A stretch of DNA of 64,000 bases from Pelagibacteraceae bacterium AG-426-M19. Its GTDB lineage: Bacteria > Pseudomonadota > Alphaproteobacteria > Pelagibacterales > Pelagibacteraceae. The notes below the pieces were generated by a model, which was given only the letters and a program-made list of their open reading frames with translations, ran no database searches and was not told the DNA's origin. Positions 1 to 64,000 of this stretch are shown here, one piece after another. Numbering within the stretch: position 1 is the stretch's first letter; the number at the start of each line of letters is the position of its first letter. The stretch covers positions 23,077-87,076 of the forward strand of contig QCNW01000006.1 in assembly GCA_003210025.1 (NCBI GenBank), in the 5' to 3' direction. Both the position numbers and the translations under genes were made by a program.

Positions 1-1
1 A

Positions 2-499
2 AAGCTCTAAAATTCTCTTTTTTGATAAAACTCGCTCAATTCTAAAAGCTAATATTGCTTCCTTTATTTTTCTATCAATACTTACTTCATTGCTTAAGAG
101 AAAGTTCTTTGCTACTTGTTGGGTAATTGTAGAAGCGCCTTCTAATCTTTTTGAGTATATAATATTAAATATATTGTTTTTGATCGCTCTAACAACTCCT
201 TTTGCATCTACCCCTGGATGGTCAAAGAAGTTTTTATCCTCCGCTGATAAAAAAGCGTTTATAACAGTTTGAGATATGGCAGAATATGGTACAAAAATTC
301 TTTTTTCTGATGAAAAATCGCTTACTAAAACACCATTTCCTGAATACAACTTGCTTGATACTGGTGGTTTATAATTTTTAAGATATTTATAATCTGGCAA
401 TTTATTGGAATAAGTCCAAAGAATAGATATTATTAATACTAAAATTAGTAGAGACGACAATAATCCAAATATTAAGAATCTTTTTAAAATTTTTTGCAT
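2..499 (-). CDS. mrcA: Penicillin-binding protein 1A, N-terminal transglycosylase part (runs off the window edge; missed by the ORF track)
   Basis: Manual translation from ATG at 499: MQKILKRFLIFGLLSSLL (TM anchor), then LSAEDKNFFDHPGVD, EGASTITQQVAKN and RKIKEAILAFRIE, the GT51 transglycosylase motifs. Confidence 0.92.
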   Translation of the reverse strand, partial: MQKILKRFLIFGLLSSLLILVLIISILWTYSNKLPDYKYLKNYKPPVSSKLYSGNGVLVSDFSSEKRIFVPYSAISQTVINAFLSAEDKNFFDHPGVDAKGVVRAIKNNIFNIIYSKRLEGASTITQQVAKNFLLSNEVSIDRKIKEAILAFRIERVLSKKRILEL

Positions 500-580
500 T
501 TTAGTTTAAATATCTTACGAATTTGTTATTGTTATGGCACAGAATTTATTAAATAAACTTATGAAAAAATCACTAAAATT

Positions 581-2347
581 ATGTCCAAAAATTTATACAT
601 TGATGCATCGCATCCAAATGAAACCAGAGTCGTTCTTAAAAACAATAATCATATCGAAGATTATGAGTATGAAAGTATAAATAATACTTTAATTAAGAAT
701 AACATCTATCTTGGAAAAGTAAGTAGAATTGAACCATCTTTGCAAGCAGCATTTGTTGATTTTGGTAGAGAGAGACATGGCTTCTTATCTTTTAATGACA
801 TCCAATCAGATTACTATCAACTACCTTTAAGTGATTTAGAAAAAATTAAAGAAGAAGAAGAAAAAGTTAGAGAGGAATTATCAAAAGAGAGCCAAAATAT
901 TGAAGATAAAATTCTTGAAGGTAAAGAAGAATTAAAAATTGATGATCCAGTTGAAAAAAAAGAAGACGATGAAAAAGAAAAAGTAAAGTCTCAAAAAAAA
1001 TTCCCATCTAAAAGATATAAAATACAAGAAGTTATAAAGCCAAATCAAGTAATATTGGTTCAAGTATTAAAAGATGAAAGAGGATTAAAAGGAGCAGCAT
1101 TGAGTACCTTTATATCGATAGCAGGAAAATATATTGTTTTAATGCCAAATACTGCGAAAGGTGGAGGAATATCTAGAAAAATATTTAATCCTGGAGATAG
1201 AAAAAAAATTAGAAATATTTTAAATGATATAACAATTCCAAAAGAGATGGGTATAATTGTTAGAACTGCAGGTTCTAACAAAACTAAGAATGAAATAGAA
1301 AATGACTTAAAAAATTTGATAAAAGTTTGGGATCAAATTAAAGATAATGCTTTAAACTCTATTGCGCCGTCTCTTATTCATCAAGAAAGTGACATTATAA
1401 AAAGATGTATAAGAGATATGTATGATGATGACACTCAGCATATTTATGTTGAAGGAAATGAAGGATATCAGAAAACAAAAAATTATTTAAAATTAATGAT
1501 GCCAAATCAATTAAAAAAAGTAAAAAAATATAGAGATAAAGTGCCTCTTTTTTATAAAGAAAATATTGAAAAGAAGTTATTTGAAATATTTGAAACCCAA
1601 GTTAAATTAACTTCAGGCGGATATCTCGTAATTAATCCAACAGAGGCATTAGTATCAATAGATGTTAACTCAGGCAAATCTATAAAACAAAAAAATGTTG
1701 AAAGCACGGCTTTTGATACAAATATTGAGGCAGCCGAAGAAATTGCTAGACAAATAAAGATAAGGGATTTGTCTGGATTAATTATAATTGATTTTATAGA
1801 TATGTTGAACTTTAATAATAGAAGACAAGTAGAGAGAAAGCTAAAAGAAAAATGTCGAAATGACAGAGCTAGAATTCAGATTGGAAGAATAAGCAATTTT
1901 GGATTACTAGAAATGTCAAGACAGAGACTAAGAGAAAGTAATGTAAAATGGCATATGAAATTAACCGATGAAACTTTTGTTTTAAAAATACTAAAGTTAA
2001 TAGAGATCAAATCATTAGAACATAATGCTAAAATAATTGAATTAACGATAAATGATAAGATTGAAAAACATATAATTGATCATTATGAAGAAGTTGTAAA
2101 ATATTTTGAGAAAAAGCAAAAGGCTAAAATAGATTTAAAAACAAACAATGATTTAAATTTAGAAGACTATATAATTGAATTCAAGTCTAAGACAAAAAAA
2201 GTTTTAGATAAAATAGAAAAAGTAGAGAATCTTAAAGTTATTAAAATCGAAAATAAACAAGAAGATAATGGAATTAAAAATAAAAGTAGAAAAGTTTTTA
2301 AAAAAAGAAAATTTAGAAAAAAATTTTATAAAAAAAAAACTAAATAA
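581..2347 (+). CDS. rne: Ribonuclease E (Rne/Rng family)
   Basis: GNIY-type NIYLGKVSRIEPSLQAAFVDFG, S1 domain with acidic insertion, SIDVNSG and IIDFIDM catalytic Asp motifs, GLLEMSRQR. Confidence 0.94.
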   Translation: MSKNLYIDASHPNETRVVLKNNNHIEDYEYESINNTLIKNNIYLGKVSRIEPSLQAAFVDFGRERHGFLSFNDIQSDYYQLPLSDLEKIKEEEEKVREELSKESQNIEDKILEGKEELKIDDPVEKKEDDEKEKVKSQKKFPSKRYKIQEVIKPNQVILVQVLKDERGLKGAALSTFISIAGKYIVLMPNTAKGGGISRKIFNPGDRKKIRNILNDITIPKEMGIIVRTAGSNKTKNEIENDLKNLIKVWDQIKDNALNSIAPSLIHQESDIIKRCIRDMYDDDTQHIYVEGNEGYQKTKNYLKLMMPNQLKKVKKYRDKVPLFYKENIEKKLFEIFETQVKLTSGGYLVINPTEALVSIDVNSGKSIKQKNVESTAFDTNIEAAEEIARQIKIRDLSGLIIIDFIDMLNFNNRRQVERKLKEKCRNDRARIQIGRISNFGLLEMSRQRLRESNVKWHMKLTDETFVLKILKLIEIKSLEHNAKIIELTINDKIEKHIIDHYEEVVKYFEKKQKAKIDLKTNNDLNLEDYIIEFKSKTKKVLDKIEKVENLKVIKIENKQEDNGIKNKSRKVFKKRKFRKKFYKKKTK

Positions 2348-3113
2348 TGCCTTTATTAGTGGTTGAAGCTGAGCCAAACAAGTTTGGGTTAATTCTCCCA
2401 GATAAAAAAGATTTTCTTCCTGAAATAACTGCTAGTTTCATTGATTCTGCCATTTGAATAGGATCTCTTGCTTTGGCGATAGCTGTATTAATTAGTACTC
2501 CATCACAGCCCAATTCCATTGCAATTGTTGCATCGGATGCTTGTCCTATTCCTGCATCAATTATTAAAGGTAATTTTGTTTGTTTTCTTATTATTCTAAT
2601 ATTTACTTTATTTTGAATTCCAAGTCCTGAGCCAATGGGAGCAGCTAAAGGCATAATTGCAACAGCCCCAGCATTTTCTAATCTTTTTGCCATTAATGGA
2701 TCATCATTACAATAAACCATTACTTTAAAACCCTCTTTTGTTAATAGTTCAGTAGATCTTAAAGTTTCAATCATTTCAGGAAAAAGGTTTTTTTTGTCAC
2801 CTAATACCTCTAGTTTTACTAATTTCCACCCACCTATTTCTCGTGCTAATCTTAAAGTTCTAATTGCATCTTCTGCTGTAAAACATCCAGCTGTATTTGG
2901 TAAGTATGTTATTTTTTTTGGATCTATATAATCCATCAATCTAGCTTTATTCTTGTTAGATATATTTACTCTTCTAACTGCAACTGTAACTATGTCTGCA
3001 CCAGAAATCTTAATGGCTTTAGCGCATTCATTGAAACTTTTGTATTTTCCAGTTCCAACTATCAAACGTGATTTAAAAATCTTATTTGCAATCTTAAATT
3101 TTTTGTCAATCAT
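2340..3113 (-). CDS. thiG: Thiazole synthase
   Basis: SRLIVGTGKY, LPNTAGC, VKLEV, IMPLAAPIGSGLG, DAGIG motifs. Confidence 0.97.
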   Translation of the reverse strand: MIDKKFKIANKIFKSRLIVGTGKYKSFNECAKAIKISGADIVTVAVRRVNISNKNKARLMDYIDPKKITYLPNTAGCFTAEDAIRTLRLAREIGGWKLVKLEVLGDKKNLFPEMIETLRSTELLTKEGFKVMVYCNDDPLMAKRLENAGAVAIMPLAAPIGSGLGIQNKVNIRIIRKQTKLPLIIDAGIGQASDATIAMELGCDGVLINTAIAKARDPIQMAESMKLAVISGRKSFLSGRINPNLFGSASTTNKGII

Positions 3114-3331
3114 TATCCACCACCAATAAAATGAACAATTTCTATTTTATCACCTTTTTTTAATTGAGTTTTAGAAATCTTTCTCTTGTCTATAATTTCT
3201 TTGTTTAGTTCTATAGCTATTTTATTTAATGGCATTTTTAATTTTATAATCAAGCTCTTCAATGAAAATTTAGGCGTTATTTGCATTTGCTTGCCATTTA
3301 CAATTATTTTTATTTTATTTTTAATATTCAT
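3113..3331 (-). CDS. thiS: Thiamine biosynthesis sulfur carrier
   Basis: 72 aa ubiquitin-like protein ending GDKIEIVHFIGGG; TAATG-coupled to thiG. Confidence 0.94.
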   Translation of the reverse strand: MNIKNKIKIIVNGKQMQITPKFSLKSLIIKLKMPLNKIAIELNKEIIDKRKISKTQLKKGDKIEIVHFIGGG

Positions 3332-3347
3332 AGATTATAAGGATTTC

Positions 3348-3791
3348 GTGAGTAAAATATTAATCATTAATGGTCCTAATCTTAATCTAATAGGTGAAAG
3401 AGAACAATCACAATATGGTAGCAAAGATTATAAATACCTAGAGGATATTTGTAAGAAAAAATCAAGTGAATTAAATTTAACTCTTGAAATGAAACAATCG
3501 AATGTTGAAGGAGAAATTGTTGATATTATTCAAACTGCAAGAAACAAATTTGATGGAATTATAATTAATGCTGGTGGATATAGCCATACATCAATTGCAA
3601 TAAGAGATGCTCTAGATATATTTAAAGGCAAAATAATCGAACTTCATATATCAAATATTTATAAAAGAGAGGAATTTCGTCATAAATCTATAATAAGTGG
3701 TGTTGTTACAGGAATAATTTGTGGATTAGGGATAAATGGATATATTTTGGCCATAAATTCTATGCATGAAATGTTGAATGAAAATAAATAA
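3348..3791 (+). CDS. aroQ: Type II 3-dehydroquinate dehydratase (true start GTG 3348, not 3186)
   Basis: ILIINGPNLNLIGERE, QSNVEG, IINAGGYSHTSIAIRDA, ELHISNIYKREEFRH. Confidence 0.95.
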   Translation: MSKILIINGPNLNLIGEREQSQYGSKDYKYLEDICKKKSSELNLTLEMKQSNVEGEIVDIIQTARNKFDGIIINAGGYSHTSIAIRDALDIFKGKIIELHISNIYKREEFRHKSIISGVVTGIICGLGINGYILAINSMHEMLNENK

Positions 3792-4200
3792 AAATATAAT
3801 TAAAGAGCTTACTGAATATTTAAATGAGTTTAATCTTACTGAAATAGAATACACAGAAAAAGATATAAAAGTAAAAGTATCAAAATCATCTGGAGCAAAT
3901 TTAACAACTGTTAAAGAGATAAAATCAGAAATAAAATCAGAAAATACAAAGCTAGATAATATCAGTGGGACTGAAGTTCCATCACCTATAATAGGAACAG
4001 CTTATTTAGCTCCAGAACCAGGTGGTAAAAAGTTTGTGGAGGTAGGGAAAAAAGTTAACAAAGGTGATACAATCATGATTGTTGAAGCTATGAAAACAAT
4101 GAATCATGTGCCCTCTCCAATATCTGGTACAATAAAAAAAATTTGTGTTGAAGATGGTCAGCCTGTTGAATATGGACATACCATTGCAATAATTGAATAA
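3778..4200 (+). CDS. accB: Acetyl-CoA carboxylase biotin carboxyl carrier protein
   Basis: EAMKTMN biotinylation motif; next to accC. Confidence 0.96.
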   Translation: MKINKNIIKELTEYLNEFNLTEIEYTEKDIKVKVSKSSGANLTTVKEIKSEIKSENTKLDNISGTEVPSPIIGTAYLAPEPGGKKFVEVGKKVNKGDTIMIVEAMKTMNHVPSPISGTIKKICVEDGQPVEYGHTIAIIE

Positions 4201-4202
4201 TA

Positions 4203-5540
4203 ATGTTCAAAAAAATTCTTGTTGCAAATAGAGGTGAGATAGCCGTTAGAGTTATTAGAGCCTGTAAGGAATGGGGCATTCAAACAGTCGCTATTCATTC
4301 TGACGTTGATAAAAATAGCATGCACGTTCGATTAGCTGATGAAAGTATATGTGTTGGACCTCATCAAGCTGCAAATAGCTACTTAAATATTCCAGCTATT
4401 ATGTCAGCTATTGAATTAACAAATTCTGAAGCTGTTCATCCAGGATACGGTTTTTTATCTGAAAATTATGAATTTGCAAAAATCCTTGAACAAAACAAAA
4501 TTAAATTTATTGGCCCGTCTTCCTCATTGATTAAAATGATGGGTGATAAAATTGAAGCAAAAAAAATTGCAAAAAGATATGGTCTTCCAGTTATTGAAGG
4601 ATCTGATGGAGGTGTATCTGATTTTAATGAAGCAAAAAAAATATGTGAAGATGTTGGGTATCCAGTTTTGATAAAAGCTGCAGGAGGTGGTGGTGGAAAA
4701 GGAATGAAAGTTGTTACAAAAGAAGAAGAATTTGAAAACTTATTTTTGACTGCGAAAACTGAAGCAAAAAAATTTTTTGGTAACGATGAGGTATATATTG
4801 AGAAATTTTTTCAAAATCCAAGACATATTGAAGTTCAAGTATTATCTGGAAAAAATAGAACAGTACATTTACATGAAAGAGATTGTTCGATTCAAAGAAG
4901 ACATCAGAAATTAATTGAAGAAACACCTAGTCCTTTACTGAATGATAAAATACGAAATGACCTTTTTGATAAAACAGTAAAAATGGTAAGCCAAATTGGA
5001 TACGAAGGTGCTGGCACAGTAGAATTTATTTTTGAGGATGGAAAATTTTATTTTTTAGAAATGAATACAAGAATACAAGTAGAACATCCGGTAACAGAAG
5101 TTGTAACGGGTATAGATTTAATCAAAGAACAAATCTGGATTGCATACGATGGTAACACAGCTTTAAAACAAGAAGATATTAAGCCTAGGGGACATGCTAT
5201 TGAGTGCAGAATTAATGCTGAAGATGTAAGTAAAAATTTTCAACCATCGCCAGGGGAAATTACTATGTGTCATCAACCCTCTGGATTTAGAACAAGAGTA
5301 GATGGTGCGATATTTCAAGGCTATAAGGTAACTCCATATTATGATAGCATGATTTGCAAGGTAATATGTCATGGGAGGAACAGAACTGAAGCCATTCAAA
5401 GAATGAGAAGGTCTCTTGATGAGTTTGTTATTGAAGGCATTAAAACAACAATAGACTTACATAAAATACTTTTAAATCATGAAAAATTTTTAAATTCAGA
5501 TTTTAATGTAAGTTGGCTTGACAAAGAAAAATTGCTTTAG
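4203..5540 (+). CDS. accC: Acetyl-CoA carboxylase biotin carboxylase
   Basis: KILVANRGEIAVR, HPGYGFLSEN, GGGGKGM, ERDCSIQRRHQK, EMNTRIQVEH. Confidence 0.97.
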   Translation: MFKKILVANRGEIAVRVIRACKEWGIQTVAIHSDVDKNSMHVRLADESICVGPHQAANSYLNIPAIMSAIELTNSEAVHPGYGFLSENYEFAKILEQNKIKFIGPSSSLIKMMGDKIEAKKIAKRYGLPVIEGSDGGVSDFNEAKKICEDVGYPVLIKAAGGGGGKGMKVVTKEEEFENLFLTAKTEAKKFFGNDEVYIEKFFQNPRHIEVQVLSGKNRTVHLHERDCSIQRRHQKLIEETPSPLLNDKIRNDLFDKTVKMVSQIGYEGAGTVEFIFEDGKFYFLEMNTRIQVEHPVTEVVTGIDLIKEQIWIAYDGNTALKQEDIKPRGHAIECRINAEDVSKNFQPSPGEITMCHQPSGFRTRVDGAIFQGYKVTPYYDSMICKVICHGRNRTEAIQRMRRSLDEFVIEGIKTTIDLHKILLNHEKFLNSDFNVSWLDKEKLL

Positions 5541-5944
5541 GAAAAGCATTTTTTTAACCAAATATCATAAACGGGATGATCAAATGGTCTAATTGAAGGG
5601 GACGAAGCAAAAGTCCAGTCGTTGAAAATAAAAACTTTATTTTCATCTCTATTAACTGTATCTCTTACTTGCATATATGCTGTAACCTCTGGATCATCAT
5701 CAAATTTTGAATTATTGCATTTAAGAATATTTATAGAAAGATTTTTAAATTTATATTCTCTACCAACTTCAATTTCAATTATTTCGCTTTGGGAATTTAC
5801 TTTATCTAAAATTGTTAGAACTGCAAATTTTTCAGTTTTTGTTTGATTTTCACTTAAAGAATTAATTGTTAATAAATAATAAAAAAAAAAAACAAGTGTA
5901 TAAACTTTAGCTTTTCCAAGAAGTATATTTTTTGTTTGAAGCAT
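5537..5944 (-). CDS. DUF2155-like exported protein
   Basis: Hydrophobic N-terminus, LDKVNS, C-terminal FNDWTFASSPSIRPFDHPVYDIWLKKC; usual position next to NDUFA12. Confidence 0.75.
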   Translation of the reverse strand: MLQTKNILLGKAKVYTLVFFFYYLLTINSLSENQTKTEKFAVLTILDKVNSQSEIIEIEVGREYKFKNLSINILKCNNSKFDDDPEVTAYMQVRDTVNRDENKVFIFNDWTFASSPSIRPFDHPVYDIWLKKCFS

Positions 5945-6281
5945 TTTTACTTTTGTTTTTATTTGGATGATAGGAATTTCCTGTTCCCGTTTGATTTGGC
6001 ATATGCTCTTTTTGCCAACTATATTTGTCTAATTCATGACTATTTTCAATTTTATTTCCTGTATGATGCATCCAGGAATACCATTCACTTGGTATTTTTG
6101 ATGCTTCAACTTCTCCGTTATAAATAACCCATCTTTTTCCTGACTTGCTTTCATAATATTTGTTGCCTGAATTATCTTTGCCTACTAATTTTCCAAACAG
6201 AATTGTATTTAGCCTTGTGCCAAGTGTTTGTTTGTTCCACCAAGTAAAAATTTCTTTAATCATTTTTTTAATTATTTTCAA
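5907..6281 (-). CDS. NADH:ubiquinone oxidoreductase 17.2 kDa subunit (NDUFA12 family); alternative start 6263
   Basis: VGKDNSGNKYY, RWVIYNG, EASKIPSEWYSWMHH, NQTGT motifs. Confidence 0.9.
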   Translation of the reverse strand: MKIIKKMIKEIFTWWNKQTLGTRLNTILFGKLVGKDNSGNKYYESKSGKRWVIYNGEVEASKIPSEWYSWMHHTGNKIENSHELDKYSWQKEHMPNQTGTGNSYHPNKNKSKNASNKKYTSWKS

Positions 6282-6285
6282 TTTA

Positions 6286-6348
6286 TAATTGTAAATTTAC
6301 AATTAGACTATAATTGAAAAATGTATATACATAAATCTTACCAAGATT
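6286..6348. promoter_or_regulatory. Three palindromes in the divergent NDUFA12 / TSCPD-protein spacer (candidate operators)
   Basis: TAATTGTAAATTTACAATTA (6286-6305), ATGTATATACAT (6321-6332), AATCTT-ACC-AAGATT (6334-6348). Confidence 0.4.
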
Positions 6349-6369
6349 CAATTTACAAATAGGATTATA

Positions 6370-7191
6370 ATGGCAAAATATTTAGTTGAAACATATTACA
6401 CATGTAACTTTAAAGTATCTCATTATTTAGATGAAATAAATGACGAAAATCTTAACAATTTAGAGAAAAATGACGACGGAAAATTTGAAATTATCGATGT
6501 CAAACTAGATAATAGAAAAACAAAAAACCTTCAAGATACTAAAAGTAGTAAAGTCGAAATTGTTTCACAACCAATTAATAATCAAGATACTAAAAGTAGT
6601 AATAAATCTAAACCAATGGAAGAAAATTTTAGAAAAAATATAACTGATAATGTAGGCAAAAGATTTAGTATGCCTGATAGAAGAAAAGGTTATATCCAAA
6701 AAGCTTCAATAGGTGATCACAAAGTATATTTGCATACTGGTGAATATGAAGATGGTAAAATAGGAGAAATTTTTATCGATACCAGTAAGGAAGGTGAGTT
6801 AGTAAAGGCTCTCATGAATAATTTTGCAATAGCAATATCATTAGGACTTCAATACGGAGTTCCACTAGATGAATTTGTAAACGCATATTTAGACACAAAA
6901 TTTGAACCTTCTGGTAAAGTTTACGGAAATGATCGAATAATGAGTGCAAGTTCAATATTAGATTATATTTTTAGAGAGCTAGCGATTTCCTATTTAAATA
7001 GAGAAGATTTAGCTCACACCCCATCTATAACTGGTAATTCTGAAACAAATGAAAGTCAAGAAAGTGAAGATCAAAATCAACTAATTAAACTTGTAAAAGA
7101 TATCACAAGCAAAGGATTTGTTAGAAACGATTATAAAAAGAAACTAGTAGATTTATCAGATATAAGAATAAATCTTAAAGGAAAAAAATAA
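6370..7191 (+). CDS. Stand-alone protein resembling the C-terminal (TSCPD) domain of class II ribonucleotide reductase NrdJ; no catalytic barrel
   Basis: [79 protein letters not shown] match the alphaproteobacterial NrdJ C-terminus; only 273 aa. Confidence 0.8.
6531..6602 (+). repeat. 21-bp direct repeat in a protein linker
   Basis: TCAAGATACTAAAAGTAGTAA at 6531-6551 and 6582-6602 (QDTKSS twice, 51-bp period). Confidence 0.8.
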
Positions 7192-8973
7192 TTATTTTTT
7201 TCTTTTTGAAATATAAAGTTCTTTAAGTTGACTTTCGTCTACTTCAGATGGTGCATTCATCATTAAATCTTGTGCGTTTTGATTCATTGGAAACATAGTC
7301 ACCTCTCTAATATTTTTTTCTTCTGCTAATAACATCACGATTCTATCTATTCCAGGAGCAATGCCCCCATGTGGAGGTGCGCCATAACTTAAAGCATTAA
7401 TCATACCAGTAAACTTTTCATCCACTTCTTCCTTAGAGTAGCCAGCAATTTCAAATAATTTATACATTAAATCAGGTTTATGGTTCCTGATAGCTCCTGA
7501 TGACAATTCAATTCCGTTACATACAATATCATATTGAAAAGCTTTTAGTTTCAAGGGTTCTGAAAGATCCAAATTATCAGTGTCACCTTGCGGCATAGAA
7601 AAAGGGTTGTGACTAAATTCGATCTTTTTAGTATTTTCATCTATTTCAAACATTGGATAGTCAACTACCCAACAAAATGAAAAAACATTTTCGTCAATTA
7701 AGTTTAATTCATTTGCTAATTTATTTCTTGCATTACTTAATAATTTCTCAACTTCAGATTTATTTCCACAAGACATAAATATTGTATCACCTATTTCAGC
7801 ATTCATTTTTGTCATTATCTCTTTAAGGGATTTGTCAGAAAAAAATTTTCCCACAGGTCCTTTTGCACTCAATTTGTCAGAATTTTCTATAGAAAAATAC
7901 GCAAGACCCGACGATCCTTCATCTTTAGCCCATTTATCAATTCCGTCAAAAAAACTTCTTGGTTTTTCAGATGTGTTTTTTGTAACTATTCCCCTAACTA
8001 TCGATCCTTTACTTACTAATTTTTTAAATATTTCAAAGTTAACATCATCTCTTTTAAAAATTTCAGTAATATCTGCTATTTCCAAAGGATTTCTCAAATC
8101 TGGTTTGTCAGAACCGTATTTAAGCATAGCCGTATCAAAAGGAATTCTGGGAAATTTTTCATGCAGTAACTTTTTAGAGGAAAATTTTTTGAATAAATTT
8201 ACAAATAACTCCTCAACTATTTTGAATACATCCTCTTGTTCTACAAAAGACATTTCCAAGTCAAGTTGATAAAACTCTCCTGGACTTCTGTCTGCTCTTG
8301 CGTCCTCGTCTCTAAAACACGGTGCAATTTGAAAATATTTATCAAAACCAGATACCATGATTAATTGTTTAAATTGTTGTGGCGCTTGAGGTAAAGCGTA
8401 AAATCTACCAGGATTTAATCTACTTGGTACTAAAAAGTCTCTAGCACCTTCTGGACTAGATGAAGTTAATATAGGTGTTTGATATTCTAGAAAACCATAT
8501 TTTTGCATTTCAGATCTAATAAATGAAATAATTTTGGATCTTAAAATAATATTATTATGAATTTTATTTCTTCTTAAATCTAAGAATCTGTACTTTAATC
8601 TAATTTCTTCAGAATATTCTTGATCTGAAAAAACAGGTAATGGTAATTCCTTAGTTCTTGCAAGTATTTTAAATTTTTCAATTCCTACCTCAATTTCTCC
8701 AGTATTTAAATTTTTGTTAATTGTATCTTTTTCTCTAACTAAAACTTTACCTTCAACTTGTAGTACAGTTTCTAATGGAAGTTTTTCAATTTCTTTGAAA
8801 ATCTTTTTACCCTCGTCAATTACACACTGAGTTAGTCCATAGTGATCTCTTAAATCTAAAAATAATAGATTTCCATGATTTCTTTTCTTATTTATCCAAC
8901 CTGATAACTTAATTGTTTGATCTTTGTTATTTAAAGTTAGTTCTCCACAAGTGTGTGTTCTATATTTACTCAA
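7192..8973 (-). CDS. aspS: Aspartate--tRNA ligase (possibly non-discriminating)
   Basis: YRTHTCGEL, RNHGNLLFLDLRD (His as in ND-AspRS), LPQAPQQFKQL, FQIAPCFRDED, PPHGGIAPGIDR. Confidence 0.97.
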   Translation of the reverse strand: MSKYRTHTCGELTLNNKDQTIKLSGWINKKRNHGNLLFLDLRDHYGLTQCVIDEGKKIFKEIEKLPLETVLQVEGKVLVREKDTINKNLNTGEIEVGIEKFKILARTKELPLPVFSDQEYSEEIRLKYRFLDLRRNKIHNNIILRSKIISFIRSEMQKYGFLEYQTPILTSSSPEGARDFLVPSRLNPGRFYALPQAPQQFKQLIMVSGFDKYFQIAPCFRDEDARADRSPGEFYQLDLEMSFVEQEDVFKIVEELFVNLFKKFSSKKLLHEKFPRIPFDTAMLKYGSDKPDLRNPLEIADITEIFKRDDVNFEIFKKLVSKGSIVRGIVTKNTSEKPRSFFDGIDKWAKDEGSSGLAYFSIENSDKLSAKGPVGKFFSDKSLKEIMTKMNAEIGDTIFMSCGNKSEVEKLLSNARNKLANELNLIDENVFSFCWVVDYPMFEIDENTKKIEFSHNPFSMPQGDTDNLDLSEPLKLKAFQYDIVCNGIELSSGAIRNHKPDLMYKLFEIAGYSKEEVDEKFTGMINALSYGAPPHGGIAPGIDRIVMLLAEEKNIREVTMFPMNQNAQDLMMNAPSEVDESQLKELYISKRKK

Positions 8974-9641
8974 TTTATTATCTCTTTTATTATTTTAAAG
9001 TTAATAGATTTTTTTTTCTTTAAACTCAATTCATCAATCTTATATATAAATTCATGCATTTTGCTATATGATCTGGCAATTCTTTTTATAATATAATCTA
9101 TAATTTTGTTATCTAACTTAATTTGCCTATCAGAGAAACTTTTTAAAATTATTGCATAAATCAACTCATCGTCTGGTTGCTCAATATTAGCTATTATGCA
9201 ATTCTTTAATCTTGATAATAAATCTGGAAGTGTAAATTTCATTGTATCTATTGGTTTTTTTGAAGAGATCAACAAATATTTATTGTCTTGTTCAACTAAG
9301 TTAAATAATGAATAAAGAAGTTTTTCGTCAAAACTTTCATCTAAGTCTTCAATTATTATATTGTTTGAAAGTTTAATTTTTTTTAAAATCTTAACGTCGA
9401 TATTTTTGCTATATAAATACAACGCATTACTTTTTTTTTTAAATATATTTGATAAATGTGTTTTACCAGAATATTTATCTCCAGTTAAATTGACAATTTT
9501 TTTTTCCCATTTAGGCCAAGCTTCTATAATATTTTTAGCAAAATAATTGCTTTTAGACACATAATAATCATTTTCATCAAAACTTTCAGCAATTCCAAAG
9601 TCTAAGAGTTTTTGATCTAATTCTCTCATTCTATATACCAA
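8970..9641 (-). CDS. hda: DnaA regulatory inactivator Hda-like AAA+ protein
   Basis: GDKYSGKTHL Walker A, IIIEDLD, LPDLLSRL, RQIKL; usual position next to DUF2066 and purM. Confidence 0.8.
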   Translation of the reverse strand: MVYRMRELDQKLLDFGIAESFDENDYYVSKSNYFAKNIIEAWPKWEKKIVNLTGDKYSGKTHLSNIFKKKSNALYLYSKNIDVKILKKIKLSNNIIIEDLDESFDEKLLYSLFNLVEQDNKYLLISSKKPIDTMKFTLPDLLSRLKNCIIANIEQPDDELIYAIILKSFSDRQIKLDNKIIDYIIKRIARSYSKMHEFIYKIDELSLKKKKSINFKIIKEIIN

Positions 9642-10702
9642 ATATCACTGGATGAGTTTATATTTATATTATTTACTTTTAAAGTATTTAGAAATTTTTC
9701 AGGATTATTATTATAAATTATTTTATATATAATTTCTTCGCTATTCATTTTCTCTATTTCATATTCATATACAAAATCAGATTCATTTAATATATTTTCT
9801 AATTTGTCAGATGTTATGAAATTACTGTTTTTTATTGAAATTTTTACAGGTATTGTAATTGAAGTATTGATTTTATTAATTAACTTCCACTTGTCTTCGT
9901 ATAAATTTTTTAAATTTAATATAATTTGATCTAATGTTTTATTATCTTCATAATTGATATTTTTTTGATTTAAATTAAATTTGAAGTTTGAATTTGAAAA
10001 ACTAATTTTGGAAAATATTTGTAAATCTTTTTTATTTTTGTAAAATATTACTACGAAAATATTTTCGAAGTTATATTTATTTGTAATCTCAGATAAATCA
10101 TTGTTTTCAATATTATTTTTTATTTTTTGAAAAAAACGAAAATATTCAATATTTTCATCTGGTAAATTATAATTTAATAAAAAATAATTTTTATTAACAT
10201 TGTTCCAATTATTATAAAAATAATTTTGATCAAAAAACTTAATCTCGTTACTTTGTGTATCAATTAAAATTGGTATAAAAAGAACATCTGTTTCTTTTGG
10301 AACAGAAGAAATAACATTTTTTTCTCTAATAAATGATAATATTTTTTTTTTATCAAACTTAACCTCAAAATCAACCTCATAATTATTGTTTACAAATTTT
10401 TCATTTGTTATAGAAAAATTATCAATCAATGAACTAATTTTATTGTTTGGTACATCCTTAAATAATTTTTTATCTTTACTTTCTACAATTTTAAAAATTA
10501 ATGTTTTAAATCCTTTTTCAAAACCCTTATTTATTACTTTATCTTTATTAAAATTAATGTCGTATTGTTCTTTAATTTTAATATTTTTAACTATGTAATT
10601 ATCTGCAAGAACTATAGCTGTGGAAAACTTGATAAAAACTAAAATGAAAAGTAAAAAAAAAAAGTATAAGTAAATATTAATTTTATTTTTGATTAAAAAC
10701 AT
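9626..10702 (-). CDS. DUF2066-like exported protein
   Basis: Signal peptide ending AIVLA; usual slot between purM and hda. Confidence 0.6.
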   Translation of the reverse strand: MFLIKNKINIYLYFFFLLFILVFIKFSTAIVLADNYIVKNIKIKEQYDINFNKDKVINKGFEKGFKTLIFKIVESKDKKLFKDVPNNKISSLIDNFSITNEKFVNNNYEVDFEVKFDKKKILSFIREKNVISSVPKETDVLFIPILIDTQSNEIKFFDQNYFYNNWNNVNKNYFLLNYNLPDENIEYFRFFQKIKNNIENNDLSEITNKYNFENIFVVIFYKNKKDLQIFSKISFSNSNFKFNLNQKNINYEDNKTLDQIILNLKNLYEDKWKLINKINTSITIPVKISIKNSNFITSDKLENILNESDFVYEYEIEKMNSEEIIYKIIYNNNPEKFLNTLKVNNININSSSDIWYIE

Positions 10703-10711
10703 AATTTAAAC

Positions 10712-11734
10712 ATGAGATCGAAAAATTTTACATATGAGAAAAGTGGCGTAAGCATAAAAAAAGCAGATAAATTTATTAAATTTATATCCTCAAGTACAAA
10801 AAAATCAAAAAAAAGTGGTCATTTTGAGAATATTGGGGGATTTGGAGCACTTACAAAACTGCCAAGTAATTTAAAGAATCCATATCTTGTAACTAGTACA
10901 GACGGAGTTGGTACAAAAATTGAAGTTGCAAATCAAATAGGTAAATTTGATACAATTGGGGTAGATCTTGTAGCTATGTGTGTAAATGACATTATCGTTC
11001 AAGGAGCAAAACCTTTACTTTTTTTAGATTATATATCAGTTGAAAAAATCAATACTAAAAAACTGAAAAGTATAATGAGTGGAATTATTAAAGGCTGCAA
11101 ATTAGCTGACTGTGAATTAGTTGGTGGAGAAACTGCAGAAATGCCTGGAACATATTCAAAAGGAAAATTTGATATTGCAGGATTTTCTTTAGGCCTAGTG
11201 GAAAAAGATAAAATATTATTAAATAAAATAAAAGAAAAAGATTTAGTGCTAGCAATACCTTCCAGTGGACTCCACTCAAATGGATATTCTTTAGTAAGAC
11301 ATATTATTAAAAAAAAAAAAATTAATCTAAAAAAAAATTCATTTTTAAAAAAAGAATTAATGGTACCAACAAAAATATATGTAATAAATATATTAGAATT
11401 AATTAAAAAAAAATATTTAAATGCTTGTGCAAATATTACTGGAGGTGGATTAAAAGATAATATTAAAAGAATAATACCAGATAATTATTGTGCTGAAATA
11501 AACTTAGAAAAAATAAAAACATTAAAAATATTTAGATGGCTAAAAAATCAAGGTGTTAGCGACCAAGAAATGTTAAAAACTTTTAATTGTGGTGTGGGTT
11601 TTTGTTTAATAGTAAAACGTTCAAACTACAAAAAAATAATTAGATTTTTTCCAAAAAAATATAAACCATATGTTATTGGAAAAATTACAAAAAATTCAAA
11701 AAAAGTAAAGTTGAGTGGAAAAGTTATTTGGTAA
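10712..11734 (+). CDS. purM: Phosphoribosylformylglycinamidine cyclo-ligase
   Basis: TDGVGTK, DLVAMCVND, GGETAEMPG, SSGLHSNGYSL, TFNCGVG. Confidence 0.97.
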   Translation: MRSKNFTYEKSGVSIKKADKFIKFISSSTKKSKKSGHFENIGGFGALTKLPSNLKNPYLVTSTDGVGTKIEVANQIGKFDTIGVDLVAMCVNDIIVQGAKPLLFLDYISVEKINTKKLKSIMSGIIKGCKLADCELVGGETAEMPGTYSKGKFDIAGFSLGLVEKDKILLNKIKEKDLVLAIPSSGLHSNGYSLVRHIIKKKKINLKKNSFLKKELMVPTKIYVINILELIKKKYLNACANITGGGLKDNIKRIIPDNYCAEINLEKIKTLKIFRWLKNQGVSDQEMLKTFNCGVGFCLIVKRSNYKKIIRFFPKKYKPYVIGKITKNSKKVKLSGKVIW

Positions 11735-12293
11735 AAAAAATACGGCAGTATTAATAAGTGGCAGAGGTAGTAATCTTAAATCATTAATAAAATATTCAAA
11801 AACGAAAAGATCTTTAATTAGGATTGTTCTAGTTGTCTCAAATAATTGTAGTGCAAAAGGATTAGATTATGCAAATAAATCTAAAATCAATAATGTCTTT
11901 ATCAAATACTCTAATAGAAAAAGTTTTGAAGATCGTTTGTTAAAATTATTAAAAAGAAATCATGTTGATTTGATTTGTTTAGCTGGATTTATGAAAATAC
12001 TCTCAGGTAGTTTTATTAAAAAATATGTTAGACCTATACTTAATATTCACCCTTCTCTTCTTCCTAAGTATAAAGGGCTAAATACACACAAAAAGGCTAT
12101 TCAAAATAAAGATAAATATTCTGGAGCTACAGTACATATTGTTAATGAGAAATTAGACTCTGGTAAAATAATTATACAAAAAAAAGTAAAAATTCTAAAA
12201 TCTGATAGTGAAAAGACCTTAGAAAAAAAAGTTTTAAAAATTGAGCACAAAATATACCCAAAAGCAATTAATAGACTATTAACTAGTGATTAA
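11715..12293 (+). CDS. purN: Phosphoribosylglycinamide formyltransferase
   Basis: LISGRGSNL, LAGFMKIL, LNIHPSLLP, GATVH, DSGKII. Confidence 0.96.
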   Translation: MEKLFGKKNTAVLISGRGSNLKSLIKYSKTKRSLIRIVLVVSNNCSAKGLDYANKSKINNVFIKYSNRKSFEDRLLKLLKRNHVDLICLAGFMKILSGSFIKKYVRPILNIHPSLLPKYKGLNTHKKAIQNKDKYSGATVHIVNEKLDSGKIIIQKKVKILKSDSEKTLEKKVLKIEHKIYPKAINRLLTSD

Positions 12294-12693
12294 AAAAAAA
12301 ATCTAATTCAATCTTAGCATTTTCAAGACTGTCTGATCCATGAACAGAGTTTTTATCAATTGAAATACCATATTTTTTCCTTAAAGTACCTTCCTCTGCG
12401 TCAACTGGATTTGTTGCTCCCATTAACTTTCTATTTTCTGCAACAGCATTTTCTCTTTGTAAAGTCATGACAATAATAGGTCCTGAAGACAAATAAGTAC
12501 ATAGATCATTATAAAATGGTTTGGACTCATGAACTTTATAAAATCTTTCAGCATCCTCTTTAGACATATGAATTTTTTTTTCTTTTACTATTTCAAATCC
12601 TTTATTTGTGAAATCCTGCTTAATCTGATCTTGAAGATTTCTTTCAACTGCATCTGGTTTAATTATTGATAAAGTTTGCTCAATATTACTCAT
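12283..12693 (-). CDS. ndk: Nucleoside diphosphate kinase (probable start 12693)
   Basis: EQTLSIIKPDAV, GATNP, GTLR, NSVHGSDS. Confidence 0.96.
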   Translation of the reverse strand: MSNIEQTLSIIKPDAVERNLQDQIKQDFTNKGFEIVKEKKIHMSKEDAERFYKVHESKPFYNDLCTYLSSGPIIVMTLQRENAVAENRKLMGATNPVDAEEGTLRKKYGISIDKNSVHGSDSLENAKIELDFFFNH

Positions 12694-14119
12694 AGTTATC
12701 CTCAATTAATTTATTTAACAATCTAACTCCATAACCAGTTGCACCACCAGAGTTAAGCGCTCCTCCATATTTTGAAAATGCCATGCCAGCAATATCTAAG
12801 TGGGCCCAAGGAGTTTTATTTATTATGAACCTCTGCAAAAATTGTGCTGCTGTGGTCGAACCTGCCCCACCTACATAATTAATATTTTGCATATCTGCGT
12901 TTTTAGAATTTATTAATTTGTCAAAGTTTTCGTTTAAAGGCATTCTCCAGAGTTTTTCTTCAACACTTTCACCTGCATCAATTAATCTTTTAGATAATTT
13001 GTCATTATTTGAAAATAGACCTGCATATTCTGAACCAAGAGAAACAATTATTGCGCCAGTTAATGTTGCTAGGTCAATTATAAATTGAGGTTTAAATTTT
13101 TCTTCTGTAAATGTCAAAGCATCAGCCAGAACTAATCTACCTTCTGCATCTGTATTTAAAATTTCAATAGTTTTTCCACTATAAGATTTTACAATATCAC
13201 CAGGTCTTTGGGCATTTCCACTCACCATATTTTCTACTAGGCCTACTACACCAACTGCATTAATTTTTGATTTTCTTAGTGCAAGTGTTTTCATTAAACC
13301 TACAACAGTGGCTGAGCCTGCCATATCATATGTCATATCTTCCATGAATTTTGCAGGTTTTAATGAATAACCACCAGTATCAAAGCATACGCCTTTTCCA
13401 ACAAATCCTAGCGGTCTAGATTTATTCTTTGCTCCATTCCACTCTATAGTGACTAAGTATGACCCTCTTACACTTCCCTGTCCTACTCCTAATAAAGCAT
13501 TCATACCCATTTTTTTTAATTTTTTTTGATCATATACTTTAACTTTTAAACCAAATTTTCTTAATTTAGTTATTCGTTTTGCATATTCGTCTGGATGAAG
13601 AATATTGCCTGGCTCAGACACAAGATCTCTCGTAAGAAAAACACCTTCTAAAAGTGAGTTTAATTTATTTCTTAATAAATTAGTATTTTTGTATTTGTTT
13701 CCAACTATATATAAATTTGTAATTACATTTTTCAATTTATTAGTTTTATAAACATCAAAATTATAAGACTTAAGTTGAGCACCATGTAAAAATTTTTCTA
13801 ATTGAACATTCGTAATATTAGCATTTGCTTCAAGAAAACTTTTCTCAATTTTATTATTTTTTAAAAAAATGAATAAATCAGACCCGAGCTTCTCATAATC
13901 TAGTGATGTTTTGATTTTCATACAATTTACAAAAATATAATTTTTGTCTTTAAAGTTTTTTATAATAAATTTTTTTTCTAAGAATAGTTTGTTGACAAAT
14001 AAAGATTTACTAAAAGATTTGACTAAATTATTTTTGATAATTTTGTCTTTCAATAAAATAACCTCGTTTTCAAGGGCTACTTTAGGTGCTTTATTTACAA
14101 ATTCTAATTTTAGCTTCAT
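12686..14119 (-). CDS. pepA: Leucyl aminopeptidase
   Basis: VGKGVCFDTGG, DMAGSA, NTDAEGRLVLAD, DLATLTGA, HLDIAG. Confidence 0.96.
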   Translation of the reverse strand: MKLKLEFVNKAPKVALENEVILLKDKIIKNNLVKSFSKSLFVNKLFLEKKFIIKNFKDKNYIFVNCMKIKTSLDYEKLGSDLFIFLKNNKIEKSFLEANANITNVQLEKFLHGAQLKSYNFDVYKTNKLKNVITNLYIVGNKYKNTNLLRNKLNSLLEGVFLTRDLVSEPGNILHPDEYAKRITKLRKFGLKVKVYDQKKLKKMGMNALLGVGQGSVRGSYLVTIEWNGAKNKSRPLGFVGKGVCFDTGGYSLKPAKFMEDMTYDMAGSATVVGLMKTLALRKSKINAVGVVGLVENMVSGNAQRPGDIVKSYSGKTIEILNTDAEGRLVLADALTFTEEKFKPQFIIDLATLTGAIIVSLGSEYAGLFSNNDKLSKRLIDAGESVEEKLWRMPLNENFDKLINSKNADMQNINYVGGAGSTTAAQFLQRFIINKTPWAHLDIAGMAFSKYGGALNSGGATGYGVRLLNKLIEDNYE

Positions 14120-14173
14120 TTTTTTGAAATATTTAATAGATAATGTTGTATATTTAATAAATTTATAATTTCA

Positions 14174-15310
14174 ATGAATAAATTAATATTTCGAAAGTTA
14201 TCTTTTGATATTTTTTCATTTTTTTTATTATCATCTATAGCAATAACTTCAATTGTGTGGGTAATACAAGGGGTTAATCTATTAGATATCGTATCAGAAC
14301 AAGGACATGGTCTAAATGTTTATTTTTTTTATACAATTTTAAACATACCTAAAATATTCAGTAAATTATTAATATTTACATATTTTTTAACTTTGTTTGT
14401 GGTTTTAATCAGATATGTGGAGAGTAATGAAATACTTGTTTTCTGGACAAACGGTATAAGAAAAATAACTTTTATCAATTTTATAGGTAAACTCTCAATT
14501 TTTTTTGTCATTTTACAATTATTTCTTACTTTGATAATTGTTCCATATACACAAAATTTAAAACAAGAATATTTAAAAAATTCAACTATTGAATTTTTTC
14601 CCAAATTGATAAAAGAAAAAAAATTTTCCAACATAACAAAAAACCTCACAATTTTTGTTGAAAAAAATGTTAAAGACGGTTTTTTTGAAGGCATATATAT
14701 AAAAGAGAAGATTAATGATGTTGAAAGTAAAATTATTATAGCCAGCAAAGGAAAATTATTTAAAAATAAAAATGATCAAGGATTTAATTTTAAACTTATT
14801 GATGGAAATATTACTAATATAGATACAAATGAAAGTATAAATTTAAAATTCAAGGAAAGTGTTTATGAACTTTCAAAAATAAATTCAAAAACAAGGAAAG
14901 TAAGTAAGTTAAATGAAACTAACAGCTCTTATTTGATAAAATGTCTAGATAAATTTATTCAAAATAGAAAAGACGAGGAGATAAGATGCGGTTTGGAAAG
15001 CTCATTCTTAATAAAAGATATATATGAAGAAGTATTTAAAAGAATTGTTAATCCTATATATCTTATAATTTTATCTCTTATAAGTTCGCTTCTAATTTTA
15101 AAACCAAAATTATCATTATTTGATAAATATTTTAGATTTTTTTTATTTGCCACAGGGTTTTTGATAATTTTATTTTCAGAGTTAAGCTATAAGTTTATAT
15201 CGTATACATTTTTATTTGAGGCAATATTCATTACATTGCCATTAATTTTTATACCCATTTTTTACATTATTCTTTTATTTAAAACTAATTTTAAGATGAA
15301 ATATTTATAA
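14174..15310 (+). CDS. lptF: LPS export permease LptF
   Basis: YjgP/YjgQ-type 3+3 TM layout; divergent from pepA, followed by its paralogue and lptD. Confidence 0.8.
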   Translation: MNKLIFRKLSFDIFSFFLLSSIAITSIVWVIQGVNLLDIVSEQGHGLNVYFFYTILNIPKIFSKLLIFTYFLTLFVVLIRYVESNEILVFWTNGIRKITFINFIGKLSIFFVILQLFLTLIIVPYTQNLKQEYLKNSTIEFFPKLIKEKKFSNITKNLTIFVEKNVKDGFFEGIYIKEKINDVESKIIIASKGKLFKNKNDQGFNFKLIDGNITNIDTNESINLKFKESVYELSKINSKTRKVSKLNETNSSYLIKCLDKFIQNRKDEEIRCGLESSFLIKDIYEEVFKRIVNPIYLIILSLISSLLILKPKLSLFDKYFRFFLFATGFLIILFSELSYKFISYTFLFEAIFITLPLIFIPIFYIILLFKTNFKMKYL

Positions 15311-16389
15311 TGCTAAAAAAATATCAATCATATATTTATACAATTTTTTTAAAAAACTTTTTTATTATAAGCTTAATTTTTTTCTGTTTAATTATAGTAA
15401 TAAATTTTTTTGAGGAAGTAAGATTTTCTGAAAAAACTAATATAGATATTTACTATTCAATTTATTTATCTTTGTTAAATGCCCCATCTCTTATTTTTGA
15501 AATTTTTCCTTTTATATTTTTAATCACAGTTAAAGCTTTTTATCTAAATTTAGATGATAGAAATGAAATAAAAATATTAAATTCAAATGGAATTAGTAAC
15601 TTTAAAGTTGTTTTACTATTAGTAATAATTTCAACACTTATAGGTATATTTTTATTATTATTTTATTACTCATTTTCCTCCAGTTTAAAAAGCAAATATT
15701 TAGATTTAAAAAACAGGTTCTCAAATACCAATGAATATCTAGCAGTTGTTAAAGATGATGGACTTTGGATAAAAGAAGAAATAGAAAATAGTGTTTATTT
15801 TATTCATGCAGAAGGTTTTGATGAAAGTAATTTAAAGTTAATTACAATTACTGAAATTGATAAATACTATAATAGTAAAAATACAATATTTGCAGAAAAA
15901 GCAAACATTACATCAAAAAATTGGTATTTAGAGAATGTATCTATAATTGATAACAGTGGTATCAAAAATGATTATAAAAGTTTAGTTTATAACTCAACAT
16001 TTAATGGGGAAATAATATCTAGTTTGTTTTCTAATCTTAATTCTTTAAATATTTATGAATTACATATGCTATCAAATAGTTATTCTAAAATAGGATATTC
16101 AAATACAGACATTAAAATACACTTAAATAAAATCTATAGTATGCCTTTTTTCTATATTTTAATGACAGTTTTAGGATTTATAATAATTAATAAACTTAAA
16201 AATTTTAATTCAAGATTCTTTGTTATAATTTTTGGAATATTTATTTCTGTGATTGTTTACTATTTAAATTATTTTTCAGGTGTTTTAGGTAATAATGGAA
16301 CTTTGCCAATTTATCTTTCAGTATGGGCTCCACTTTTAATTTTATTTCTAGTATGTAACATTGGAATAATAAGAGTGAACGAAAATTAA
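15310..16389 (+). CDS. lptG: LPS export permease LptG
   Basis: NEIKILNSNGIS, GLWIKE, LPIYLSVWAP; YjgP/Q topology. Confidence 0.82.
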   Translation: MLKKYQSYIYTIFLKNFFIISLIFFCLIIVINFFEEVRFSEKTNIDIYYSIYLSLLNAPSLIFEIFPFIFLITVKAFYLNLDDRNEIKILNSNGISNFKVVLLLVIISTLIGIFLLLFYYSFSSSLKSKYLDLKNRFSNTNEYLAVVKDDGLWIKEEIENSVYFIHAEGFDESNLKLITITEIDKYYNSKNTIFAEKANITSKNWYLENVSIIDNSGIKNDYKSLVYNSTFNGEIISSLFSNLNSLNIYELHMLSNSYSKIGYSNTDIKIHLNKIYSMPFFYILMTVLGFIIINKLKNFNSRFFVIIFGIFISVIVYYLNYFSGVLGNNGTLPIYLSVWAPLLILFLVCNIGIIRVNEN

Positions 16390-16392
16390 ACA

Positions 16393-18786
16393 ATGAAAAT
16401 TGTATATATATTAATAAAGCTATTATTTTTATCTTTAATGAGCTTTAATTCTTTGTCAGAGGAAATCCAAATAGAATCATCTGATATGAATATTATCAAT
16501 AATGGAAATACAATTCTTGCAAGTAATTCTAAAATTATTGTACCTAATCAAAATATAAAAATAAAATCTAAATTAGCTAATTATGAAAAAAATAAAAATA
16601 TTGTAACTTTAGAAGAAGAAGTATTTTTTGATGATAAAAATAATGAAGTCTTAATAGAGAGCAACTTCATAAAATATGATTTGAATAAAGAATTAATCTT
16701 CAGTAAAGGAAAAACATCACTACTTATAGAAAGTGAATATAAAGTTAATTCAAAAAATATTTATTATAATAGAATTTTAAAAATTATTTATTCTAAATCA
16801 GAAACATTGATTGAAGATGGTGAAAATAATTTTTATATTTTAAAAGATGGTTTTGAATTTAATGTAAATAATGAAATAATAAAATCAAATAAATCTATCA
16901 TCATTGATAAAAATAATAATAAATATATTTTTGAAAACTTATTACTTAATTTAAAAAGTAAGGAAATTGCAGGTAATGAACTTAAAATAGAATTTGAAAA
17001 GTCCTATTTTGGAAATAAAAAAAATGATCCATTGCTTAAAGGAAGAAGTTCATATTCTAATAATGAAGAATTGAAAGTTTATAAAGCAGTATTTAGCACT
17101 TGTAATATCGAAAATAAAAATTGTAGAGGTTGGGAATTAAATTCTGACGAATTTAAACACGATAAAGAAAAGAGGATTTTTGAATATAAAAATTCTTGGT
17201 TAAAAATCTTTGATCGTAAAGTATTTTTTACACCTTATTTTAATCATCCAGATCCAACTGTAAAAAGAAAATCTGGTTTTTTAACTCCAACGTATTCAAC
17301 TTCGGAGAGTCTGGGAATTTCATTTAATATTCCATATTTTAAAGTAATTAGTTTTGATAAAGATATAACCTTTAGCCCAAGGTATTATGCTGATAAAAGT
17401 TTTTTGCTTCAAAATGAATATAGGCAAGCTCTAAAAAATTCAAATGTCCTGAGTGATTTCAGTTTTCTTATAGGTGATGCTGGAACCAAGGGACATTTTT
17501 TCTATAATCAAGTAGGTAATTTAAATGATAATTTAGATTTTGAATTAAACTTACAGAGCGTTGAAGGAGATAATTATCTTAAAAACTATAAACTGATTGA
17601 AACGTCCAATCTAATAAAAAATGACAATTTGCTGATATCAAATCTTGATTTAAATTGGAAATTTGAAGATGCATCTCTAGATACTTCTTTAAAAATCTTC
17701 GAGGATTTATCAAGAAATTACAGCGATAGGTATCAATACGTATTTCCTAACTTTAAGTTTTCAAAAATAATTGAAATTCCAAAAAAATATAACGGAAAAT
17801 TCACATTTAATTCATATGGTTATAATAAACTGTATGATACAAATGTAACTGAGACAGTTATAACAAATGATTTTTTGTTCTCATCTGATGAATTTGTAAA
17901 TTCTAAAGGAGTAGTATCAAATTATAATATTTTTTTAAAAAATCCTAGTTCTTATGCAAAAAATTCCTCTAATTTTGAAGACGATGAAAATTATGATTTA
18001 TATGGAACAATAAAGCTTGATAGTAGTTTTCCACTTCAGAAAAAAATAGATCAATACATTCATTATTTGAGACCTGTGGCATCTGTAAGATATAGTCCAA
18101 ATGGCAATAGTGATATTTCTTCAAAAGATGTTTTGTTAAACTATGATAATGTCTTTAGCTTAAACAGAATTGGCACTTCTGATCAAGTTGAAGGGGGAGA
18201 CTCATTAAGTATGGGACTAGAATTTAAAAGATCTGATAATCTTGGAACTGATATATTCGATTTCAAAATTGCAAACGTTCTTAAATCAAAAGAGAATTCT
18301 AAACTTCCTACCAAATCTAAATTAAATAAAACGAGGTCAGATTTTTTTGGTTCATTAAATTACAATTTTAACAAAAATTTGAAATTTGGCTATGATTTTT
18401 CATATGATAGAGATTTGGAATACTCAAACTTAGAAGGTTTAAACGTTGGTTTAAATTTAAATAATGTTTTTACAGATTTTTATTATTATACTACCAAAAA
18501 TGATCTTGGTAAAAATGAAACAATTTCAAATAGTACATTGATAAACTTAAATACTGAGAATTCATTCGAATTTAGTACCTCAAAGGATTTAATTGATGAT
18601 TTTACAGAATTTTATAATTTAATATACACGTATGAGACAGACTGCATTTCATTAAATTTAAATTACAATAAATCATTTTATAGAGATGGTACACTTGAAC
18701 CCAATGAAAGTTTGTCATTTTTGATTAAAATAATTCCATTTACAGAATTAGGTGTACCTAATCTTGGAAAATTAATAAATAAATAA
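16393..18786 (+). CDS. lptD: LPS assembly protein LptD
   Basis: FSTC..WEL, PYFNHPDPTVKRKSGFL, ISFNIPYF, YTYETDC; lptFG-lptD-surA-pdxA-rsmA synteny. Confidence 0.88.
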   Translation: MKIVYILIKLLFLSLMSFNSLSEEIQIESSDMNIINNGNTILASNSKIIVPNQNIKIKSKLANYEKNKNIVTLEEEVFFDDKNNEVLIESNFIKYDLNKELIFSKGKTSLLIESEYKVNSKNIYYNRILKIIYSKSETLIEDGENNFYILKDGFEFNVNNEIIKSNKSIIIDKNNNKYIFENLLLNLKSKEIAGNELKIEFEKSYFGNKKNDPLLKGRSSYSNNEELKVYKAVFSTCNIENKNCRGWELNSDEFKHDKEKRIFEYKNSWLKIFDRKVFFTPYFNHPDPTVKRKSGFLTPTYSTSESLGISFNIPYFKVISFDKDITFSPRYYADKSFLLQNEYRQALKNSNVLSDFSFLIGDAGTKGHFFYNQVGNLNDNLDFELNLQSVEGDNYLKNYKLIETSNLIKNDNLLISNLDLNWKFEDASLDTSLKIFEDLSRNYSDRYQYVFPNFKFSKIIEIPKKYNGKFTFNSYGYNKLYDTNVTETVITNDFLFSSDEFVNSKGVVSNYNIFLKNPSSYAKNSSNFEDDENYDLYGTIKLDSSFPLQKKIDQYIHYLRPVASVRYSPNGNSDISSKDVLLNYDNVFSLNRIGTSDQVEGGDSLSMGLEFKRSDNLGTDIFDFKIANVLKSKENSKLPTKSKLNKTRSDFFGSLNYNFNKNLKFGYDFSYDRDLEYSNLEGLNVGLNLNNVFTDFYYYTTKNDLGKNETISNSTLINLNTENSFEFSTSKDLIDDFTEFYNLIYTYETDCISLNLNYNKSFYRDGTLEPNESLSFLIKIIPFTELGVPNLGKLINK

Positions 18787-18791
18787 TTTAT

Positions 18792-19718
18792 ATGCTTAAA
18801 TTTTTATTTATTTTTTTAACATTAGTTTTTTTAAATTCAGCAAATGATTTGGATGCTAAAATTCAAATTAAATATAAAGTAGGTGGAGAAATCATTACTA
18901 CTACAGATATTGAAAATGAAAGAAAATATTTGGTTTTTTTAAGACCAGATCTGAAAAACTTGTCAAATGATGAAATTATAAAAATATCAGAGAATTCATT
19001 AATAAGAGATATGATAAAAAAAAAAGAAATAGATAAAGTTTTCAAAGATTTAGATAATAAAATAATTATTAATGAAGTTAAAAATAAACTCATTAGTTTT
19101 AAAAAAGTAAAAAACGAAAACGAATTTAGAAATTTACTTTATAAAGCAAATATTGATTATGACAAAATAATTGAAAAAACAAAATATGAAGCATTTTGGA
19201 ATGAATTAATTTTTCAAAAATATAATTCACTTATCAGAATAGACGAAAAACAGTTAAAATATGACTTGAAAACAAAAATATCTAGTAATAAAAAATTTGA
19301 ATATAACATCTCAGAATTATTATTTGAGATTGAAAATAACGAAAATATTAATAAAAAATATGATGAGATAATTGCATATATTAAAACAAATAATTTTAAA
19401 TCTGCTGCAACTAGATTTAGCATTTCTAATAGCTCAAGTAATGGTGGTAATATAGGGTGGATAAAAGAAACTTTATTATCAGATAATTTAAATAAATTAC
19501 TCAAAAATTTAAAAAAAAATCAAATTACTAAACCTATTAAGTATCCAAATGGATATTTGTTATTGAAAATAAATGACAAAAGAGAGTTAAAACAAAAAAT
19601 TGATTTTGATAGGGAACTAAAAGATCTAATCAATTTTGAAAAGAATAAGCAATTAAATCAATTTTCTCTTTTGTTTTATAAAAAACTTAAACAAAGCACG
19701 ATTATAAATGAATACTAA
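18792..19718 (+). CDS. surA: SurA-like peptidyl-prolyl isomerase/chaperone
   Basis: VGGEIITTTDI, FKSAATRFSIS.SS.NGGNIGWI parvulin motif; synteny. Confidence 0.8.
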   Translation: MLKFLFIFLTLVFLNSANDLDAKIQIKYKVGGEIITTTDIENERKYLVFLRPDLKNLSNDEIIKISENSLIRDMIKKKEIDKVFKDLDNKIIINEVKNKLISFKKVKNENEFRNLLYKANIDYDKIIEKTKYEAFWNELIFQKYNSLIRIDEKQLKYDLKTKISSNKKFEYNISELLFEIENNENINKKYDEIIAYIKTNNFKSAATRFSISNSSSNGGNIGWIKETLLSDNLNKLLKNLKKNQITKPIKYPNGYLLLKINDKRELKQKIDFDRELKDLINFEKNKQLNQFSLLFYKKLKQSTIINEY

Positions 19719-20670
19719 ATATATTTTAATTGTACTTGGTGAGCCGTACAGCACTTTCTCAGAAATTATTGGAAAATATTTTGCTAAAAAAAGAATAATA
19801 AAAAAAAAAATTATTCTAATAGGTAATAAAAATTTGCTTTTAGGACAATTGAGTAAATTAAATTATGTTTTAAAATTAAATGAAATTTTAAAAATTGATG
19901 ATGCAAGAAGAGATATAGTAAATATAATTAACATCGAATTTAAGTTCAAAAAAATATTTGATGATGTTTCAAAAAAGTCTAACAATTATATTGAAAAAAG
20001 TTTTAATACAGCATTAGATATTTTAAAGCACAATAATAATCAAAGTATATTAATCAATGGACCTATTTCAAAAAAGACTTATTTGAATAAAAAATTCCTT
20101 GGCATAACTGAATATCTCGCTAATAAAACATCCACCAAAGATGAACTTATGCTGATATATAATGATAAATTATCTGTCTCACCCATAACAACACATGTGC
20201 CTATTAAATATGTAACAAAAAAAATAAACAAAATTAAGATAATAAAGCATTTAATAAAAATTAATAATTTTTATAAAAAAATATTTAACAAAAAAATTTA
20301 TATAGCTGTGCTGGGACTAAATCCTCATTGTGAGACTGTAGACAAATTTAGTGAAGAAGAAAAAATAATCAAACCAGCGATCACTTTCTTAAAAAATAAA
20401 GGTTTAAAAGTAAATGGACCCTATCCGGCAGATACTTTCTTTATAAAAAAAAATATTAAAAAATATGATGTTGTTATCGGCATGTATCATGATCAGGTTT
20501 TAACACCCTTAAAAACCTTGTATAATTTTAAAGCAATTAATTTAACAATCGGACTACCTTTTGTAAGAATATCTCCTGATCATGGACCAAATTCAAAAAT
20601 GCTAGGGAAAAATAAATCCGATCCTGCTTCTTTTTTTTATGCAATGAAATTTATTGAGAAAATTAAATAA
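19708..20670 (+). CDS. pdxA: 4-hydroxythreonine-4-phosphate dehydrogenase
   Basis: ITTHVP, GLNPH, GPYPADT, MYHDQ, RISPDHG. Confidence 0.93.
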   Translation: MNTKYILIVLGEPYSTFSEIIGKYFAKKRIIKKKIILIGNKNLLLGQLSKLNYVLKLNEILKIDDARRDIVNIINIEFKFKKIFDDVSKKSNNYIEKSFNTALDILKHNNNQSILINGPISKKTYLNKKFLGITEYLANKTSTKDELMLIYNDKLSVSPITTHVPIKYVTKKINKIKIIKHLIKINNFYKKIFNKKIYIAVLGLNPHCETVDKFSEEEKIIKPAITFLKNKGLKVNGPYPADTFFIKKNIKKYDVVIGMYHDQVLTPLKTLYNFKAINLTIGLPFVRISPDHGPNSKMLGKNKSDPASFFYAMKFIEKIK

Positions 20671-20672
20671 AT

Positions 20673-21458
20673 ATGTATCCAAAAAAAAGTTTAGGTCAAA
20701 ACTTTTTAAAAGATTCAATTATATTATCAAAAATTGCAGATTTAGGATCAATTTCAAAAAATGATACAGTTTTAGAAATTGGACCAGGGACAGGTAATTT
20801 AACAAATGAATTAATAAAGAGAAATCCTAAAAAATTAATTGTGGTGGAAAAAGATGAATATTTATCAAATATGCTACAATTAAAGTTTAGAAAAAAAGTA
20901 AATATAATTAATAAAGATATTTTGACATGCTTCAAAGATTTTCGATATGATACTCCAATAACAGTATACGGAAACTTGCCATATAATATATCAACCAAAA
21001 TATTAATTTCTTTTTTAAAGATGGAGAACTTAAATAAAATATTTAATAAGTTTATTTTTGTTTTTCAAAAAGAGGTAGCAGAAAGAATTGTGGCTCTAGA
21101 AAATACAAAAAATTATGGAAGACTTTCAATATTAACATCTTGGAAAATGAATGCTGAAAAAATATTTGATATTAATCCTAATTATTTTTACCCAATACCA
21201 AGAGTATGGAGTTCATTAATAACTTTAAGTCCTAAATCAAAAATAGCAAATTTAAAAAAAACCAATTGTCTTGAACATGTTACTAATATTTTTTTTAATC
21301 AAAGACGAAAAATGATTCGAAAGCCTATGAAACAACTTTTTAAAGATTATGAAAATATTGCAAAAAATCTTAAATTAGATCTAAGTTTAAGACCACAAAA
21401 TATCTCAAAAACAAAATATATTGAAATATGCAAAATTTACGAGAAATTAATTAAGTAG
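20673..21458 (+). CDS. rsmA: 16S rRNA m6(2)A dimethyltransferase
   Basis: [41 protein letters not shown]. Confidence 0.95.
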
Positions 21459-22070
21459 TCTCTTCACATGTAGTTCAATAAAATTTTTATCAAAAGATAC
21501 TTTTTTATTACTTTTAATCCTATTTAAAATTTCCTTATAACAAACTTTTAAGTCATCATTAATAATTACAAAATCATACTCCCTCCATTTTAATAAATCT
21601 CTATTAAATTCTTTCATTCTTTTTTTTACAGTTTTCATATTTTTTTTCTCTCTTTTCAAAAGTCTTTTAATAAGTTCATCTTTTGACGGTGGTAATATAA
21701 AAATTGTTAGAAGTTTGTATTTAAGTTTTTTGTTTCTAATCTGTCTGGTGCCTTGCCAATCAATGTCAAATACAACATTCTGCCCTTTTTTTAATTTTTC
21801 AATAACTTTTTTTTTTGATGATCCATAATAATTATCGAATACTTTAGCGTGTTCTAGAAATTCTCCTTTTTTTATAAGTTTTTTAAAATTATTTTTTGAG
21901 ACAAAATAATAATCTTTTGCATTTTTTTCATTTGGTCTTGGTGACCGAGTAGTATGAGAAATCGAGACTGAAAAATTTCTATTTTTTGAGATTTTCTTTA
22001 CAAGTGTTGTTTTACCAGCACCTGATGGTGATGATAGAATAAATATTCCACCTTTTTGAAAGCTGGACAT
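21447..22070 (-). CDS. gmk: Guanylate kinase
   Basis: [37 protein letters not shown]. Confidence 0.96.
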
Positions 22071-22082
22071 TTAATATTAAAT

Positions 22083-22322
22083 TTAATTTGCTTTATTCTC
22101 AATAAATTTTACAGCATCACCAACAGTTAAAATTTTTTCTGCATCGCTGTCTGAAATTTCTGAGCCAAATTCTTCCTCGAATGCCATCACTAGTTCTACA
22201 GTATCTAGACTATCTGCACCTAAGTCATCAATAAAACTTGATTCTTCTGTTACTTTTGACTCATCTATTCCGAGGTGATCTGCAACAATTTTTTTTACTT
22301 TATTTGAAATATCTTCTGACAT
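22083..22322 (-). CDS. acpP: Acyl carrier protein
   Basis: [20 protein letters not shown]. Confidence 0.98.
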
Positions 22323-22370
22323 AATTTTATCTTATAATTAATTTTGTTAATAAATAATTATATAACTTTG

Positions 22371-23108
22371 TCAACTAAAATACATGCCACCATTAACGTG
22401 GATTGTTTCACCTGTAATATAATCTGACAATTCAGAAGATAAAAAAGTCACGACATTAGCTACATCTTCAGGAATTCCAAATCTTCCTAAAGGAATTTTT
22501 TCTTGCATAACTTTTTTATGATTATCATTTATTTTATCAGTCATTTCTGACTTGATAAAACCAGGGGATATACAATTTACTTTAATATTTTTTTTACCAT
22601 ATTCTTGAGCTAAACTCTTAGACATTCCAATTAATCCAGCTTTTGAGGCAGCATAATTTACCTGGCCTATATTGCCAGTATGGCCAACTATTGATGTAAT
22701 ATTTATAATCTTACCCTCTTTCTTTTTTAACATTTTCTTTATAACGAATTTGCTTAGCAAAAAAGAGGATGTTAAATTAATATCCATTACTCTATTCCAT
22801 TCCTCTTCCTTCATCCTTATTGACAAATTATCTAAAGTAATTCCTGCATTATTAATTAATACATCTATTTTGTTTTCAAACGCATTTTGACAATCTTCTA
22901 TGAATCCTTCAATCAAATCATGATTTGATATATCAAACTTTTTAACAATAATATTTGAATATTTTTCTTTGATGCTGTCTAGTTTATTTTGATTTGTTCC
23001 AGTTGCTATTATATTTGCGCTTACAGAATTTAATTTTTCTAATATAGATCCACCTATTGCTCCAGTTGAGCCAGTTAATATGATATTAGTATTTTTTAAA
23101 TCAATCAT
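22371..23108 (-). CDS. fabG: 3-oxoacyl-ACP reductase
   Basis: NNAGIT.D, GNIGQVNYAASKAG, SPGFIKSEMT, GETIHVNGGM. Confidence 0.95.
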   Translation of the reverse strand: MIDLKNTNIILTGSTGAIGGSILEKLNSVSANIIATGTNQNKLDSIKEKYSNIIVKKFDISNHDLIEGFIEDCQNAFENKIDVLINNAGITLDNLSIRMKEEEWNRVMDINLTSSFLLSKFVIKKMLKKKEGKIINITSIVGHTGNIGQVNYAASKAGLIGMSKSLAQEYGKKNIKVNCISPGFIKSEMTDKINDNHKKVMQEKIPLGRFGIPEDVANVVTFLSSELSDYITGETIHVNGGMYFS

Positions 23109-24030
23109 TTATTAAATTTTTAGCATCTAACAAATTATTTACCTGATTTAATTTAACATTTCTATCAATTCTTTTTACTAATCCAGATAATACTTTTCCA
23201 GGTCCCATTTCAATAAAATTCTTAACTCCTAAATTAATCATATTATTTATACTTTCTCTCCATCTAACTGGTTTTTCTATTTGTTCAATCAAAAGTTTTT
23301 TTATAACTTCAGAATCTTTTAATGGTTTTGCTGTTACGTTTGAAATAATACTTATAATTGGATTTTTAAATTGTGTTTCTTGAATTATTGTTTTCATTTT
23401 TTTTGTTGCATTTATCATTAAAGGACAATGAAATGGAGCACTGACAGGTAACCTCACATTTTTAATTTTCATTTTTTTTAATTCATTTTCAAATAATTCG
23501 AGATCTTTCAATTTTCCACTAATAACAATTTGACCATTAGAATTATCATTGGCTATATAACATGATAAATTGTCCTCTTTTTCTTTTAAAATTCTTTTAA
23601 TTTGGTCTATGCTTTCTCCAAGAATTGCTACCATTCCCCCTTCTCCTGCAGGAAAGGCATTTTGCATTGCTTCACCTCTATATTTTAATAATCTAATTGT
23701 TTGATCAAAAGAAATTGATTCGGCGCAACAAAGAGCAGAATATTCTCCAAGAGAATGACCAGCGAAGAACTTTGCTTCACTTAATCTAAAATTAGTCTCT
23801 TTTTCTATAACTTTAAAAATTGAGTAACTTACTAAAAAAATTGCTGGTTGAGTATTTTCAGTTTGATCTAACTCTTCTTTTGGTCCATCAAAAATGGTTT
23901 TGCTAATATTTTTATTTAAAATTTCATTAGCATTTAAAAAATAGTCCCTTACATAACTAAAATTTTGAAAAAGCTCTTTTGCCATACCAATAGTTTGCGA
24001 ACCTTGACCTGGAAATAATATTGAAAACAT
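23101..24030 (-). CDS. fabD: Malonyl-CoA:ACP transacylase
   Basis: FPGQGSQ, TQPAI, AGHSLGEY, VSAPFHC, GPGKVLSGL. Confidence 0.96.
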   Translation of the reverse strand: MFSILFPGQGSQTIGMAKELFQNFSYVRDYFLNANEILNKNISKTIFDGPKEELDQTENTQPAIFLVSYSIFKVIEKETNFRLSEAKFFAGHSLGEYSALCCAESISFDQTIRLLKYRGEAMQNAFPAGEGGMVAILGESIDQIKRILKEKEDNLSCYIANDNSNGQIVISGKLKDLELFENELKKMKIKNVRLPVSAPFHCPLMINATKKMKTIIQETQFKNPIISIISNVTAKPLKDSEVIKKLLIEQIEKPVRWRESINNMINLGVKNFIEMGPGKVLSGLVKRIDRNVKLNQVNNLLDAKNLIND

Positions 24031-24062
24031 AAAAATGTAAATAAATTAAGTGTTTTTTTATA

Positions 24063-24091
24063 TTGTAATTAAAAATTTATAATAGTATATC
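24063..24091 (+). promoter_or_regulatory. Candidate sigma-70 promoter for rpsF-rpsR-rplI
   Basis: TTGTAA (24063-24068), 17-bp spacer, TATATC (24086-24091); the region is AT-rich, so support is moderate. Confidence 0.45.
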
Positions 24092-24113
24092 CTCACTTTT
24101 TCTATAAAATTTT

Positions 24114-24452
24114 ATGAACTTTTACGAACATACAATAATAACTAGACAGGATATATCTCCTAGTCAAATTAAACAAATACAAGATAAATACACTAAGATA
24201 ATAGAGGGGAATGAGGGAGATATTTTAAAATTTGAGAGCTGGGGATTATTGCATCTTTCTTATTTAATTAAGAAAAATAAAAAAGGAAATTACTTACATT
24301 TTAAAATAAAAGGCAATGGAAAAACTATACAAGAATTGGAAAAAAATGAAAAAATTGATAAGAATTTATTAAGATATTTAACAGTGAAAGTTAAAGAACT
24401 TGATCTTGAAACTGACTATTTCAAAAAAAATGATGAGGATTTAAAAAAGTAA
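24114..24452 (+). CDS. rpsF: 30S ribosomal protein S6
   Basis: FYEHTII, ESWGLLHLSYLIKK, LLRYL; rpsF-rpsR-rplI order. Confidence 0.92.
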   Translation: MNFYEHTIITRQDISPSQIKQIQDKYTKIIEGNEGDILKFESWGLLHLSYLIKKNKKGNYLHFKIKGNGKTIQELEKNEKIDKNLLRYLTVKVKELDLETDYFKKNDEDLKK

Positions 24453-24460
24453 GAATATAG

Positions 24461-24730
24461 ATGAAAAGAAAAAATATAAAAAAAAAAAATTCCCAAAATA
24501 ACTTTTCTAAGCTTAGTGTTTTTCAAAATCAAAAGTACAAGTTTAAAAAGAAATGTCCATTATCAGGTAAAGGGGCTCCAAAAATAGATTATAAAAATAT
24601 AAAACTACTTAAGAGATACATATCTGAGAATGGTAAAATTTTACCTTCACGAATTACTTCTGTAAGTCAAAAAAAGCAGAGAGATCTTTCTTTATCAATT
24701 AAAAGAGCCAGAAATTTAGCATTAATATAA
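24461..24730 (+). CDS. rpsR: 30S ribosomal protein S18
   Basis: [37 protein letters not shown]. Confidence 0.96.
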
Positions 24731-25188
24731 TGAAAGTAATTTTGTTAGAGAATGTAAGAAAAGTTGGCTCGATCGGAGAAATAATAGACGTAAAAAGAGG
24801 TTATGCAAGAAATTTTTTGATTGCAAAAAAAAAAGCTCTATTTGCCTCAAAAGAAAATATTAAAGAAGTTGAAAAATTAAAAACTGAACTAGGCAAAAAA
24901 GATTTGGATAAAAAAAATGCCGCTAAAGAAATAAATGAAACTCTTAAAAATAAAGAATTTTTAGTAAAGAAATTAAGTACTGAGAATCGTGAGTTGTATG
25001 GTTCTGTAAAACCTACGGAGATATCAAAACTTATTAAGGATTTAGAAAATATCGAAATAAATCCATCAATGATACAACCTACTAAAGAAATAAAAACTTT
25101 AGGATCATTTGATGTATTATTAAACCTTCATTCTGAAGTACAGTCACAAATAAAAATTAAAGTTGTAGCACTAGAAGAAAATTCATAA
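24730..25188 (+). CDS. rplI: 50S ribosomal protein L9
   Basis: MKVILLE, VKRGYARNFL, LYGSV, LHSEV. Confidence 0.96.
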   Translation: MKVILLENVRKVGSIGEIIDVKRGYARNFLIAKKKALFASKENIKEVEKLKTELGKKDLDKKNAAKEINETLKNKEFLVKKLSTENRELYGSVKPTEISKLIKDLENIEINPSMIQPTKEIKTLGSFDVLLNLHSEVQSQIKIKVVALEENS

Positions 25189-25254
25189 TTATACATTTTT
25201 TTCCCCAACAAATAATATCTTTTGTTTTAAAACTAAAATTGTTTAGATTACCGT

Positions 25255-26670
25255 GTGTCTCAACCTATAAATATTTTAAAAAGTAAAGCTGATGAACTAC
25301 CAAACAACATTGAGGCTGAACAATCAGTAATTGGATCAATATTATTAAGCAACGAAATTTTTGACGATATTAATTTAATAATCTCTGCTAAAAATTTTTA
25401 TGATCCAGTCCATATGAAAATTTTCCAAGCATTAGAAAAATTAATATTTGGAGGTCTTTTAGCAAATCCGATAACTTTAAAAAATTATTTTGAGAAAGAA
25501 AAAGATGATTTAAATATCCCTGAGTATTTAGTAAAAATTACTAAATTTTCTACTTCATCTAGACAAGCAATTGAATATTCAAAATTAATTTTTGATTTAT
25601 ATGTAAAAAGAGAGTTAATAAAAATTTCAGGAGAGGTAATTGATCAAGCAAAACTGGGTGATCTAAATTATGATGGGCAAAAAATAATTGAAAATTATGA
25701 AAAATCATTATTTGATCTAGCTGAAAAAGGATCTTTCAGTTCTTCTTTAATAAAGTTCGATGAAGCTATGAGACAAACTATTGAAATGGCATCAAGCGCA
25801 TATAAAAATGAAGAAGGTATTGTGGGAGTTCCGACGGGACTTAAAGATTTAGATGATAGATTAGGTGGTTTACACAAGTCAGATCTTATAATTATAGCAG
25901 GAAGGCCTTCAATGGGTAAAACAGCTTTAGCCACTAACATTGCTTTTAATGCTGCTAAAAAAATTCAAAATAGTGGTGAAAAAAGTTCAATAGCTTTTTT
26001 TTCTCTTGAAATGTCTTCAGAACAACTCTCAACAAGAATTCTAGCAGAACAATCAAGGATTAAATCCAATGATATTAGAAGGGGCAAGATATCCGAGGAA
26101 CAATTTGATAAATTTATAGAAACCTCAAAAGATATATCAGAATTACCATTATATATTGATGAGACGCCTGCAATAACTATTGCTGCATTAAGCAATAGAG
26201 CAAGAAGAATAAAAAGACTATATGGTCTTGATATGGTGGTAATAGACTATATTCAATTAATGAGAGCTTCAAATTCAAATAATGGAAGAGTACAAGAAAT
26301 ATCAGAAATTACCCAAGGATTAAAAGCACTTGCGAAAGAATTAGCTGTACCTGTATTGGCGCTCTCTCAACTTTCAAGAGCAGTAGAACAAAGAGATGAC
26401 AAAAAACCTCAACTTTCAGATTTAAGAGAATCAGGCTCTATAGAACAAGATGCAGATGTGGTAATGTTTGTTTACAGAGAGGCATATTATTTACAAGGAA
26501 AAGAGCCAAGACCAGCAACAGTAGAGCACGCTGAATGGCAGGCAAAAATGAATGAAGTATCTCATCTAGCTGAATTAATTATCCAAAAACAGAGGCATGG
26601 GCCAACAGGCAATGTAATGCTAGAGTTTGAGGCAATGTTTACTAAATTTAAAGATATTCAAAATAATTAA
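25255..26670 (+). CDS. dnaB: Replicative DNA helicase
   Basis: AGRPSMGKT, FSLEMS, IDYIQL, LSQLSR, LSDLRESGSIEQDAD, KQRHGP. Confidence 0.97.
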   Translation: MSQPINILKSKADELPNNIEAEQSVIGSILLSNEIFDDINLIISAKNFYDPVHMKIFQALEKLIFGGLLANPITLKNYFEKEKDDLNIPEYLVKITKFSTSSRQAIEYSKLIFDLYVKRELIKISGEVIDQAKLGDLNYDGQKIIENYEKSLFDLAEKGSFSSSLIKFDEAMRQTIEMASSAYKNEEGIVGVPTGLKDLDDRLGGLHKSDLIIIAGRPSMGKTALATNIAFNAAKKIQNSGEKSSIAFFSLEMSSEQLSTRILAEQSRIKSNDIRRGKISEEQFDKFIETSKDISELPLYIDETPAITIAALSNRARRIKRLYGLDMVVIDYIQLMRASNSNNGRVQEISEITQGLKALAKELAVPVLALSQLSRAVEQRDDKKPQLSDLRESGSIEQDADVVMFVYREAYYLQGKEPRPATVEHAEWQAKMNEVSHLAELIIQKQRHGPTGNVMLEFEAMFTKFKDIQNN

Positions 26671-26694
26671 ATATATTATAAAAGCTAATAGTTG

Positions 26695-29070
26695 ATGTTA
26701 GCTAAATTTTATCAAAATATTGTTTTAAAAAAACCAAGCTTAATTTTAGTTTTATTATTAATTTGTCTATGTTTTTTTGGATATAATTCAAAAAACTTTA
26801 GACTTGATGCATCTTCTGAAACATTACTAATAGAGGGAGATCCTGATTTAAAATATCTTAATGAGATAAATGACAGATATGGTGCAAAAGAATTTTTAGT
26901 TCTCACCTATACTCCCAAAAAAAGTATGATAGATGAAACTTCTATTAAAAGTCTAATAAAACTAAAAAAAGAAATACAACAACTTGATTGGGTTCACAGT
27001 GTAATTACACTATTAGATATTCCATTATTGAGCAGCTCTGATGAGCCGCTTATTGAACGACTACAAAACTATTCAACTCTCAGATCACAAGGAATTGACA
27101 AAGAAAGAGGATTCAATGAAATATTGAATAGTCCTGTTTTCAGAAACTTTGTAATCAGTGAAGATGGAAAAACATCTGGAATTATAGTTTATTTAAAATC
27201 AAAAGATAAAATTGAAAATTTTCAAAATAAAAAAGAAGAAGAGATATATAAAGACAAACTAAAAAAACAAAATCACCAAAATATTTTAGAGATAAGACAA
27301 GTAATAAAAAATTTTAGCTCAGCAAGTAAAATTCATTTAGGAGGAATTCCGATGATTGCTGATGACATGATGACCTTTATAAAAAATGACATCATTGTTT
27401 TTGGTCTTGGAGTTTTTATCTTTATATGTGCTACTCTATGGTATGTTTTCAGAAGATTGATATGGGTAATTGTGCCTATAAGTAGTTGTTTTTTTTCAGT
27501 AGTAATAATGACTGGTCTTTTGGGTCTCTTAGGATGGAAAGTTACTGTTATATCATCTAATTTTATAGCTTTAATGTTGATATTAACAATGGCTATGAAT
27601 ATTCATATTAGCACAAGATATCTTCAGCTTTCAAAACAATTTCCAAGATTAAGCAAATTTAAAATAATTTCTTTAACAACGAGTAAGATGTTCTGGCCCA
27701 TTTTATATACAGCCTTAACAACTATATTTGCTTTTTTATCTTTAATATTCAGTGAGATAAAACCAATTATTGACTTTGGATTTATGATGACTTTTGGTTT
27801 GATTATTTCATTTCTTATTACCTTTAGTTTATTACCAACATTAATTAATTTACTTAAGTTTACTAAAATTTCACTTAAGGAAGAAAAGGGATCTATTATA
27901 ACAAATTTTTTTGGTAAAATTTCAGTTTCAAATCAAAATACTATTTTTGCAACAACAATAATTATTATATTTCTAAGTATAGCTGGGATCTCAAAGCTTG
28001 AGGTAGAAAATAGTTTTATAAATTATTTTGATAAAAATACAGAAATATACAAAGGTATGAAACTTATTGATGAAAAATTGGGAGGCACTACACCCCTTGA
28101 AATAATTTTAAAATTCCCAAAACAAGATGAGAGTGATCAAAAATCAGAAGATGAAGAAGATGATTGGGGAGATGAAGATGAAAATGATGATAAATATTGG
28201 TTTACTAAAGATAAAATAAATAAAATAAAAAAAGTTCATACTTACTTAGACTCTTTAGAACCTGTTGGTAAAGTTCTTTCTTTTTCCTCAATTATTGAAG
28301 TTGCCACTCAACTAAATAACAATAAAGAACTAGGCTCTCTAGAAATGGGTGTATTGTACACAAAAATACCAGACAATATCAAAAAAGAGATTGTAGATCC
28401 TTATATTTCGATAGAAGACTCTGAAGCTAGAATAAGTTTAAGAATAAAAGACTCTTTAGATAATTTAAGAAGAAATGATTTATTGATAAAAATAAATTCT
28501 GATCTTGAAAATAAATTAGATTTAAAAAAAGATGAATTTAAGTTGGGAGGTGTGTTGATTCTTTTTAATAATCTATTACAAAGTTTATTTAAATCTCAAA
28601 TTTTAACCCTTGGATTTGTTATGCTTGGAATTTTTATAATGTTTATAATTCTATTTAAAAATTTAAAATTAGCTTTAATAGGTGTTGTTCCAAATTTTAT
28701 AGCAGCTTTTTTTATATTAGGATTGATAGGATTGTTAGGAATTCCACTTGATATGATGACAATTACAATAGCCGCCATAACTATAGGTATAGCTGTAGAT
28801 AATAGCATTCATTATATTTATAGATTTAAAGAGGAGTATGCAAAGTTAAGAAATTACAATAGAACATTAAAATTATGTCACTCAACTGTCGGTAAAGCTA
28901 TTTTAAATACGTCAATTACAATAGTTTTTGGATTTTCAATTTTAGTAATGTCAAATTTTATACCAACAATTTACTTTGGTTTATTCACGGGGATTGCTAT
29001 GTTGCTTGCAATGGTTTCGGTTTTAACACTTTTACCTTCTTTATTGCTTAAAATTAAACCATTCAATTAA
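26695..29070 (+). CDS. RND/MMPL-family exporter
   Basis: Two repeats of TM + periplasmic loop + 5 TM; GIAVDNSIHY, LTLLPSLL, GGTTPLEI. Confidence 0.85.
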   Translation: MLAKFYQNIVLKKPSLILVLLLICLCFFGYNSKNFRLDASSETLLIEGDPDLKYLNEINDRYGAKEFLVLTYTPKKSMIDETSIKSLIKLKKEIQQLDWVHSVITLLDIPLLSSSDEPLIERLQNYSTLRSQGIDKERGFNEILNSPVFRNFVISEDGKTSGIIVYLKSKDKIENFQNKKEEEIYKDKLKKQNHQNILEIRQVIKNFSSASKIHLGGIPMIADDMMTFIKNDIIVFGLGVFIFICATLWYVFRRLIWVIVPISSCFFSVVIMTGLLGLLGWKVTVISSNFIALMLILTMAMNIHISTRYLQLSKQFPRLSKFKIISLTTSKMFWPILYTALTTIFAFLSLIFSEIKPIIDFGFMMTFGLIISFLITFSLLPTLINLLKFTKISLKEEKGSIITNFFGKISVSNQNTIFATTIIIIFLSIAGISKLEVENSFINYFDKNTEIYKGMKLIDEKLGGTTPLEIILKFPKQDESDQKSEDEEDDWGDEDENDDKYWFTKDKINKIKKVHTYLDSLEPVGKVLSFSSIIEVATQLNNNKELGSLEMGVLYTKIPDNIKKEIVDPYISIEDSEARISLRIKDSLDNLRRNDLLIKINSDLENKLDLKKDEFKLGGVLILFNNLLQSLFKSQILTLGFVMLGIFIMFIILFKNLKLALIGVVPNFIAAFFILGLIGLLGIPLDMMTITIAAITIGIAVDNSIHYIYRFKEEYAKLRNYNRTLKLCHSTVGKAILNTSITIVFGFSILVMSNFIPTIYFGLFTGIAMLLAMVSVLTLLPSLLLKIKPFN

Positions 29071-29615
29071 TGATTGAAACTATTCAGGAATTTTTAATAC
29101 AAGTAACATTATTCGATTATATTTTTTTTTTATTAACCATTTATTTTTTAATTCAAGGATCTAGAAAAGGTTTTGTTTTAAGTTTATTGTCATCTGCTAA
29201 ATGGATTTTGGCATATATTTTAACAATTTATTTATTTCCGAAAGTAAAACCGTATTTTGAAGGTATTTTAGATAGTGAATATGTTCTTGATTTAATTGTT
29301 GGTGTAATATTATTTATCTTAATATTATTTCTTATTCTTTTAGGAAATAAAGCAATAAGTAAAGTTGTAACCTACACTGGATTAGGTTCAGTCGATAAGG
29401 TTTTTGGCTTTTTCTTTGGAATCGCTAAGAGCTATATTCTAATTGTTTGTTTATTCACCGCTATTGACGTAGTTTACAATAGCAAAAAATGTCCGTTAAA
29501 TTTAAAAGATTCGTTAACATTTCCTTTGGTTGAAAAAGGTAGTATCTATCTTATAAAGGTATTTCCAAATCAAAAACAATATGAAGACGCTAAAGAAAAA
29601 GTTCAAGACGTATAA
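29070..29615 (+). CDS. cvpA: CvpA (colicin V production) family membrane protein
   Basis: FDYIFF..., RKGFV, DKVFGFFFG.AK; directly upstream of purF. Confidence 0.85.
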   Translation: MIETIQEFLIQVTLFDYIFFLLTIYFLIQGSRKGFVLSLLSSAKWILAYILTIYLFPKVKPYFEGILDSEYVLDLIVGVILFILILFLILLGNKAISKVVTYTGLGSVDKVFGFFFGIAKSYILIVCLFTAIDVVYNSKKCPLNLKDSLTFPLVEKGSIYLIKVFPNQKQYEDAKEKVQDV

Positions 29616-31050
29616 CCCTAAATTAAAAGAGGAGTGTGCCGTATTTGGTATAAGCAATACACCAGAGGCATCGACATTAACCGCTTTAGGACTTCATGCG
29701 TTACAGCATAGAGGACAAGAGGGTTGTGGAATTGTATCATTTGACGGGGAAAAATATCACTCTGAAAAAAGATTTGGTTTAGTTGGTGACAACTTTAATG
29801 ATGAAAAAGTTTTAAAAAACTTACCAGGAAATTATGCAATAGGTCACAATAGATATTCTACAACTGGCGGAACTGCTTTAAGGAATGTACAACCGTTCTT
29901 TGCTGATACTAATTCAGGTGGAATTGGAGTTGCGCACAATGGTAATCTTACAAATGCAATAACTCTTAGAAATAAAATGGTTGAAGAAGGATCAATTTTT
30001 TACACAACATCAGATACAGAAACGATAGTAAAACTTATAGCCAAATCAAAAAGACCCAAGACAATTGATAAAGTTATTGATGCTTTATTTCAAATTCAAG
30101 GGGGATATGCATTAGTTATGATGACACAAAATACTCTTATTGGGGTAAGAGATCCTTATGGAATTAGACCTCTAGTCATTGGAAAATTAAAAAACTCTTA
30201 TGTTTTTGCGTCTGAAACCTGTGCTTTTGATATTATTGGTGCAAAGTTTGTTAGAGATGTTGAAAATGGTGAAATTGTTTATGTAGAAAATGATGAATTA
30301 AAAAGTATTAAGCCATTTCCTCAAAAAAAAGTGAGACCATGTGTATTTGAATATATTTATTTTTCAAGACCAGATAGTATTTTAAATGGCAAAACAGCCT
30401 ACGAATATCGTAAAAGATTTGGAGCTGAATTAGCAAAAGAGGATAATTTAAATGCTGATTTGGTTGTGCCAGTACCAGATTCTGGTAATGCAGCTGCCTT
30501 GGGTTACGCTGAGGAAAAAAAAATAAATTTTGATTTAGGTTTAATAAGAAATCATTATGTTGGTCGAACTTTTATAGAGCCATCACAACAGATAAGAAGT
30601 TTAGGAGTTAAATTAAAATTAAATGCAAATGTTTCAGTTATAAAAAATAAAAAAATAATTTTAGTCGACGACTCTTTAGTTAGAGGGACTACTTCATCAA
30701 AGATTGTAAAAATGTTATATGATAATGGCGCTAAAGAAATACATGTGAGGATAGCTAGTCCAGAAATAAAATATCCAGATTTTTATGGAGTTGATACGCC
30801 TACTAAAAAAGAACTATTAGCAGCAAACAAATCAGTAGATGAAATAAAAGAATTTATAAAAGCAAAATCACTTAAATTTTTAACTTTAGATGGCTTATAT
30901 CGAGGAATGGGTTTTGATAAGAGAAATGATGCTTATCCACAATTAACTGATCATCATTTTACTGGCGATTATCCAGTAAAAATAATTGATGAACTTGGAG
31001 AGGATAAAGTTACACAATTATCATTGTTAAGTACAGGATCGAGTAATTGA
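29581..31050 (+). CDS. purF: Amidophosphoribosyltransferase
   Basis: EECAVFG, LQHRGQE, GHNRYST, VPDSG, LVDDSLVRGTT. Confidence 0.97.
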   Translation: MKTLKKKFKTYNPKLKEECAVFGISNTPEASTLTALGLHALQHRGQEGCGIVSFDGEKYHSEKRFGLVGDNFNDEKVLKNLPGNYAIGHNRYSTTGGTALRNVQPFFADTNSGGIGVAHNGNLTNAITLRNKMVEEGSIFYTTSDTETIVKLIAKSKRPKTIDKVIDALFQIQGGYALVMMTQNTLIGVRDPYGIRPLVIGKLKNSYVFASETCAFDIIGAKFVRDVENGEIVYVENDELKSIKPFPQKKVRPCVFEYIYFSRPDSILNGKTAYEYRKRFGAELAKEDNLNADLVVPVPDSGNAAALGYAEEKKINFDLGLIRNHYVGRTFIEPSQQIRSLGVKLKLNANVSVIKNKKIILVDDSLVRGTTSSKIVKMLYDNGAKEIHVRIASPEIKYPDFYGVDTPTKKELLAANKSVDEIKEFIKAKSLKFLTLDGLYRGMGFDKRNDAYPQLTDHHFTGDYPVKIIDELGEDKVTQLSLLSTGSSN

Positions 31051-31607
31051 TGAAAAAAGTAAATTTTACTGAAATGAAAAATGGTTCAAAAGAAGATTAT
31101 GAATTATTAGAAAAATATGAAAAAAATTTTGAACGTAAAACAGCAGATAGATTGCTTAAGTATCTTGCAAGTCAAACTACAACTCTTGAGGGTTATCAAA
31201 TAACTAGATTAGAACATTCTTTACAAGCAGCCACAAGAGCATACAAAAACGGAGAAAGTGAAGAGATGGTTGTAGCAACTTTACTTCATGACATAGGAGA
31301 CGACTTGGCGCCTATGAACCATTCTCAATATGCAGCTTCGATAATCAGACCATATGTTTCTGAGAAAACATATTGGATAATCCTTCATCATGGACTTTTT
31401 CAAACTTATTATAGTGCTCACCATTTAGGTGGGGATAGAAACGCAAGGGATAAATTTAAGGACCACAAATATTATCAAGATACTGTTGATTTTTGTGAAA
31501 AATATGACCAGTCTTCTTTTGATCCTAATTATAAATCGATGTCTTTAGAAGAATTTGAACCAATGGTTAAAAAAATATTTGATAGAACACCTTTTTATCA
31601 TCACTAA
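31050..31607 (+). CDS. HD-domain metalloprotein (PhnZ/TmpB-like ligand pattern)
   Basis: LEHSLQAA, LLHDIGD, NHSQY, LHHG, YDQSSFDP. Confidence 0.75.
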   Translation: MKKVNFTEMKNGSKEDYELLEKYEKNFERKTADRLLKYLASQTTTLEGYQITRLEHSLQAATRAYKNGESEEMVVATLLHDIGDDLAPMNHSQYAASIIRPYVSEKTYWIILHHGLFQTYYSAHHLGGDRNARDKFKDHKYYQDTVDFCEKYDQSSFDPNYKSMSLEEFEPMVKKIFDRTPFYHH

Positions 31608-31622
31608 TTTTTAAAATAAAAC

Positions 31623-33572
31623 ATGACTAATAAACTAAAGGAAGAGAAAAGTCCTTATTTAAAGCAACATAAAGATAATCCTGTAAATTGGTTAGCTTGG
31701 AATAAAGAAAGTTTAGAACAGGCGAAAAAAGAAAAAAAACCAATATTTCTTAGTGTTGGATATGCGAGTTGTCATTGGTGCCATGTGATGGCTCATGAAA
31801 GTTTTGAAGATGATGAAACAGCTAAAATAATGAATGAGAAATTTATAAATATTAAAGTTGATAGAGAAGAAAGACCTGATTTAGATTATGTTTTTCAAAG
31901 AAGTTTATCTATTCTAACAGGAACTCAAGGGGGCTGGCCTTTATCAATGTTTCTTGATGAAAATGGAGTTCCTTTCACTGGTGGAACTTATTTCCCACCA
32001 AAGGAAATGCATGGAAGACCAGATTTTCAAAAAGTTCTAAATAATGTTTCTGACGTATATAATAAGAATAGACAAAAAATTCTTGATCAAGCGCCCCAAA
32101 TGCAGGAAATATTTGGTAAAATTAATCAAAGATCAGCAGTATTAAATCAACCATTAGAGCCATTTTTAGAAAAAATTATACAACACCTCGATAAAGATAA
32201 TGGAAGTTTCAAAGGAGCTCCTAAGTTTCCCCAATTTTATTTATTTGATGCAATGTTTTATTTTTATTTAAAAACAGGAAAAGAAGAATACTTTAAACCT
32301 GTTGAAACTTTACTTCACAATATTTCTTCAAAAGGAATGTATGATCATCTAGCTGGAGGTATAGCAAGATATACTGTCGATGAAAATTGGATAGTCCCCC
32401 ACTTCGAAAAAATGCTTTATGACAATATTCAATATATAGGATTGTTAAATAAGTTCTTTCAAAAAACTAATAATCTTTATTATAAAGGAAAGTTAGAGCA
32501 AACCATAAATTTTATAAATTCAGAATTTAAAAATGATTTTGATCTTTATGGGTCTGCATATGATGCCGATAGCGATGGTGTTGAAGGAAAATATTATGTA
32601 TGGAATTATACAGAACTAAAAAATACTCTGGGTTCTAAATTTAATTTATTTGCAAAAAAATATAATTTAACTGAGGAGGGAAATTTTGAAGGTAATAATA
32701 TTTTAATAGAAACTCATAGTAAAATTTCCGATGATGAGATTAAAGAAATCTTAATTATAGAAAAAGCATTATTAGATCAAAGAAACAAACGTGCTAAACC
32801 ATTATTTGATGATAAATCTCAAACTGATCAAAATTGTTTTTTATTAGAAACACTTCTTCTTTCATCGCTAGTAACTGATAATGAAGAACTTAAACAAAAT
32901 ACTCTTGTTAGTATAAAGATACTAGAAAAATATTTATCAGACAAAATTTTCCATTGCTATCAAGACACAGAGATTGACGCTTTTTTGGAAGATTACGTAT
33001 ACTATGCTAGTCTTTTAATAACTATTTATGAATTAGATGGTGACGTTAAATACATCGAAAAAGCAAAAGATATTTTAATAAAAACCTGGGAATACTTCTT
33101 TGATAAAAAATCAGGCTTAATGCAGAAAAATAAAATATTAGACAATGATCTATTTGTACAACCAGTAGATCTAAATGATAATAATATACCAAATGGAAAT
33201 AGCGTATATTTAAACTTATGTAATAAAATATATATTATAACTAGCGATAAAATATGGTTTGAAAAAATTGATATTTTAAAAAAAAGTTTCCACCAAGTTT
33301 TAAACTCAAACTTTGCACAAATGTTTAGTTTTGTAAAATCTTTGGATATTTGTAATGAAAGCATATCTTTTACAATTCATGGAAAGCAAAATTTAGATCC
33401 TAATATAAAAAAGTATTTGCAAAAAAAATTTTTTACTAGAGCTACATTTATATATCTAGATAATGAAGTAAAAGAGGCAAAAATTGTTATATGTAAAAAT
33501 CAAACTTGCTCTAACAAATTAAGTAATATAAAGGAAATTGAAGATTATCTAAAAAGAAACAATATAAGCTAA
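31623..33572 (+). CDS. Thioredoxin-domain protein, YyaL/DUF255 family
   Basis: EKSPYLKQHKDNPVNW, CHWCHVMAHESF, VDREERPD, GGWPL, PHFEKMLYDN. Confidence 0.92.
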   Translation: MTNKLKEEKSPYLKQHKDNPVNWLAWNKESLEQAKKEKKPIFLSVGYASCHWCHVMAHESFEDDETAKIMNEKFINIKVDREERPDLDYVFQRSLSILTGTQGGWPLSMFLDENGVPFTGGTYFPPKEMHGRPDFQKVLNNVSDVYNKNRQKILDQAPQMQEIFGKINQRSAVLNQPLEPFLEKIIQHLDKDNGSFKGAPKFPQFYLFDAMFYFYLKTGKEEYFKPVETLLHNISSKGMYDHLAGGIARYTVDENWIVPHFEKMLYDNIQYIGLLNKFFQKTNNLYYKGKLEQTINFINSEFKNDFDLYGSAYDADSDGVEGKYYVWNYTELKNTLGSKFNLFAKKYNLTEEGNFEGNNILIETHSKISDDEIKEILIIEKALLDQRNKRAKPLFDDKSQTDQNCFLLETLLLSSLVTDNEELKQNTLVSIKILEKYLSDKIFHCYQDTEIDAFLEDYVYYASLLITIYELDGDVKYIEKAKDILIKTWEYFFDKKSGLMQKNKILDNDLFVQPVDLNDNNIPNGNSVYLNLCNKIYIITSDKIWFEKIDILKKSFHQVLNSNFAQMFSFVKSLDICNESISFTIHGKQNLDPNIKKYLQKKFFTRATFIYLDNEVKEAKIVICKNQTCSNKLSNIKEIEDYLKRNNIS

Positions 33573-34867
33573 TGATAGAAACAAAGGAACAAATAATAGA
33601 ACATTTTAAGTCAGGCTCAAAGGATAAATCTAATTTAAAGATTGGAGTTGAGCATGAAAAATTTATTTTTGATAAAAAAACAAATACGAGAATTGATTAT
33701 CCCAAAATCAAGAAAATGTTTGAAAATTTATATGAGTTTGGCTGGAAACCTATTTTTGAGGAAAAAAATCCAATAGCGTTAACTAAGAATGGTAAAAGTA
33801 TTACTTTAGAGCCCGGTAATCAAATAGAGTTATCTGGTGCAAAATTAAATAATATTCATGAAGCTTGTGCTGAATCTCATGAATATTTATTTGAATTAAA
33901 TCAGGTAATTGAAAAATTAGATTTTAAAATAGTAAGTGCTGGATATGATCCTATATCTAAATTTGAGGATATACCTAATAATCCAAAAAAAAGGTATGAG
34001 GTTATGACCAAAGATATGCCTGTTGGAGGAAAACTAAGTTTGGATATGATGTATAAAACTGCAGGTACGCAATTAAATTTAGATTATACCTCAGAAGAAG
34101 ATTTTATAAAAAAATTTAAGTTGGCAAATAATTTAGTTCCAATATCTATCGGACTTTTTGCAAATTCCTCTATAGTTGAAAAAAGTAATAGTGGATACTT
34201 ATCTTACAGATCTAAAGTTTGGCAAGAAACATCTAGAGGTGGATTGCCTGAGTTTTTTTTAAAAGATCTAAATTTTGAAAAATATGCAGATTATATTATG
34301 AATTATCCAATCTTATTTTTACAAAGTGAAGGTAATTATATATCTGGAAAAAAATATTTATTTAAAAACTTTATGAATGGAGAAATTAAAGAAATTGGAA
34401 ATAAAATTCCTGGTACTAATGATCTTGATACACATTTAGGAACAATATTTACAGAGAACAGATTAAAACAATATATCGAATTAAGATCAATGGATGCGTG
34501 CGGATGGGAGTGTTTATGTGCTGGTCCCGCTCTCTTTACAGGATTACTTTATGGAAATCTGGAAGAAGCTTTAGATTTAATTAAAAATTGGGAAGCTAAT
34601 GAAGTTCTTTCAGCTTATAAAAATGCCCCTAAAAATGGATTAAAAACTAATTTGATGGGCAAGGATATTTCGTATTGGGCAGAGAGATTATTAGACATAT
34701 CAAAATCAGGATTAAAAAAGAGAGACTTTTTAAATAGAAAAAAATTAAGTGAAGCAAAGTTTTTAGATCACTTAGAAAAAATTGTAAAAAATAAAAAAAC
34801 AAATGCTGATAATATAATAAGTAAGTATTCAAATTCCGAAAATTTGAATGATTTATATGACCAATAA
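33572..34867 (+). CDS. gshA: Glutamate--cysteine ligase (GCS2/plant-like)
   Basis: IGVEHEKF, TLEPGNQIELSG, QLNLDY, YIELRSMD; upstream of gshB. Confidence 0.9.
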   Translation: MIETKEQIIEHFKSGSKDKSNLKIGVEHEKFIFDKKTNTRIDYPKIKKMFENLYEFGWKPIFEEKNPIALTKNGKSITLEPGNQIELSGAKLNNIHEACAESHEYLFELNQVIEKLDFKIVSAGYDPISKFEDIPNNPKKRYEVMTKDMPVGGKLSLDMMYKTAGTQLNLDYTSEEDFIKKFKLANNLVPISIGLFANSSIVEKSNSGYLSYRSKVWQETSRGGLPEFFLKDLNFEKYADYIMNYPILFLQSEGNYISGKKYLFKNFMNGEIKEIGNKIPGTNDLDTHLGTIFTENRLKQYIELRSMDACGWECLCAGPALFTGLLYGNLEEALDLIKNWEANEVLSAYKNAPKNGLKTNLMGKDISYWAERLLDISKSGLKKRDFLNRKKLSEAKFLDHLEKIVKNKKTNADNIISKYSNSENLNDLYDQ

Positions 34868-35780
34868 AATTGTTGCTATACAAGGTGATAATTTAAAAAA
34901 AATAAATATCAAAACAGATACTACTATTTTTTTAGCTCATGAAGCTCAAAACAAGGGTTATAAATTATTTTATTATTATCCAGAAAATTTATCCAATATA
35001 AGAGGAAAAACTGTAAGTGAAGGATATTTTATTAAAATTGATTATTCAAAAAAGAAATTTTATAAAATTATAAAAAAATCAAAATTAGACTTATCCTTTA
35101 CAAAATATATTTTAATCAGACAGGATCCACCTTTTAACTTGGAATATATTTCTACAACATTAATGTTAGATAGAATCAAAGATAAAACAAAAATTATTAA
35201 TGATCCTACTTCAGTAAGAAATATTTCAGAAAAATTTTATTCTTTAAATTTTAAAAATTATATGACGGATACAATATTTACTAAAGATTTGATTGAAATT
35301 AGAAAATTTTTCAAAAAACATAAAAAGATAATAATTAAACCTATTCATAGCTATGGTGGCAATGATATAAATCTTATTTCAGGGAAGCTTAATTTGCTTA
35401 AAATAAAACAAATATTGAAAAAACACGGTCACATTATGTGTCAAAAATTTTTAAATAAAATTAAGTTTGGAGATAAAAGAGTTTTTATTATAAATGGTAA
35501 GGTTTGTGGAGCCATATCTAGAGTTCCAAAATCAGGATCAATATTGAGTAATATGAGCAAAGGTGCAAAACCAAAAATTGCATTTTTAAGCAATAAAGAA
35601 CTGAAAGTTTCAAATATAATAGCAAAAAAAATTAAGAAAGACGGAATTTACTTTGCAGGAATAGACTTTATTGATGGAAAATTAAATGGAGATATAAATG
35701 TAACATCACCAACAGGTATAAAAACATATTTTGATTTATCTAAGATAAACTTGGCTAAGACTTTTTGGAAAGGTTTGTAG
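34857..35780 (+). CDS. gshB: Glutathione synthetase
   Basis: DTTIFL, LIRQDPPFNLEY, GDKRV, AGIDFI, INVTSPTG. Confidence 0.92.
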   Translation: MTNKIVAIQGDNLKKINIKTDTTIFLAHEAQNKGYKLFYYYPENLSNIRGKTVSEGYFIKIDYSKKKFYKIIKKSKLDLSFTKYILIRQDPPFNLEYISTTLMLDRIKDKTKIINDPTSVRNISEKFYSLNFKNYMTDTIFTKDLIEIRKFFKKHKKIIIKPIHSYGGNDINLISGKLNLLKIKQILKKHGHIMCQKFLNKIKFGDKRVFIINGKVCGAISRVPKSGSILSNMSKGAKPKIAFLSNKELKVSNIIAKKIKKDGIYFAGIDFIDGKLNGDINVTSPTGIKTYFDLSKINLAKTFWKGL

Positions 35781-36647
35781 TTGAAAAACTTGTCAAATCA
35801 GCAAAAAGGATCATCTCTTGCATTCATAGCTGTGATGTTTATCACACCAGATTCACTTTTTATAAGACTATCATCTATAGATACCTGGGGATTATTATTT
35901 TATAGAGGTGCGATACCATTTGTAGCTGTATTAATTGGACTTCTCATATTTTATAAAAAAAATTTTATTAAAGCATTTTTGAATGTTGGTTATGCTGGTA
36001 TTTTTTACATTATAAGTTTTTCAATTTGTAACATCACATTTATAATTTCAATCCAGAATACAAATGTTGCAAATACACTAATAATGATTGCAATGGCACC
36101 CATGCTTTCGGCAATCCTTGGTGCAATATTTTTAAAAGAGATTCCCGATAAGAAGACTTGGATAGCAATAGCCATTACTTTAGTAGCTGTAGTATATATA
36201 TTTTACGACTCTCTAGAGATGGGTAACTTATTTGGTGATCTTATGGGTATAACAACAGCTTTTGGACTCGCCACCAACGCAGTAATAATCAGGTCGGCAA
36301 AAGATAGAGATTTGCTACCTTCAGCTGTTGTTGGTAAGCTTACAGTAGCTCTATTTGCTCTCTTTTTCGCAGAAAGTTATGAGTTAGTTGAAAAAGACCT
36401 AATTTATATACCTTTAATGTGTATTTTGTGTGTGGCAATTCCATTCGTTTTGGTGACGATTGCTCCAAGATTTATACCTGCCGAGGAAGTTAATCTGTTT
36501 TTTCTTCTTGAGACCATTTTAGGACCCATTTGGGTTTGGTTAGTTATCAAAGAACAGCCTAGTCTAGAGACAATAGTAGGTGGACTTGTAATTATATTCA
36601 CTATAGCTGTTCACTCTTATCTAAAATTAAAATCTTCTTCTAAGTAA
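35781..36647 (+). CDS. DMT/EamA-family transporter
   Basis: 10 TM segments; LFYRG, ANTL, LLETILGPIWVWL..E.P. Confidence 0.88.
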   Translation: MKNLSNQQKGSSLAFIAVMFITPDSLFIRLSSIDTWGLLFYRGAIPFVAVLIGLLIFYKKNFIKAFLNVGYAGIFYIISFSICNITFIISIQNTNVANTLIMIAMAPMLSAILGAIFLKEIPDKKTWIAIAITLVAVVYIFYDSLEMGNLFGDLMGITTAFGLATNAVIIRSAKDRDLLPSAVVGKLTVALFALFFAESYELVEKDLIYIPLMCILCVAIPFVLVTIAPRFIPAEEVNLFFLLETILGPIWVWLVIKEQPSLETIVGGLVIIFTIAVHSYLKLKSSSK

Positions 36648-36716
36648 ATTATTTTTCTTTTTGTCACAAATTTGTCTTGATTTAAAATTAGATCGCCCAT
36701 AAACACCGCTAATTTT

Positions 36717-38009
36717 ATGAACAAAATTATAAAAAATTCTTGGGCTCTCTTTATGGGTATGGCATTTATAATGCTCGCTCATGGTTTTCAAGGTACTCTA
36801 TTAGGTGTTAGAGCAGTAAAAGAAAATTTTGGTCTATCATCGACAGGTTTTTTATTTTCTGGATATTTTGTTGGATATTTTATTGGAGCAAAAATTATAC
36901 AATCATTGATTCATAGAGTTGGACATATTAGGGTATTTGCAGCTTTTGCTTCTGTAACTTCAATTGTAATCTTATTACACTCAATTTTTGTAAATCCTTT
37001 TTCCTGGTTTGTGCTTAGAATGATTTCTGGATTTAGTATGGTTTGTCTTTATACGATTGCTGAAAGCTGGTTAAACGATAGATCTACAAATAAAAACAGA
37101 GGTAGTGTTTTATCAATCTACATGATTGTTATGTATGCCTCTATGGCAATTGGAATGTTTTTCATAAACTTTAGTAAACCAGAAAACTTTCAACCTTTTA
37201 TACTGATATCTTTATTTATGTCTTTGTCGCTTGTTCCAATATTATTAACAAAAAGAAAAGCTCCAAACTTTAAAAAAATAGTAGGTATGAAGCTAAAGGA
37301 AGTTTATAAATCATCACCATTTGGTGTTGTAAGTTCGTTTTTAATTGGAATATCGCATTCAGCTGTTTTCTCGTTGATTGCGGTTTATGCTACATCGATG
37401 AATTTTAGTATTTTAGAAGTTTCAATAGTAACATTTTTATTTGCTATATCTGGAGCTATATCTCAATGGCCAATTGGAAAATTATCAGATGTTTTAGATA
37501 GAAGAATTGTAATTATATATACGACATTTGGAGCAGCTTTATTTTGTTTTTTAGCGATTATTTCTTCGGGTCAAATGTATATGCCTGCAGGTTTAGCTAC
37601 ATCAAAATTATTTTTTTATATTTGCATAATGTGTTTTTCTTTTTGTAGTCTGCCAATGTTTGCATTAATTTTTGCACATACAAATGATTTTATACCAAAA
37701 GAAAAATTTGTAGCAGCGGGAGCAGGATTACAATTTGTTTTTGGTCTTGGTGCAATTTGTGGCCCTTTTATGTGCTCATTATTTATGGAATTTTTAGGAG
37801 AAAATGGTTTTTTTATTTTTTTAATTATATTTCATTCATTCATTGGTTTGTTTGGAATATATAGAATGCAAATTAGAGAGTCTGGAGATAATCCAGATTC
37901 ACAATTTGCACCTATGCCTCAAACGATTACTCCAGCCGGTATAGAACTTAATCCTTCGACCGAACCAATAGATGAACCAAATAATTTGAACGAATTTAAG
38001 AAAATTTAG
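36717..38009 (+). CDS. MFS transporter (YcaD-like)
   Basis: 12 TM; RVGHIRVFAAF, ESWLN, NRGSVL, QWPIGKLSDVLDRR. Confidence 0.88.
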   Translation: MNKIIKNSWALFMGMAFIMLAHGFQGTLLGVRAVKENFGLSSTGFLFSGYFVGYFIGAKIIQSLIHRVGHIRVFAAFASVTSIVILLHSIFVNPFSWFVLRMISGFSMVCLYTIAESWLNDRSTNKNRGSVLSIYMIVMYASMAIGMFFINFSKPENFQPFILISLFMSLSLVPILLTKRKAPNFKKIVGMKLKEVYKSSPFGVVSSFLIGISHSAVFSLIAVYATSMNFSILEVSIVTFLFAISGAISQWPIGKLSDVLDRRIVIIYTTFGAALFCFLAIISSGQMYMPAGLATSKLFFYICIMCFSFCSLPMFALIFAHTNDFIPKEKFVAAGAGLQFVFGLGAICGPFMCSLFMEFLGENGFFIFLIIFHSFIGLFGIYRMQIRESGDNPDSQFAPMPQTITPAGIELNPSTEPIDEPNNLNEFKKI

Positions 38010-38024
38010 TGTAAGTTTAAAATT

Positions 38025-38681
38025 ATGAAAACAGCATTAATATTCGGTTCAACTGGATTAATTGGTGAAATATTACTTAAATTGTTAGCCAGTGATCAAA
38101 AATATAAAAAAATCAAAGTTTTTGTAAGATCTTCTACTTCAAAAATTGATCCCAAAATAGAAGTTATTCAAACAGATTTTACGAAATTAGAAAATATTAA
38201 GTCAGAAATAAAAGGTGATGATTGTTTTTTTTGTATTGGAACTACAAGAAAAAAAACACCCAACAAACAAGATTATATAAACACCGAGTACAATTTACCT
38301 GTAAAAATTGGAAAAATTTGTAGCGATAATAATGTACAAAATTTTACTTATATTTCTTCATTGGGTGCCAGTTCAAAAAAAACAAATTTGTATTTAAAAA
38401 ATAAAGGTATGGCTGAAGAAGAATTAAGAAAACTAAACTTTAAAAAATTTATTGTAATTAGACCTTCATTTTTAATTGGAAAAAGAATAGAGGAAAGATT
38501 GGGAGAAAAAATAGGTATTTTCGCCATGAAATGTATATCGCCAATTTTAGTTGGAGATTTAAAAAAATATAAATCGATAAATGCAGAAATAGTTGCCAAA
38601 TCCATGATAAATATATCAAACAGTGAAATACAAAGTGGAGTATTTGAACCACCACAATTATTACAAATTGGAAGAGAATAA
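38025..38681 (+). CDS. NAD(P)-binding Rossmann protein (YraR/TIP30-like)
   Basis: ALIFGSTGLIG, FCIGTT, SSLGAS, YLKNKG, IRPSFLIG. Confidence 0.8.
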   Translation: MKTALIFGSTGLIGEILLKLLASDQKYKKIKVFVRSSTSKIDPKIEVIQTDFTKLENIKSEIKGDDCFFCIGTTRKKTPNKQDYINTEYNLPVKIGKICSDNNVQNFTYISSLGASSKKTNLYLKNKGMAEEELRKLNFKKFIVIRPSFLIGKRIEERLGEKIGIFAMKCISPILVGDLKKYKSINAEIVAKSMINISNSEIQSGVFEPPQLLQIGRE

Positions 38682-38704
38682 ATTTTTTATAAATCAATAA
38701 AATA

Positions 38705-38748
38705 TTAAAAAAAATTATTTTAAGTGCTATAATACATTTAAAGGAGGT
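38705..38748 (+). promoter_or_regulatory. Extended -10 promoter and consensus SD of the GYD gene
   Basis: TTAAAA (38705-38710), 17 bp, TATAAT within TGCTATAAT (38725-38733); AAGGAGGT at 38741-38748, ATG at 38753. Confidence 0.7.
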
Positions 38749-38752
38749 ATCT

Positions 38753-39076
38753 ATGGCTAAATTTTTTTTAATGGGAAATTTTACAGAGAAAGCATTCGCA
38801 GGCTTTTTAAAAGATCCTGGATCAGATAGATCTGAGGTTGCTAGAAAGTGTTCTGAAAGTGTTGGCGCTGAAATGAAATCGTACACATATTTAAGAGGAC
38901 CCTATGACTTTATAGTTGAAACCCATGGCACATTTGAACAAATGGCTGCTATAAAAATGGCTACTGAGGGAAGTGGTGCACTTAAAAATATCGCTATTTG
39001 TGAGGAAACACCAATGAATGAAATTGCAAATCATGCAACAAAAGTATCAAGTGGCTATAAAGTGCCTGGACAATAA
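38753..39076 (+). CDS. GYD-domain protein
   Basis: FFLMGNFTE, R, GAEMKSYTYLRGPYDFIV (GPYD motif), TEGSG. Confidence 0.8.
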   Translation: MAKFFLMGNFTEKAFAGFLKDPGSDRSEVARKCSESVGAEMKSYTYLRGPYDFIVETHGTFEQMAAIKMATEGSGALKNIAICEETPMNEIANHATKVSSGYKVPGQ

Positions 39077-39082
39077 TCTTAC

Positions 39083-39115
39083 TGGTAGCTTCATTAATTA
39101 TGGAGCTACCAATTT
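39083..39115 (+). terminator. Terminator-like hairpin after the GYD gene
   Basis: Stem TGGTAGCTTCAT / ATGGAGCTACCA (12 bp, one G-U), 5-nt loop, weak ATTT tail. Confidence 0.65.
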
Positions 39116-39176
39116 AAAATCTAAGCTGTCAAAATATCTCATTCAAATAAAAAAATATTGATCTATTAAGAAAGTT

Positions 39177-39635
39177 ATGAACAAGAGAAAATTTTTAAAA
39201 CTATCTATATTTGGATCATTACTATACAGTATTTTTCCATACAAAATTTCATTAGCTGAAACCAAAAAAATAATTAATCAAAATTTAACAGAAGCCCAAA
39301 AAAAAATAATGTTTGAGGAAGCAACCGAACGACCATTCTCAAGCCCTCTTAATTACGAGAAAAGAGAAGGTTTTTATCACTGTGCAAATTGTGGAGCTAA
39401 ACTATTTAAGTCTAGCTCAAAATTTGATAGTGGAACAGGTTGGCCATCATTTACAGAGGCGCTTCCTGGAGCTTTTAAAACTAAGGTTGATTACAGCTTT
39501 GGCATGAAAAGAATTGAATACCATTGTGCAAAATGTGGTGCTCATCACGGACATGTCTTTGAAGACGGTCCTGGATCGACAGGAAAGAGATATTGTAATA
39601 ACGGCTTGTGTTTAATATTTAAGCCATCATCATAA
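39177..39635 (+). CDS. msrB: Methionine-R-sulfoxide reductase with export signal
   Basis: TERPFS, CANC and CAKC Zn ligands, KFDSGTGWPSF, HHGHVFEDGP, RYCNNG; Tat-like leader MNKRKFLK. Confidence 0.95.
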   Translation: MNKRKFLKLSIFGSLLYSIFPYKISLAETKKIINQNLTEAQKKIMFEEATERPFSSPLNYEKREGFYHCANCGAKLFKSSSKFDSGTGWPSFTEALPGAFKTKVDYSFGMKRIEYHCAKCGAHHGHVFEDGPGSTGKRYCNNGLCLIFKPSS

Positions 39636-39647
39636 AACGGAGGAATA

Positions 39648-39833
39648 ATGAAGATATTGAGTATATTGAAAGGTGTTGAATTAGTTATAGCAGATTTAGA
39701 AGTAAATTTGGGAGAACAGGTGAGAAGTGCACCTACGTTATGCGCAAGATACAATGGTAAAATTATACCTTTAAACACTGCTCAAGATGGTCGACCTATT
39801 CTTATGAGAGAAGAAAACGCTTTAGAAAACTAA
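39648..39833 (+). CDS. 61-aa hypothetical protein
   Basis: GGAGG SD just upstream; co-oriented between msrB and sodB; normal codon usage. Confidence 0.7.
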   Translation: MKILSILKGVELVIADLEVNLGEQVRSAPTLCARYNGKIIPLNTAQDGRPILMREENALEN

Positions 39834-39896
39834 TTTGTATTTAATTGCGTCAACTTAATTAAGTTTATTTACAAAAAAATATTATAAAAAATAACT

Positions 39897-40490
39897 ATGA
39901 CATTTGAATTACCAAAACTAGATTATTCTAATGAGGCTTTGTCTCCAATAATGTCACAAGAAACATTAGAATTACATCATGGAAAACATCACCAAACCTA
40001 CATAACAAATCTTAATAATTTTATAAAAGATACAGACATGGCTGAAATGTCATTGGAAGATATAATTATAAAAAGTTCAAAAGATAACTCAAAAGCTGGA
40101 ATATTTAATAATGCAAGCCAGCATTGGAATCATAATCTTTTTTGGAAATGCATGAAACCAAAAGGTGGTGGGAGTATTCCATCAAAACTTGAGAAAAAAA
40201 TTGTTGAAGATTTTGGAAGTGTTGAAAAATTTAAAGATCAATTTAAACAAGCAGGTATAACTCAATTTGGATCAGGTTGGTGTTGGTTATCTTTAAATAA
40301 TGATAAATTAGTTGTAACAAAAACAGCTAATGCAGCAAATCCATTAATAGAAAATATGAAACCAATACTTGGTTGTGATGTTTGGGAACATTCATATTAT
40401 ATTGATTATAGAAACAGAAGACCTGAATATTTAGACAAATTTGTTGAAAGTCTTATTGATTGGGAATTTGTTGAATCCCTTTTAGGTTAG
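39897..40490 (+). CDS. sodB: Superoxide dismutase with Fe-type signature
   Basis: LHHGKHH, FNNASQHWNH (Gln typical of FeSOD), TANAANP rather than NQD, DVWEHSYY. Confidence 0.92.
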   Translation: MTFELPKLDYSNEALSPIMSQETLELHHGKHHQTYITNLNNFIKDTDMAEMSLEDIIIKSSKDNSKAGIFNNASQHWNHNLFWKCMKPKGGGSIPSKLEKKIVEDFGSVEKFKDQFKQAGITQFGSGWCWLSLNNDKLVVTKTANAANPLIENMKPILGCDVWEHSYYIDYRNRRPEYLDKFVESLIDWEFVESLLG

Positions 40491-40505
40491 TTTAAAATAA
40501 AAAAA

Positions 40506-40733
40506 ATGAACAAAGTCAATGCCAGTAAACTCTGGAAAATTATTCAGGAAGCAGGTGACTATTTGGATGGTCAATTACCTGATCACCCAAATCATCCGAA
40601 AGGAAGAAATCCATACGCGCATGTAGCAATATGTGTAAAAAATAAATTTAATGCTAGTTACAAAGATATCGAAGACGATAAATTTAATGAAGTATTAAAT
40701 TTTATCGAAGATATTAAAAACAATCCTAACTAA
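40506..40733 (+). CDS. 75-aa hypothetical protein with His/Pro motif
   Basis: LPDHPNHPKGRNPYAHV; co-oriented 15 bp after sodB. Confidence 0.75.
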   Translation: MNKVNASKLWKIIQEAGDYLDGQLPDHPNHPKGRNPYAHVAICVKNKFNASYKDIEDDKFNEVLNFIEDIKNNPN

Positions 40734-40742
40734 TAAATAAAA

Positions 40743-40802
40743 TTAATCTAAAAATTGTTTATATGCAAAATAAGCTAGAACTAATACAGCTACAACTTCC
40801 AT
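40743..40802 (-). CDS. Micro-ORF B, 19 aa single TM: MEVVAVLVLAYFAYKQFLD
   Basis: Manual translation; SD AAGGAG (40812-40807) then AAAT-ATG; paralogous to micro-ORF A. Confidence 0.72.
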   Translation of the reverse strand: MEVVAVLVLAYFAYKQFLD

Positions 40803-40812
40803 ATTTCTCCTT

Positions 40813-40872
40813 TTAATTAAAACTTCCAGTAGCAAATAATATTATTATTACTAATACTGCCACAGCTTCCAT
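40813..40872 (-). CDS. Micro-ORF A, 19 aa single TM: MEAVAVLVIIILFATGSFN
   Basis: Manual translation; first 8 codons match ORF B with mostly synonymous differences; its stop abuts the SD of ORF B. Confidence 0.68.
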   Translation of the reverse strand: MEAVAVLVIIILFATGSFN

Positions 40873-40878
40873 TAATTT

Positions 40879-40907
40879 CTTGTATAATTTGAAAGGGTTA
40901 ATTTCAA
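40879..40907 (-). promoter_or_regulatory. Candidate promoter and operator for the micro-ORFs
   Basis: TTGAAA (40907-40902), 17 bp, TACAAG (40884-40879), 6 nt, then ATG; overlapping inverted repeat TTGAAA-N7-TTTCAA (40889-40907). Confidence 0.4.
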
Positions 40908-40913
40908 GTAAAT

Positions 40914-41963
40914 TTAATTGAAAATAGTATTCAAAAACTCATCCACTTCACTGTCTTTGGTATTCCAAGCAGTGACTAATCTAACTGTTTTGCCAGTCAA
41001 TTCATCTTTACTCATCATATACTCTTCTGAATTAAGATGTTCGACCATTTTTTTCGGGAGTTTCACAAAAACTTCGTTTGCTTCTGTCGGATATTCTAGT
41101 TTTACTTGATTGCTAGAAACTAAACCATCGCTTAATTTTTTTGCCATTAGATTTGCGTGTCTTGCGTTTTTTAACCAAACATCATTTGTGATATATCCAT
41201 CTAACTGTGCTGAAACAAAACGCATTTTAGACAATAGATGACCAGATCTTTTTAACAAGAATGGTAAATTCCCAACCAATTCCTTTTTAAATATTATTAT
41301 TGCTTCAGCTGCTATACATCCGTTCTTTGTTGCTCCAAAAGATAATATATCAACACCTGATTTCCATGTCATTTCTGCAGGAGTTACATCTAGTGAAACA
41401 AGCGCATTAGCGAACCTAGCGCCATCCATATGTACTTTTAATTTTTTTTTATGTGCAATTTCAGAAATATTTCTAATTTGATCTAAAGTATAAACTTCAC
41501 CAGTTTCTGTTGCTTGAGTTATGCTAACAATAGATGGTTGAGTGTGATGCACAATTCCAAACCCTCCAATATTATCATTTAGCTCATCAACTGTTATTTT
41601 GCCGTCTTTACCTTTCAATGGAACAAGTTTTGCTCCACCTGAATAAAATTCAGGGGCTCCACACTCATCCACATTGATATGAGAAAATTTATGGCAATAA
41701 ATATTTCCAAATGATGGAGATATAGCAGAAAGTGCTAAAGCATTTGATGCGGTTCCTGATACTGTGGGGTAAACAATTACATCTTTTTCAAAAATTTTAG
41801 AAAATTTTTCTTGTAACACACCTGAAATTTCATCATTACCATAAGGTGGGGCAATACCATCATTTGCTTTGATAATTGCATCCAAAACTTCTGGACAAGC
41901 TCCTGTCACATTATCTGAAGCAAATTTTACTCTTTTGCGTTTTGTATTAATTTTTGCGTTCAT
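40914..41963 (-). CDS. ltaE: Low-specificity L-threonine aldolase
   Basis: FASDNVTG, YGND, SHINVDECGAPEF, HMDGARFANA, SFGATKNG (PLP Lys). Confidence 0.9.
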   Translation of the reverse strand: MNAKINTKRKRVKFASDNVTGACPEVLDAIIKANDGIAPPYGNDEISGVLQEKFSKIFEKDVIVYPTVSGTASNALALSAISPSFGNIYCHKFSHINVDECGAPEFYSGGAKLVPLKGKDGKITVDELNDNIGGFGIVHHTQPSIVSITQATETGEVYTLDQIRNISEIAHKKKLKVHMDGARFANALVSLDVTPAEMTWKSGVDILSFGATKNGCIAAEAIIIFKKELVGNLPFLLKRSGHLLSKMRFVSAQLDGYITNDVWLKNARHANLMAKKLSDGLVSSNQVKLEYPTEANEVFVKLPKKMVEHLNSEEYMMSKDELTGKTVRLVTAWNTKDSEVDEFLNTIFN

Positions 41964-41964
41964 T

Positions 41965-43080
41965 TTATTGTTTTGGAAAATAATCTTTTAAAGTACCTTC
42001 TCTATAAACATCGGCTGTACAACAATGAAGGCCTCCACCAAAAGCATAAGCATCTCTCAACTCTACAGGGATAACTTCCATACCTAATTTATCTAACTGT
42101 TCAGCTTGATATTTTTCACTTTTTTCAACGCATACAGTTTTAGGGTCAAGAACTAAAACATTCATTGATAGCCATACTGAAGAGTAACAAAGTGGTGGCG
42201 GGGTATTATGGGCAGGTTGTGCTGCATCAATAATTTCCCATCCATTATCTTCAAATAATTTTCTTTGTTCTTTTGGAAGTCTTCGTTGTGGGTTATTAAT
42301 AATTAATCCCTCTTTAATTGGGGTAAAGGTTGCATCAATATGAATTGGATAAGGATCGCCTGGGAAATTTACAGCATGAACTCTATGATCCTTAAAATGT
42401 CTTTTTATCCAATCAATTCCTTTTAAGTTAGTTGTAAATCCGTGTTGTACAACTAAATCCTTTCCAAATCTTAGAATATCTGCTGCATCAAATAATGGCT
42501 CTTCCTCAGTTGTGACAAAGTATTTATTTTCTGTCCATTCGAGTCTTTTAGTTACACCAATTTTATCTGATAAATAATCTTTTCTATAGTCTGCATCTGT
42601 TAATCTAGGCTTTGGTGCTGACTCATGTCTCATATTTGGATCTTTATTATAATAGTCTTTTAATAATGGTCTGTAACATAGGTACTCAAACCATCTGCAC
42701 CTGTAGCTCATTGTAGCTTCTAATATTTCATTTCCCACAGTTAATAAAACATCTCTAGGTGGCATACATCCAAACATAGTTTCGGCTTTCCAGTCAGGAG
42801 TTGATGTTGGTTGATTAAAATTTAAAGGTGTTGGTCTATCAACTTTTATACCCCTTTTTTCTAGCAAATTTGAGAAGTTATCTAATAGTTCATTAGCTTT
42901 ATCGACAGTGTCCTTAGTTCTTGGACCATAAGTACCTCGCATATCAGAGTCTTCTGGAACTTTAGCATCTAAAGCAGGTTCAGGTGCTGGAATACAAGTA
43001 CCATCTGCTCTTCCAACAATTACATGTTTTAATGGATCCCATTCATTCCAACTATTAACAATCTTATTATTTTGAACCAT
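41965..43080 (-). CDS. Amidinotransferase (AGAT/StrB1-like)
   Basis: VNSWNEWDPLKHVIVG, PRD, FDAAD, IHIDAT, FGGGLHCCT (Asp/His/Cys triad). Confidence 0.88.
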   Translation of the reverse strand: MVQNNKIVNSWNEWDPLKHVIVGRADGTCIPAPEPALDAKVPEDSDMRGTYGPRTKDTVDKANELLDNFSNLLEKRGIKVDRPTPLNFNQPTSTPDWKAETMFGCMPPRDVLLTVGNEILEATMSYRCRWFEYLCYRPLLKDYYNKDPNMRHESAPKPRLTDADYRKDYLSDKIGVTKRLEWTENKYFVTTEEEPLFDAADILRFGKDLVVQHGFTTNLKGIDWIKRHFKDHRVHAVNFPGDPYPIHIDATFTPIKEGLIINNPQRRLPKEQRKLFEDNGWEIIDAAQPAHNTPPPLCYSSVWLSMNVLVLDPKTVCVEKSEKYQAEQLDKLGMEVIPVELRDAYAFGGGLHCCTADVYREGTLKDYFPKQ

Positions 43081-43086
43081 GTAAAT

Positions 43087-43992
43087 TTAATTTAATCCAA
43101 TAAATCTTCTATTAGATTGCATTATCATACTATAATAAAATATAGCTAAAAAAATAAAGAAGCCACCAATAATTGTGTTAGTTGAAGGAATTTCATTTAT
43201 TCCAAGCCATGGAAGCCAAACCCAAAATATTCCTCCTATTACTTCAGTCAAAGACAATAAAGTCAAATCAGCTGCAGGAATATGTTTAGATCCAATTGAA
43301 TAAAGAATTAAACCCATGCAAACAAGTGTTCCATGAGTGGCAAATAATGCTTCATTTTTATTTGAAGATAAGAAATTTGCATCGTTATTTAAAAGCATAA
43401 CTGTTGAAAATAAAAAACAAAATAAGCCTGCTATAGCAACAGTTGTAAACTTGGGAGTTTGTTTTCTCCATCTCAGACTTACTGAAAAAATTGAAAAACC
43501 TAATGCTGATACTAATCCAAATATTAGACCCATTAAAGAATTTTCTCCGGTATTACCGTAGGCCATTACAATTATGCCAAATGCAGCGACTAAAATTGAT
43601 ATCCAAACTGTGATTGATATTTTTTCTTTCAAAAAAAGAAAACCAAGTAGTGCGGTTATAAAAGGCATTGCAGCTAAACATAATAGAGTTACTGCTGCTG
43701 TCGTATTAGTAATTGACCAAATAAAAGTTATCATTGCTGTTCCTAAACCAACACCACCTATAATTCCAGATATACCAATTTTTAAATAATTTTTATAAAA
43801 TGAAATTCCTTCTTCCAAAAATAAGTAAACATTGAGCAATAAAAAAATAACAATACCTCTTGCAAATAAGTATTGCCATGGGACAGTTTCGGGTTGATCT
43901 ATATGTCTTACAACATATGGCCCAAATGACCAAAGTATGCCTGCAAATAAAACTATCGGAATGGCTACTTTAGGATTTTTTAAATCAGGCAT
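43087..43992 (-). CDS. DMT/EamA-family transporter
   Basis: 10 TM; QYLFARG, LLSLTEVIGGIFWVWL..E.P. Confidence 0.88.
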   Translation of the reverse strand: MPDLKNPKVAIPIVLFAGILWSFGPYVVRHIDQPETVPWQYLFARGIVIFLLLNVYLFLEEGISFYKNYLKIGISGIIGGVGLGTAMITFIWSITNTTAAVTLLCLAAMPFITALLGFLFLKEKISITVWISILVAAFGIIVMAYGNTGENSLMGLIFGLVSALGFSIFSVSLRWRKQTPKFTTVAIAGLFCFLFSTVMLLNNDANFLSSNKNEALFATHGTLVCMGLILYSIGSKHIPAADLTLLSLTEVIGGIFWVWLPWLGINEIPSTNTIIGGFFIFLAIFYYSMIMQSNRRFIGLN

Positions 43993-44039
43993 AAATTAAT
44001 TTATTTTTTATAAATTTTTAGTGATAATATTAAATAAAT

Positions 44040-44441
44040 ATGGATTTAGATATAATAAAAATTGCATCCGACACGACTAATAATAAAATATTGAAAGATT
44101 ACACTCATAGATCGAAATATAAAAATAAAACTTGTGGCGATATAATTGAAATGAGAATTAATATTAAGAAAAACATAATACAAGATATTGGGTATCAGAC
44201 AAAGTCCTGTATTTACTGTCAAGCTTCGGCAAGCTTAATATCTCATAAACTTATCAAAAAAAGTAAAAACAAAGTTAATTATTTATTAAAAAATCTTATC
44301 GATTATTTTGAAGATGAAATTAAACCTTTGCCAAAAAATCTAAATAAATTTAATAAATTGTTTAATAAAAAAAATATATCTAGAAAAAACTGTGTATTAA
44401 TGCCATTAATTGCAATTAAGAAACTCAGCATTGATGAATAA
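44040..44441 (+). CDS. IscU/SufU (NifU N-terminal)-like protein
   Basis: TCGD, SCIYCQAS, RKNCV conserved Cys pattern; no LPPVK. Confidence 0.75.
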   Translation: MDLDIIKIASDTTNNKILKDYTHRSKYKNKTCGDIIEMRINIKKNIIQDIGYQTKSCIYCQASASLISHKLIKKSKNKVNYLLKNLIDYFEDEIKPLPKNLNKFNKLFNKKNISRKNCVLMPLIAIKKLSIDE

Positions 44442-44898
44442 TTTAGATATTAAAAAACCTGCTATAGCTGCAATATTCTCTACTTTGACAATTGGAGTTT
44501 TGTCATTGCTTACTTACAAAACGCCTTACGGATTATTTTTGATTGCTTCCTTTGGTTCTACAATGGTTTTGCTTTATGGGTATCCAGAAAGTCCTTTTGC
44601 GAAACCTAAAAATATATTTTTTGGTCATTTTTTAACTTCGCTTGTTGGAGTGATATTTGTGAATTTCGTTCCACTTCCGATATATATTATTATACCTGTC
44701 GCTGTTGGAATAGGTGTCGGACTAATGATCATTCTTAGTGTAACCCACCCTCCTGCAGGAGGAAATCCTATAATTGTGATCATGGGATCAGTTTCTTTTG
44801 AATATTTAATATCCCCAGTTATAAGTGGATCAATTATTGTGATAGTTTTCGGCATAATCTTGAACAAATTTATTGCTAAAAGGAATTACCCAAAATAA
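44434..44898 (+). CDS. HPP-family membrane protein
   Basis: ASFGST, PESPFAKPKN, FGHF, THPPAGG. Confidence 0.88.
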   Translation: MNNLDIKKPAIAAIFSTLTIGVLSLLTYKTPYGLFLIASFGSTMVLLYGYPESPFAKPKNIFFGHFLTSLVGVIFVNFVPLPIYIIIPVAVGIGVGLMIILSVTHPPAGGNPIIVIMGSVSFEYLISPVISGSIIVIVFGIILNKFIAKRNYPK

Positions 44899-44910
44899 AC
44901 ACAATTTGTT

Positions 44911-44988
44911 TGCTAGTCCTATTTAACTTGTGCTAGTCTTTTCAAATAATAATTAATAATTCAGCTTTAAGAAGCTAGTAATAGGAGT
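44911..44988 (+). promoter_or_regulatory. Direct repeats and SD upstream of fdh
   Basis: TGCTAGTC at 44911 and 44931 (20-bp period), GCTAGT at 44974, AGGAGT SD at 44983. Confidence 0.45.
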
Positions 44989-44992
44989 AAAA

Positions 44993-46192
44993 ATGAAAGT
45001 ACTTTGTGTATTGTATGATGATCCAAAAGGAGGAATGCCTAAATCGTATCCTCTGTCGGATTTACCAAAATTAGAGAAATATCCAGATGGAATGACATTG
45101 CCATCGCCTAAAGGGAGAGATTTTACACCAGGTCAATTACTTGGTTGTGTTTCAGGTGAACTTGGTTTGAGAAAGTTTTTAGAGAGTAATGGACACGAGT
45201 TGATTGTTACTAACAGTAAAGATGGAGATGGATGCGAAGCGGATAAACATATTGTTGATGCTGACATTGTTATCTCACAACCATTTTTCCCTTATTATTT
45301 AACTAAAGAGAGAATCGCTAAAGCTAAAAATCTTAAGATGGCAATTACAGCAGGAATAGGTTCTGATCACGTTGATTTGCAAGCAGCAATGGATAATAAA
45401 ATTGATGTTGTTGAAGTAACTTTCTGTAATTCTAGATCAGTTGCTGAACACATAGTAATGATGATTGTTTCAATGGTTAGAGATTATCACAATCAACACA
45501 GAATAGTTAATGAAGGTGGTTGGAATATTGCAGATGCTGTTCAGAGAAGTTATGATGTTGAAGGAATGCATATAGGAACTGTTGCTGCTGGAAGAATCGG
45601 TTTAGATGCACTTAGAAAAATGAAACCGTTTGATGTTCATTTACACTATTTTGATAGACATAAATTACCTGATAGTGTTGAAAAAGAACTAAACTTAACT
45701 TTTCATGAATCTGTGGAGTCTATGGTAAAAGTTTGCGACGTTGTTACAATCAATTGTCCACTTCATCCAGAAACTGAAAATTTGTTTGATGATGAAATGA
45801 TAAGTAAAATGAAAAAAGGGGCGTATATAGTTAACACTGCAAGAGGTAAAATTTGTAATCGAGATGCAATAGCTAAAGCCCTAAAAAGTGGACAGCTAAG
45901 TGGTTACGCAGGTGATGTATGGTTTCCACAGCCTGCTCCAAATGACCATGTATGGAGAACAATGCCAAATCATGGAATGACACCACACACATCTGGGACA
46001 TCTTTATCTGCTCAAGCAAGATATGCAGATGGAGTTAGAGAAATATTGGAATGTTTCTTTGAAGGAAAAGAAATTAGAAATCAATATTTGATTGTAAAAG
46101 ACGGCCAATTAGCAGGAATGGGTGCACATTCTTACAGTAAAGGGTCTGCAACTAGTGGATCGGAAGAAGCTGCTAAATATCAAAAAAAATAA
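44993..46192 (+). CDS. fdh: NAD-dependent, metal-independent formate dehydrogenase
   Basis: GELLG-type GQLLGCVSGELGLR, ISQPF, AGIGSDH, GRIG, YFDRH (NAD-specific Asp), TARG, WFPQP, TPHTSG. Confidence 0.95.
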   Translation: MKVLCVLYDDPKGGMPKSYPLSDLPKLEKYPDGMTLPSPKGRDFTPGQLLGCVSGELGLRKFLESNGHELIVTNSKDGDGCEADKHIVDADIVISQPFFPYYLTKERIAKAKNLKMAITAGIGSDHVDLQAAMDNKIDVVEVTFCNSRSVAEHIVMMIVSMVRDYHNQHRIVNEGGWNIADAVQRSYDVEGMHIGTVAAGRIGLDALRKMKPFDVHLHYFDRHKLPDSVEKELNLTFHESVESMVKVCDVVTINCPLHPETENLFDDEMISKMKKGAYIVNTARGKICNRDAIAKALKSGQLSGYAGDVWFPQPAPNDHVWRTMPNHGMTPHTSGTSLSAQARYADGVREILECFFEGKEIRNQYLIVKDGQLAGMGAHSYSKGSATSGSEEAAKYQKK

Positions 46193-46200
46193 AATAGATT

Positions 46201-46240
46201 TATTAAAGGTATGCTACTTAAAAAGTAGCTACCTTTAATA
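46201..46240 (+). terminator. Intrinsic terminator after fdh
   Basis: TATTAAAGGTA-T-GCTACTT / AAGTAGC-TACCTTTAATA: 18-bp inverted repeat with one bulge. Confidence 0.75.
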
Positions 46241-46277
46241 CCATAGATTTAAACCCTCATTGTTATATATTTTGGAT

Positions 46278-46850
46278 ATGAGGTTATTTTACTACTTTTT
46301 ATTGTTATTTCTTATCTCAACATCATTCTCTCATTCTAAGGATAAGGCATATTTTGCAGGAGGTTGCTTCTGGTGTATGGAGGAGTCCTTTGAAATGTTG
46401 GAAGGTGTAGAAGAAGTTATATCAGGTTACTCAGGAGGAATAACTGCAAATCCAACATATAGGGAAGTCACTTATGGAGATACTGGTCATTTTGAGGTTG
46501 TAGAAATAATTTATGACAAAGAGAAAATATCCTATAAAGAACTCTTAAAAAACTTCTGGCTTAATATTGATCCATTTGATGCTTATGGCCAGTTTTGTGA
46601 TAAAGGATACAGCTACAGATCTGTAGCATTTTATGAAAACGATTATCAAAAAGATTTAATTGAGAAAGATATAAAAAGATTAGAAAAGAAATTTAAAAAG
46701 AAGGTAGTCACATATGTTAAAGAATTTGAGATTTTTTACAAAGCAGAGGATAAACATCAAGATTACTATCAAGTATATTTAGAAAATTATTTAAAATATA
46801 AGAAAGCATGCAAAAGAGAGAGAATACTTGATATTATTTGGGGATCATAA
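46278..46850 (+). CDS. msrA: Methionine-S-sulfoxide reductase with signal peptide (probable start 46278)
   Basis: FAGGCFWCMEE, SGYSGG, GHFEVV, GQFCDKG.SY, AEDKHQDYY. Confidence 0.94.
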   Translation: MRLFYYFLLLFLISTSFSHSKDKAYFAGGCFWCMEESFEMLEGVEEVISGYSGGITANPTYREVTYGDTGHFEVVEIIYDKEKISYKELLKNFWLNIDPFDAYGQFCDKGYSYRSVAFYENDYQKDLIEKDIKRLEKKFKKKVVTYVKEFEIFYKAEDKHQDYYQVYLENYLKYKKACKRERILDIIWGS

Positions 46851-46853
46851 TTA

Positions 46854-47861
46854 ATGTCTGTAACAAGCAAATTTGTAGCTTTAAAAAACTATATCCCAAC
46901 AGGTTTACCAAAAGAAACTGACTTTGAAATAAAAACAAAAGAGATATCTTTAGATACTAAGAACAATATATTGGTTTTAAATTTATGGATTTCAGTTGAT
47001 CCTTATATGAGGGCAAGGATGACTGAAAGAAAAAACTATAAACCACCTTTTAATATTGGTGAAGAGATGGAAGGTTATGCGTTAGGTATAGTTAAAGAGT
47101 CTAAAGACAAAAATTTTAAAGAAGGAGATATTGTTTTTAGTAATTTCGGAATGAGAGATTACTTTGTTTGTAATTCCAATGATATAAAAAAAATTGATCC
47201 AATGAATATTCCTATACAAACATATCTAGGTCCACTAGGAATGACAGGTCATACCGCTTATATAGGACTTTTTAAACATGGTGAATTAAAACCAGGTCAA
47301 ACAATCCTTGTTTCTTCAGCTGGAGGTAGTGTTGGATCCACTGTTTGTCAAATTGCAAAAAATATGGGTTGTAAAGTAATTGCAAGTACAGGATCAGATG
47401 AAAAAGTTAAATGGTTAAAAAATGATTTAAAAATTGATCATGCGTTTAACTATAAAAAAATTGAAAATCTTGTTTTGCATCTTAAAGAAGTTTGTCCTGA
47501 AGGATTTGATTTATATTTTGATAATGTAGGTGGCGATTTCTTAGAGTCAGCTATTTTTCAAATGAAGAACTTTGGAAGAATTGTAATTTGTGGAAGGATA
47601 TCCCAAATGAATGCAACTAATCCTGGCTCTGGTTTAAAAAATATGGCTCATGTTCTTGTAAAAAGACTAACTATTAAAGGTTTTATAATTTTTGATCATG
47701 AAAATGATCGAGAACAGTTTGAAACCGATATGGCTAAATGGCTATTAGAAGATAAAATTAAATTTAAAGAAACTGTTTACGAGGGTATAGAAAATACACC
47801 AAAATCATTCATTGATTTATTAGAAGGTAAAAACATAGGAAAAATGCTTGTAAAAATTTAA
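46854..47861 (+). CDS. NADP-dependent MDR oxidoreductase (CurA/PTGR1-like)
   Basis: SVDPYMRARM, LGMTGHTAYIG, GGSVGS, YFDNVGG, CGRISQ, GKNIGKMLVK. Confidence 0.9.
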   Translation: MSVTSKFVALKNYIPTGLPKETDFEIKTKEISLDTKNNILVLNLWISVDPYMRARMTERKNYKPPFNIGEEMEGYALGIVKESKDKNFKEGDIVFSNFGMRDYFVCNSNDIKKIDPMNIPIQTYLGPLGMTGHTAYIGLFKHGELKPGQTILVSSAGGSVGSTVCQIAKNMGCKVIASTGSDEKVKWLKNDLKIDHAFNYKKIENLVLHLKEVCPEGFDLYFDNVGGDFLESAIFQMKNFGRIVICGRISQMNATNPGSGLKNMAHVLVKRLTIKGFIIFDHENDREQFETDMAKWLLEDKIKFKETVYEGIENTPKSFIDLLEGKNIGKMLVKI

Positions 47862-47872
47862 TTAGAATTTTT

Positions 47873-48043
47873 ATGAAATTTTTAAAGAAGTTTTATAAAC
47901 CCTTTTTATTAACCTATATTTTTTTGAGTATAGCTATCAGTTTTTATCCATCATTTGATTTTTACTCACTAAAAGGTCAAATTCTTATAATTGCAGTATC
48001 TTTTTTTAATGGGATGATGGGAGTTTACGTAAAAAAATTATAA
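47873..48043 (+). CDS. 56-aa two-TM small membrane protein (below ORF-track cutoff)
   Basis: Manual translation MKFLKKFYKPFLLTYIFLSIAISFYPSFDFYSLKGQILIIAVSFFNGMMGVYVKKL; fills the gap exactly, and its stop overlaps the convergent stop in TTATAA. Confidence 0.6.
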   Translation: MKFLKKFYKPFLLTYIFLSIAISFYPSFDFYSLKGQILIIAVSFFNGMMGVYVKKL

Positions 48044-49141
48044 GACGTAGGGCTCGGGTCTTGCAGAGCTATTTAATACTCTTTCGACTGCGAAAACACT
48101 AATATCTATAGTTTGATAACTGCCTGTAGTTATTAATTCAGTTAGAGCTCTACCAATTCCTGGTGCTTGCATTAAACCTCTGCCGGTAAATCCTGAGGCC
48201 ATGTAAACATTTTCATATTTTGGATGTTTTCCAACTACAGCATTATTATCTAATTTGTTACAATCATAATATCCAGCCCATCCACCTGTTAACTTTAGTT
48301 CTTCAAATGCTGGTATTCTTTTTGCAAGAGCAGGCCAAACTAATTCTTCAAAATCATTCCATGCAGGTTCCAGATCCTCTGCATCAAAAACCGAAATTGG
48401 AGAACCTGCCAAATATTCTTTTCCTTCTGGTCGCCAATATACTCCTGTTGTTAGATCTCCGGATAATGGCATCTCTGGAATATGTTTAGGGCATTTAACT
48501 CTAAAGACTGTATGTTTTTGAGGTACTACAGGAATATCTTCAAGTAGTTCCTTAGTCCAACACCCAGCAGCGGAAATAATTGTCTTTGCATTAATTTCGG
48601 AAAGGCTCTTTACTTCTCCCTTAATAAATTTTGCCCCAAGATCAATTGCTTTATGCTTTAAAGCACTATGAAATAAAAATGGATCTATCCATCCCTCACT
48701 TTTGTTATCAGTAAATGTTGCGGTTTCAATTCCTTCATCATTAATGTAAGGAAAATAGTTTTTTAATTCAGAACCTTTAATATTTTTTGTACCCGCTTCA
48801 CATTCTTTATGATTTTCTAAAGCTCTGTATTGCTCTTCTGCATGATCTGGACCAAACATTAGAAGGTATCCATTGGGTACCATACTAGCTGTTGGATTTG
48901 GATTTTTTTCAGTTTTCAATAATTCTGGTATTTGAAATATAAATTCCCTTGCAAATTTCCCTAAAAGAATATTTTCTTTTTGAAAAAACTGCCGTCTAAA
49001 TCCACCAAGTGATAATGGGAATGATGCGGTTTTATAAGTTGGATCCCTTTCAATAACTTTTACTTTTCTGCCTTCTTTGGACATAAAGTATGCAGTTGCA
49101 GCTCCAATTATACCACCACCTACTATTACAACATCATCCAT
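48038..49141 (-). CDS. FAD-dependent oxidoreductase (DAO/SoxB/FOXRED1-like)
   Basis: VGGGIIG, IERDPTY, SLGGFRRQF, EGWIDP, WAGYYD, GFTGRGLMQAPGIGR. Confidence 0.88.
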   Translation of the reverse strand: MDDVVIVGGGIIGAATAYFMSKEGRKVKVIERDPTYKTASFPLSLGGFRRQFFQKENILLGKFAREFIFQIPELLKTEKNPNPTASMVPNGYLLMFGPDHAEEQYRALENHKECEAGTKNIKGSELKNYFPYINDEGIETATFTDNKSEGWIDPFLFHSALKHKAIDLGAKFIKGEVKSLSEINAKTIISAAGCWTKELLEDIPVVPQKHTVFRVKCPKHIPEMPLSGDLTTGVYWRPEGKEYLAGSPISVFDAEDLEPAWNDFEELVWPALAKRIPAFEELKLTGGWAGYYDCNKLDNNAVVGKHPKYENVYMASGFTGRGLMQAPGIGRALTELITTGSYQTIDISVFAVERVLNSSARPEPYVL

Positions 49142-49142
49142 A

Positions 49143-49610
49143 TTAGTTTATCAAAAAAATGTTTATATTTAAAAGCAATGCAAAACAACACCATAACAAA
49201 TATGGAATCATTAAGTACATGCTTAATAGACTTATATTCTTATATTTAAATACCAATAAAACAATAAATATAATTAACACAACAAGATTTAAAATTGCTA
49301 AAGAAATATTATGGAAACCAAAGAAAACAACACTCCAAGTTGTATTAAAAAAAAGATGAATGAAATATAAAAATACAATATTTAAATTTTTTGTGTTTTT
49401 ATGCCACGCATTCCATATGGCTATTGTCATAAATAAATAAAGTAATGTCCATACTGGCCCAAATATCCAATCTGGTGGATTGTATTGAGGTTTAGATAAA
49501 TTTGAATACCAAGGTTCCTTAAAATTTATAGTAACCAAACCTCCAATAAATGATGCTGAAAACGTAGTAATTGCAAAGAGAATAAAAGATAAAATTTTAT
49601 TTTTTATCAT
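49143..49610 (-). CDS. tspO: TspO/MBR tryptophan-rich sensory protein
   Basis: WYSNLSKP..NPPDWIFGPVWTLLY, WS.VFFG, LMIPYLLW. Confidence 0.93.
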   Translation of the reverse strand: MIKNKILSFILFAITTFSASFIGGLVTINFKEPWYSNLSKPQYNPPDWIFGPVWTLLYLFMTIAIWNAWHKNTKNLNIVFLYFIHLFFNTTWSVVFFGFHNISLAILNLVVLIIFIVLLVFKYKNISLLSMYLMIPYLLWCCFALLLNINIFLIN

Positions 49611-49634
49611 TTAAGTACTATACAGCAGTTAAAT

Positions 49635-50393
49635 ATGAATAAAAAAGTAATTTGGATCACCGGCGGGAGTACGGGAATTGGCAAAGCACTTGCATTAAAA
49701 TTTGCTAATAATGGATGGACAGTTGCTATTTCTGCAAGAAGAGAAAATTTATTGAAAGAAATTGAAGATAAGCATCAAAATATTAAATCTTTTCCTCTTG
49801 ATGTAAATGATAAGGAAAAGTGTAAGTCTGTTTTTGAAAATATAAAAAAGGAACTTGGGGATATTGAAATTTGTTTTTTTTCTACAGGTACCTGGGATCC
49901 AAAAAAGGAAAGAGAAATTGATGTAGAACAAATTGAAAATGTATTTAAGATTAACTTTTTTGGAACATTAAATTGTATAAAGGCAGTTGAAACTCATTTT
50001 CGTGAACGAGAAAAAGGTATCATTACCATTGTATCTTCAATTGCAGGGTACAAAGGCTTACCTAATTCAAGTGGTTATGGACCATCCAAAGCAGCTTTAA
50101 GCAATCTTGCTGAAAGTCTACATTTTGATTTTGGAAGATATGGCGTGAGAGTTTGTTTAGTTTCTCCAGGTTTTATCAAAACACCAATGACTGATAAGAA
50201 TGATTTTAAGATGCCTTTTCTTAAAACTCCAGAATTCTCGGCGGACAAAATTTATGATGGGCTTATTAATGGTTCTAATTTTGAAATACATTACCCAAAA
50301 GAATTAACTTTGATCCTTAAATTTTTAAAAATAATTCCTGATCGACTATATTTTTATTTAATACGAAAATTAACTAAACTACAAAAAAAATAA
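49635..50393 (+). CDS. Short-chain dehydrogenase/reductase
   Basis: WITGGSTGIG, SSIAGYKGLP, YGPSKAA, SPGFIKTPMT. Confidence 0.9.
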   Translation: MNKKVIWITGGSTGIGKALALKFANNGWTVAISARRENLLKEIEDKHQNIKSFPLDVNDKEKCKSVFENIKKELGDIEICFFSTGTWDPKKEREIDVEQIENVFKINFFGTLNCIKAVETHFREREKGIITIVSSIAGYKGLPNSSGYGPSKAALSNLAESLHFDFGRYGVRVCLVSPGFIKTPMTDKNDFKMPFLKTPEFSADKIYDGLINGSNFEIHYPKELTLILKFLKIIPDRLYFYLIRKLTKLQKK

Positions 50394-50395
50394 AA

Positions 50396-50944
50396 TTAAT
50401 CTTTAACAAACATTACAGTCAACTCAGCGACTTTAATTCCAAATTTTGTCATTTTCGCTCTGTTGATAGCTACTCTTTCGTCTTGCATAAATATCCAATC
50501 ATCAAAAGTAATTTTGATATTTTTTCCTTTCACTGGAACTAACAAAACATACTCAAATTTAAATGCTGGGCCATATGAATACCCCCTAGCCTTACCAACT
50601 ACATCGCCTGCAGTTCCCTCATAATTATGTTCATCAATTTTATCTATTACCCATTGCCTATTTTGTATTTCACCATCATTCCAAATAAATTTTTCGTCTA
50701 ATATAAGTTGTTTGCCATCCCACTTGCCGTCCAGGTCCGCTGAAAATTGTCTTGTAACTTTACCTGATCTGTTTTGTAATATGCCCCAAGCTTTGACGTT
50801 TCCGCTTAAATATTCTTCAATTATTAATCTTGGTTTTTGATCTTTAAAATCTTCTGGTTTCATAGATTGATTATTTATACAGCTTGTAATTAATCCTGTA
50901 AAAATTATCAATAAAAATACTTTAAAAAATTTTTTGTTAATCAT
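50396..50944 (-). CDS. DUF3833-family lipoprotein
   Basis: Lipobox-like ITSC; YLSGNVKAWG, LDEKF, GTAGDVVG, FDDW. Confidence 0.85.
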   Translation of the reverse strand: MINKKFFKVFLLIIFTGLITSCINNQSMKPEDFKDQKPRLIIEEYLSGNVKAWGILQNRSGKVTRQFSADLDGKWDGKQLILDEKFIWNDGEIQNRQWVIDKIDEHNYEGTAGDVVGKARGYSYGPAFKFEYVLLVPVKGKNIKITFDDWIFMQDERVAINRAKMTKFGIKVAELTVMFVKD

Positions 50945-50945
50945 A

Positions 50946-52127
50946 TTAAATTTTATTTTGCATGGAAAATTGAATTAAATCTATATTCTTCGATTTAAAC
51001 CCTGCTTCACAATATGACAAATAAAAATGCCACATACGTTTAAATTTATTATCAAATCCATGTTTTGAAATCTCTTCCCATTTTTTTAGGAATTCATCTT
51101 TCCATATTTTTAAGGTACTAGAATAGTGAGATCCATATGACTCATATTTTTTAATTTCTAAACCGTTGCTACTAGATAAATCATATAATTTTTTTTTTGA
51201 TGGCAAAAAACCTCCAGGAAATATGTATTTTTGTATAAAGTCTTCTTTAGTTTTGTATCTGTCAAATAAACTATCATCGATTGTTATAGCTTGTATCGCA
51301 GCCCTTCCGTTCTCAGATAAATTTTTTTTAATACTTTTAAAATAATTGACTAAATAATTTTGCCCAACCGCTTCTATCATTTCTATAGATGCGATAGAGT
51401 CGTATTTATCTTTTACATCTCTATAATCTTTCAAAAATATATTCACTTTCTCATTCAATCCATTTTCAAATATTCTTTTTTTTGAAAATTCAAATTGCTC
51501 TTTAGAGATTGTTATACAATCTAATTTTACATCATAATTTTTACCCACATATTCTGCAAAACCACCCCAGCCACAGCCAATTTCTAAAATTTTATTTCCT
51601 ACGTTTGGCTTTATTAATTCTATAAGCTTTTTATATTTATTTAATTGAGCAGAAAATAAATCATCTTTTTGTTCTTCAAAAATTGCACTTGAATAAGTAA
51701 GTGAAGGATCTAACCATAATGAAAAGAAATCATTTCCTAAATCATAATGTTTCGAAATATTTTTCTTACTTCTACTTTTATTATTTTTTATGAAAATACT
51801 CTTTAGTTTATTAATCATTGATAAATCCAAAATACCTGAAAATTTATAAACAATTTTTATATTTTTAGCTGTTATTTCTATTAGATTAGTTAAATTATCT
51901 GTTTCAAATTCATTTCGCATGTAGGCTTCTGCAAGTCCTACACTTCCTGATTTTATTATTTGTAGAGTTAAACCTGGTTTGTTGATTTTAATCTTTGCTC
52001 TTAACAATTCACTCTCATTACCAAACTTATATATTTTGTTGTCATGATTTTGAATTTCAAGAAATCCGTGCTTTATTAGTTTGAGAGAATTAAATACAAT
52101 TTTATCTGACAAAAAATTAAAGTTCAT
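50946..52127 (-). CDS. cfa: Cyclopropane-fatty-acyl-phospholipid synthase family methyltransferase
   Basis: HYDLGNDFF, LTYSSA, LEIGCGWGG, SIEMIEAVG, YIFPGGFLP, W.FYLSYCEAGF. Confidence 0.92.
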   Translation of the reverse strand: MNFNFLSDKIVFNSLKLIKHGFLEIQNHDNKIYKFGNESELLRAKIKINKPGLTLQIIKSGSVGLAEAYMRNEFETDNLTNLIEITAKNIKIVYKFSGILDLSMINKLKSIFIKNNKSRSKKNISKHYDLGNDFFSLWLDPSLTYSSAIFEEQKDDLFSAQLNKYKKLIELIKPNVGNKILEIGCGWGGFAEYVGKNYDVKLDCITISKEQFEFSKKRIFENGLNEKVNIFLKDYRDVKDKYDSIASIEMIEAVGQNYLVNYFKSIKKNLSENGRAAIQAITIDDSLFDRYKTKEDFIQKYIFPGGFLPSKKKLYDLSSSNGLEIKKYESYGSHYSSTLKIWKDEFLKKWEEISKHGFDNKFKRMWHFYLSYCEAGFKSKNIDLIQFSMQNKI

Positions 52128-52891
52128 TCTTTTTCAAAAGTAATATTATTTTTTATTTTTATATTTTTTCTTACTAACTTAACTCCCTTTAACCATAATT
52201 TTAATGCTTCAAAATGGATTGCGGCAATAACTTTAAAGGTCATTAAAGGGTGAGAAATATAAGATATAAGGATATTTTTATTGTTAATTTCTTTTGCAAC
52301 CCCATCTTGTGAAGCATATAGCAATTTTCCTTCCTTATCACTTTGATCAATTATTACGGATAACATTTTTTCAGGTTTAAGGATTCTAAAAATGTATTTA
52401 CTTTTCATTTCAATAAATGGTGAAACGAAAAACTTCTTCTCACAGCTATTTGTAATTATTTTTTCGTCTTTGACTTTAAATATATAAGTATGTTGCTCAC
52501 CAAATGTATTTTTAACTTCATACAATATAGCTATAATTTTTGAATGATTATCATAAACGAAAAAAATACTTAATGGATTAAATACGTAACCGAATATTCT
52601 AGGATAACAAAGTAATTTTACCTTTATATTTTCAAATTGAATGTTGTTTAATTTTAAATTTTCTATTACCCAGGCTTTTAAATCACTACCATCTCTAGGT
52701 CCGTGATCTTTGTCATAAAAACTTAAAATATTAAAACTATTGTTAGAAAAAATTTTAATTTTTTTTTGTATCAAATTAATTTCATCAAGATCTAAAAATA
52801 GTGAAAAAACGTTGTATTTAAAAAAGTGATATTTTGGCTTAAATCTTTTATGAATTACTTTACCTTCGTAAATATTGGAATTTTTAATCAT
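52124..52891 (-). CDS. DUF1365-family protein
   Basis: HKRFKP, DHG, PRIFGYVFNPLS, YEVKNTFGE.H, FFVSPF, IHFEALKLWLKG. Confidence 0.9.
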   Translation of the reverse strand: MIKNSNIYEGKVIHKRFKPKYHFFKYNVFSLFLDLDEINLIQKKIKIFSNNSFNILSFYDKDHGPRDGSDLKAWVIENLKLNNIQFENIKVKLLCYPRIFGYVFNPLSIFFVYDNHSKIIAILYEVKNTFGEQHTYIFKVKDEKIITNSCEKKFFVSPFIEMKSKYIFRILKPEKMLSVIIDQSDKEGKLLYASQDGVAKEINNKNILISYISHPLMTFKVIAAIHFEALKLWLKGVKLVRKNIKIKNNITFEKE

Positions 52892-54122
52892 TTAGGTTTT
52901 CAATCATATTAATGGATGATTTTATTCCATCTTCATGAAAACCGTAACCAAAATAACTTCCACAAAACAATACATTTCTTTTATTTTGTATTTCTTTTAA
53001 TAATTTTTGATTATTCAAAGCATCTTGATCAAAATAAGGGTGTGTAAAAGTAACTTTTTGTAAGACTTTTTTTTGATCTATTTCAAAAAAAGGATTTAAG
53101 GTTAAGAAAATATTTTTTTCTGTTTTCAGATTTTGTAATAAGTTAAGCCAATAGGTAAGCGATGTTTTACTAATATCTAACTTATCAATTGAGGAATTCC
53201 ATGAAGACCAAACTTTTTTATTATTTGGCATACATACATCATCAGTATGTATTACTGCTAGATTGGATTTATATTTAAAATTTGAAAGTATTTTTTTTTC
53301 ATCATCAGTCGGCTCGCTCAAAATTTTCAATGCATCATCTGCATGAGTAGCGATAACAACTTTATCATAGTCAAAAAATTCGTTGCTAGCACCATAATAT
53401 ACTTGAACACCAATTTTATTTCTTTTTATCGAATTAATTTTATAATTTTTAAAATATTCTCCACTTATTTGAGTTAATACTTTCTCTACATAAGTTCTAC
53501 TTCTGTTGGTGACTGTGTACCATTGTGGTCTATTTTTTAATTTAAAAAGTCCATGATTTTGAAAAAATTTTAAGAAAAATTTAATTGGCATTTGATTTGC
53601 TTCTACTGGTGGCATAGACCAGATGGCAGAAACCATTGGGATTAGATGAAAATTAATAAAATTTTTTGACCATTTATTTTTTTCAAGAAATTCACCAAGA
53701 GTAATTTCTTCATTTAAACTTTTAATTTGATCACACTTTTTGTAGAAATTTATAATATCAAAAAACATTTTTAAAAATTTTAAATTAAAAAGATTAGCTT
53801 TATTTGCAAAAATTCCGTTTAGGCCTCTGCCACAATATTCATAATTTGTATCTTTTACAGAAACAGAAAACGACATATCACTTTTTTCAATTTCAATTTT
53901 TAATTCATTAAAAAAATTTATGAGATTTGGATAAGTTTCATGATTAAAAACAATAAAACCAATATCTACAGGAACTTTTTTACCATTAATAAAAGTGTCT
54001 ATGGTATATGAATGACCACCAAAATGATCTTCACTTTCAAATAAATCAACATGATGTTTTTTAGAAAGCTTTTGTGCTGCTGATAAACCAGAGATTCCTG
54101 ATCCAATTACTGCAATTCGCAT
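52884..54122 (-). CDS. FAD-dependent oxidoreductase (flavin amine oxidase-like) of the cfa/DUF1365 cluster
   Basis: IAVIGSGISGL, FGGHS, VDIGFIVFN..TYPN, HAD.AL, GSYFGYGFHEDG. Confidence 0.9.
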   Translation of the reverse strand: MRIAVIGSGISGLSAAQKLSKKHHVDLFESEDHFGGHSYTIDTFINGKKVPVDIGFIVFNHETYPNLINFFNELKIEIEKSDMSFSVSVKDTNYEYCGRGLNGIFANKANLFNLKFLKMFFDIINFYKKCDQIKSLNEEITLGEFLEKNKWSKNFINFHLIPMVSAIWSMPPVEANQMPIKFFLKFFQNHGLFKLKNRPQWYTVTNRSRTYVEKVLTQISGEYFKNYKINSIKRNKIGVQVYYGASNEFFDYDKVVIATHADDALKILSEPTDDEKKILSNFKYKSNLAVIHTDDVCMPNNKKVWSSWNSSIDKLDISKTSLTYWLNLLQNLKTEKNIFLTLNPFFEIDQKKVLQKVTFTHPYFDQDALNNQKLLKEIQNKRNVLFCGSYFGYGFHEDGIKSSINMIENLND

Positions 54123-54127
54123 TAAGG

Positions 54128-56998
54128 TTATGCTGCGTCTTCTTTAAACTCATCCATGCTTGGACATGTGCAGAATATATTTTTATCTCCATAAACATTG
54201 TCTACCCGAGCAACTGGAGGCCAAAATTTGTTTTTTTTTAAAAAACTTGCAGGATACGCTGCTTCTTGTCTTGAATATTTATGTTGCCATACATCTGATG
54301 ATAATTCAGTATCAGTGTGAGGAGCGTTTTTAATTGGATTATCAATTTTATCAAATTCACCTGATTTAATTTTTTCAATTTCTTGTTTAATCTTAATTAA
54401 AGTGTCACAAAATCTGTCTATTTCTGATAACCCTTCACTTTCAGTTGGCTCTATCATCATAGTGCCAGCTACAGGCCATGACATAGTTGGTGCGTGAAAT
54501 CCAAAATCTATCATTCTTTTCGCAATATCTTCTTCAGTTACCCCTGTTTCAGATTTAATATTTCTAATATCAATTATGCACTCATGTGCAACATTGCCAT
54601 TTGCACCTTTGTATAAAATTGGAAAGTGATCTTTTAGTCTATGAGCAATATAATTTGCGTTTAAAATTGCAACTTGAGTAGCAAGCTTTAATCCTTCTGA
54701 TCCCATCATTTTAATATACATCCAAGAGATTGATAAAATACTTGAGCTCCCCCAAGGAGCTGCTGATACTGCTCCAATTCCACTTGTTGGTCCGCAATCT
54801 TTTATTACTGGATGATTAGGCAGATAAACTTGTAAATGTTTTTTACAAGCTATAGGTCCCATTCCAGGTCCACCACCACCGTGTGGAATACAAAATGTTT
54901 TATGCAGATTAATATGACAAACATCTGGACCAAAATTTCCAGGCTTTGCAACTCCAACAAGGGCATTTAAATTTGCTCCATCCATATATACCTGTCCACC
55001 ATGTTTATGAACTAACTCACAAATATCAGTTATTTTTTCCTCAAACACTCCATGGGTAGATGGGTAAGTTACCATTAAAGCTGCGAGATTTTCTGAATGT
55101 TGCTCTACTTTTTTCCTTAAATCATCGAAATCTACATTTCCTTCTTTATCACAATTAACAACAACCACTTTCATTCCAACCATTTGTGCGCTTGCTGGAT
55201 TTGTGCCATGCGCCGAACTTGGGATTAAACATATATTACGATGAGCTTCATCTCTATCTAAGTGGTACTTTCTTATAACCATTAGACCTGCATATTCTCC
55301 TTGAGCGCCTGCATTAGGTTGTAGAGAGACACCAGAAAAACCTGTTATAGATCTCAACCAATTTTTTAAATCAGTAAACAAATCTCTAAAACCTTCCATT
55401 TGTTCAACTGGAACAAAAGGATGAGGTTCTGCAAATTCTTTCCAAGAAATCGGGATCATTTCAGCAGCTGCATTTAACTTCATTGTGCACGAACCAAGTG
55501 CTATCATAGTTCTATTCAATGCTATATCCTTATCCTCTAACTTTTTAAGATATCTAAGCATTTCAGTCTCTGAATGATATAAGTTAAAAATTGGATGCTC
55601 CAAATATTTTGAAGTTCTAAGTAAATTTTTTGGTAAATTAGGTAATTTAATTGAAGGATCCTCTTTTTTTATTGACTCTGCTGCATTAAAAATTTTTAAT
55701 AATTGATTTACTCTATATACGTTTTTTCTCTCATCAAAAGAGACAGCAAGCGTTTCAGAATTTACTTTTCGTATATTAACTTTCTGATTTAGAGCGTTTT
55801 TATAAATTTGATCAGTCTTTTCTTTAGTAATAATTGTAACAGTATCAAAAAAATAATCAGAATAAATTTCATAACCTGACTGTTTTATTTTATCAGCAAA
55901 ACTTTTTGCTAATTGAGAGACTCTTTCAGAAATATTTTTAATTCCATCTGGACCATGATAAATAGCATATGCTGCTGAAACAATTGCTAATAAAGCTTGA
56001 GCAGTACAAATATTGCTTGTCGCCTTATCTCTTCTGATGTGTTGCTCTCTAGTTTGTAATGATAATCTGTATGCCTTGTTACCGTGTCTATCAACTGAGA
56101 CACCAACAATTCTCCCAGGCATCGATCTCTTATACTCATCTTTAGTTGCAAAAAATGCTGCGTGTGGACCTCCATACCCCATTGGAATTCCAAATCGCTG
56201 AGAGCTTCCAACTGCTATATCAGCACCAAGCTCTCTTGGTGTTTTTAATTTTGCTAACGCTAATAAATCACAAGCTAATACAGCCTTACCGCTCCTTTTA
56301 TGAATTTTGCTAATTGCTTCACTTGGATCTTTAATATCTCCTAAAGTTCCAGGATATTGTAAAATTCCACAAACTAGATCTTCTTTTAATTGGTCTAATA
56401 CTTCATCTTCTTTTCCAACTAAAACTTTTAAACCCATCGGTTCAGCTCTAGTTTGAATTACATTTATTGTTTGAGGATGGCAATCCTCAGATACAAAAAC
56501 TAAATTGCTGTCTTTTTTATTTAATCTATGACTAAGACCCATAGCTTCTGCTGCAGCTGTGCCTTCATCCAATAAAGAAGCATTAGCGATATCCATTCCA
56601 GTAAAATCAACAATCATTTGTTGAAAGTTTAATAACATCTCAAGTCTTCCTTGAGCTACTTCAGGCTGATAAGGTGTATATGATGTGTACCAACCAGGAT
56701 TTTCTAAAATATTTCTTAAAATGACATATGGCGTATACGTCCCATAATAACCCATTCCAATAAAATTTGAGTAAACATGATTTTTTTTTGAAATTGCTCT
56801 TAATTTTCTTAGCGCTTCATATTCTGAATTAGACTCTCCGATATTTAGCTCACCTTTAAACATTATTTTTTCTGGAACAGTGTTATTCATTAAATCATCT
56901 ATTGATTGATAATTTAATTCTTTTAACATTTTTAATTGGTCTTCTTTAGAAGGTCCGATGTGTCTTTTTATAAAATCTTTTTCTGAATTTGGTAACAT
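54128..56998 (-). CDS. gcvP: Glycine dehydrogenase (P protein)
   Basis: FIKRHIGP, YTPYQPEVAQGRLE, ATSNICTAQALLA, LGSCTMKLN, NLHKTF, PHGGGGPG. Confidence 0.98.
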   Translation of the reverse strand: MLPNSEKDFIKRHIGPSKEDQLKMLKELNYQSIDDLMNNTVPEKIMFKGELNIGESNSEYEALRKLRAISKKNHVYSNFIGMGYYGTYTPYVILRNILENPGWYTSYTPYQPEVAQGRLEMLLNFQQMIVDFTGMDIANASLLDEGTAAAEAMGLSHRLNKKDSNLVFVSEDCHPQTINVIQTRAEPMGLKVLVGKEDEVLDQLKEDLVCGILQYPGTLGDIKDPSEAISKIHKRSGKAVLACDLLALAKLKTPRELGADIAVGSSQRFGIPMGYGGPHAAFFATKDEYKRSMPGRIVGVSVDRHGNKAYRLSLQTREQHIRRDKATSNICTAQALLAIVSAAYAIYHGPDGIKNISERVSQLAKSFADKIKQSGYEIYSDYFFDTVTIITKEKTDQIYKNALNQKVNIRKVNSETLAVSFDERKNVYRVNQLLKIFNAAESIKKEDPSIKLPNLPKNLLRTSKYLEHPIFNLYHSETEMLRYLKKLEDKDIALNRTMIALGSCTMKLNAAAEMIPISWKEFAEPHPFVPVEQMEGFRDLFTDLKNWLRSITGFSGVSLQPNAGAQGEYAGLMVIRKYHLDRDEAHRNICLIPSSAHGTNPASAQMVGMKVVVVNCDKEGNVDFDDLRKKVEQHSENLAALMVTYPSTHGVFEEKITDICELVHKHGGQVYMDGANLNALVGVAKPGNFGPDVCHINLHKTFCIPHGGGGPGMGPIACKKHLQVYLPNHPVIKDCGPTSGIGAVSAAPWGSSSILSISWMYIKMMGSEGLKLATQVAILNANYIAHRLKDHFPILYKGANGNVAHECIIDIRNIKSETGVTEEDIAKRMIDFGFHAPTMSWPVAGTMMIEPTESEGLSEIDRFCDTLIKIKQEIEKIKSGEFDKIDNPIKNAPHTDTELSSDVWQHKYSRQEAAYPASFLKKNKFWPPVARVDNVYGDKNIFCTCPSMDEFKEDAA

Positions 56999-57378
56999 TA
57001 TGCTGATGTCTCCTTTGCAAATTTTTCATATTCCTCTTTGTTCATAAGAGTGTCCATTTCGGTTTTGTCTTTTATTTTTAGTTTAAAAAACCATGCAGAC
57101 TCCTCTGGGTCTTCATTTATTTTTGATGGATCATCAACTATCATTTGATTTGTATCTATAACTTCTCCACTAACAGGAGTGTAAACATCACTTGCAGCTT
57201 TTGTTGACTCAACAACTCCAGCAGTTCCATCTTTATCAACATTTGAACCTTTCTCTGGGAGTTCAGCAAATACTATATCCCCAAGCATTTCTGTTGCATG
57301 CTTAGTTATTCCAATTGTAGCTTCTTCTCCATCTAATTTAATCCACTCATGTTCTTTCGAATATTTAACTTCAGACAT
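56998..57378 (-). CDS. gcvH: Glycine cleavage H protein
   Basis: [22 protein letters not shown] (lipoyl Lys). Confidence 0.97.
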
Positions 57379-58477
57379 TAATTTCCCCTTTTACATAATT
57401 TTTTTTATAAAACGGTAAGTTACAAATATTTGCAGGAATCTTTTTTCCTCTAACTTCAAGAAATATTTTTGTATTTACAGTTGAATAGCTATTATCGACA
57501 TATCCCATTGCTATTGGATGTTCAACGCTTGGTCCAAATGTACCACTTGTTACTTTCCCAATTTCTTGGTTTTTATCATTGTAAATTTTTGTATTTTCTC
57601 TGGCAATTACTTTGCTATCTGGTTTTATACCAACTCTTAATTTTTTTACTCCACTTTGAAATTGGTTTTTTAAAACTTCTGATCCAACAAATTCAGTCTC
57701 AATTCTACTCTTAGGTATTGCCCATTTTAGATTAGCTTCGATAGGACTGGTATCGTTGTCTAAATCATTTCCATATAAACACAGTCCAGCTTCCATTCTT
57801 AATGTATCTCTTGCTCCTAAACCAATCAATTTAGATCCATTTTCTATCAAACTTTCTACAAAAATTTCAGCATCACTATGTTTTATGGAAATTTCAAATC
57901 CATCCTCACCAGTATATCCTGATCTAGTTATGTATACTTTTCCATTGTTATATACATAATTATTTCCGCTCATAAATTTTAGATTGTCACAACCAGGTAT
58001 TACTTTATTTAAAACATTTTTTGCTTCAGGGCCCTGTAATGCAATTAATGACAATGACTCATCTAGATTTAATTTATATTGATTATCAAGTTTGGATTTT
58101 ATTACTTCATAATCATTATACTTACATGCGGCATTCAAAATAATTAAAAATCCATCATATGTTTTAGTAATTATCAGATCGTCCTGAATACCTCCTTTGT
58201 TATTCATTAAAAATGAATACTTGCTTTGATTAGTTTTTAATTTTTTCAGATCTGCAGGAAAAATCTTCTCAAGATTATTTGTAAGATCATCTCCACCCGA
58301 TATAAATAATTGACCCATATGAGAAACATCAAAAATACCAGAGTGTGACCGTGTATATTTATGTTCTTGTATAATTCCATCTTTATATTGAATGGGCATT
58401 TGATATCCAGCAAACTCAACAAGCTTTGCACCATACTTGATGTGGAGATTATTTAATGATGTTTTTTTTATACTCAT
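57371..58477 (-). CDS. gcvT: Glycine cleavage T protein
   Basis: [45 protein letters not shown]. Confidence 0.97.
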
Positions 58478-58495
58478 ATTAACTCTTAAAGCCCC

Positions 58496-58635
58496 CTCTG
58501 TCTTTTTGCCTGAGAGATTTGCTCCTTCGGCGAGAATAATTCTCTTTCCAGAGTTAATATGTACGGTCCGTTTGCCTGAGAGTTTCCGGGGTGGTTGCTC
58601 CTTCGGCAGGTTTTATTTCAAACCATTCTCCCGTA
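58496..58635 (-). ncRNA. Tandem glycine riboswitch upstream of gcvT
   Basis: Aptamer 1 (58635-58562) ACGGGAGA...GCCGAAGGAGCAA...CUCUCAGGCAAACGGACCGUA; aptamer 2 (58553-58496) CUCUGGAAAG...GCCGAAGGAGCAAAUCUCUCAGGCAAAAAGACAGAG. Confidence 0.97.
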
Positions 58636-58675
58636 TATCTACTATAGATGATTTGTAAAATTTAATCCACTAATT

Positions 58676-59617
58676 TTATTTGCTTGAATTAATTACTTTA
58701 TCTTTTAATTTCTTAAATTCCTCATCTGAAAGTACTCCGGATTTATATAATTCACTGAGTTTTTTTAAATCAGCTATCATTTTACTATTTTTATTATTCT
58801 TAACTAAATTTTTTGAAACTTGTGACAAGTTGTCAAATTTTAATTTATATTTACCATCAATTCTCAGACCTTCTTCGATAGAAACGTGATAAGATGTAAT
58901 ATAATTAATCCATTCGTTCATAGTTTTTTTTGCCTTAGGATAGCTGCTTATATTTTGAGGATGAAATTCACTTTGTGTTTCTGATCCGTATAGTGAATTA
59001 TAATTTGCAAAACTTTCAGGCGTCTGCAAGTAATCAATTCTTAGCCATCTATCTGCTTTTCTGGGTATATATACAGAGAGATCGTAGCCTAAATAAGTTT
59101 TTGGAAAAGTTAAATTATTTTTGTCAGCCCAATTAATAAGATATCCTAGGTCACGATCTGGGTCATTATGTTCATAAAGTTCAAAGTTTGTGTCATAATG
59201 TTTGATCGAAAAACAATTATGAGTCGCTCCTTTTGATCTATAATATTTTAATAAAGTATAATAAGATCTTTCAACACAGCCATGCCTTTTTGGCTTAAAT
59301 GTGCTAGTTATAATTATTGGGTTAATATAACCTAAAATAGCGTTTAAACCCTCTGCTTTTGAAATTTCTAAAATTTTTGTTGGCACCTTATTTTCTATTT
59401 GCGCTAACGTTATAGTATAAACATGGATACCTCTAAATATGTGCTCTCCATACCAATATATAACTTTCCAATTTCCTTCACTTAAAGGTATAGAGTGTTT
59501 ACTTGTAATATTTAATCCACCTGAAACAAAATCACCAACTTTATATTTAAATGTAGCATATGAGGTATTATTAAAAGAAAATAAAAATAGAAATAATATG
59601 ACTAATTTTTTTTTCAT
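58676..59617 (-). CDS. Exported hypothetical protein with C-terminal SHOCT-like domain
   Basis: Signal peptide ending TSYA; C-terminal LKKLSELYKSGVLSDEEFKKLKDKVI; body not recognised. Confidence 0.7.
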   Translation of the reverse strand: MKKKLVILFLFLFSFNNTSYATFKYKVGDFVSGGLNITSKHSIPLSEGNWKVIYWYGEHIFRGIHVYTITLAQIENKVPTKILEISKAEGLNAILGYINPIIITSTFKPKRHGCVERSYYTLLKYYRSKGATHNCFSIKHYDTNFELYEHNDPDRDLGYLINWADKNNLTFPKTYLGYDLSVYIPRKADRWLRIDYLQTPESFANYNSLYGSETQSEFHPQNISSYPKAKKTMNEWINYITSYHVSIEEGLRIDGKYKLKFDNLSQVSKNLVKNNKNSKMIADLKKLSELYKSGVLSDEEFKKLKDKVINSSK

Positions 59618-59628
59618 TTTAAATTAAA

Positions 59629-60498
59629 TTAATGTTTTTTTTTTGTATTTAGAATAGATAAAAATTGAATTAAAACTGCAAATATCACTATTAAACCACC
59701 AATTAAAACACTGGTTGGAGGATTTTCATTAATAATCATCCATGCCCAAAAAGGTCCTAAAACTGCCTCTGATAGCATTATGATACCAACTAATGCCGAA
59801 GGTGTAGATCTTGCACCGATTGTAATAAAAATAAAACCAAAACCAAGTTGGAAAAAACCAGCTAAAAATCCCAAAAAAATGTCATTTAAAGATATAAAGA
59901 TCGTTTTAGACATAAAATATCCAATGATCAAAGCAATAACGCCTGCAATAAATTGTAATGGAACCATATCTACACTTGGAAATTTTCTTACTATTAAAAT
60001 TAATGTTGCGAATGATATTGGCATAATAAAAGCAGCAATATTTCCACTCATTTGTCCAACTGTTAGTGAGCTTCCAACCATCAAAATTATTCCTGAGATT
60101 GCTAAAACTATAGATGTTAATGTTATTAAGTTTATTTTTTCTTTTAAAAATATATATCCAAAGATTGCTAAAAATAATGTTTGGGTTTGAATTATAAAAT
60201 TGGTATTTGCTACTGTAGTATTATACATCGCAAAAACATAACCACTAAAGCCACAGGCAAGTATAATGCCTCCAATAAGGCCAGGAATTCCGGATTTATA
60301 AAATGCTGAAATAAAATTTTGCTTATAACTAATAATTAGAAAGATCAGAACTACAATTATAAAAAAAACTGATCTCCAAAATAGAATTTGCCATAGAGTA
60401 GAACCTTCGAAAGATTTGACTATCAACCCTCCAAAACTTAGACTGAAAGCACCAAAGAAAATCAAAAGCGGCCCTGGTAATTTTGTAATTAAATTCAT
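59629..60498 (-). CDS. DMT/EamA-family transporter
   Basis: 10 TM; QILFWRS, VANTNF, MLSEAVLGPFWAW..E.P. Confidence 0.88.
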   Translation of the reverse strand: MNLITKLPGPLLIFFGAFSLSFGGLIVKSFEGSTLWQILFWRSVFFIIVVLIFLIISYKQNFISAFYKSGIPGLIGGIILACGFSGYVFAMYNTTVANTNFIIQTQTLFLAIFGYIFLKEKINLITLTSIVLAISGIILMVGSSLTVGQMSGNIAAFIMPISFATLILIVRKFPSVDMVPLQFIAGVIALIIGYFMSKTIFISLNDIFLGFLAGFFQLGFGFIFITIGARSTPSALVGIIMLSEAVLGPFWAWMIINENPPTSVLIGGLIVIFAVLIQFLSILNTKKKH

Positions 60499-61451
60499 TT
60501 AATTTGAGAAATAAGATTATTAGTCTCCATCTGATAAAGTTTATATAATGTTTCAGCATCCTCTAAGCTTACATCTTTAAATTTAATATTAGATCCTGGT
60601 GTTAATTGTACTAGTCGATCATAGTCAGCGGATATAACAGTGGCAATCTTCGGATATCCACCAATAGTTCCATGATCTGATAACATAATTATTGGATCTC
60701 CAGCAGATGTGATCTGAATTACACCTTTTACCAAACCTTCAGATTTTATATTAGGGTCAATGATATTTTCAATTTTTGGACCTTCTAATCTCATACCCAT
60801 CCTGTCTGAAAGTTTTGTAATTCTAAAACTTTCTTTGAAAAATTTATTTTGTGAAGACTCAGAAAAATAATCATAGTTTGTGCCTTTAATGACCCTTATA
60901 TTTTCAATAGTACTACCTAAGTAATCTAGTCTTCTTTTGTTAAAAGAATTATTAATATCAATTATTTCAATTTCTAAATCTTTAGAAAATTTATTCCCAT
61001 TATTTGGTCCAATTTGAGCTTGTGTATTTATTGAACAGCTTCCCCAATAATAATCAACACCAAAAGTTCCATTAATCGAAAAATATCCATAAACAGACTT
61101 GTTGGTTGAATATATATCGACTTCATCACCATTTTTTAATAAATAACATTGGTAGGAATTACCATCAACAACACCCTCTTCTGTCATAATTTTAAATGAT
61201 ACATTTCCAGAAATACAAAAAAAAATATCTTTTCCAAAATACTTCAAATGCGGGCCTTGATAAGCAAATTCTATTACAGGTGAATTGTAATCATTTTGTA
61301 GAAGTGAGTTTAACAATTGAAAATTTCTTTTATCCATCGCTCCACTAAAAGGAATACCAATGTGATATAAATTATTTCTTCCTAAGTCTTGATATGTGGT
61401 GTTGATACCAGCTCTTAAAATTTTAAAGTAGTTTCTATCTTTTGATTTCAT
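60495..61451 (-). CDS. pxpC: 5-oxoprolinase subunit C
   Basis: TTYQDLGR, SGAMD, SDRMGMRL, GVIQI, DHGTIGGYPKIA. Confidence 0.87.
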   Translation of the reverse strand: MKSKDRNYFKILRAGINTTYQDLGRNNLYHIGIPFSGAMDKRNFQLLNSLLQNDYNSPVIEFAYQGPHLKYFGKDIFFCISGNVSFKIMTEEGVVDGNSYQCYLLKNGDEVDIYSTNKSVYGYFSINGTFGVDYYWGSCSINTQAQIGPNNGNKFSKDLEIEIIDINNSFNKRRLDYLGSTIENIRVIKGTNYDYFSESSQNKFFKESFRITKLSDRMGMRLEGPKIENIIDPNIKSEGLVKGVIQITSAGDPIIMLSDHGTIGGYPKIATVISADYDRLVQLTPGSNIKFKDVSLEDAETLYKLYQMETNNLISQIK

Positions 61452-62109
61452 TATGTTGATCTAAAGTTATTCTATAAAATTTAATTGTATCGCCAGGATT
61501 AACAAGATTAGGGTTTGATTGATTAGATGTGTCGAAAATATTTTGTGGTGTATTTCCCAAAATATTCCACCCCCCAGGCGTTTCAAAAGTGTATATGTTG
61601 CAAAATTGCTCTGTTATTCCAACTGAACCTTTTGGAACTTTAACTCTTGGTGTTTCTAATCTCTTTAATCTCATTTCCTGGTTAAGATCACCAAGAAAAG
61701 GCATGCCAGCCACAAATCCTGTCATATAACAAAAGTAATTTTTGCTAAAAAATTTTTCTAGGATTATTTCTGATTTTAATTTTAATTTATTTTCAACTCT
61801 TTTAATATCTAATGCAAAGTCATTATCACAACATACTGGAATTTTGATTAGGTTTTTCTCTAATTTTTTGCTTTCTTTAATCTCTATGTTTTCAATTTTT
61901 TTTTTTAAAGATATAAAAGTATGTATATTTAAATCATATGAAATTATTAATTTATTATACGATGGAGTTAAGTTTGTAATACCTTTTAAATTTAAATTTT
62001 TTATATGGTAGAAATATTTGATAACATTTGAATTAATTTCTTGATTTACTTCATTTCCAAAGTCGCAGTACAAAGCTGCGTCACCAAGATTTAATATATT
62101 TTTTATCAT
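61435..62109 (-). CDS. pxpB: 5-oxoprolinase subunit B
   Basis: LGDAALY, PSYNKL, GFVAGMPFL, VPKGSVGI, IY...TPGGWNILG. Confidence 0.87.
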   Translation of the reverse strand: MIKNILNLGDAALYCDFGNEVNQEINSNVIKYFYHIKNLNLKGITNLTPSYNKLIISYDLNIHTFISLKKKIENIEIKESKKLEKNLIKIPVCCDNDFALDIKRVENKLKLKSEIILEKFFSKNYFCYMTGFVAGMPFLGDLNQEMRLKRLETPRVKVPKGSVGITEQFCNIYTFETPGGWNILGNTPQNIFDTSNQSNPNLVNPGDTIKFYRITLDQHNEIKR

Positions 62110-62117
62110 ACCATGTT

Positions 62118-62138
62118 ATACTTATGATTTGTAAGTAT
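62118..62138. promoter_or_regulatory. Inverted repeat in the 27-bp pxpB/pxpA divergent spacer
   Basis: ATACTTA-TGATTTG-TAAGTAT (7-7-7), overlapping the pxpA ATG. Confidence 0.4.
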
Positions 62139-62910
62139 GGAAATTAATATCAATTGTGATTTAGGTGAAAAATCTAAGCATCATTCAGATAAAAATGATC
62201 CAAAATTACTAGAAATTGTCAATTCAGCCAACGTTGCATGCGGTTATCATGCTGGTGACGAAGATAGCATGAACCAAGTTGTAAAAATTTGTAAGAAAAA
62301 TGGTGTTAGCATAGGTGCACATCCATCATTTAATGATCCTGAAAACTTTGGGCGTAAAAGATTAAATTTATCATCTAATGAAATAAATAAATTGCTAATT
62401 GATCAGTATGAAATTTTACAAAATATAGCTGAAAAACATGGTGAGGTTGTTACCCATATTAAACCTCATGGGGCATTAAATAATATGGCTTGTGAAGATA
62501 TTGAACTTGCAACTATCATTGCAAAATCAATCTGTGATTTAAACAAAGATTTAATCTATTTAGTGCCCACAGGTTCAAAGATGGAAGAGGCAGCAAAAAA
62601 ATTTAATATGAAAATTGCTTGTGAGATATTTGCAGACAGAAATTATGAAGATGATGGTAATTTAGTTTCCAGAAAAAAACCTCATGCTTTAATAACTGAC
62701 CCAGAGGAAGCAAAAAGTCATGTTTTAAGCATGGTACAAAACCAAGCTCTTAATTGTCACAGTGGGAAGCAGATACCTTGTGAAATAGACTCCGTATGCA
62801 TACATGGAGATAATCAAAGTTCTCTGCTAACAGCTCAATCTATTAAGAATAATTTGATTGAAAATGGTCTAGAACTTAAAACGTTAACTAATTTAGGAAA
62901 ATTTATATGA
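62137..62910 (+). CDS. pxpA: 5-oxoprolinase subunit A (LamB/YcsF)
   Basis: INCDLGE, SANVACGYHAGD, IGAHPS, HIKPHGALNN, EIFADRNY, CIHGD. Confidence 0.93.
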   Translation: MEININCDLGEKSKHHSDKNDPKLLEIVNSANVACGYHAGDEDSMNQVVKICKKNGVSIGAHPSFNDPENFGRKRLNLSSNEINKLLIDQYEILQNIAEKHGEVVTHIKPHGALNNMACEDIELATIIAKSICDLNKDLIYLVPTGSKMEEAAKKFNMKIACEIFADRNYEDDGNLVSRKKPHALITDPEEAKSHVLSMVQNQALNCHSGKQIPCEIDSVCIHGDNQSSLLTAQSIKNNLIENGLELKTLTNLGKFI

Positions 62911-63392
62911 TTAAAAACATTTTAGCTTCAGCAATTTTTTTTTTAATATTATCAAGCCAGTTAAATGCAGCTGGATCTAATAGCGATGCAAAACCAAAGA
63001 CACATTTTGATAAAGCAGTTACTTATATTAAAGCTGCAAAAAAATTAGAAAAAAAAGGTAATTTAGAGAAAGCTCAAAAAAGATATAAAAGAGCCATCAA
63101 ATTTTTATTAAAATCAAATAAAGATAATCCAAACAAACCAGACACTTTGAACTATCTTGGTTTTGCAACAAGAAAAATTGGTGATTTTGATGGAGGAGAG
63201 AAATATTATCTTCAAGGTTTAGCAATTAAACCGGATCATATTGGTATTAATGAATATCTTGGAGAATTATACGTTGCAACAAATAGGATTGATTTAGCAC
63301 AAGAAAGATTAAAAGTTTTAGAAAGCTGTAACTGTAAAGAGTACGAGCAACTCAAAGCAGTTATAGATGGAACTAAGAAATCAAAATATTAG
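62907..63392 (+). CDS. Exported TPR protein
   Basis: Signal peptide ending LNA; helical repeats PDTLNYLGFATRKIG and HIGINEYLGELYV. Confidence 0.8.
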   Translation: MIKNILASAIFFLILSSQLNAAGSNSDAKPKTHFDKAVTYIKAAKKLEKKGNLEKAQKRYKRAIKFLLKSNKDNPNKPDTLNYLGFATRKIGDFDGGEKYYLQGLAIKPDHIGINEYLGELYVATNRIDLAQERLKVLESCNCKEYEQLKAVIDGTKKSKY

Positions 63393-64000
63393 TTTATATT
63401 TTTTATCATTTGCTCAGGCATCCAAAGAGCAATTTCTGGAAAAATTACAACTAAGATAACAGCCAAAATCATCAGCAAGAAGAGGGGGAAAGCACTTCTT
63501 GCTATATAACCCATATCTTTATTAGCCATACCCTGAAGAACAAAAAGATTAAAACCAACTGGTGGGGTAATCTGAGCCATTTCGACAACAATAACTAGAA
63601 AAACACCAAACCAAATCATATCAAAACCTGCTTGTCTAATCATTGGTTCAATTATAGCCATTGTTAAAACTACAGCAGAGATACCATCAAGAAACATTCC
63701 AAGAATAATATAAAAAATCATTAAAACAAAAATTAAAACATATGGAGAAAGTTCCATTCCTTCAATCCATAGAGCAAGATTTCTTGGCAGTCCCGTAAAT
63801 CCCATTGCCAAAGATAAAAAAGTGGCTCCTGCTAATATAAAAGCTATCATACAAGAAGTTTTAGTAGCACCCAGCAATGATTCTTTAAATGTGTTTAAAG
63901 ATAAACTTTTTTGAAAGTATGATAAAATTAATGCGCCAACTACACCCAATGAGGCTGCTTCAGTTGCAGTTGCTATACCAGTATAAATTGAGCCAATAAC
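63389..64000 (-). CDS. dctM: TRAP transporter large permease, C-terminal part (runs off the window edge)
   Basis: Frame is open to 64000 (VIGSIYTGIATATEAASLG); LGMFLDGIS, WFGV, QITPPVGFNLFV. Confidence 0.92.
   Translation of the reverse strand, partial: VIGSIYTGIATATEAASLGVVGALILSYFQKSLSLNTFKESLLGATKTSCMIAFILAGATFLSLAMGFTGLPRNLALWIEGMELSPYVLIFVLMIFYIILGMFLDGISAVVLTMAIIEPMIRQAGFDMIWFGVFLVIVVEMAQITPPVGFNLFVLQGMANKDMGYIARSAFPLFLLMILAVILVVIFPEIALWMPEQMIKNIN

Follow-up and report, generated by a model that had tools for sequence, protein, structure and literature searches.

The gene at positions 6370..7191 (+) of the window analysed here (the whole 64-kb stretch of SAR11 DNA, with a G+C content of 27.9%) encodes a stand-alone protein of 273 aa that resembles the C-terminal part of NrdJ, the B12-dependent class II ribonucleotide reductase (RNR). 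An initial annotation described it as a catalytically empty relic of the enzyme, and the locus raises the question of what, if anything, such a protein does. No bacterial lineage in the ocean is more abundant than SAR11, whose genomes are among the most streamlined known. Public databases label the SAR11 gene as an RNR subunit, which its protein cannot be, and metagenomic inferences of B12 dependency from 'nrdJ' or TSCPD matches are wrong for SAR11 and probably also for the Caulobacterales.

Identity and architecture of the 273-aa protein

ORF analysis shows an ATG start and 273 intact codons, and all of the descriptive statements in the initial annotation of this gene were borne out. Likeness to the NrdJ C-terminal TSCPD region is confirmed by a Pfam search, which places PF12637 over residues 110-205 (E=6.6e-11, 42.8 bits, exceeding the gathering threshold of 22.8 bits), and by an NCBIfam search, in which residues 72-260 align with positions 942-1131 of PRK07562, the alphaproteobacterial NrdJ model of 1222 positions. 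The latter alignment scores 225 bits, far under the equivalog cutoff of 1737 bits. The Pfam search gave no Ribonuc_red_lgC match, and a motif scan found neither an NPC motif nor a CxxC, in line with the absence of NPC-x-E and of a terminal CxxC noted initially; the sole cysteine is C12. Nor does the protein contain a Ribonuc_red_2_N domain, a barrel remnant or a four-Cys zinc ribbon. When five full-length true NrdJs were compared with the 64 kb by tblastn, their residues ~937-1149 matched the window at 6499-7155 only; no barrel remnant was found anywhere in the window, and no nrdJa partner gene is present within it.

Because it is without the barrel, the thiyl-radical Cys, the redox cysteines and the zinc-finger tail, the protein as deduced from its sequence cannot carry out ribonucleotide reduction, and adenosylcobalamin-dependent nucleotide reduction would be implausible. 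The homologs retrieved number more than 8000 and are 256-293 aa long; the named ones are from Candidatus Pelagibacter and carry the label 'ribonucleotide reductase'. The ortholog in HTCC1062, SAR11_0723, is annotated as 'ribonucleotide reductase alpha subunit / nrdE', and the alpha subunit label is, to judge by the predicted protein, a misannotation.

An alignment of 28 SAR11 homologs was used to draw the borders of five segments, all on the + strand. The N-terminal domain (residues 1-54, 6370..6531) is a conserved, SAR11-specific block that carries C12, and is followed by linker 1 (residues 55-96, 6532..6657), which is of low complexity and variable in both sequence and length. The IscU-like/TSCPD core (residues 97-220, 6658..7029), to which the Pfam and NCBIfam matches belong, is near-invariant in SAR11 and has 'ASSILD' at the position of the TSCPD motif. 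An acidic, variable linker 2 (residues 221-236, 7030..7077) connects it to a conserved C-terminal segment (residues 237-273, 7078..7188) with the S-K-G-F-x-R motif common to NrdJ, in which S247, G249 and R252 vary little or not at all in alignments across SAR11, dead (see below) and true NrdJ proteins. The protein ends ~20 residues past this motif, where in NrdJ the zinc ribbon would come next, and there are no cysteines in residues 97-273. C12 lies outside any NrdJ-homologous region and is present in 77 of 77 orthologs, each of which has exactly one cysteine. From SAR11 to Rhizobiales, ~25 polar residues do not vary; invariant Arg, Lys, Asp, Glu and Asn are numerous in the core, and R104, R105, K111, H117, E125, D137, K140, E141, N150, N151 and D198 are among the invariant polar positions.

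Structure prediction with AF2 on a 74-sequence alignment, which is reliable for the core only, gives the core a pLDDT of 85-92 with three beta strands followed by helices; the N-domain, with a pLDDT of 64-72, is predicted to form two long strands (4-17 and 38-53) and a short helix, and both linkers are below 50. A shallow SAR11-only alignment yielded a pLDDT of 38. Foldseek of the predicted core against the PDB returned nothing significant (best E=0.17), and the top of the non-significant list (CsdE, ISCU2, SufU and IscU) agrees with the published description of the domain as IscU-like (PMC9669993), which is not proof of the fold. Sequence and profile searches of the PDB turned up no solved structure whose sequence is homologous to the core; chain 7b9p, the R. 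sphaeroides NrdJ, comprises 925 residues, and its match to the NrdJ-like query stops before the IscU-like domain.

The N-domain was correctly reported as unrecognised: residues 1-54 are conserved and have no Pfam or NCBIfam match. An HMM of residues 1-56 had no match outside SAR11 among 150 NrdJ-like representatives, hhalign gave probabilities of 0.06% against 38 dead full-length NrdJ-like proteins and 0.05% against 48 true NrdJ N-termini, and a Smith-Waterman comparison with the first 60 residues of true NrdJs gave z=0.10 relative to shuffles. Derivation of the N-domain from NrdJ was rejected on these uniformly null results, and a likeness to NrdJ seen by eye ('VETYYT / IERRYT' plus 'DG') is unsupported by the same tests.

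The nrdJ locus and its presumably catalytically dead proteins

The gene is divergent from an NDUFA12-family gene (5907..6281, -; PF05071, E=1e-20), as initially annotated, with which it shares the intergenic region 6282..6369, and is convergent with aspS (7192..8973, -), whose ORF end abuts its stop codon. Both neighbours serve as synteny anchors in the SAR11 gene order thiG-thiS-aroQ-accB-accC-DUF2155-NDUFA12 <> 273-aa gene < aspS < hda. A scan of GTDB genomes yielded 80 alphaproteobacterial loci for comparison. True NrdJs of 1220-1300 aa, which have a zinc ribbon and, near residue 480, NPCxE, are encoded divergently from NDUFA12/DUF2155/accC in many genomes, among them Hyphomicrobiales and Rhodospirillales-like ones (examples are L036, L037, L046, L051, L053, L058, L067, L073, L078, L083 and L085). 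This substantiates the background given in the initial annotation, NPCxE-positive nrdJ being divergent from NDUFA12 in at least 12 of the sampled loci. An NPC-less NrdJ-like gene, encoding 830-1100 aa, occupies the same position in Caulobacter, Brevundimonas, Phenylobacterium and related MAGs (L010-L038) as well as in the metagenomic loci L006 and L008, and aspS lies downstream of it in many such loci, Caulobacterales included. The NDUFA12 neighbour is common to the SAR11, NPC-less and true-NrdJ loci, and with this common gene order the 273-aa gene is a positional ortholog of nrdJ.

The NPC-less proteins at this locus are 830-1140 aa long and occur in several alphaproteobacteria, including all sampled Caulobacterales. 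Lacking the catalytic cysteines, they are presumably catalytically dead. Among the 150 best representatives of 50%-identity clusters, the NPC.E motif is absent throughout, and only three have an NPC tripeptide, never at the finger-loop position. We aligned 32 dead proteins with 48 true NrdJs and the solved R. sphaeroides NrdJ (7b9p). The thiyl-radical Cys (NPCSE) and the second redox Cys (TACN) are replaced in 32/32 dead proteins, and 30 have a deletion of the region of the first redox Cys (HACFIQ), the other two carrying substitutions there. Considering columns at least 95% invariant in true NrdJs, the dead proteins retain 20% of the 390 on the barrel side as against 86% of the 95 in the core plus tail. 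True NrdJs have a mean column identity of 0.69 upstream of the core against 0.82 within it, and the corresponding values for 26 Caulobacterales dead forms are 0.38 and 0.88. The four zinc-ligand cysteines are kept in 31 of the 32 dead forms, and none of the 32 has the two additional tail cysteines, which we interpret as the redox shuttle pair described by Loderer et al. (PMC5704485). These patterns suggest that selection has released the enzyme and yet held the IscU-like module, and our main argument for a module with a function of its own is that the enzyme part of these proteins has drifted and the module has not.

In a neighbour-joining tree of the core, which is short and poorly resolved, dead forms occur in at least three places among live ones, and their placement in separate parts of the tree suggests that catalysis has been lost repeatedly. 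Identity between the SAR11 core and any NrdJ or dead core is 64-70%, as compared to 79% on average among those cores, which places the SAR11 core on a long branch; this branch is equidistant from dead and true forms, and almost frozen within SAR11. The C. crescentus protein CCNA_01966 has been treated as a B12-dependent RNR (PMC6538847), and the Caulobacter dead forms described here are from other species of the genus. Our literature search on CCNA_01966 found only uses of the NrdJ annotation, and no paper on catalytic death of a Caulobacterales 'NrdJ'.

In the region upstream of the gene, no Rfam family and no terminator were found, and matches to a sigma-70-like promoter consensus were not above chance. 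A regulatory RNA or riboswitch was rejected with the lack of an Rfam match, and the palindrome ATGTATATACAT, which is not itself conserved (two of 72 loci), was rejected as an NrdR box on reading of the sequence. An alignment of 72 divergent SAR11 upstream regions contains conserved blocks, AAATTAGACTAAA, TTTGTATATAxAT and GATTC, which are presumed to be promoter or operator elements.

Selection, expression and rival explanations

From 80 metagenome loci we recovered 77 distinct intact orthologs, and Nei-Gojobori estimates on 300 pairs of these (dS 0.05-1.2) give a dN/dS of 0.10 for the whole gene. The segments differ considerably, with values of 0.055 for the N-domain, 0.53 for linker 1, 0.023 for the core, 0.46 for linker 2 and 0.05 for the C-tail; by the same method, aspS has a dN/dS of 0.094 and NDUFA12 of 0.22. 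The gene thus encodes a multi-domain protein under strong purifying selection and is no decaying fragment. Decay had initially been associated with a dN/dS near 1, and the figure of 0.10 across 77 orthologs is at odds with it. The 'relic' label is also misleading for a gene whose dN/dS, at 0.10 for the full length and 0.023 for the core, matches that of aspS or is lower.

The gene is covered by contigs of four marine metatranscriptomes, with a depth that peaks in the core where it is inflated by cross-strain mapping. In HTCC1062, SAR11_0723 is flanked by SAR11_0722, encoding an aminoacyl-tRNA synthetase (aaRS), and SAR11_0724, encoding the NADH-ubiquinone oxidoreductase 17.2-kD subunit (NDUFA12). 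The RNA-seq tables of PMC12753301 give 640-1000 TPM for SAR11_0723, about the level of nrdA (SAR11_1159, 640-1030 TPM), together with 1300-2070 TPM for nrdB (SAR11_1158), 220-370 TPM for NDUFA12 and 130-226 TPM for aspS (SAR11_0722). The same study reports that class I nrdAB are present and used in HTCC1062 and that SAR11_0723 is among the host genes differentially expressed in phage infection; among the HTCC1062 genes listed there, none besides nrdA, nrdB and SAR11_0723 is annotated as RNR. SAR11 dNTP synthesis is via class I NrdAB. A SAR11 gene with constraint at the level of an aaRS and transcription like that of nrdA is doing something important, and since it is strongly constrained and well expressed, the 273-aa protein is functional; conservation and expression also indicate that, in SAR11, the tail domain probably serves some purpose of its own.

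These data bear on two accounts in which the protein would have little or no independent role. The gene is far shorter than its ancestor and its linkers evolve fast (dN/dS ~0.5), as would be expected of a pseudogene fragment decaying after a deletion in nrdJ. However, its ORF is intact in 77 orthologs from 80 metagenome loci, dN/dS is 0.023-0.055 across the three structured segments with a constraint like that of aspS, it is transcribed at several hundred TPM, and the streamlined genomes of SAR11 keep no junk. A decaying pseudogene is ruled out by dN/dS and expression, and we give it essentially no weight. The protein could instead be an ordinary NrdJb of a split class II RNR with NrdJa encoded elsewhere, as also proposed in the initial annotation. 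NrdJb of the split Pseudomonas aeruginosa NrdJa+b (Crona et al. 2015, as cited in PMC9669993 and PMC5704485) is, like the SAR11 protein, a separate polypeptide with an IscU-like domain (PMC9669993), and the databases do annotate the SAR11 protein as 'ribonucleotide reductase'. But NrdJb has a zinc-finger cysteine-rich domain, which shuttles reducing equivalents (PMC5704485, PMC9669993), and an adjoining nrdJa, and the SAR11 protein has neither; its cysteine-pair tail is absent and the single Cys lies in the N-domain. Moreover, neither nrdJa nor any NrdJ barrel sequence was found in the 64 kb, class I nrdAB are the only other RNR-annotated genes among the HTCC1062 genes listed, and the positional ortholog is a fused nrdJ rather than an nrdJa-nrdJb operon. 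The split-enzyme proposal was therefore not upheld, and we regard it as highly improbable.

Two further accounts assign the protein to a particular pathway. A role as partner of respiratory complex I, or in the handling of Fe-S or of sulfur, might be read from guilt by association with the divergent NDUFA12/DUF2155 neighbours, from conservation of the NDUFA12 <> nrdJ order over several alphaproteobacterial orders, from the presence of CsdE, ISCU2, SufU and IscU at the top of the non-significant Foldseek matches, and from the single invariant C12, which recalls SufE/CsdE-type persulfide acceptors. However, the cluster-ligand cysteines of the IscU/TSCPD fold are all replaced, C12 is in the unrelated N-domain without a counterpart in dead or true NrdJ modules, and NDUFA12 transcript levels stay flat, at about a third of the TPM of SAR11_0723. 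The fully catalytic NrdJ shares the synteny, such that the gene order may simply be inherited, and we consider this account improbable. It is a weaker alternative than a role in dNTP supply or DNA replication, in which the protein would be a non-catalytic partner or regulator, for example binding NrdA/NrdB or sensing nucleotides. The RNR ancestry of the protein, a transcript level close to that of nrdA in HTCC1062, the inclusion of the gene in the host list of differentially expressed genes of pelagiphage infection, where nrdAB rise, and invariant Arg, Lys, Asp, Glu and Asn residues of the core that suit nucleotide or protein binding are all consistent with such a role. Against this, SAR11_0723 is not adjacent to nrdAB (SAR11_1158/1159), and similarity in transcript level is weak evidence. 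A role in dNTP supply or replication would be one particular form of the explanation that we prefer, and is our leading guess as to pathway, although in so specific a form we think it rather unlikely.

A putative RNR-independent role for the IscU-like module

The explanation that we favor, and consider probable, is that the positional ortholog of nrdJ has been cut to a non-catalytic C-terminal module, and that the IscU-like module acts independently of RNR, probably in binding or as an adaptor. An RNR-independent function was one of the options offered in the initial annotation, and it is the best fit to the strong purifying selection, the expression, and the parallel dead NrdJ-like proteins that keep the same module. 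In the SAR11 lineage, nrdJ would have been reduced to the cysteine-free IscU-like domain plus the S-K-G-F-x-R helix, with a SAR11-specific, beta-rich domain of 54 residues joined to the N-terminus of the module via a disordered linker. Because the 273-aa protein is functional though catalytically incapable, the module presumably performs a task that does not depend on RNR catalysis and was already associated with NrdJ; several lineages have independently lost the barrel and kept the module almost unchanged, so full-length NrdJ probably had this function already.

The module may be a non-enzymatic binding, adaptor or sensor unit for a conserved protein partner or small ligand, and the ~25 invariant polar residues point to a conserved binding surface for one or the other. 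The SAR11 N-domain could then stand in for a contribution of the lost NrdJ body or zinc ribbon. A role as Fe-S scaffold appears unlikely, all cluster-ligand cysteines having been lost from the fold, and docking of a reductant for RNR turnover is similarly unlikely to be the conserved role since the redox shuttle pair is lost in the dead forms too. No role has been assigned to the IscU-like domain of class II RNR C-termini, which is an acknowledged open question (PMC9669993), and our literature search turned up no paper on what TSCPD domains do, on SAR11_0723 or on pseudoenzymes related to NrdJ.

The domain family is already known, and what is new here is that an NrdJ-derived IscU-like domain, devoid of cysteines, forms a free-standing protein together with a new N-domain. 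Compared with long class II RNRs (NrdJd-type, PRK07562/PRK06556; the alpha/actinobacterial forms of Burnim et al. 2022, PMC9669993), the SAR11 core has 64-70% identity to their IscU-like domain over ~125 residues and shares with them the preceding PDRRKGY segment, the following S-K-G-F-x-R, a domain free of cysteines and the same chromosomal locus. The SAR11 domain differs in being free-standing, with ~940 upstream residues (N-domain, barrel and alpha-specific insert) and ~90 downstream residues (zinc ribbon and redox pair) gone and a new 54-aa N-domain in place. The dead NrdJ-like proteins have the same locus and flanks, have likewise lost RNR catalysis, and likewise keep the IscU-like core and S-K-G-F-x-R tightly constrained, but they still carry the four zinc-ligand cysteines and 600-900 residues of a drifting barrel; SAR11 has dropped both, has added the N-domain and has its core on a longer branch. 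Canonical stand-alone TSCPD proteins (PF12637) are also small and built around the domain, but have four conserved cysteines and the motif T-S-C-P-D, whereas the SAR11 protein has no such cysteines and the motif S-S-I-L-D. The IscU/NifU Fe-S scaffolds, to which the fold likeness is weak (Foldseek best E=0.17), have three cluster-ligand cysteines (plus Asp/His), and the ligand cysteines are missing from the SAR11 core.

The series at one locus from active NrdJ through dead full-length NrdJ-like proteins to the minimal SAR11 protein separates the function of the domain from catalysis. A broader interpretation, which we advance only tentatively, is that the module functions autonomously in a conserved cellular role independent of RNR, for instance as an adaptor or sensor for DNA-precursor supply or some other core process, that NrdJ would thus be a moonlighting enzyme, and that lineages switching to a class I RNR kept the gene for this role. 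After such a switch the gene would have been retained solely for its second role, first as a full-length pseudoenzyme, as in Caulobacterales, possibly including the 'NrdJ' of the model organism, and in streamlined SAR11 as a minimal protein of 273 aa that had evolved a new N-terminal effector domain. Caulobacter offers a tractable system for testing these proposals, its annotated 'NrdJ' having been counted as a B12-dependent enzyme.

The initial annotation pictured deletion of the catalytic barrel with retention of the C-terminal domain. Loss of the barrel and retention of the TSCPD/IscU-like region hold, but the loss is two-sided, the C-terminal zinc ribbon being gone too, and a one-step deletion from an active enzyme was not demonstrated. 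As dead full-length intermediates exist in other lineages, catalytic death may have preceded truncation in the SAR11 lineage. The alternative order of events is a single deletion that removed catalysis and length together.

Catalytically dead NrdJ-like proteins in Caulobacterales

The Caulobacterales proteins annotated as 'vitamin B12-dependent ribonucleotide reductase' are, as read from their sequences, catalytically dead NrdJ-like proteins of 830-1100 aa. Their genes lie at about 8001-10900 in most of the loci collected from Caulobacter, Brevundimonas, Phenylobacterium and related MAGs (L010-L038), and in L005-L008. The thiyl-radical cysteine and both redox cysteines are gone in all 32 of the dead NrdJ-like proteins, and column identity in the Caulobacterales dead forms is 38% in the drifted barrel compared with 88% in the IscU-like core. 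The C. crescentus protein CCNA_01966 has been treated as a B12-dependent RNR (PMC6538847), and the Caulobacter dead forms described here are from other species of the genus.

The C-terminal tail of about 40 residues (L008-L042) retains all four zinc-ribbon cysteines in 31/32 dead NrdJ-like proteins, and two further tail cysteines, invariant in the true NrdJs, are substituted in every one of the 32. This pattern fits a predicted loss of the redox-shuttle role with a structural zinc finger kept.

Free-standing IscU-like proteins and the labelling of SAR11_0723

Another free-standing form of the IscU-like core was identified. P0122, a 349 aa protein encoded at 5001-6050 of locus L170 and at 1133-2182 of locus L171, combines a tandem pair of IscU-like cores with a zinc ribbon. 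Its gene adjoins those of a rhodanese and an ABC transporter, and no nrdJa is adjacent to it. The 294 aa protein P0130 similarly has two tandem cores, without the zinc ribbon.

In databases and papers, SAR11_0723, the HTCC1062 ortholog of the gene at window 6370-7191, carries either the label 'ribonucleotide reductase alpha subunit / nrdE' or the label 'ribonucleoside-diphosphate reductase alpha chain'. Because the protein lacks a catalytic domain, both labels are wrong; such mislabelling can mislead marine-metagenome surveys of B12-dependency or RNR class.

The NDUFA12-gene intergenic region and other window features

The 88 bp between NDUFA12 and the divergently transcribed gene (window 6282-6369) contain four blocks conserved in a comparison of 72 divergent SAR11 loci: TTCAAT..AATTGT, AAATTAGACTAAA, TTTGTATATAxAT and GATTC. 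Judged by eye, these look better conserved than the AT-rich spacer around them, and they are probably promoter or operator elements common to both genes. No Rfam match was found in this region.

Gene packing is extreme at two nearby positions: the gene's stop codon directly adjoins the point where the convergent aspS ORF ends, with zero spacer between them (window 7189-7192), and the DUF2155 (5537-5944) and NDUFA12 (5907-6281) ORFs, as listed, share 38 nt (5907-5944).

Elsewhere in the window, a 797-aa ORF (16393-18786, + strand) and a 358-aa ORF (9626-10702, - strand) have no Pfam match at E<=1e-5. The 797-aa ORF may be a divergent LptD, because in syntenic SAR11 loci it comes after two LptF/LptG-family genes; the 358-aa ORF is flanked by hda and purM.

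Follow-up and report, generated by a model that had tools for sequence, protein, structure and literature searches.

The question raised by this locus is whether the gap between an ltaE-like gene and the neighbouring sodB cluster is truly empty and, should it hold genes, what their products might do. The original prediction, made for the window (i.e. the whole stretch of 64,000 nucleotides that was analysed), placed two unannotated minus-strand reading frames in this gap, each encoding a hydrophobic peptide of 19 amino acids. Direct reading of the window confirms both frames, and their unannotated status also stands, as no gene caller gives genes of 18-19 aa between ltaE and the convergent gene on the other side (termed orf75 here).

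The gap between ltaE and orf75

The ltaE-like gene (40914..41963, minus strand) encodes a PLP aldolase with a Beta_elim_lyase domain (PF01212, 1.2e-54) and is the last annotated gene of an operon that also contains, on the same strand, an EamA/DMT transporter gene (43087-43992) and an amidinotransferase/DDAH-like gene of the ADI superfamily (41965-43080). From the other side, a GYD-domain gene, msrB, sodB and orf75, all on the plus strand, converge on this operon. The product of orf75 (40506..40733, plus strand; 75 aa) is a SAR11-wide hypothetical protein with relatives in 5432 protein clusters and no match in Pfam or NCBIfam. A transcript reading through from orf75 would be antisense to the contents of the gap and, in agreement with the original prediction, nothing terminator-like is found within 40300-41300. 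A TTGAAA/TTTCAA hairpin 3' of ltaE was considered as a terminator and rejected, being found only in the group to which the window belongs and not in the loci L018, L112 and L159. An ltaE protein identical in every residue to that of the window is encoded on a Pelagibacteraceae contig (CACICP010000005.1, GCA_902585175.1), on which the gap between ltaE and orf75 is likewise left empty by gene callers.

Downstream of ltaE, ORF A (40872..40813, minus strand) encodes the 19 amino acids MEAVAVLVIIILFATGSFN, followed by TAA; it opens with ATGGAAGCT and closes with AATTAA. A spacer of 10 nt, AAGGAGAAAT (40803..40812, minus strand), begins directly 3' of the TAA of A and carries the strong Shine-Dalgarno (SD) sequence of ORF B (40802..40743, minus strand). 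The latter encodes the 19 amino acids MEVVAVLVLAYFAYKQFLD, again followed by TAA, opens with ATGGAAGTT and closes with GATTAA, its stop lying 9 nt from that of orf75. The two frames and their flanking sequence are referred to here as the cassette. Over their first 24 nt, A and B differ at 4 sites, 3 of which are synonymous third positions, exactly as had been described. A degenerate pattern of the shared N-terminus finds 2 sites in the 64-kb window, namely A and B, and none in 100 shuffles, while an HMM of the peptides scores ORF A at 41 bits and ORF B at 40 bits. The ORF finder also gave a frame of 30 aa with a TTG start (40835..40743), for which an exact look-up returned nothing on record. 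It was rejected as a real product, as the SD adjoins the ATG, and is further disfavoured by an in-frame stop directly 5' of that ATG in L127, a locus with the same cassette type as L018.

The consensus of the family begins with ME-x-[VIL]-A-[VIF]-[LVF]-[VIM]; hydrophobic residues come next, and the peptide ends in a short polar tail. M1, E2 and A5 are invariant among the 14 distinct peptides that were aligned, and the peptides have a net charge of -1, the invariant N-terminus being acidic (E2). An example of the Met-Glu N-terminal peptide of the family is MEVVAVLVLAYFAYK. Hydrophobicity by itself is common, with 7 out of 214 random ATG-initiated ORFs of 15-25 aa in the window being at least as hydrophobic as these peptides. 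Since it is unremarkable in a genome of 28% GC, the case for A and B rests on conservation rather than on composition.

Coding potential and translation signals

Among the 8 unique intact B sequences, a small set of related sequences, the variable sites are distributed over the three codon positions as 2/1/13, i.e. 13 out of 16 are third positions (P = 1e-4), and 10 out of the 16 changes are synonymous, compared to an expected 23% (P = 1e-3). The pairwise pN/pS of B is 0.25 in frame versus 1.08 and 1.86 out of frame. Between the B copies of L018 and L106 there are 5 synonymous and 0 nonsynonymous differences, in addition to a change of the stop from TAA to TAG. For the A and single-copy group, which is similarly small and composed of related sequences (14 unique ones), the corresponding distribution is 24/9/27, the second codon position being conserved because hydrophobic residues are exchanged for other hydrophobic residues. 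Its pN/pS amounts to 0.57 in frame versus 0.74 and 2.81 out of frame; the in-frame value is only moderately below that of the +1 frame (0.74), and A is the less constrained of the two copies. The comparison of A in the window with A in L112 gives a pS of 0.59 and a pN of 0.06. Intact copies are all 18-19 aa long and keep the position of the stop while its codon shifts among TAA, TAG and TGA, and those sequences in which start, frame or stop is not kept are identifiable pseudogenes. The only gene calls to reach the peptides, two 62-aa 'proteins' that span the remnant of A together with B (P0123 and P0124), are artefacts, in which TGA was read as Trp.

The third-position bias and the in-frame pN/pS below the out-of-frame values support the earlier claim of selection at the protein level, and the search of SAR11 genomes and metagenomes for conservation indeed found homologues, with the reading frame kept in intact copies. 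On these grounds, A and B are very probably real protein-coding genes.

A second line of evidence comes from the translation signals. AAGGAG with an ATG at 4-9 nt is found at only 2 places in the window, one preceding B and the other the GYD-domain gene, which bears out the description of the AAGGAG before B as a rare strong SD. Even a 4-mer SD core is found for only 6 of the 62 window ORFs of 120 aa or more (~10% of genes). A strong SD (AAGGAG, GGGAGG, GGGGG, AAAGGA or AAAGGAG) is kept in all homologues of the B or single-copy type but one, the exception being the frameshifted B of L112, in which it has degraded to AGAGAG. Translation of the peptides can thus be inferred to be efficient, with B and the single copies using a strong SD that is rare in the genome.

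No SD is present before A. Directly 3' of the ltaE stop lies a promoter-like motif, TTGAAA-N15-TATACA (40881..40907, minus strand), of which the second hexamer ends 8 nt 5' of the start of A in the window and 7-8 nt 5' of the A start position in general. The arrangement of the ltaE stop, CTTGAAA, a 15-nt spacer and a TATAnA-like hexamer is found in 20 out of 20 unique two-peptide haplotypes (the hexamer being AATAGA in L123 and L106), and over these haplotypes the spacer is constant in length and variable in sequence. The motif is kept even in haplotypes in which A has lost its ATG, and is missing from the single-peptide loci. A spacer of 15 nt is short for sigma-70, and a consensus promoter scan did not report the motif. 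If it acts as a dedicated promoter, the transcript would start at or beside the AUG of A, such that it might have almost no leader ahead of A, and it would also carry B with its own SD. In this proposed architecture, A would lack an SD because its translation is leaderless.

Distribution, gain and decay of the cassette

Relatives of the peptides come from 8 SAR11 genomes, single-cell or metagenome-assembled, and from more than 30 metagenome contigs. For the genomes, 80 loci of up to 7 kb each were gathered by anchoring on ltaE, and the peptide HMM was run against six-frame translations of these loci and the window. Its members lie only directly downstream of ltaE, and only where the ltaE protein is at least 89% identical to that of the window; further copies elsewhere in the window or in the 80 loci were not found. 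A degenerate DNA pattern applied to metagenome contigs regardless of context gave 34 matches, 11 of which are true members, and ~25 more short contigs from ENA, JGI and NCBI were reached through homologues of orf75. Two pattern scans of the IMG/VR viral contigs returned chance matches only, none of which had both an 18-19-aa ORF and an SD in DNA of low GC content, and a phage origin is not supported by this lack of true viral members.

All true members sit inside the gap between ltaE and orf75, which in L017 contains an extra island of ~1.7 kb between the peptide and orf75. The one exception, contig L115 (GC 42%), in which the peptide is fused to an ORF of 82 aa, was considered as a second genomic context and rejected as a chimeric contig. 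Its left half is an unrelated element without a phage match, the native continuation is different in L163, where an Illumina adapter forms the end, the joint falls in a 15-nt microhomology, and the right half differs from L159-L162 by a single base, which lies in the 3' flank.

Searches of Pfam, NCBIfam and PADLOC at E <= 10 with A, B and the G-type peptide as queries gave no match, and a stop-to-stop segment of 41 codons around A gave no candidate among 5.8 billion protein clusters. In the full-text literature, no paper was found that ties Pelagibacter to small ORFs of this kind or to type I toxins. Judged by these comparisons, the peptides form what is a new family of 18-19-aa hydrophobic peptides, present in one Pelagibacter (SAR11) subclade at a single site.

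In other Pelagibacter subclades the cassette is absent and the stops of ltaE and orf75 are adjacent or overlap, for which reason the cassette is taken as a derived insertion. A neighbour-joining tree of ltaE, which may be distorted by the recombination that is frequent in SAR11, places the cassette-bearing genomes in one clade with the cassette-less ones (L003-L011, L013, L019 and L016) nested inside it, and this nesting argues for one gain followed by repeated losses. Among close relatives the number of copies is 0, 1 or 2. Two peptides are encoded in the window, L001, L002, L018, L127 and many contigs, a single A-like peptide with a strong SD in L012, L014, L015 and L122, and a single peptide of a third type (MEGLAIV...) in L017, L109 and L134.

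Within the two-peptide state, A is intact in 13 of the 20 unique haplotypes, having decayed at least 4 times compared to once for B. The defects of A comprise an ATT start (L002), an ATA start with a frameshift (L140 and L148), a stop changed to CAA (L153), a degenerate copy (L106) and a change of the ATG to ACT or TTT (L159-L162, four contigs in which B is identical). B is defective only in L112, where it has a 1-nt deletion besides the degraded SD and where A is intact. From this pattern, the conserved core of the family is B or the single copy, with A being kept in most haplotypes. The repeated loss of A, of B (in L112) and of the whole cassette shows that selection is weak or conditional. 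With regard to a donor, a blastn-short search, in which the cassette was compared to the masked window and to 59 Pelagibacter loci, gave matches of 13-18 nt only, and the protein-cluster search found no larger homologue of the peptides.

What the peptides may do

The hydrophobic core of A and the single-copy peptides (~15 residues) has a favourable summed Hessa-type insertion cost of -1.2 to -1.7 (0.0 for A of L018) and is predicted to be able to span a membrane. For B, the 12-residue hydrophobic N-terminal segment, which is short for a membrane span and is followed by a polar tail (KQFLD or QHFLG), the summed cost is +3 to +4, i.e. unfavourable. The peptides are probably membrane-inserted, in which case each would enter the inner membrane as a single short helix. 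The reading preferred here, to which we give slightly better than even chances by analogy with known small proteins, is that of a dispensable membrane micro-protein with an accessory role, which would tune or stabilise a membrane component encoded elsewhere, one copy being sufficient.

The analogy is with CydX (37 aa, cydABX), KdpF (29 aa, kdpFABC), AcrZ, MgtS and PmrR. Like these, the SAR11 peptides would each form a short hydrophobic helix and were missed by annotation, with a ribosome-binding site of their own at the edge of an operon and conservation at the protein level despite their tiny size. They differ in being shorter than all of them (18-19 aa), in having no sequence similarity to them, and in being dispensable and confined to one subclade, without co-variation of the adjacent transporter. 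In yeast, de novo transmembrane micro-proteins have been described that arose from thymine-rich sequence, and the cassette resembles these in being lineage-restricted, in having no detectable donor and in encoding a TM-like peptide at 28% GC. The ancestral site here, however, is a spacer of zero length, and the DNA of the cassette would therefore have been inserted or captured rather than have evolved in place. The staphylococcal phenol-soluble modulin alpha operon likewise consists of tandem paralogous ORFs of ~20 aa without a leader peptide, each with its own SD, but those modulins are amphipathic and exported by a dedicated ABC transporter, whereas the SAR11 peptides are hydrophobic throughout apart from their polar tail. 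A domain search of the neighbouring genes found no exporter or immunity gene linked to the peptides. A RiPP precursor, as the combination of an exporter, two enzymes and peptides might suggest, was considered and rejected, as was a class IIb bacteriocin: the peptides lack a leader, and where they are absent the neighbouring enzymes and exporter are still conserved unchanged.

Of the other explanations, a type I toxin-antitoxin-like locus is unlikely, though it accounts for several of the observations. The peptides would then be membrane-damaging and of the Ibs/ShoB/Ldr class, with read-through from orf75/sodB or an unrecognised sRNA as the antisense. Ibs toxins are hydrophobic peptides of the same size class (18-19 aa), chromosomal type I loci are typically tandem, patchy and often decaying, and the cassette likewise has tandem copies in an intergenic gap, a patchy occurrence among close relatives and frequent decay. 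Furthermore, it possibly has a dedicated promoter, and antisense read-through is physically plausible, as only 9 nt, and no terminator, separate the cassette from the end of the convergent gene. On the other hand, a high degree of structure is usual for the mRNAs of type I toxins and for their sRNAs, whereas neither strand of the cassette is more structured than its shuffles (z = +0.89, and +0.98 for the antisense strand), and its SD is exposed, strong and conserved. A promoter scan gave one AT-rich match on the antisense strand (plus strand, 40714-40743), the number of such matches being within chance (7 found, 5.5 expected). Compared to the Ibs/Sib loci of E. coli, the cassette shows no predicted structured antisense RNA and no terminator-like site. 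Most type I toxins carry basic residues, as opposed to the acidic N-terminus and net negative charge here; the peptides match neither Ibs_toxin (PF13956) nor Ldr, TisB, Fst or others, they come from one locus instead of a dispersed repeat family, and full-text searches gave no paper on type I toxins in Pelagibacter. A further explanation, also improbable and if anything somewhat more so, takes A and B as young proto-genes, i.e. recently inserted, T-rich DNA that may be translated and is near neutral, the apparent constraint being the result of retained hydrophobicity and short divergence. The derived insertion in one subclade, the failure to find a donor or a larger homologue, the frequent loss of copies and of the whole cassette, and the fact that random short ORFs are often hydrophobic at 28% GC all agree with this. 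Under neutrality, however, neither the three-base periodicity nor the 5 out of 5 synonymous differences between the diverged B copies would be expected. The strong SD has been kept in a genome with few SD sequences, and B is about as conserved between the window and L018 (79% amino acid identity) as its neighbours ltaE (89%) and orf75 (72%). Moreover, 70-140 bp persist at a junction that otherwise tolerates zero intergenic space, which argues for selection.

As to function, the original prediction offered, besides a toxin-like pair, a heterodimeric membrane regulator, for example of the upstream DMT (EamA) transporter. Taken as an obligate two-peptide system that regulates this transporter, the latter reading is very hard to maintain. 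The peptides do lie at the 3' end of the operon of EamA, the amidinotransferase-like gene and ltaE, with the stop of A abutting the SD of B, and KdpF and CydX are indeed encoded in the operons of their partners. An obligate heterodimer nevertheless fails, because one copy suffices at the seven single-peptide loci and because the copies decay independently, A being a pseudogene with B intact in at least 4 lineages and the reverse being true in L112. The transporter as partner fails because the operon is also kept across Pelagibacter where the peptides are missing, and because the 12 related genomes without a cassette (in 11 of which ltaE abuts orf75) keep EamA and amidinotransferase-like proteins that are 98-99% identical to those of the window (98.7-99.7% for EamA). 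Least probable of all is that the cassette is not translated as such, but is a conserved sRNA, a 3' UTR element, a terminator or a repeat, or that it encodes attenuation leader peptides. Such a reading would agree with the silence of the gene callers on 18-19-aa genes in the gap and with the composition of the peptides, whose high content of Val, Ile and Leu is shared by leader peptides of the ilv type. Rfam gave no match in the region, though, neither strand has a stable fold, no terminator is present, and the variation falls mostly on third positions and leaves frame, length and stop position intact. A leader role is excluded, since the next gene is convergent and the strand of the cassette offers nothing downstream to regulate.

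Compared to the accessory membrane micro-protein preferred above, two bolder accounts can be offered, which are jointly given only a tentative place, at a probability well short of even. In the one, a micro-gene would have arisen de novo, or been captured, at a junction without spacer in one of the most streamlined genomes of free-living organisms, been fixed by selection and been duplicated in tandem. The copies would now be undergoing sorting (B kept, A decaying, the whole cassette lost in places), with A read from a leaderless transcript that starts at a promoter of the cassette itself. In the other, the locus would be the first type I toxin-like module of SAR11, silenced by the convergent orf75 transcript.

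That small hydrophobic proteins are missed by annotation is in itself known, the novel points being the micro-insertion at a zero-spacer junction and the series of copy numbers and pseudogenes. The immediate impact is limited by the narrow and uncultured clade in which the cassette occurs, but if the peptides proved to be toxins or modulators of a major membrane complex, this would matter for how a very abundant marine lineage functions. The natural series of 0, 1 and 2 copies, together with the pseudogene states, makes the locus suitable for studying the birth, duplication and decay of small proteins, as well as the use of strong SD sequences in an SD-poor genome. SAR11 genomes serve as models of genome streamlining: hardly any of their DNA lies between genes, and accessory or selfish elements are few. 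That they hold an insert of 70-140 bp which is under selection and carries genes for 19-aa peptides shows that such streamlined genomes, too, gain, duplicate and lose micro-genes, which are invisible to standard annotation.

A motif ahead of copy A

Directly 3' of the ltaE stop codon, ahead of copy A (the first of the two tandem ORFs for 19-aa hydrophobic peptides), the minus strand carries a CTTGAAA-N15-TATAnA-like motif (40881-40907). An equivalent site is found in the related SAR11 loci and metagenome contigs L001, L018, L106, L112, L120, L123, L127 and L159-L162, with a spacer that is fixed in length and variable in sequence, and the motif is kept even in loci whose copy A ATG is gone. It is a candidate dedicated promoter, which may yield a leaderless copy A mRNA.

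Two artefacts were set aside. The predicted proteins P0123 and P0124 of the Tara ENA contigs L159-L162 are an artefactual 62-aa ORF (with TGA called as Trp), which covers the ltaE stop, the copy A remnant and copy B. Contig L115 (FUFK010146790.1) is a metagenome chimera, in which an unrelated, GC-richer element is fused to a SAR11 copy B gene at a 15-nt microhomology; the native continuation of this element, terminating in an Illumina adapter, is found in L163.

The convergent junction with orf75

On the plus strand, converging on ltaE, lies orf75 (40506-40733; around 4040-4280 in L020-L062), which encodes a hypothetical protein of 75 aa without a match in Pfam or NCBIfam, and whose homologues (5432 clusters) are spread SAR11-wide. 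In most Pelagibacter the orf75 stop overlaps or adjoins the ltaE stop, which leaves zero spacer at the convergent junction. Two genomes, L016 and L017, carry AT-rich insertions downstream of ltaE (at about 4050-5860) that differ from each other; in L017 the insertion is placed after a single peptide gene and before orf75, while within the L016 locus orf75 was not found.

In some close relatives a variable island of ~1.8-2 kb separates sodB from orf75 (in the orf75-sodB interval of L003 and L014, and upstream of orf75 in L139-L146), containing a long TPR-repeat protein in L139 and L144-L146 and a sulfotransferase in L141; the window is without it. In island-bearing genomes, identity to the window drops from ~99% for EamA and the ADI-like protein, through 95% for ltaE, to 78-83% for orf75, a gradient in sequence identity that suggests a recombination boundary.

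A glycine riboswitch aptamer and the upstream operon

The sole gathering-level Rfam match in the window is a glycine riboswitch aptamer (RF00504, 68 bits) on the minus strand at 58554-58643.

Upstream of the peptide ORFs lies a conserved minus-strand operon of three genes (40914-43992), whose products are an EamA transporter, an amidinotransferase/DDAH-like member of the ADI superfamily and a PLP aldolase. Among NCBIfam models, the aldolase scores highest against GntG, at 70.9 bits and so short of the 230-bit cutoff, and lower against canonical LtaE (49.7 bits); the substrate of this enzyme may be other than threonine.

What the first reader, a model, noticed from the sequence alone, without database searches (positions are those of the whole stretch)
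49635..54122. Furan/methyl-branched fatty-acid (Ufa-like) cluster
Sequence: flavin oxidoreductase, DUF1365, Cfa-like methylase and DUF3833 in one operon, with an SDR and tspO adjacent. Background: in Rhodobacter sphaeroides, UfaM (Cfa-like), UfaD (flavoprotein) and UfaO (DUF1365), encoded near DUF3833 and SDR genes, make furan fatty acids that quench singlet oxygen. Inference: this cell may make furan or methylated lipids as a membrane antioxidant rather than plain cyclopropane fatty acids.
Basis: partly seen in the sequence, partly recalled or inferred. Interest (0 to 1): 0.65.

Follow-up and report, generated by a model that had tools for sequence, protein, structure and literature searches.

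The report
SAR11 furan-fatty-acid-type lipid operon
This ocean bacterium (SAR11/Pelagibacter) carries the gene set that two other alphaproteobacteria use to turn membrane fatty acids into methylated and furan fatty acids; here it has no stress regulator nearby and sits directly behind the glycine-cleavage genes, but which lipid it actually makes has not been measured.

Summary
On the minus strand, right after gcvT-gcvH-gcvP, lie four overlapping or abutting genes: an amine-oxidase-type flavoprotein (UfaD-like), DUF1365 (UfaO-like), a Cfa-family SAM methylase and a DUF3833 lipoprotein. A convergent SDR and tspO follow. The genome is Candidatus Pelagibacter.

The methylase is not a canonical Cfa. 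It groups with methylases that sit next to, or are fused to, DUF1365. The nearest relatives have the same layout plus an ECF sigma/ChrR pair and a photolyase. This 64-kb window has none of those. Instead, ufaD starts 5 nt after gcvP, and the same adjacency occurs in a relative whose methylase is only 58% identical. Metatranscriptome contigs bridge that junction.

Best reading (about 0.6): a working UfaM/UfaD/UfaO-type pathway, a new member of a known kind with rewired regulation.

Caveats:
- The only published SAR11 fatty-acid profile (HTCC7211) lists 11.9% 17:0 cyclopropane, 0.8% 11-methyl-18:1 and no furan acid.
- The clade's active-site signature (C139S, H266Q) also occurs in plant enzymes that make cyclopropane rings.

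The parts
52884..54122 (-). ufaD-like FAD-dependent (amine-oxidase-type) fatty-acyl desaturase gene, 412 aa. Its ATG lies 5 nt after the gcvP stop codon.
   Evidence: Pfam NAD_binding_8 plus Amino_oxidase. 37-38% identity (E 1e-89 to 1e-91) to the ufaD gene of the Rhodobacteraceae ufaD-ufaO-MFS-DUF3833-SDR operons L001 and L003. 60 residues are invariant across 7 homologues, including the N-terminal GxGxxG. The closest solved structure is the amine oxidase LkcE, matched over its full length at 2.5e-27.
52124..52891 (-). ufaO-like DUF1365 gene, 255 aa. It overlaps ufaD by 8 nt.
   Evidence: PF07103 at 247.8 bits. 29-31% identity to the Rhodobacteraceae operon ufaO and 39% to L034. All 34 family-invariant residues are kept, including H14, R16, D62, H63, E125, H134 and H226. 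No sequence relative has a solved structure. The AF2 model has pLDDT 82.6 and is mostly beta.
50946..52127 (-). ufaM-like Cfa-family SAM-dependent fatty-acyl methylase gene, 393 aa. It overlaps ufaO by 4 nt.
   Evidence: CMAS at 281 bits plus DUF7884. It scores below every NCBIfam Cfa cut-off: 267.5 against 400 for PRK11705. It lies in the clade of DUF1365-adjacent and DUF1365-fused methylases, apart from canonical Cfa. The signature is C139S, H266Q, G236E and D173E in E. coli numbering.
50396..50944 (-). DUF3833 gene, 182 aa, with a lipoprotein-like N-terminus (…LITSC). Last gene of the operon.
   Evidence: PF12915 at 203 bits. 32% identity to the DUF3833 genes of L001 and L003. The same position is conserved in Azospirillum B510 and in L032, L034 and L036. 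The R. sphaeroides homologue RSP1088 is dispensable for furan fatty acid synthesis.
49635..50393 (+). Short-chain dehydrogenase/reductase gene, 252 aa, convergent with the operon (2-nt gap).
   Evidence: adh_short. 33-39% identity to the operon SDR of L001 and L003. The same convergent position is seen in Azospirillum B510 and in L032, L034 and L036. RSP1087 is dispensable for furan fatty acid synthesis.
49143..49610 (-). tspO (tryptophan-rich sensory protein), 155 aa. A neighbour and possible functional associate.
   Evidence: TspO_MBR at 134.6 bits. Conserved next to the SDR in L009-L016. A TspO gene also sits between the ufa genes and sigma/ChrR on the Rhizobium tropici plasmid.
54128..58477 (-). 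gcvT-gcvH-gcvP, directly upstream and probably on the same transcript.
   Evidence: NCBIfam equivalogs above cut-off. The junction reads TAA-CCTTA-ATG, with no terminator-like site between gcvP and ufaD. Metatranscriptome contigs span the junction in 3 runs. The same adjacency occurs in L035, whose methylase is 58% identical.
58554..58643 (-). Glycine riboswitch aptamer upstream of gcvT. Candidate upstream control of the whole transcript.
   Evidence: Rfam RF00504 at 68.2 bits against a gathering score of 32.

Best explanation

Inferred steps, by homology with the enzymes characterised in R. sphaeroides and R. palustris:
1. The Cfa-family methylase (UfaM-like) adds a SAM methyl group to a cis n-7 double bond. 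In SAR11 the main substrate would be 16:1 cis-9, with a little 18:1 cis-11. The product is a methyl-branched trans-monoene.
2. The flavoprotein (UfaD-like) desaturates this, using O2, to a conjugated methyl-diene.
3. The DUF1365 protein (UfaO-like) inserts an oxygen atom from O2 to close the furan ring. The expected products are a C17 furan acid from 16:1 and/or the C19 acid 9M5-FuFA from 18:1.

The lipids would act as membrane scavengers of singlet oxygen and radicals in a sunlit-ocean cell. DUF3833, the SDR and TspO are conserved companions whose role is unknown.

Unlike its relatives, the window copy has no sigmaE/ChrR pair and no photolyase gene within these 64 kb. It is attached to the 3' end of gcvTHP and is probably transcribed with it from the promoter controlled by the glycine riboswitch.

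Shown here: gene identities, clade membership, synteny, purifying selection, and presence in metatranscriptome assemblies.
Inferred: every chemical step, the products and the regulation.
For: Identities and packing: Pfam hits of 1e-60 to 1e-84 and overlapping genes.

Published experiments:
- ufaD (RSP1091) and ufaO (RSP1090) are necessary for 9M5-FuFA.
- RPA2569-2571 are necessary in R. palustris and sufficient in R. sphaeroides.
- The Halomonas ufaM lies next to ufaD and ufaO and gives 11-methyl-octadec-12-enoate in E. coli.

Orthology to the Rhodobacteraceae operon (ufaD-ufaO-MFS-DUF3833-SDR, divergent rpoE-chrR): UfaD 37-38% identity, UfaO 29-31%, DUF3833 32%, SDR 33-39%.

The methylase:
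- The best 150 of 12840 representative hits score at least 264 bits. E. coli Cfa scores about 200 bits.
- 33 of the 150 are DUF1365::CMAS fusions.
- In the trees the window protein falls with all six named DUF1365-adjacent methylases and all the fusions. Canonical Cfa proteins split off at 96/84, and the DUF1365-linked clade has 89/93 support (IQ-TREE) or 95-97 (FastTree).

All four nearest relatives whose context was examined are in ufaD-ufaO-methylase operons:
- two with SDR-ChrR-ECF sigma, one of them also with a photolyase;
- one led by a photolyase gene;
- one directly behind gcvP.

A SAR11 isolate contains 11-methyl-18:1, the UfaM-type product, and no free 18:1 cis-11.

dN/dS is 0-0.16.

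Metatranscriptome contigs cover the whole cluster and bridge the gcvP/ufaD junction in 3 runs.
Against: - No furan fatty acid is listed for HTCC7211. The main modified acid is reported as 17:0 cyclo9-10 (11.9%), with 11-methyl-18:1 at only 0.8%. About 14% of that profile is not itemised. I could not verify that HTCC7211 carries this cluster.
- The clade signature C139S/H266Q also occurs in cotton cyclopropane synthases. Those enzymes make cyclopropane rings and resemble UfaD::UfaM fusions. Clade membership therefore does not fix the product.
- No direct comparison was possible with the validated proteins RSP2144, RSP1090, RSP1091 or RPA2569-2571. The primer search hit other Rhodobacteraceae, not R. 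sphaeroides.
- The RNA evidence consists of unstranded assembled contigs at a flat depth of about 13-30, so DNA carry-over is not excluded.
- An internal promoter inside gcvP is not excluded.
Confidence: 0.6

Rival explanations
1. The methylase works as a true cyclopropane synthase and makes the 17:0 cyclo9-10 reported in SAR11. UfaD and UfaO then act on another substrate, modify the cyclopropane acid (for example towards a cyclopropene), or contribute only trace products. No meaningful amount of furan lipid is made.
For: - HTCC7211 has 11.9% 17:0 cyclo9-10 and no furan acid is listed.
- E239, I268 and Y317 of the bicarbonate site are kept. The C139S/H266Q pair also occurs in cotton CPS1/2, which do make cyclopropane acids.
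- No other Cfa-family gene lies in the 64-kb window.
- HTCC1062 has one gene cited as cfa, SAR11_1144.
Against: - Every relative of this methylase whose context I examined is next to ufaD and ufaO, or fused to DUF1365.
- In R. palustris and Halomonas the methylase in this position is UfaM and gives the methyl-branched monoene.
- It fails the NCBIfam Cfa equivalog cut-offs and separates from canonical Cfa in the trees.
- Cyclopropane and methyl-monoene methyl esters are isomers, so a library assignment could be wrong (my own knowledge).
Confidence: 0.25
2. The flavoprotein-plus-methylase pair makes saturated mid-chain methyl-branched fatty acids, like the 10-methyl (tuberculostearic-type) BfaA/BfaB or TmsA/TmsB route.
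For: A Cfa-family methylase lies near a flavoprotein gene. HTCC7211 lists a trace (0.5%) of a 10-methyl-branched C16 acid.
Against: - As I recall it, the reductase of that route belongs to a different flavoprotein family (FAD_binding_4 type). The window flavoprotein is NAD_binding_8/Amino_oxidase and gave no FAD_binding_4 hit.
- That route does not use DUF1365, which here is translationally coupled between the two genes and is often fused to the methylase.
Confidence: 0.03
3. The UfaD/UfaO pair serves mainly as a signalling device, as proposed for activation of sigmaE through ChrR proteolysis in R. sphaeroides. Or the cluster is a decaying remnant of a lost stress regulon.
For: RSP1090 and RSP1091 are needed for singlet-oxygen-dependent ChrR turnover. 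The regulator pair is absent from the window.
Against: - There is no ChrR in the window to act on.
- All six genes are under strong purifying selection.
- The genes are intact in many independent assemblies and extremely abundant.
- They are present in metatranscriptome assemblies.
Confidence: 0.04

Closest known systems
Rhodopseudomonas palustris CGA009 ufaD-ufaO-ufaM (RPA2571-RPA2570-RPA2569), Lemke et al. 2020 (PMC7380195)
   Same: Same three gene families in the same order, with the methylase inside the operon. There the trio is necessary in R. palustris and sufficient in R. sphaeroides for 11Me-12t-18:1, 11Me-10t,12t-18:2 and 9M5-FuFA.
   Different: The sequences could not be fetched, so identity to them is untested. 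R. palustris also has FufM (RPA0924) for dimethyl-FuFA; no FufM-like gene is in the window. The SAR11 copy follows gcvP, and the main likely substrate is 16:1 rather than 18:1.
Rhodobacter (Cereibacter) sphaeroides RSP1091-1087 operon plus ufaM (RSP2144), part of the sigmaE-ChrR singlet-oxygen regulon
   Same: UfaD, UfaO, DUF3833 (RSP1088) and an SDR (RSP1087) as companions. The window proteins are 29-39% identical to those of Rhodobacteraceae operons of this type.
   Different: There the third gene is a GPH/MFS symporter (RSP1089) and the methylase is encoded elsewhere, next to phrA. Divergent rpoE-chrR controls that operon. The window has the methylase in the operon, no transporter and no sigma/ChrR.
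Azospirillum sp. B510 plasmid pAB510d cluster (AZL_RS28305-28330), and the uncultured low-GC marine relatives L032 and L034
   Same: Identical layout: FAD oxidoreductase, DUF1365, Cfa-family methylase, DUF3833, then a convergent SDR. L034 and L032 are the next-closest relatives examined after L035 (methylase 45-47% identical by BLASTP).
   Different: All three carry an ECF sigma/ChrR-type pair beside the cluster, and L034 also carries a photolyase gene. SAR11 has gcvTHP upstream and tspO after the SDR instead. None of these clusters has been characterised experimentally.
Plant cyclopropane synthases / AtUFAMD1 (AT3G23510), which are FAD-oxidase::CPS fusions; cotton GhCPS1/2
   Same: A UfaD-like domain together with a Cfa-family domain. 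The same Q at E. coli H266 and the same S at C139 as in the window methylase.
   Different: They are eukaryotic fusion proteins, with DUF1365 encoded elsewhere. The cotton enzymes make cyclopropane acids. This is why the product of the SAR11 enzyme cannot be read from its sequence.
[quoted passage not shown]
   Same: Same fold family and the same two-domain length. 34% identity. SAM motif and E239/I268/Y317 are conserved.
   Different: Different clade, below the NCBIfam cut-off, C139S and H266Q at the bicarbonate site, and no ufaD/ufaO neighbours in E. coli.

Membership tests
UfaM/UfaD/UfaO methylated furan fatty acid pathway (Lemke 2014, 2020) | UfaD: an FAD/NAD-binding, phytoene-desaturase/amine-oxidase-like protein encoded next to ufaO | tested here: met
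   NAD_binding_8 plus Amino_oxidase. 37-38% identity, E about 1e-90, to the ufaD gene of Rhodobacteraceae RSP1091-1087-type operons. Overlaps ufaO by 8 nt. Not compared with RSP1091 itself.
UfaM/UfaD/UfaO methylated furan fatty acid pathway (Lemke 2014, 2020) | UfaO: a DUF1365 protein | tested here: met
   PF07103 at 247.8 bits against a cut-off of 25. All 34 residues invariant across SAR11-like and Rhodobacteraceae homologues are kept.
UfaM/UfaD/UfaO methylated furan fatty acid pathway (Lemke 2014, 2020) | UfaM: a Cfa-family SAM methylase orthologous to RSP2144 or RPA2569 | tested here: inconclusive
   It falls in the DUF1365-adjacent/fused methylase clade, separate from canonical Cfa. It occupies the operon position of RPA2569 and of the Halomonas ufaM. 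The validated sequences themselves could not be obtained.
UfaM/UfaD/UfaO methylated furan fatty acid pathway (Lemke 2014, 2020) | Products: a methyl-branched trans-monoene, a methyl-diene and a furan fatty acid in phospholipids, formed with O2 | not testable with these tools
   The published HTCC7211 profile lists 11-methyl-18:1 (0.8%) and 17:0 cyclo (11.9%) and no furan acid. Whether that strain carries the cluster was not verified.
sigmaE-ChrR singlet-oxygen regulon | An adjacent ECF sigma factor and a ChrR anti-sigma (Cupin_7) that control the operon | tested here: not met
   tblastn with the sigma, ChrR and photolyase proteins of L032 and L034 finds nothing in the 64-kb window. The rest of the genome could not be searched.
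[quoted passage not shown] | Scores above the curated equivalog threshold and groups with E. coli-type Cfa | tested here: not met
   NF008686 scores 267.5 against a cut-off of 400; NF053839 scores 267.2 against 600. Separated from the six canonical or stand-alone Cfa proteins at 96/84.
[quoted passage not shown] | Bicarbonate-site residues C139, E239, H266, I268 and Y317 conserved (listed in PMC3132707) | tested here: not met
   The window has S, E, Q, I and Y. In the clade, Q at position 266 occurs in 147 of 149 sequences. Plant cyclopropane synthases share S and Q, so this does not exclude cyclopropanation.
10-methyl fatty acid route (BfaA/BfaB, TmsA/TmsB) | An FAD_binding_4-type methylene reductase paired with the methylase (feature recalled from memory) | tested here: not met
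   The flavoprotein is NAD_binding_8/Amino_oxidase, with no FAD_binding_4 hit.

The most novel reading that the evidence does not exclude
In SAR11 the furan-lipid operon has lost its singlet-oxygen regulator and is instead tied to the gcvTHP transcript controlled by the glycine riboswitch. SAM-consuming lipid methylation would then rise and fall with the cell's glycine-derived one-carbon supply.

Acting mainly on 16:1 cis-9, the pathway would make a C17 methyl-furan acid, perhaps hidden in or mistaken for other peaks in the only published profile. That would make the ocean's most abundant heterotroph a large, unrecognised source of marine furan fatty acids.
Probability: 0.25. Interest if true: 0.7.

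Novelty: new member of a known kind. Interest (0 to 1): 0.45.

Why it matters
Furan fatty acids are potent membrane antioxidants. They accumulate in fish and other marine animals, and their ultimate producers in the sea are poorly known.

[quoted passage not shown] One exact allele of this methylase is indexed in about 1600 blocks of the public sequence collection. A full-text search found no paper that links Pelagibacter to furan fatty acids.

If the pathway works as in R. palustris, SAR11 membranes contain O2-dependent methylated or furan lipids that would matter in three ways:
- for photo-oxidative stress tolerance;
- for the interpretation of lipid biomarkers (17:0 cyclo against methyl-16:1);
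- for the marine supply of these lipids.

The conserved attachment to gcvTHP also gives a simple test of whether a riboswitch-controlled housekeeping operon has taken over the expression of a stress module after the dedicated sigma/anti-sigma pair was lost.

Tried and rejected
I therefore could not count Cfa-family genes or look for sigma/ChrR in the whole genome.
- I first recalled RSP1089 as a Cfa-like gene. That was wrong: it is a GPH/MFS symporter.
- To obtain validated reference proteins I searched genome contigs with a primer from Lemke's supplement. It hit three other Rhodobacteraceae (L001-L003) and not R. sphaeroides.
- The RPA2569 start primer in metagenome contigs gave five chance matches, none carrying any other primer site or any ufa gene.
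- N- and C-terminal tags deduced from the primers (MSELVA…FAKAG for RPA2569) matched none of the 150 representatives.
- The listing of cluster members gave no informative organism names for the nearest relatives or for an HTCC7211 copy.
- The search for homologous proteins was saturated by alleles at least 97% identical.
- A fold search with the UfaO model against the PDB gave no significant match.
- The promoter scan found fewer sites than in shuffled sequence and is uninformative.
- Rejected: a 10-methyl fatty-acid route (wrong flavoprotein family) and a decaying remnant (dN/dS 0-0.16).


Full report
**What is there**

The window has about 30% G+C. Its proteins are nearly identical to proteins that NCBI names Candidatus Pelagibacter / Pelagibacteraceae, so this is a SAR11 genome.

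On the minus strand a glycine riboswitch aptamer (58554-58643; RF00504, 68 bits) precedes gcvT, gcvH and gcvP (58477-54128; NCBIfam equivalogs above cut-off). Five nucleotides after the gcvP stop (TAA-CCTTA-ATG) four tightly packed genes begin:
- an amine-oxidase-type flavoprotein (52884-54122);
- a DUF1365 protein (52124-52891; 8-nt overlap);
- a Cfa-family (CMAS) methylase (50946-52127; 4-nt overlap);
- a DUF3833 protein with a lipoprotein-like N-terminus (50396-50944; 1-nt gap).

An SDR gene converges on the operon (49635-50393, plus strand). tspO and a DAO-type flavoprotein gene follow.

**Is it real and maintained?**

The same eleven-gene neighbourhood is found in eight independent long metagenome contigs. 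One exact allele of the methylase is indexed in 1597 blocks of the collection. Against that strain, dN/dS is 0-0.16 for all six genes from ufaD to tspO.

**What the literature establishes**

- In R. sphaeroides, UfaM (RSP2144) methylates phospholipid-bound cis-vaccenate to 11Me-12t-18:1. UfaD (RSP1091) desaturates this to 11Me-10t,12t-18:2. UfaO (RSP1090, DUF1365) uses O2 to form 9M5-FuFA. RSP1089, RSP1088 and RSP1087 are dispensable.
- I had remembered RSP1089 as Cfa-like, which was wrong. It is a GPH-family symporter. The Rhodobacteraceae operons that I fetched with a primer from Lemke's supplement show ufaD-ufaO-MFS_2-DUF3833-SDR, with divergent rpoE-chrR in L003.
- In R. palustris the methylase is inside the operon (RPA2571-2570-2569), and the trio is necessary in R. 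palustris and sufficient in R. sphaeroides.
- In Halomonas YLGW01 the three genes are also consecutive, and ufaM expressed in E. coli gives 11-methyl-octadec-12-enoate.

The window thus combines the R. palustris/Halomonas core with the DUF3833 and SDR companions known from R. sphaeroides.

**Orthology tests**

The window proteins match the Rhodobacteraceae operon proteins as follows: UfaD 37-38% identity (E about 1e-90), UfaO 29-31% (E about 1e-33), DUF3833 32%, SDR 33-39%. UfaO keeps all 34 residues that are invariant across SAR11-like and Rhodobacteraceae homologues. UfaD keeps 60 invariant residues, including the dinucleotide-binding motif.

For the methylase, a full-library search gave 12840 hits. 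The best 150 representatives score at least 264 bits, while E. coli Cfa scores about 200 bits. Thirty-three of the 150 are DUF1365::CMAS fusion proteins.

I built a 163-sequence FastTree and a 47-sequence IQ-TREE (LG+C20). In both, the window protein lies in the clade that holds:
- all six named methylases that sit next to DUF1365 (Salinivibrio, Pseudoalteromonas, Azospirillum B510, Ralstonia, Rhizobium tropici, Ensifer);
- every fusion protein.

This clade is separate from canonical or stand-alone Cfa proteins (E. coli, Comamonas, Ralstonia GMI1000, Pediococcus, Phenylobacterium, Roseibium). It is also separate from the short Cfa-likes that sit next to DUF1295. The split from the canonical group has 96/84 support. 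The DUF1365-linked clade has 89/93 in IQ-TREE and 95-97 in FastTree. The protein also fails all NCBIfam Cfa cut-offs.

I could not obtain RSP2144 or RPA2569 themselves. Membership in the UfaM family therefore rests on clade, synteny and fusions, not on a direct comparison.

**Relatives and regulation**

| Relative | Methylase identity, G+C | Context |
|---|---|---|
| L035 | 58%, 25% | ufaD 12 nt after gcvP, as in the window |
| L034 | 45-46%, 27% | ufaD-ufaO-methylase-DUF3833, then convergent SDR-ChrR-ECF sigma-photolyase |
| L032 | 43-47%, 29% | ufaD-ufaO-methylase-DUF3833, then convergent SDR-ChrR-ECF sigma |
| L037 / L038 | 41-42% | photolyase-ufaD-ufaO-methylase |

Plasmid-borne copies in alpha-, beta- and gammaproteobacteria are accompanied by sigma/ChrR, phrB, NTF2, DUF2878, chalcone-isomerase-like and lipocalin genes. 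In Rhizobium tropici a TspO gene is also present.

The 64-kb window has no homologue of the sigma factor, ChrR or the photolyase.

There is no terminator-like site between gcvP and ufaD. In four seawater metatranscriptome runs, assembled contigs cover the entire cluster. In three of them a contig bridges the gcvP/ufaD junction (for example 53830-54157). This fits co-transcription with gcvTHP. The contigs are unstranded, however, and their depth is flat (about 13-30), so DNA carry-over cannot be excluded.

**What it makes: the open point**

The only SAR11 fatty-acid profile I found is for HTCC7211:

| Fatty acid | Share |
|---|---|
| 16:1 cis-9 | 45.8% |
| 16:0 | 17.7% |
| 17:0 cyclo9-10 | 11.9% |
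| 11-methyl-18:1 | 0.8% |
| 19:1 cis-12 | 0.7% |
| 18:1 cis-11 | none |
| furan acids | none listed |

About 14% of the profile is not itemised.

11-methyl-18:1 is the UfaM-type product, which supports UfaM-like activity in SAR11. The dominant modified acid, however, is reported as a cyclopropane.

In the alignment, the DUF1365-linked clade (149 sequences) carries diagnostic changes at the bicarbonate site of cyclopropane synthases. In E. coli numbering:
- H266Q in 147 of 149 sequences;
- C139S in 102, with A in 24 and C in 21;
- G236E in 147 of 149;
- D173E in 146 of 149.

The window protein carries the majority residue at all four positions. E239, I268 and Y317 are retained.

I first read this as a signature for a different product. 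But cotton cyclopropane synthases have the same S and Q and do make cyclopropane acids, and the plant enzymes resemble UfaD::UfaM fusions. The product of the SAR11 methylase therefore cannot be deduced from sequence.

A 2007 study cites one HTCC1062 gene as cfa (SAR11_1144), whose Sargasso Sea homologues lie in a different gene order.

**Verdict**

The most likely reading (about 0.6) is a functional UfaM/UfaD/UfaO-type pathway that acts on SAR11's n-7 monoenes, expressed without the usual sigmaE/ChrR control and probably together with gcvTHP. The main rival (about 0.25) is that the methylase is the cell's cyclopropane synthase.

This is a new member of a known kind with a distinctive regulatory context. 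Other notes of this scan reached the same reading for other SAR11 genomes. They are not independent evidence.

A full-text search found no paper that links Pelagibacter to furan fatty acids.

Noticed in passing
P0130, P0140, P0151, P0176, P0183 and 28 other representatives: 22% (33 of 150) of the nearest representatives of the methylase are single proteins of about 610-775 aa with an N-terminal DUF1365 domain and a C-terminal CMAS domain. This UfaO::methylase fusion links the first and last steps of the proposed pathway.
   Followed up: partly
window 52124-52891 (UfaO-like); model m41cd7661f40c: The AF2 model of the DUF1365 protein is confident (pLDDT 82.6, pTM 0.85) and mostly beta. It has no significant match in the PDB: best E 7e-3 and TM about 0.3, with weak resemblance to nitrobindin and fatty-acid-binding-type barrels. 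The invariant His, Asp and Glu residues (H14, D62, H63, E125, H134, H226) could form a metal or catalytic site.
   Followed up: partly
L024 2615-4447 (Rhizobium tropici pRtrCIAT899a); L023 7967-9875 (Ralstonia wenshanensis): A DUF1295 gene is paired with a short (342-366 aa), very divergent Cfa-family gene beside the ufa genes. This is possibly the FufM-type second methylase module (compare RPA0923/RPA0924). No such pair is in the SAR11 window.
   Followed up: no
L037 4605-9176; L038 (start of contig to 3665): In a relative whose methylase is about 41-42% identical, a DNA photolyase gene overlaps the start of ufaD and leads a photolyase-ufaD-ufaO-methylase operon without DUF3833 or an SDR. This directly links the trio with light-damage repair.
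   Followed up: no
window 54741-54761 (-), inside gcvP: A terminator-like hairpin followed by a T-rich tail lies about 620 nt before the gcvP stop. Summed metatranscriptome contig depth falls about 3-5 fold downstream of it, from about 95-175 at 54655-54996 to about 16-67 at 54142-54483 and 0-36 in ufaD. Contig depth is a poor measure, so this is only a hint of partial attenuation before the lipid genes.
   Followed up: no
L029 1137-3733 (Roseibium sp. Sym1 plasmid): An NAD(P)/FAD oxidoreductase gene overlaps a 451-aa Cfa-family gene with no DUF1365 nearby. This methylase groups with the stand-alone Phenylobacterium Cfa, not with the DUF1365-linked clade.
   Followed up: no
window 48038-49610 (-): tspO is followed after a 1-nt gap by a DAO-family FAD oxidoreductase gene (367 aa). 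The pair is conserved in L009-L016.
   Followed up: no
L018 6800-8035 (Azospirillum thermophilum plasmid): The methylase gene between DUF1365 and an MFS transporter gene appears broken. It is split into two reading frames, and only a 135-aa 'class I SAM-dependent methyltransferase' is annotated.
   Followed up: no
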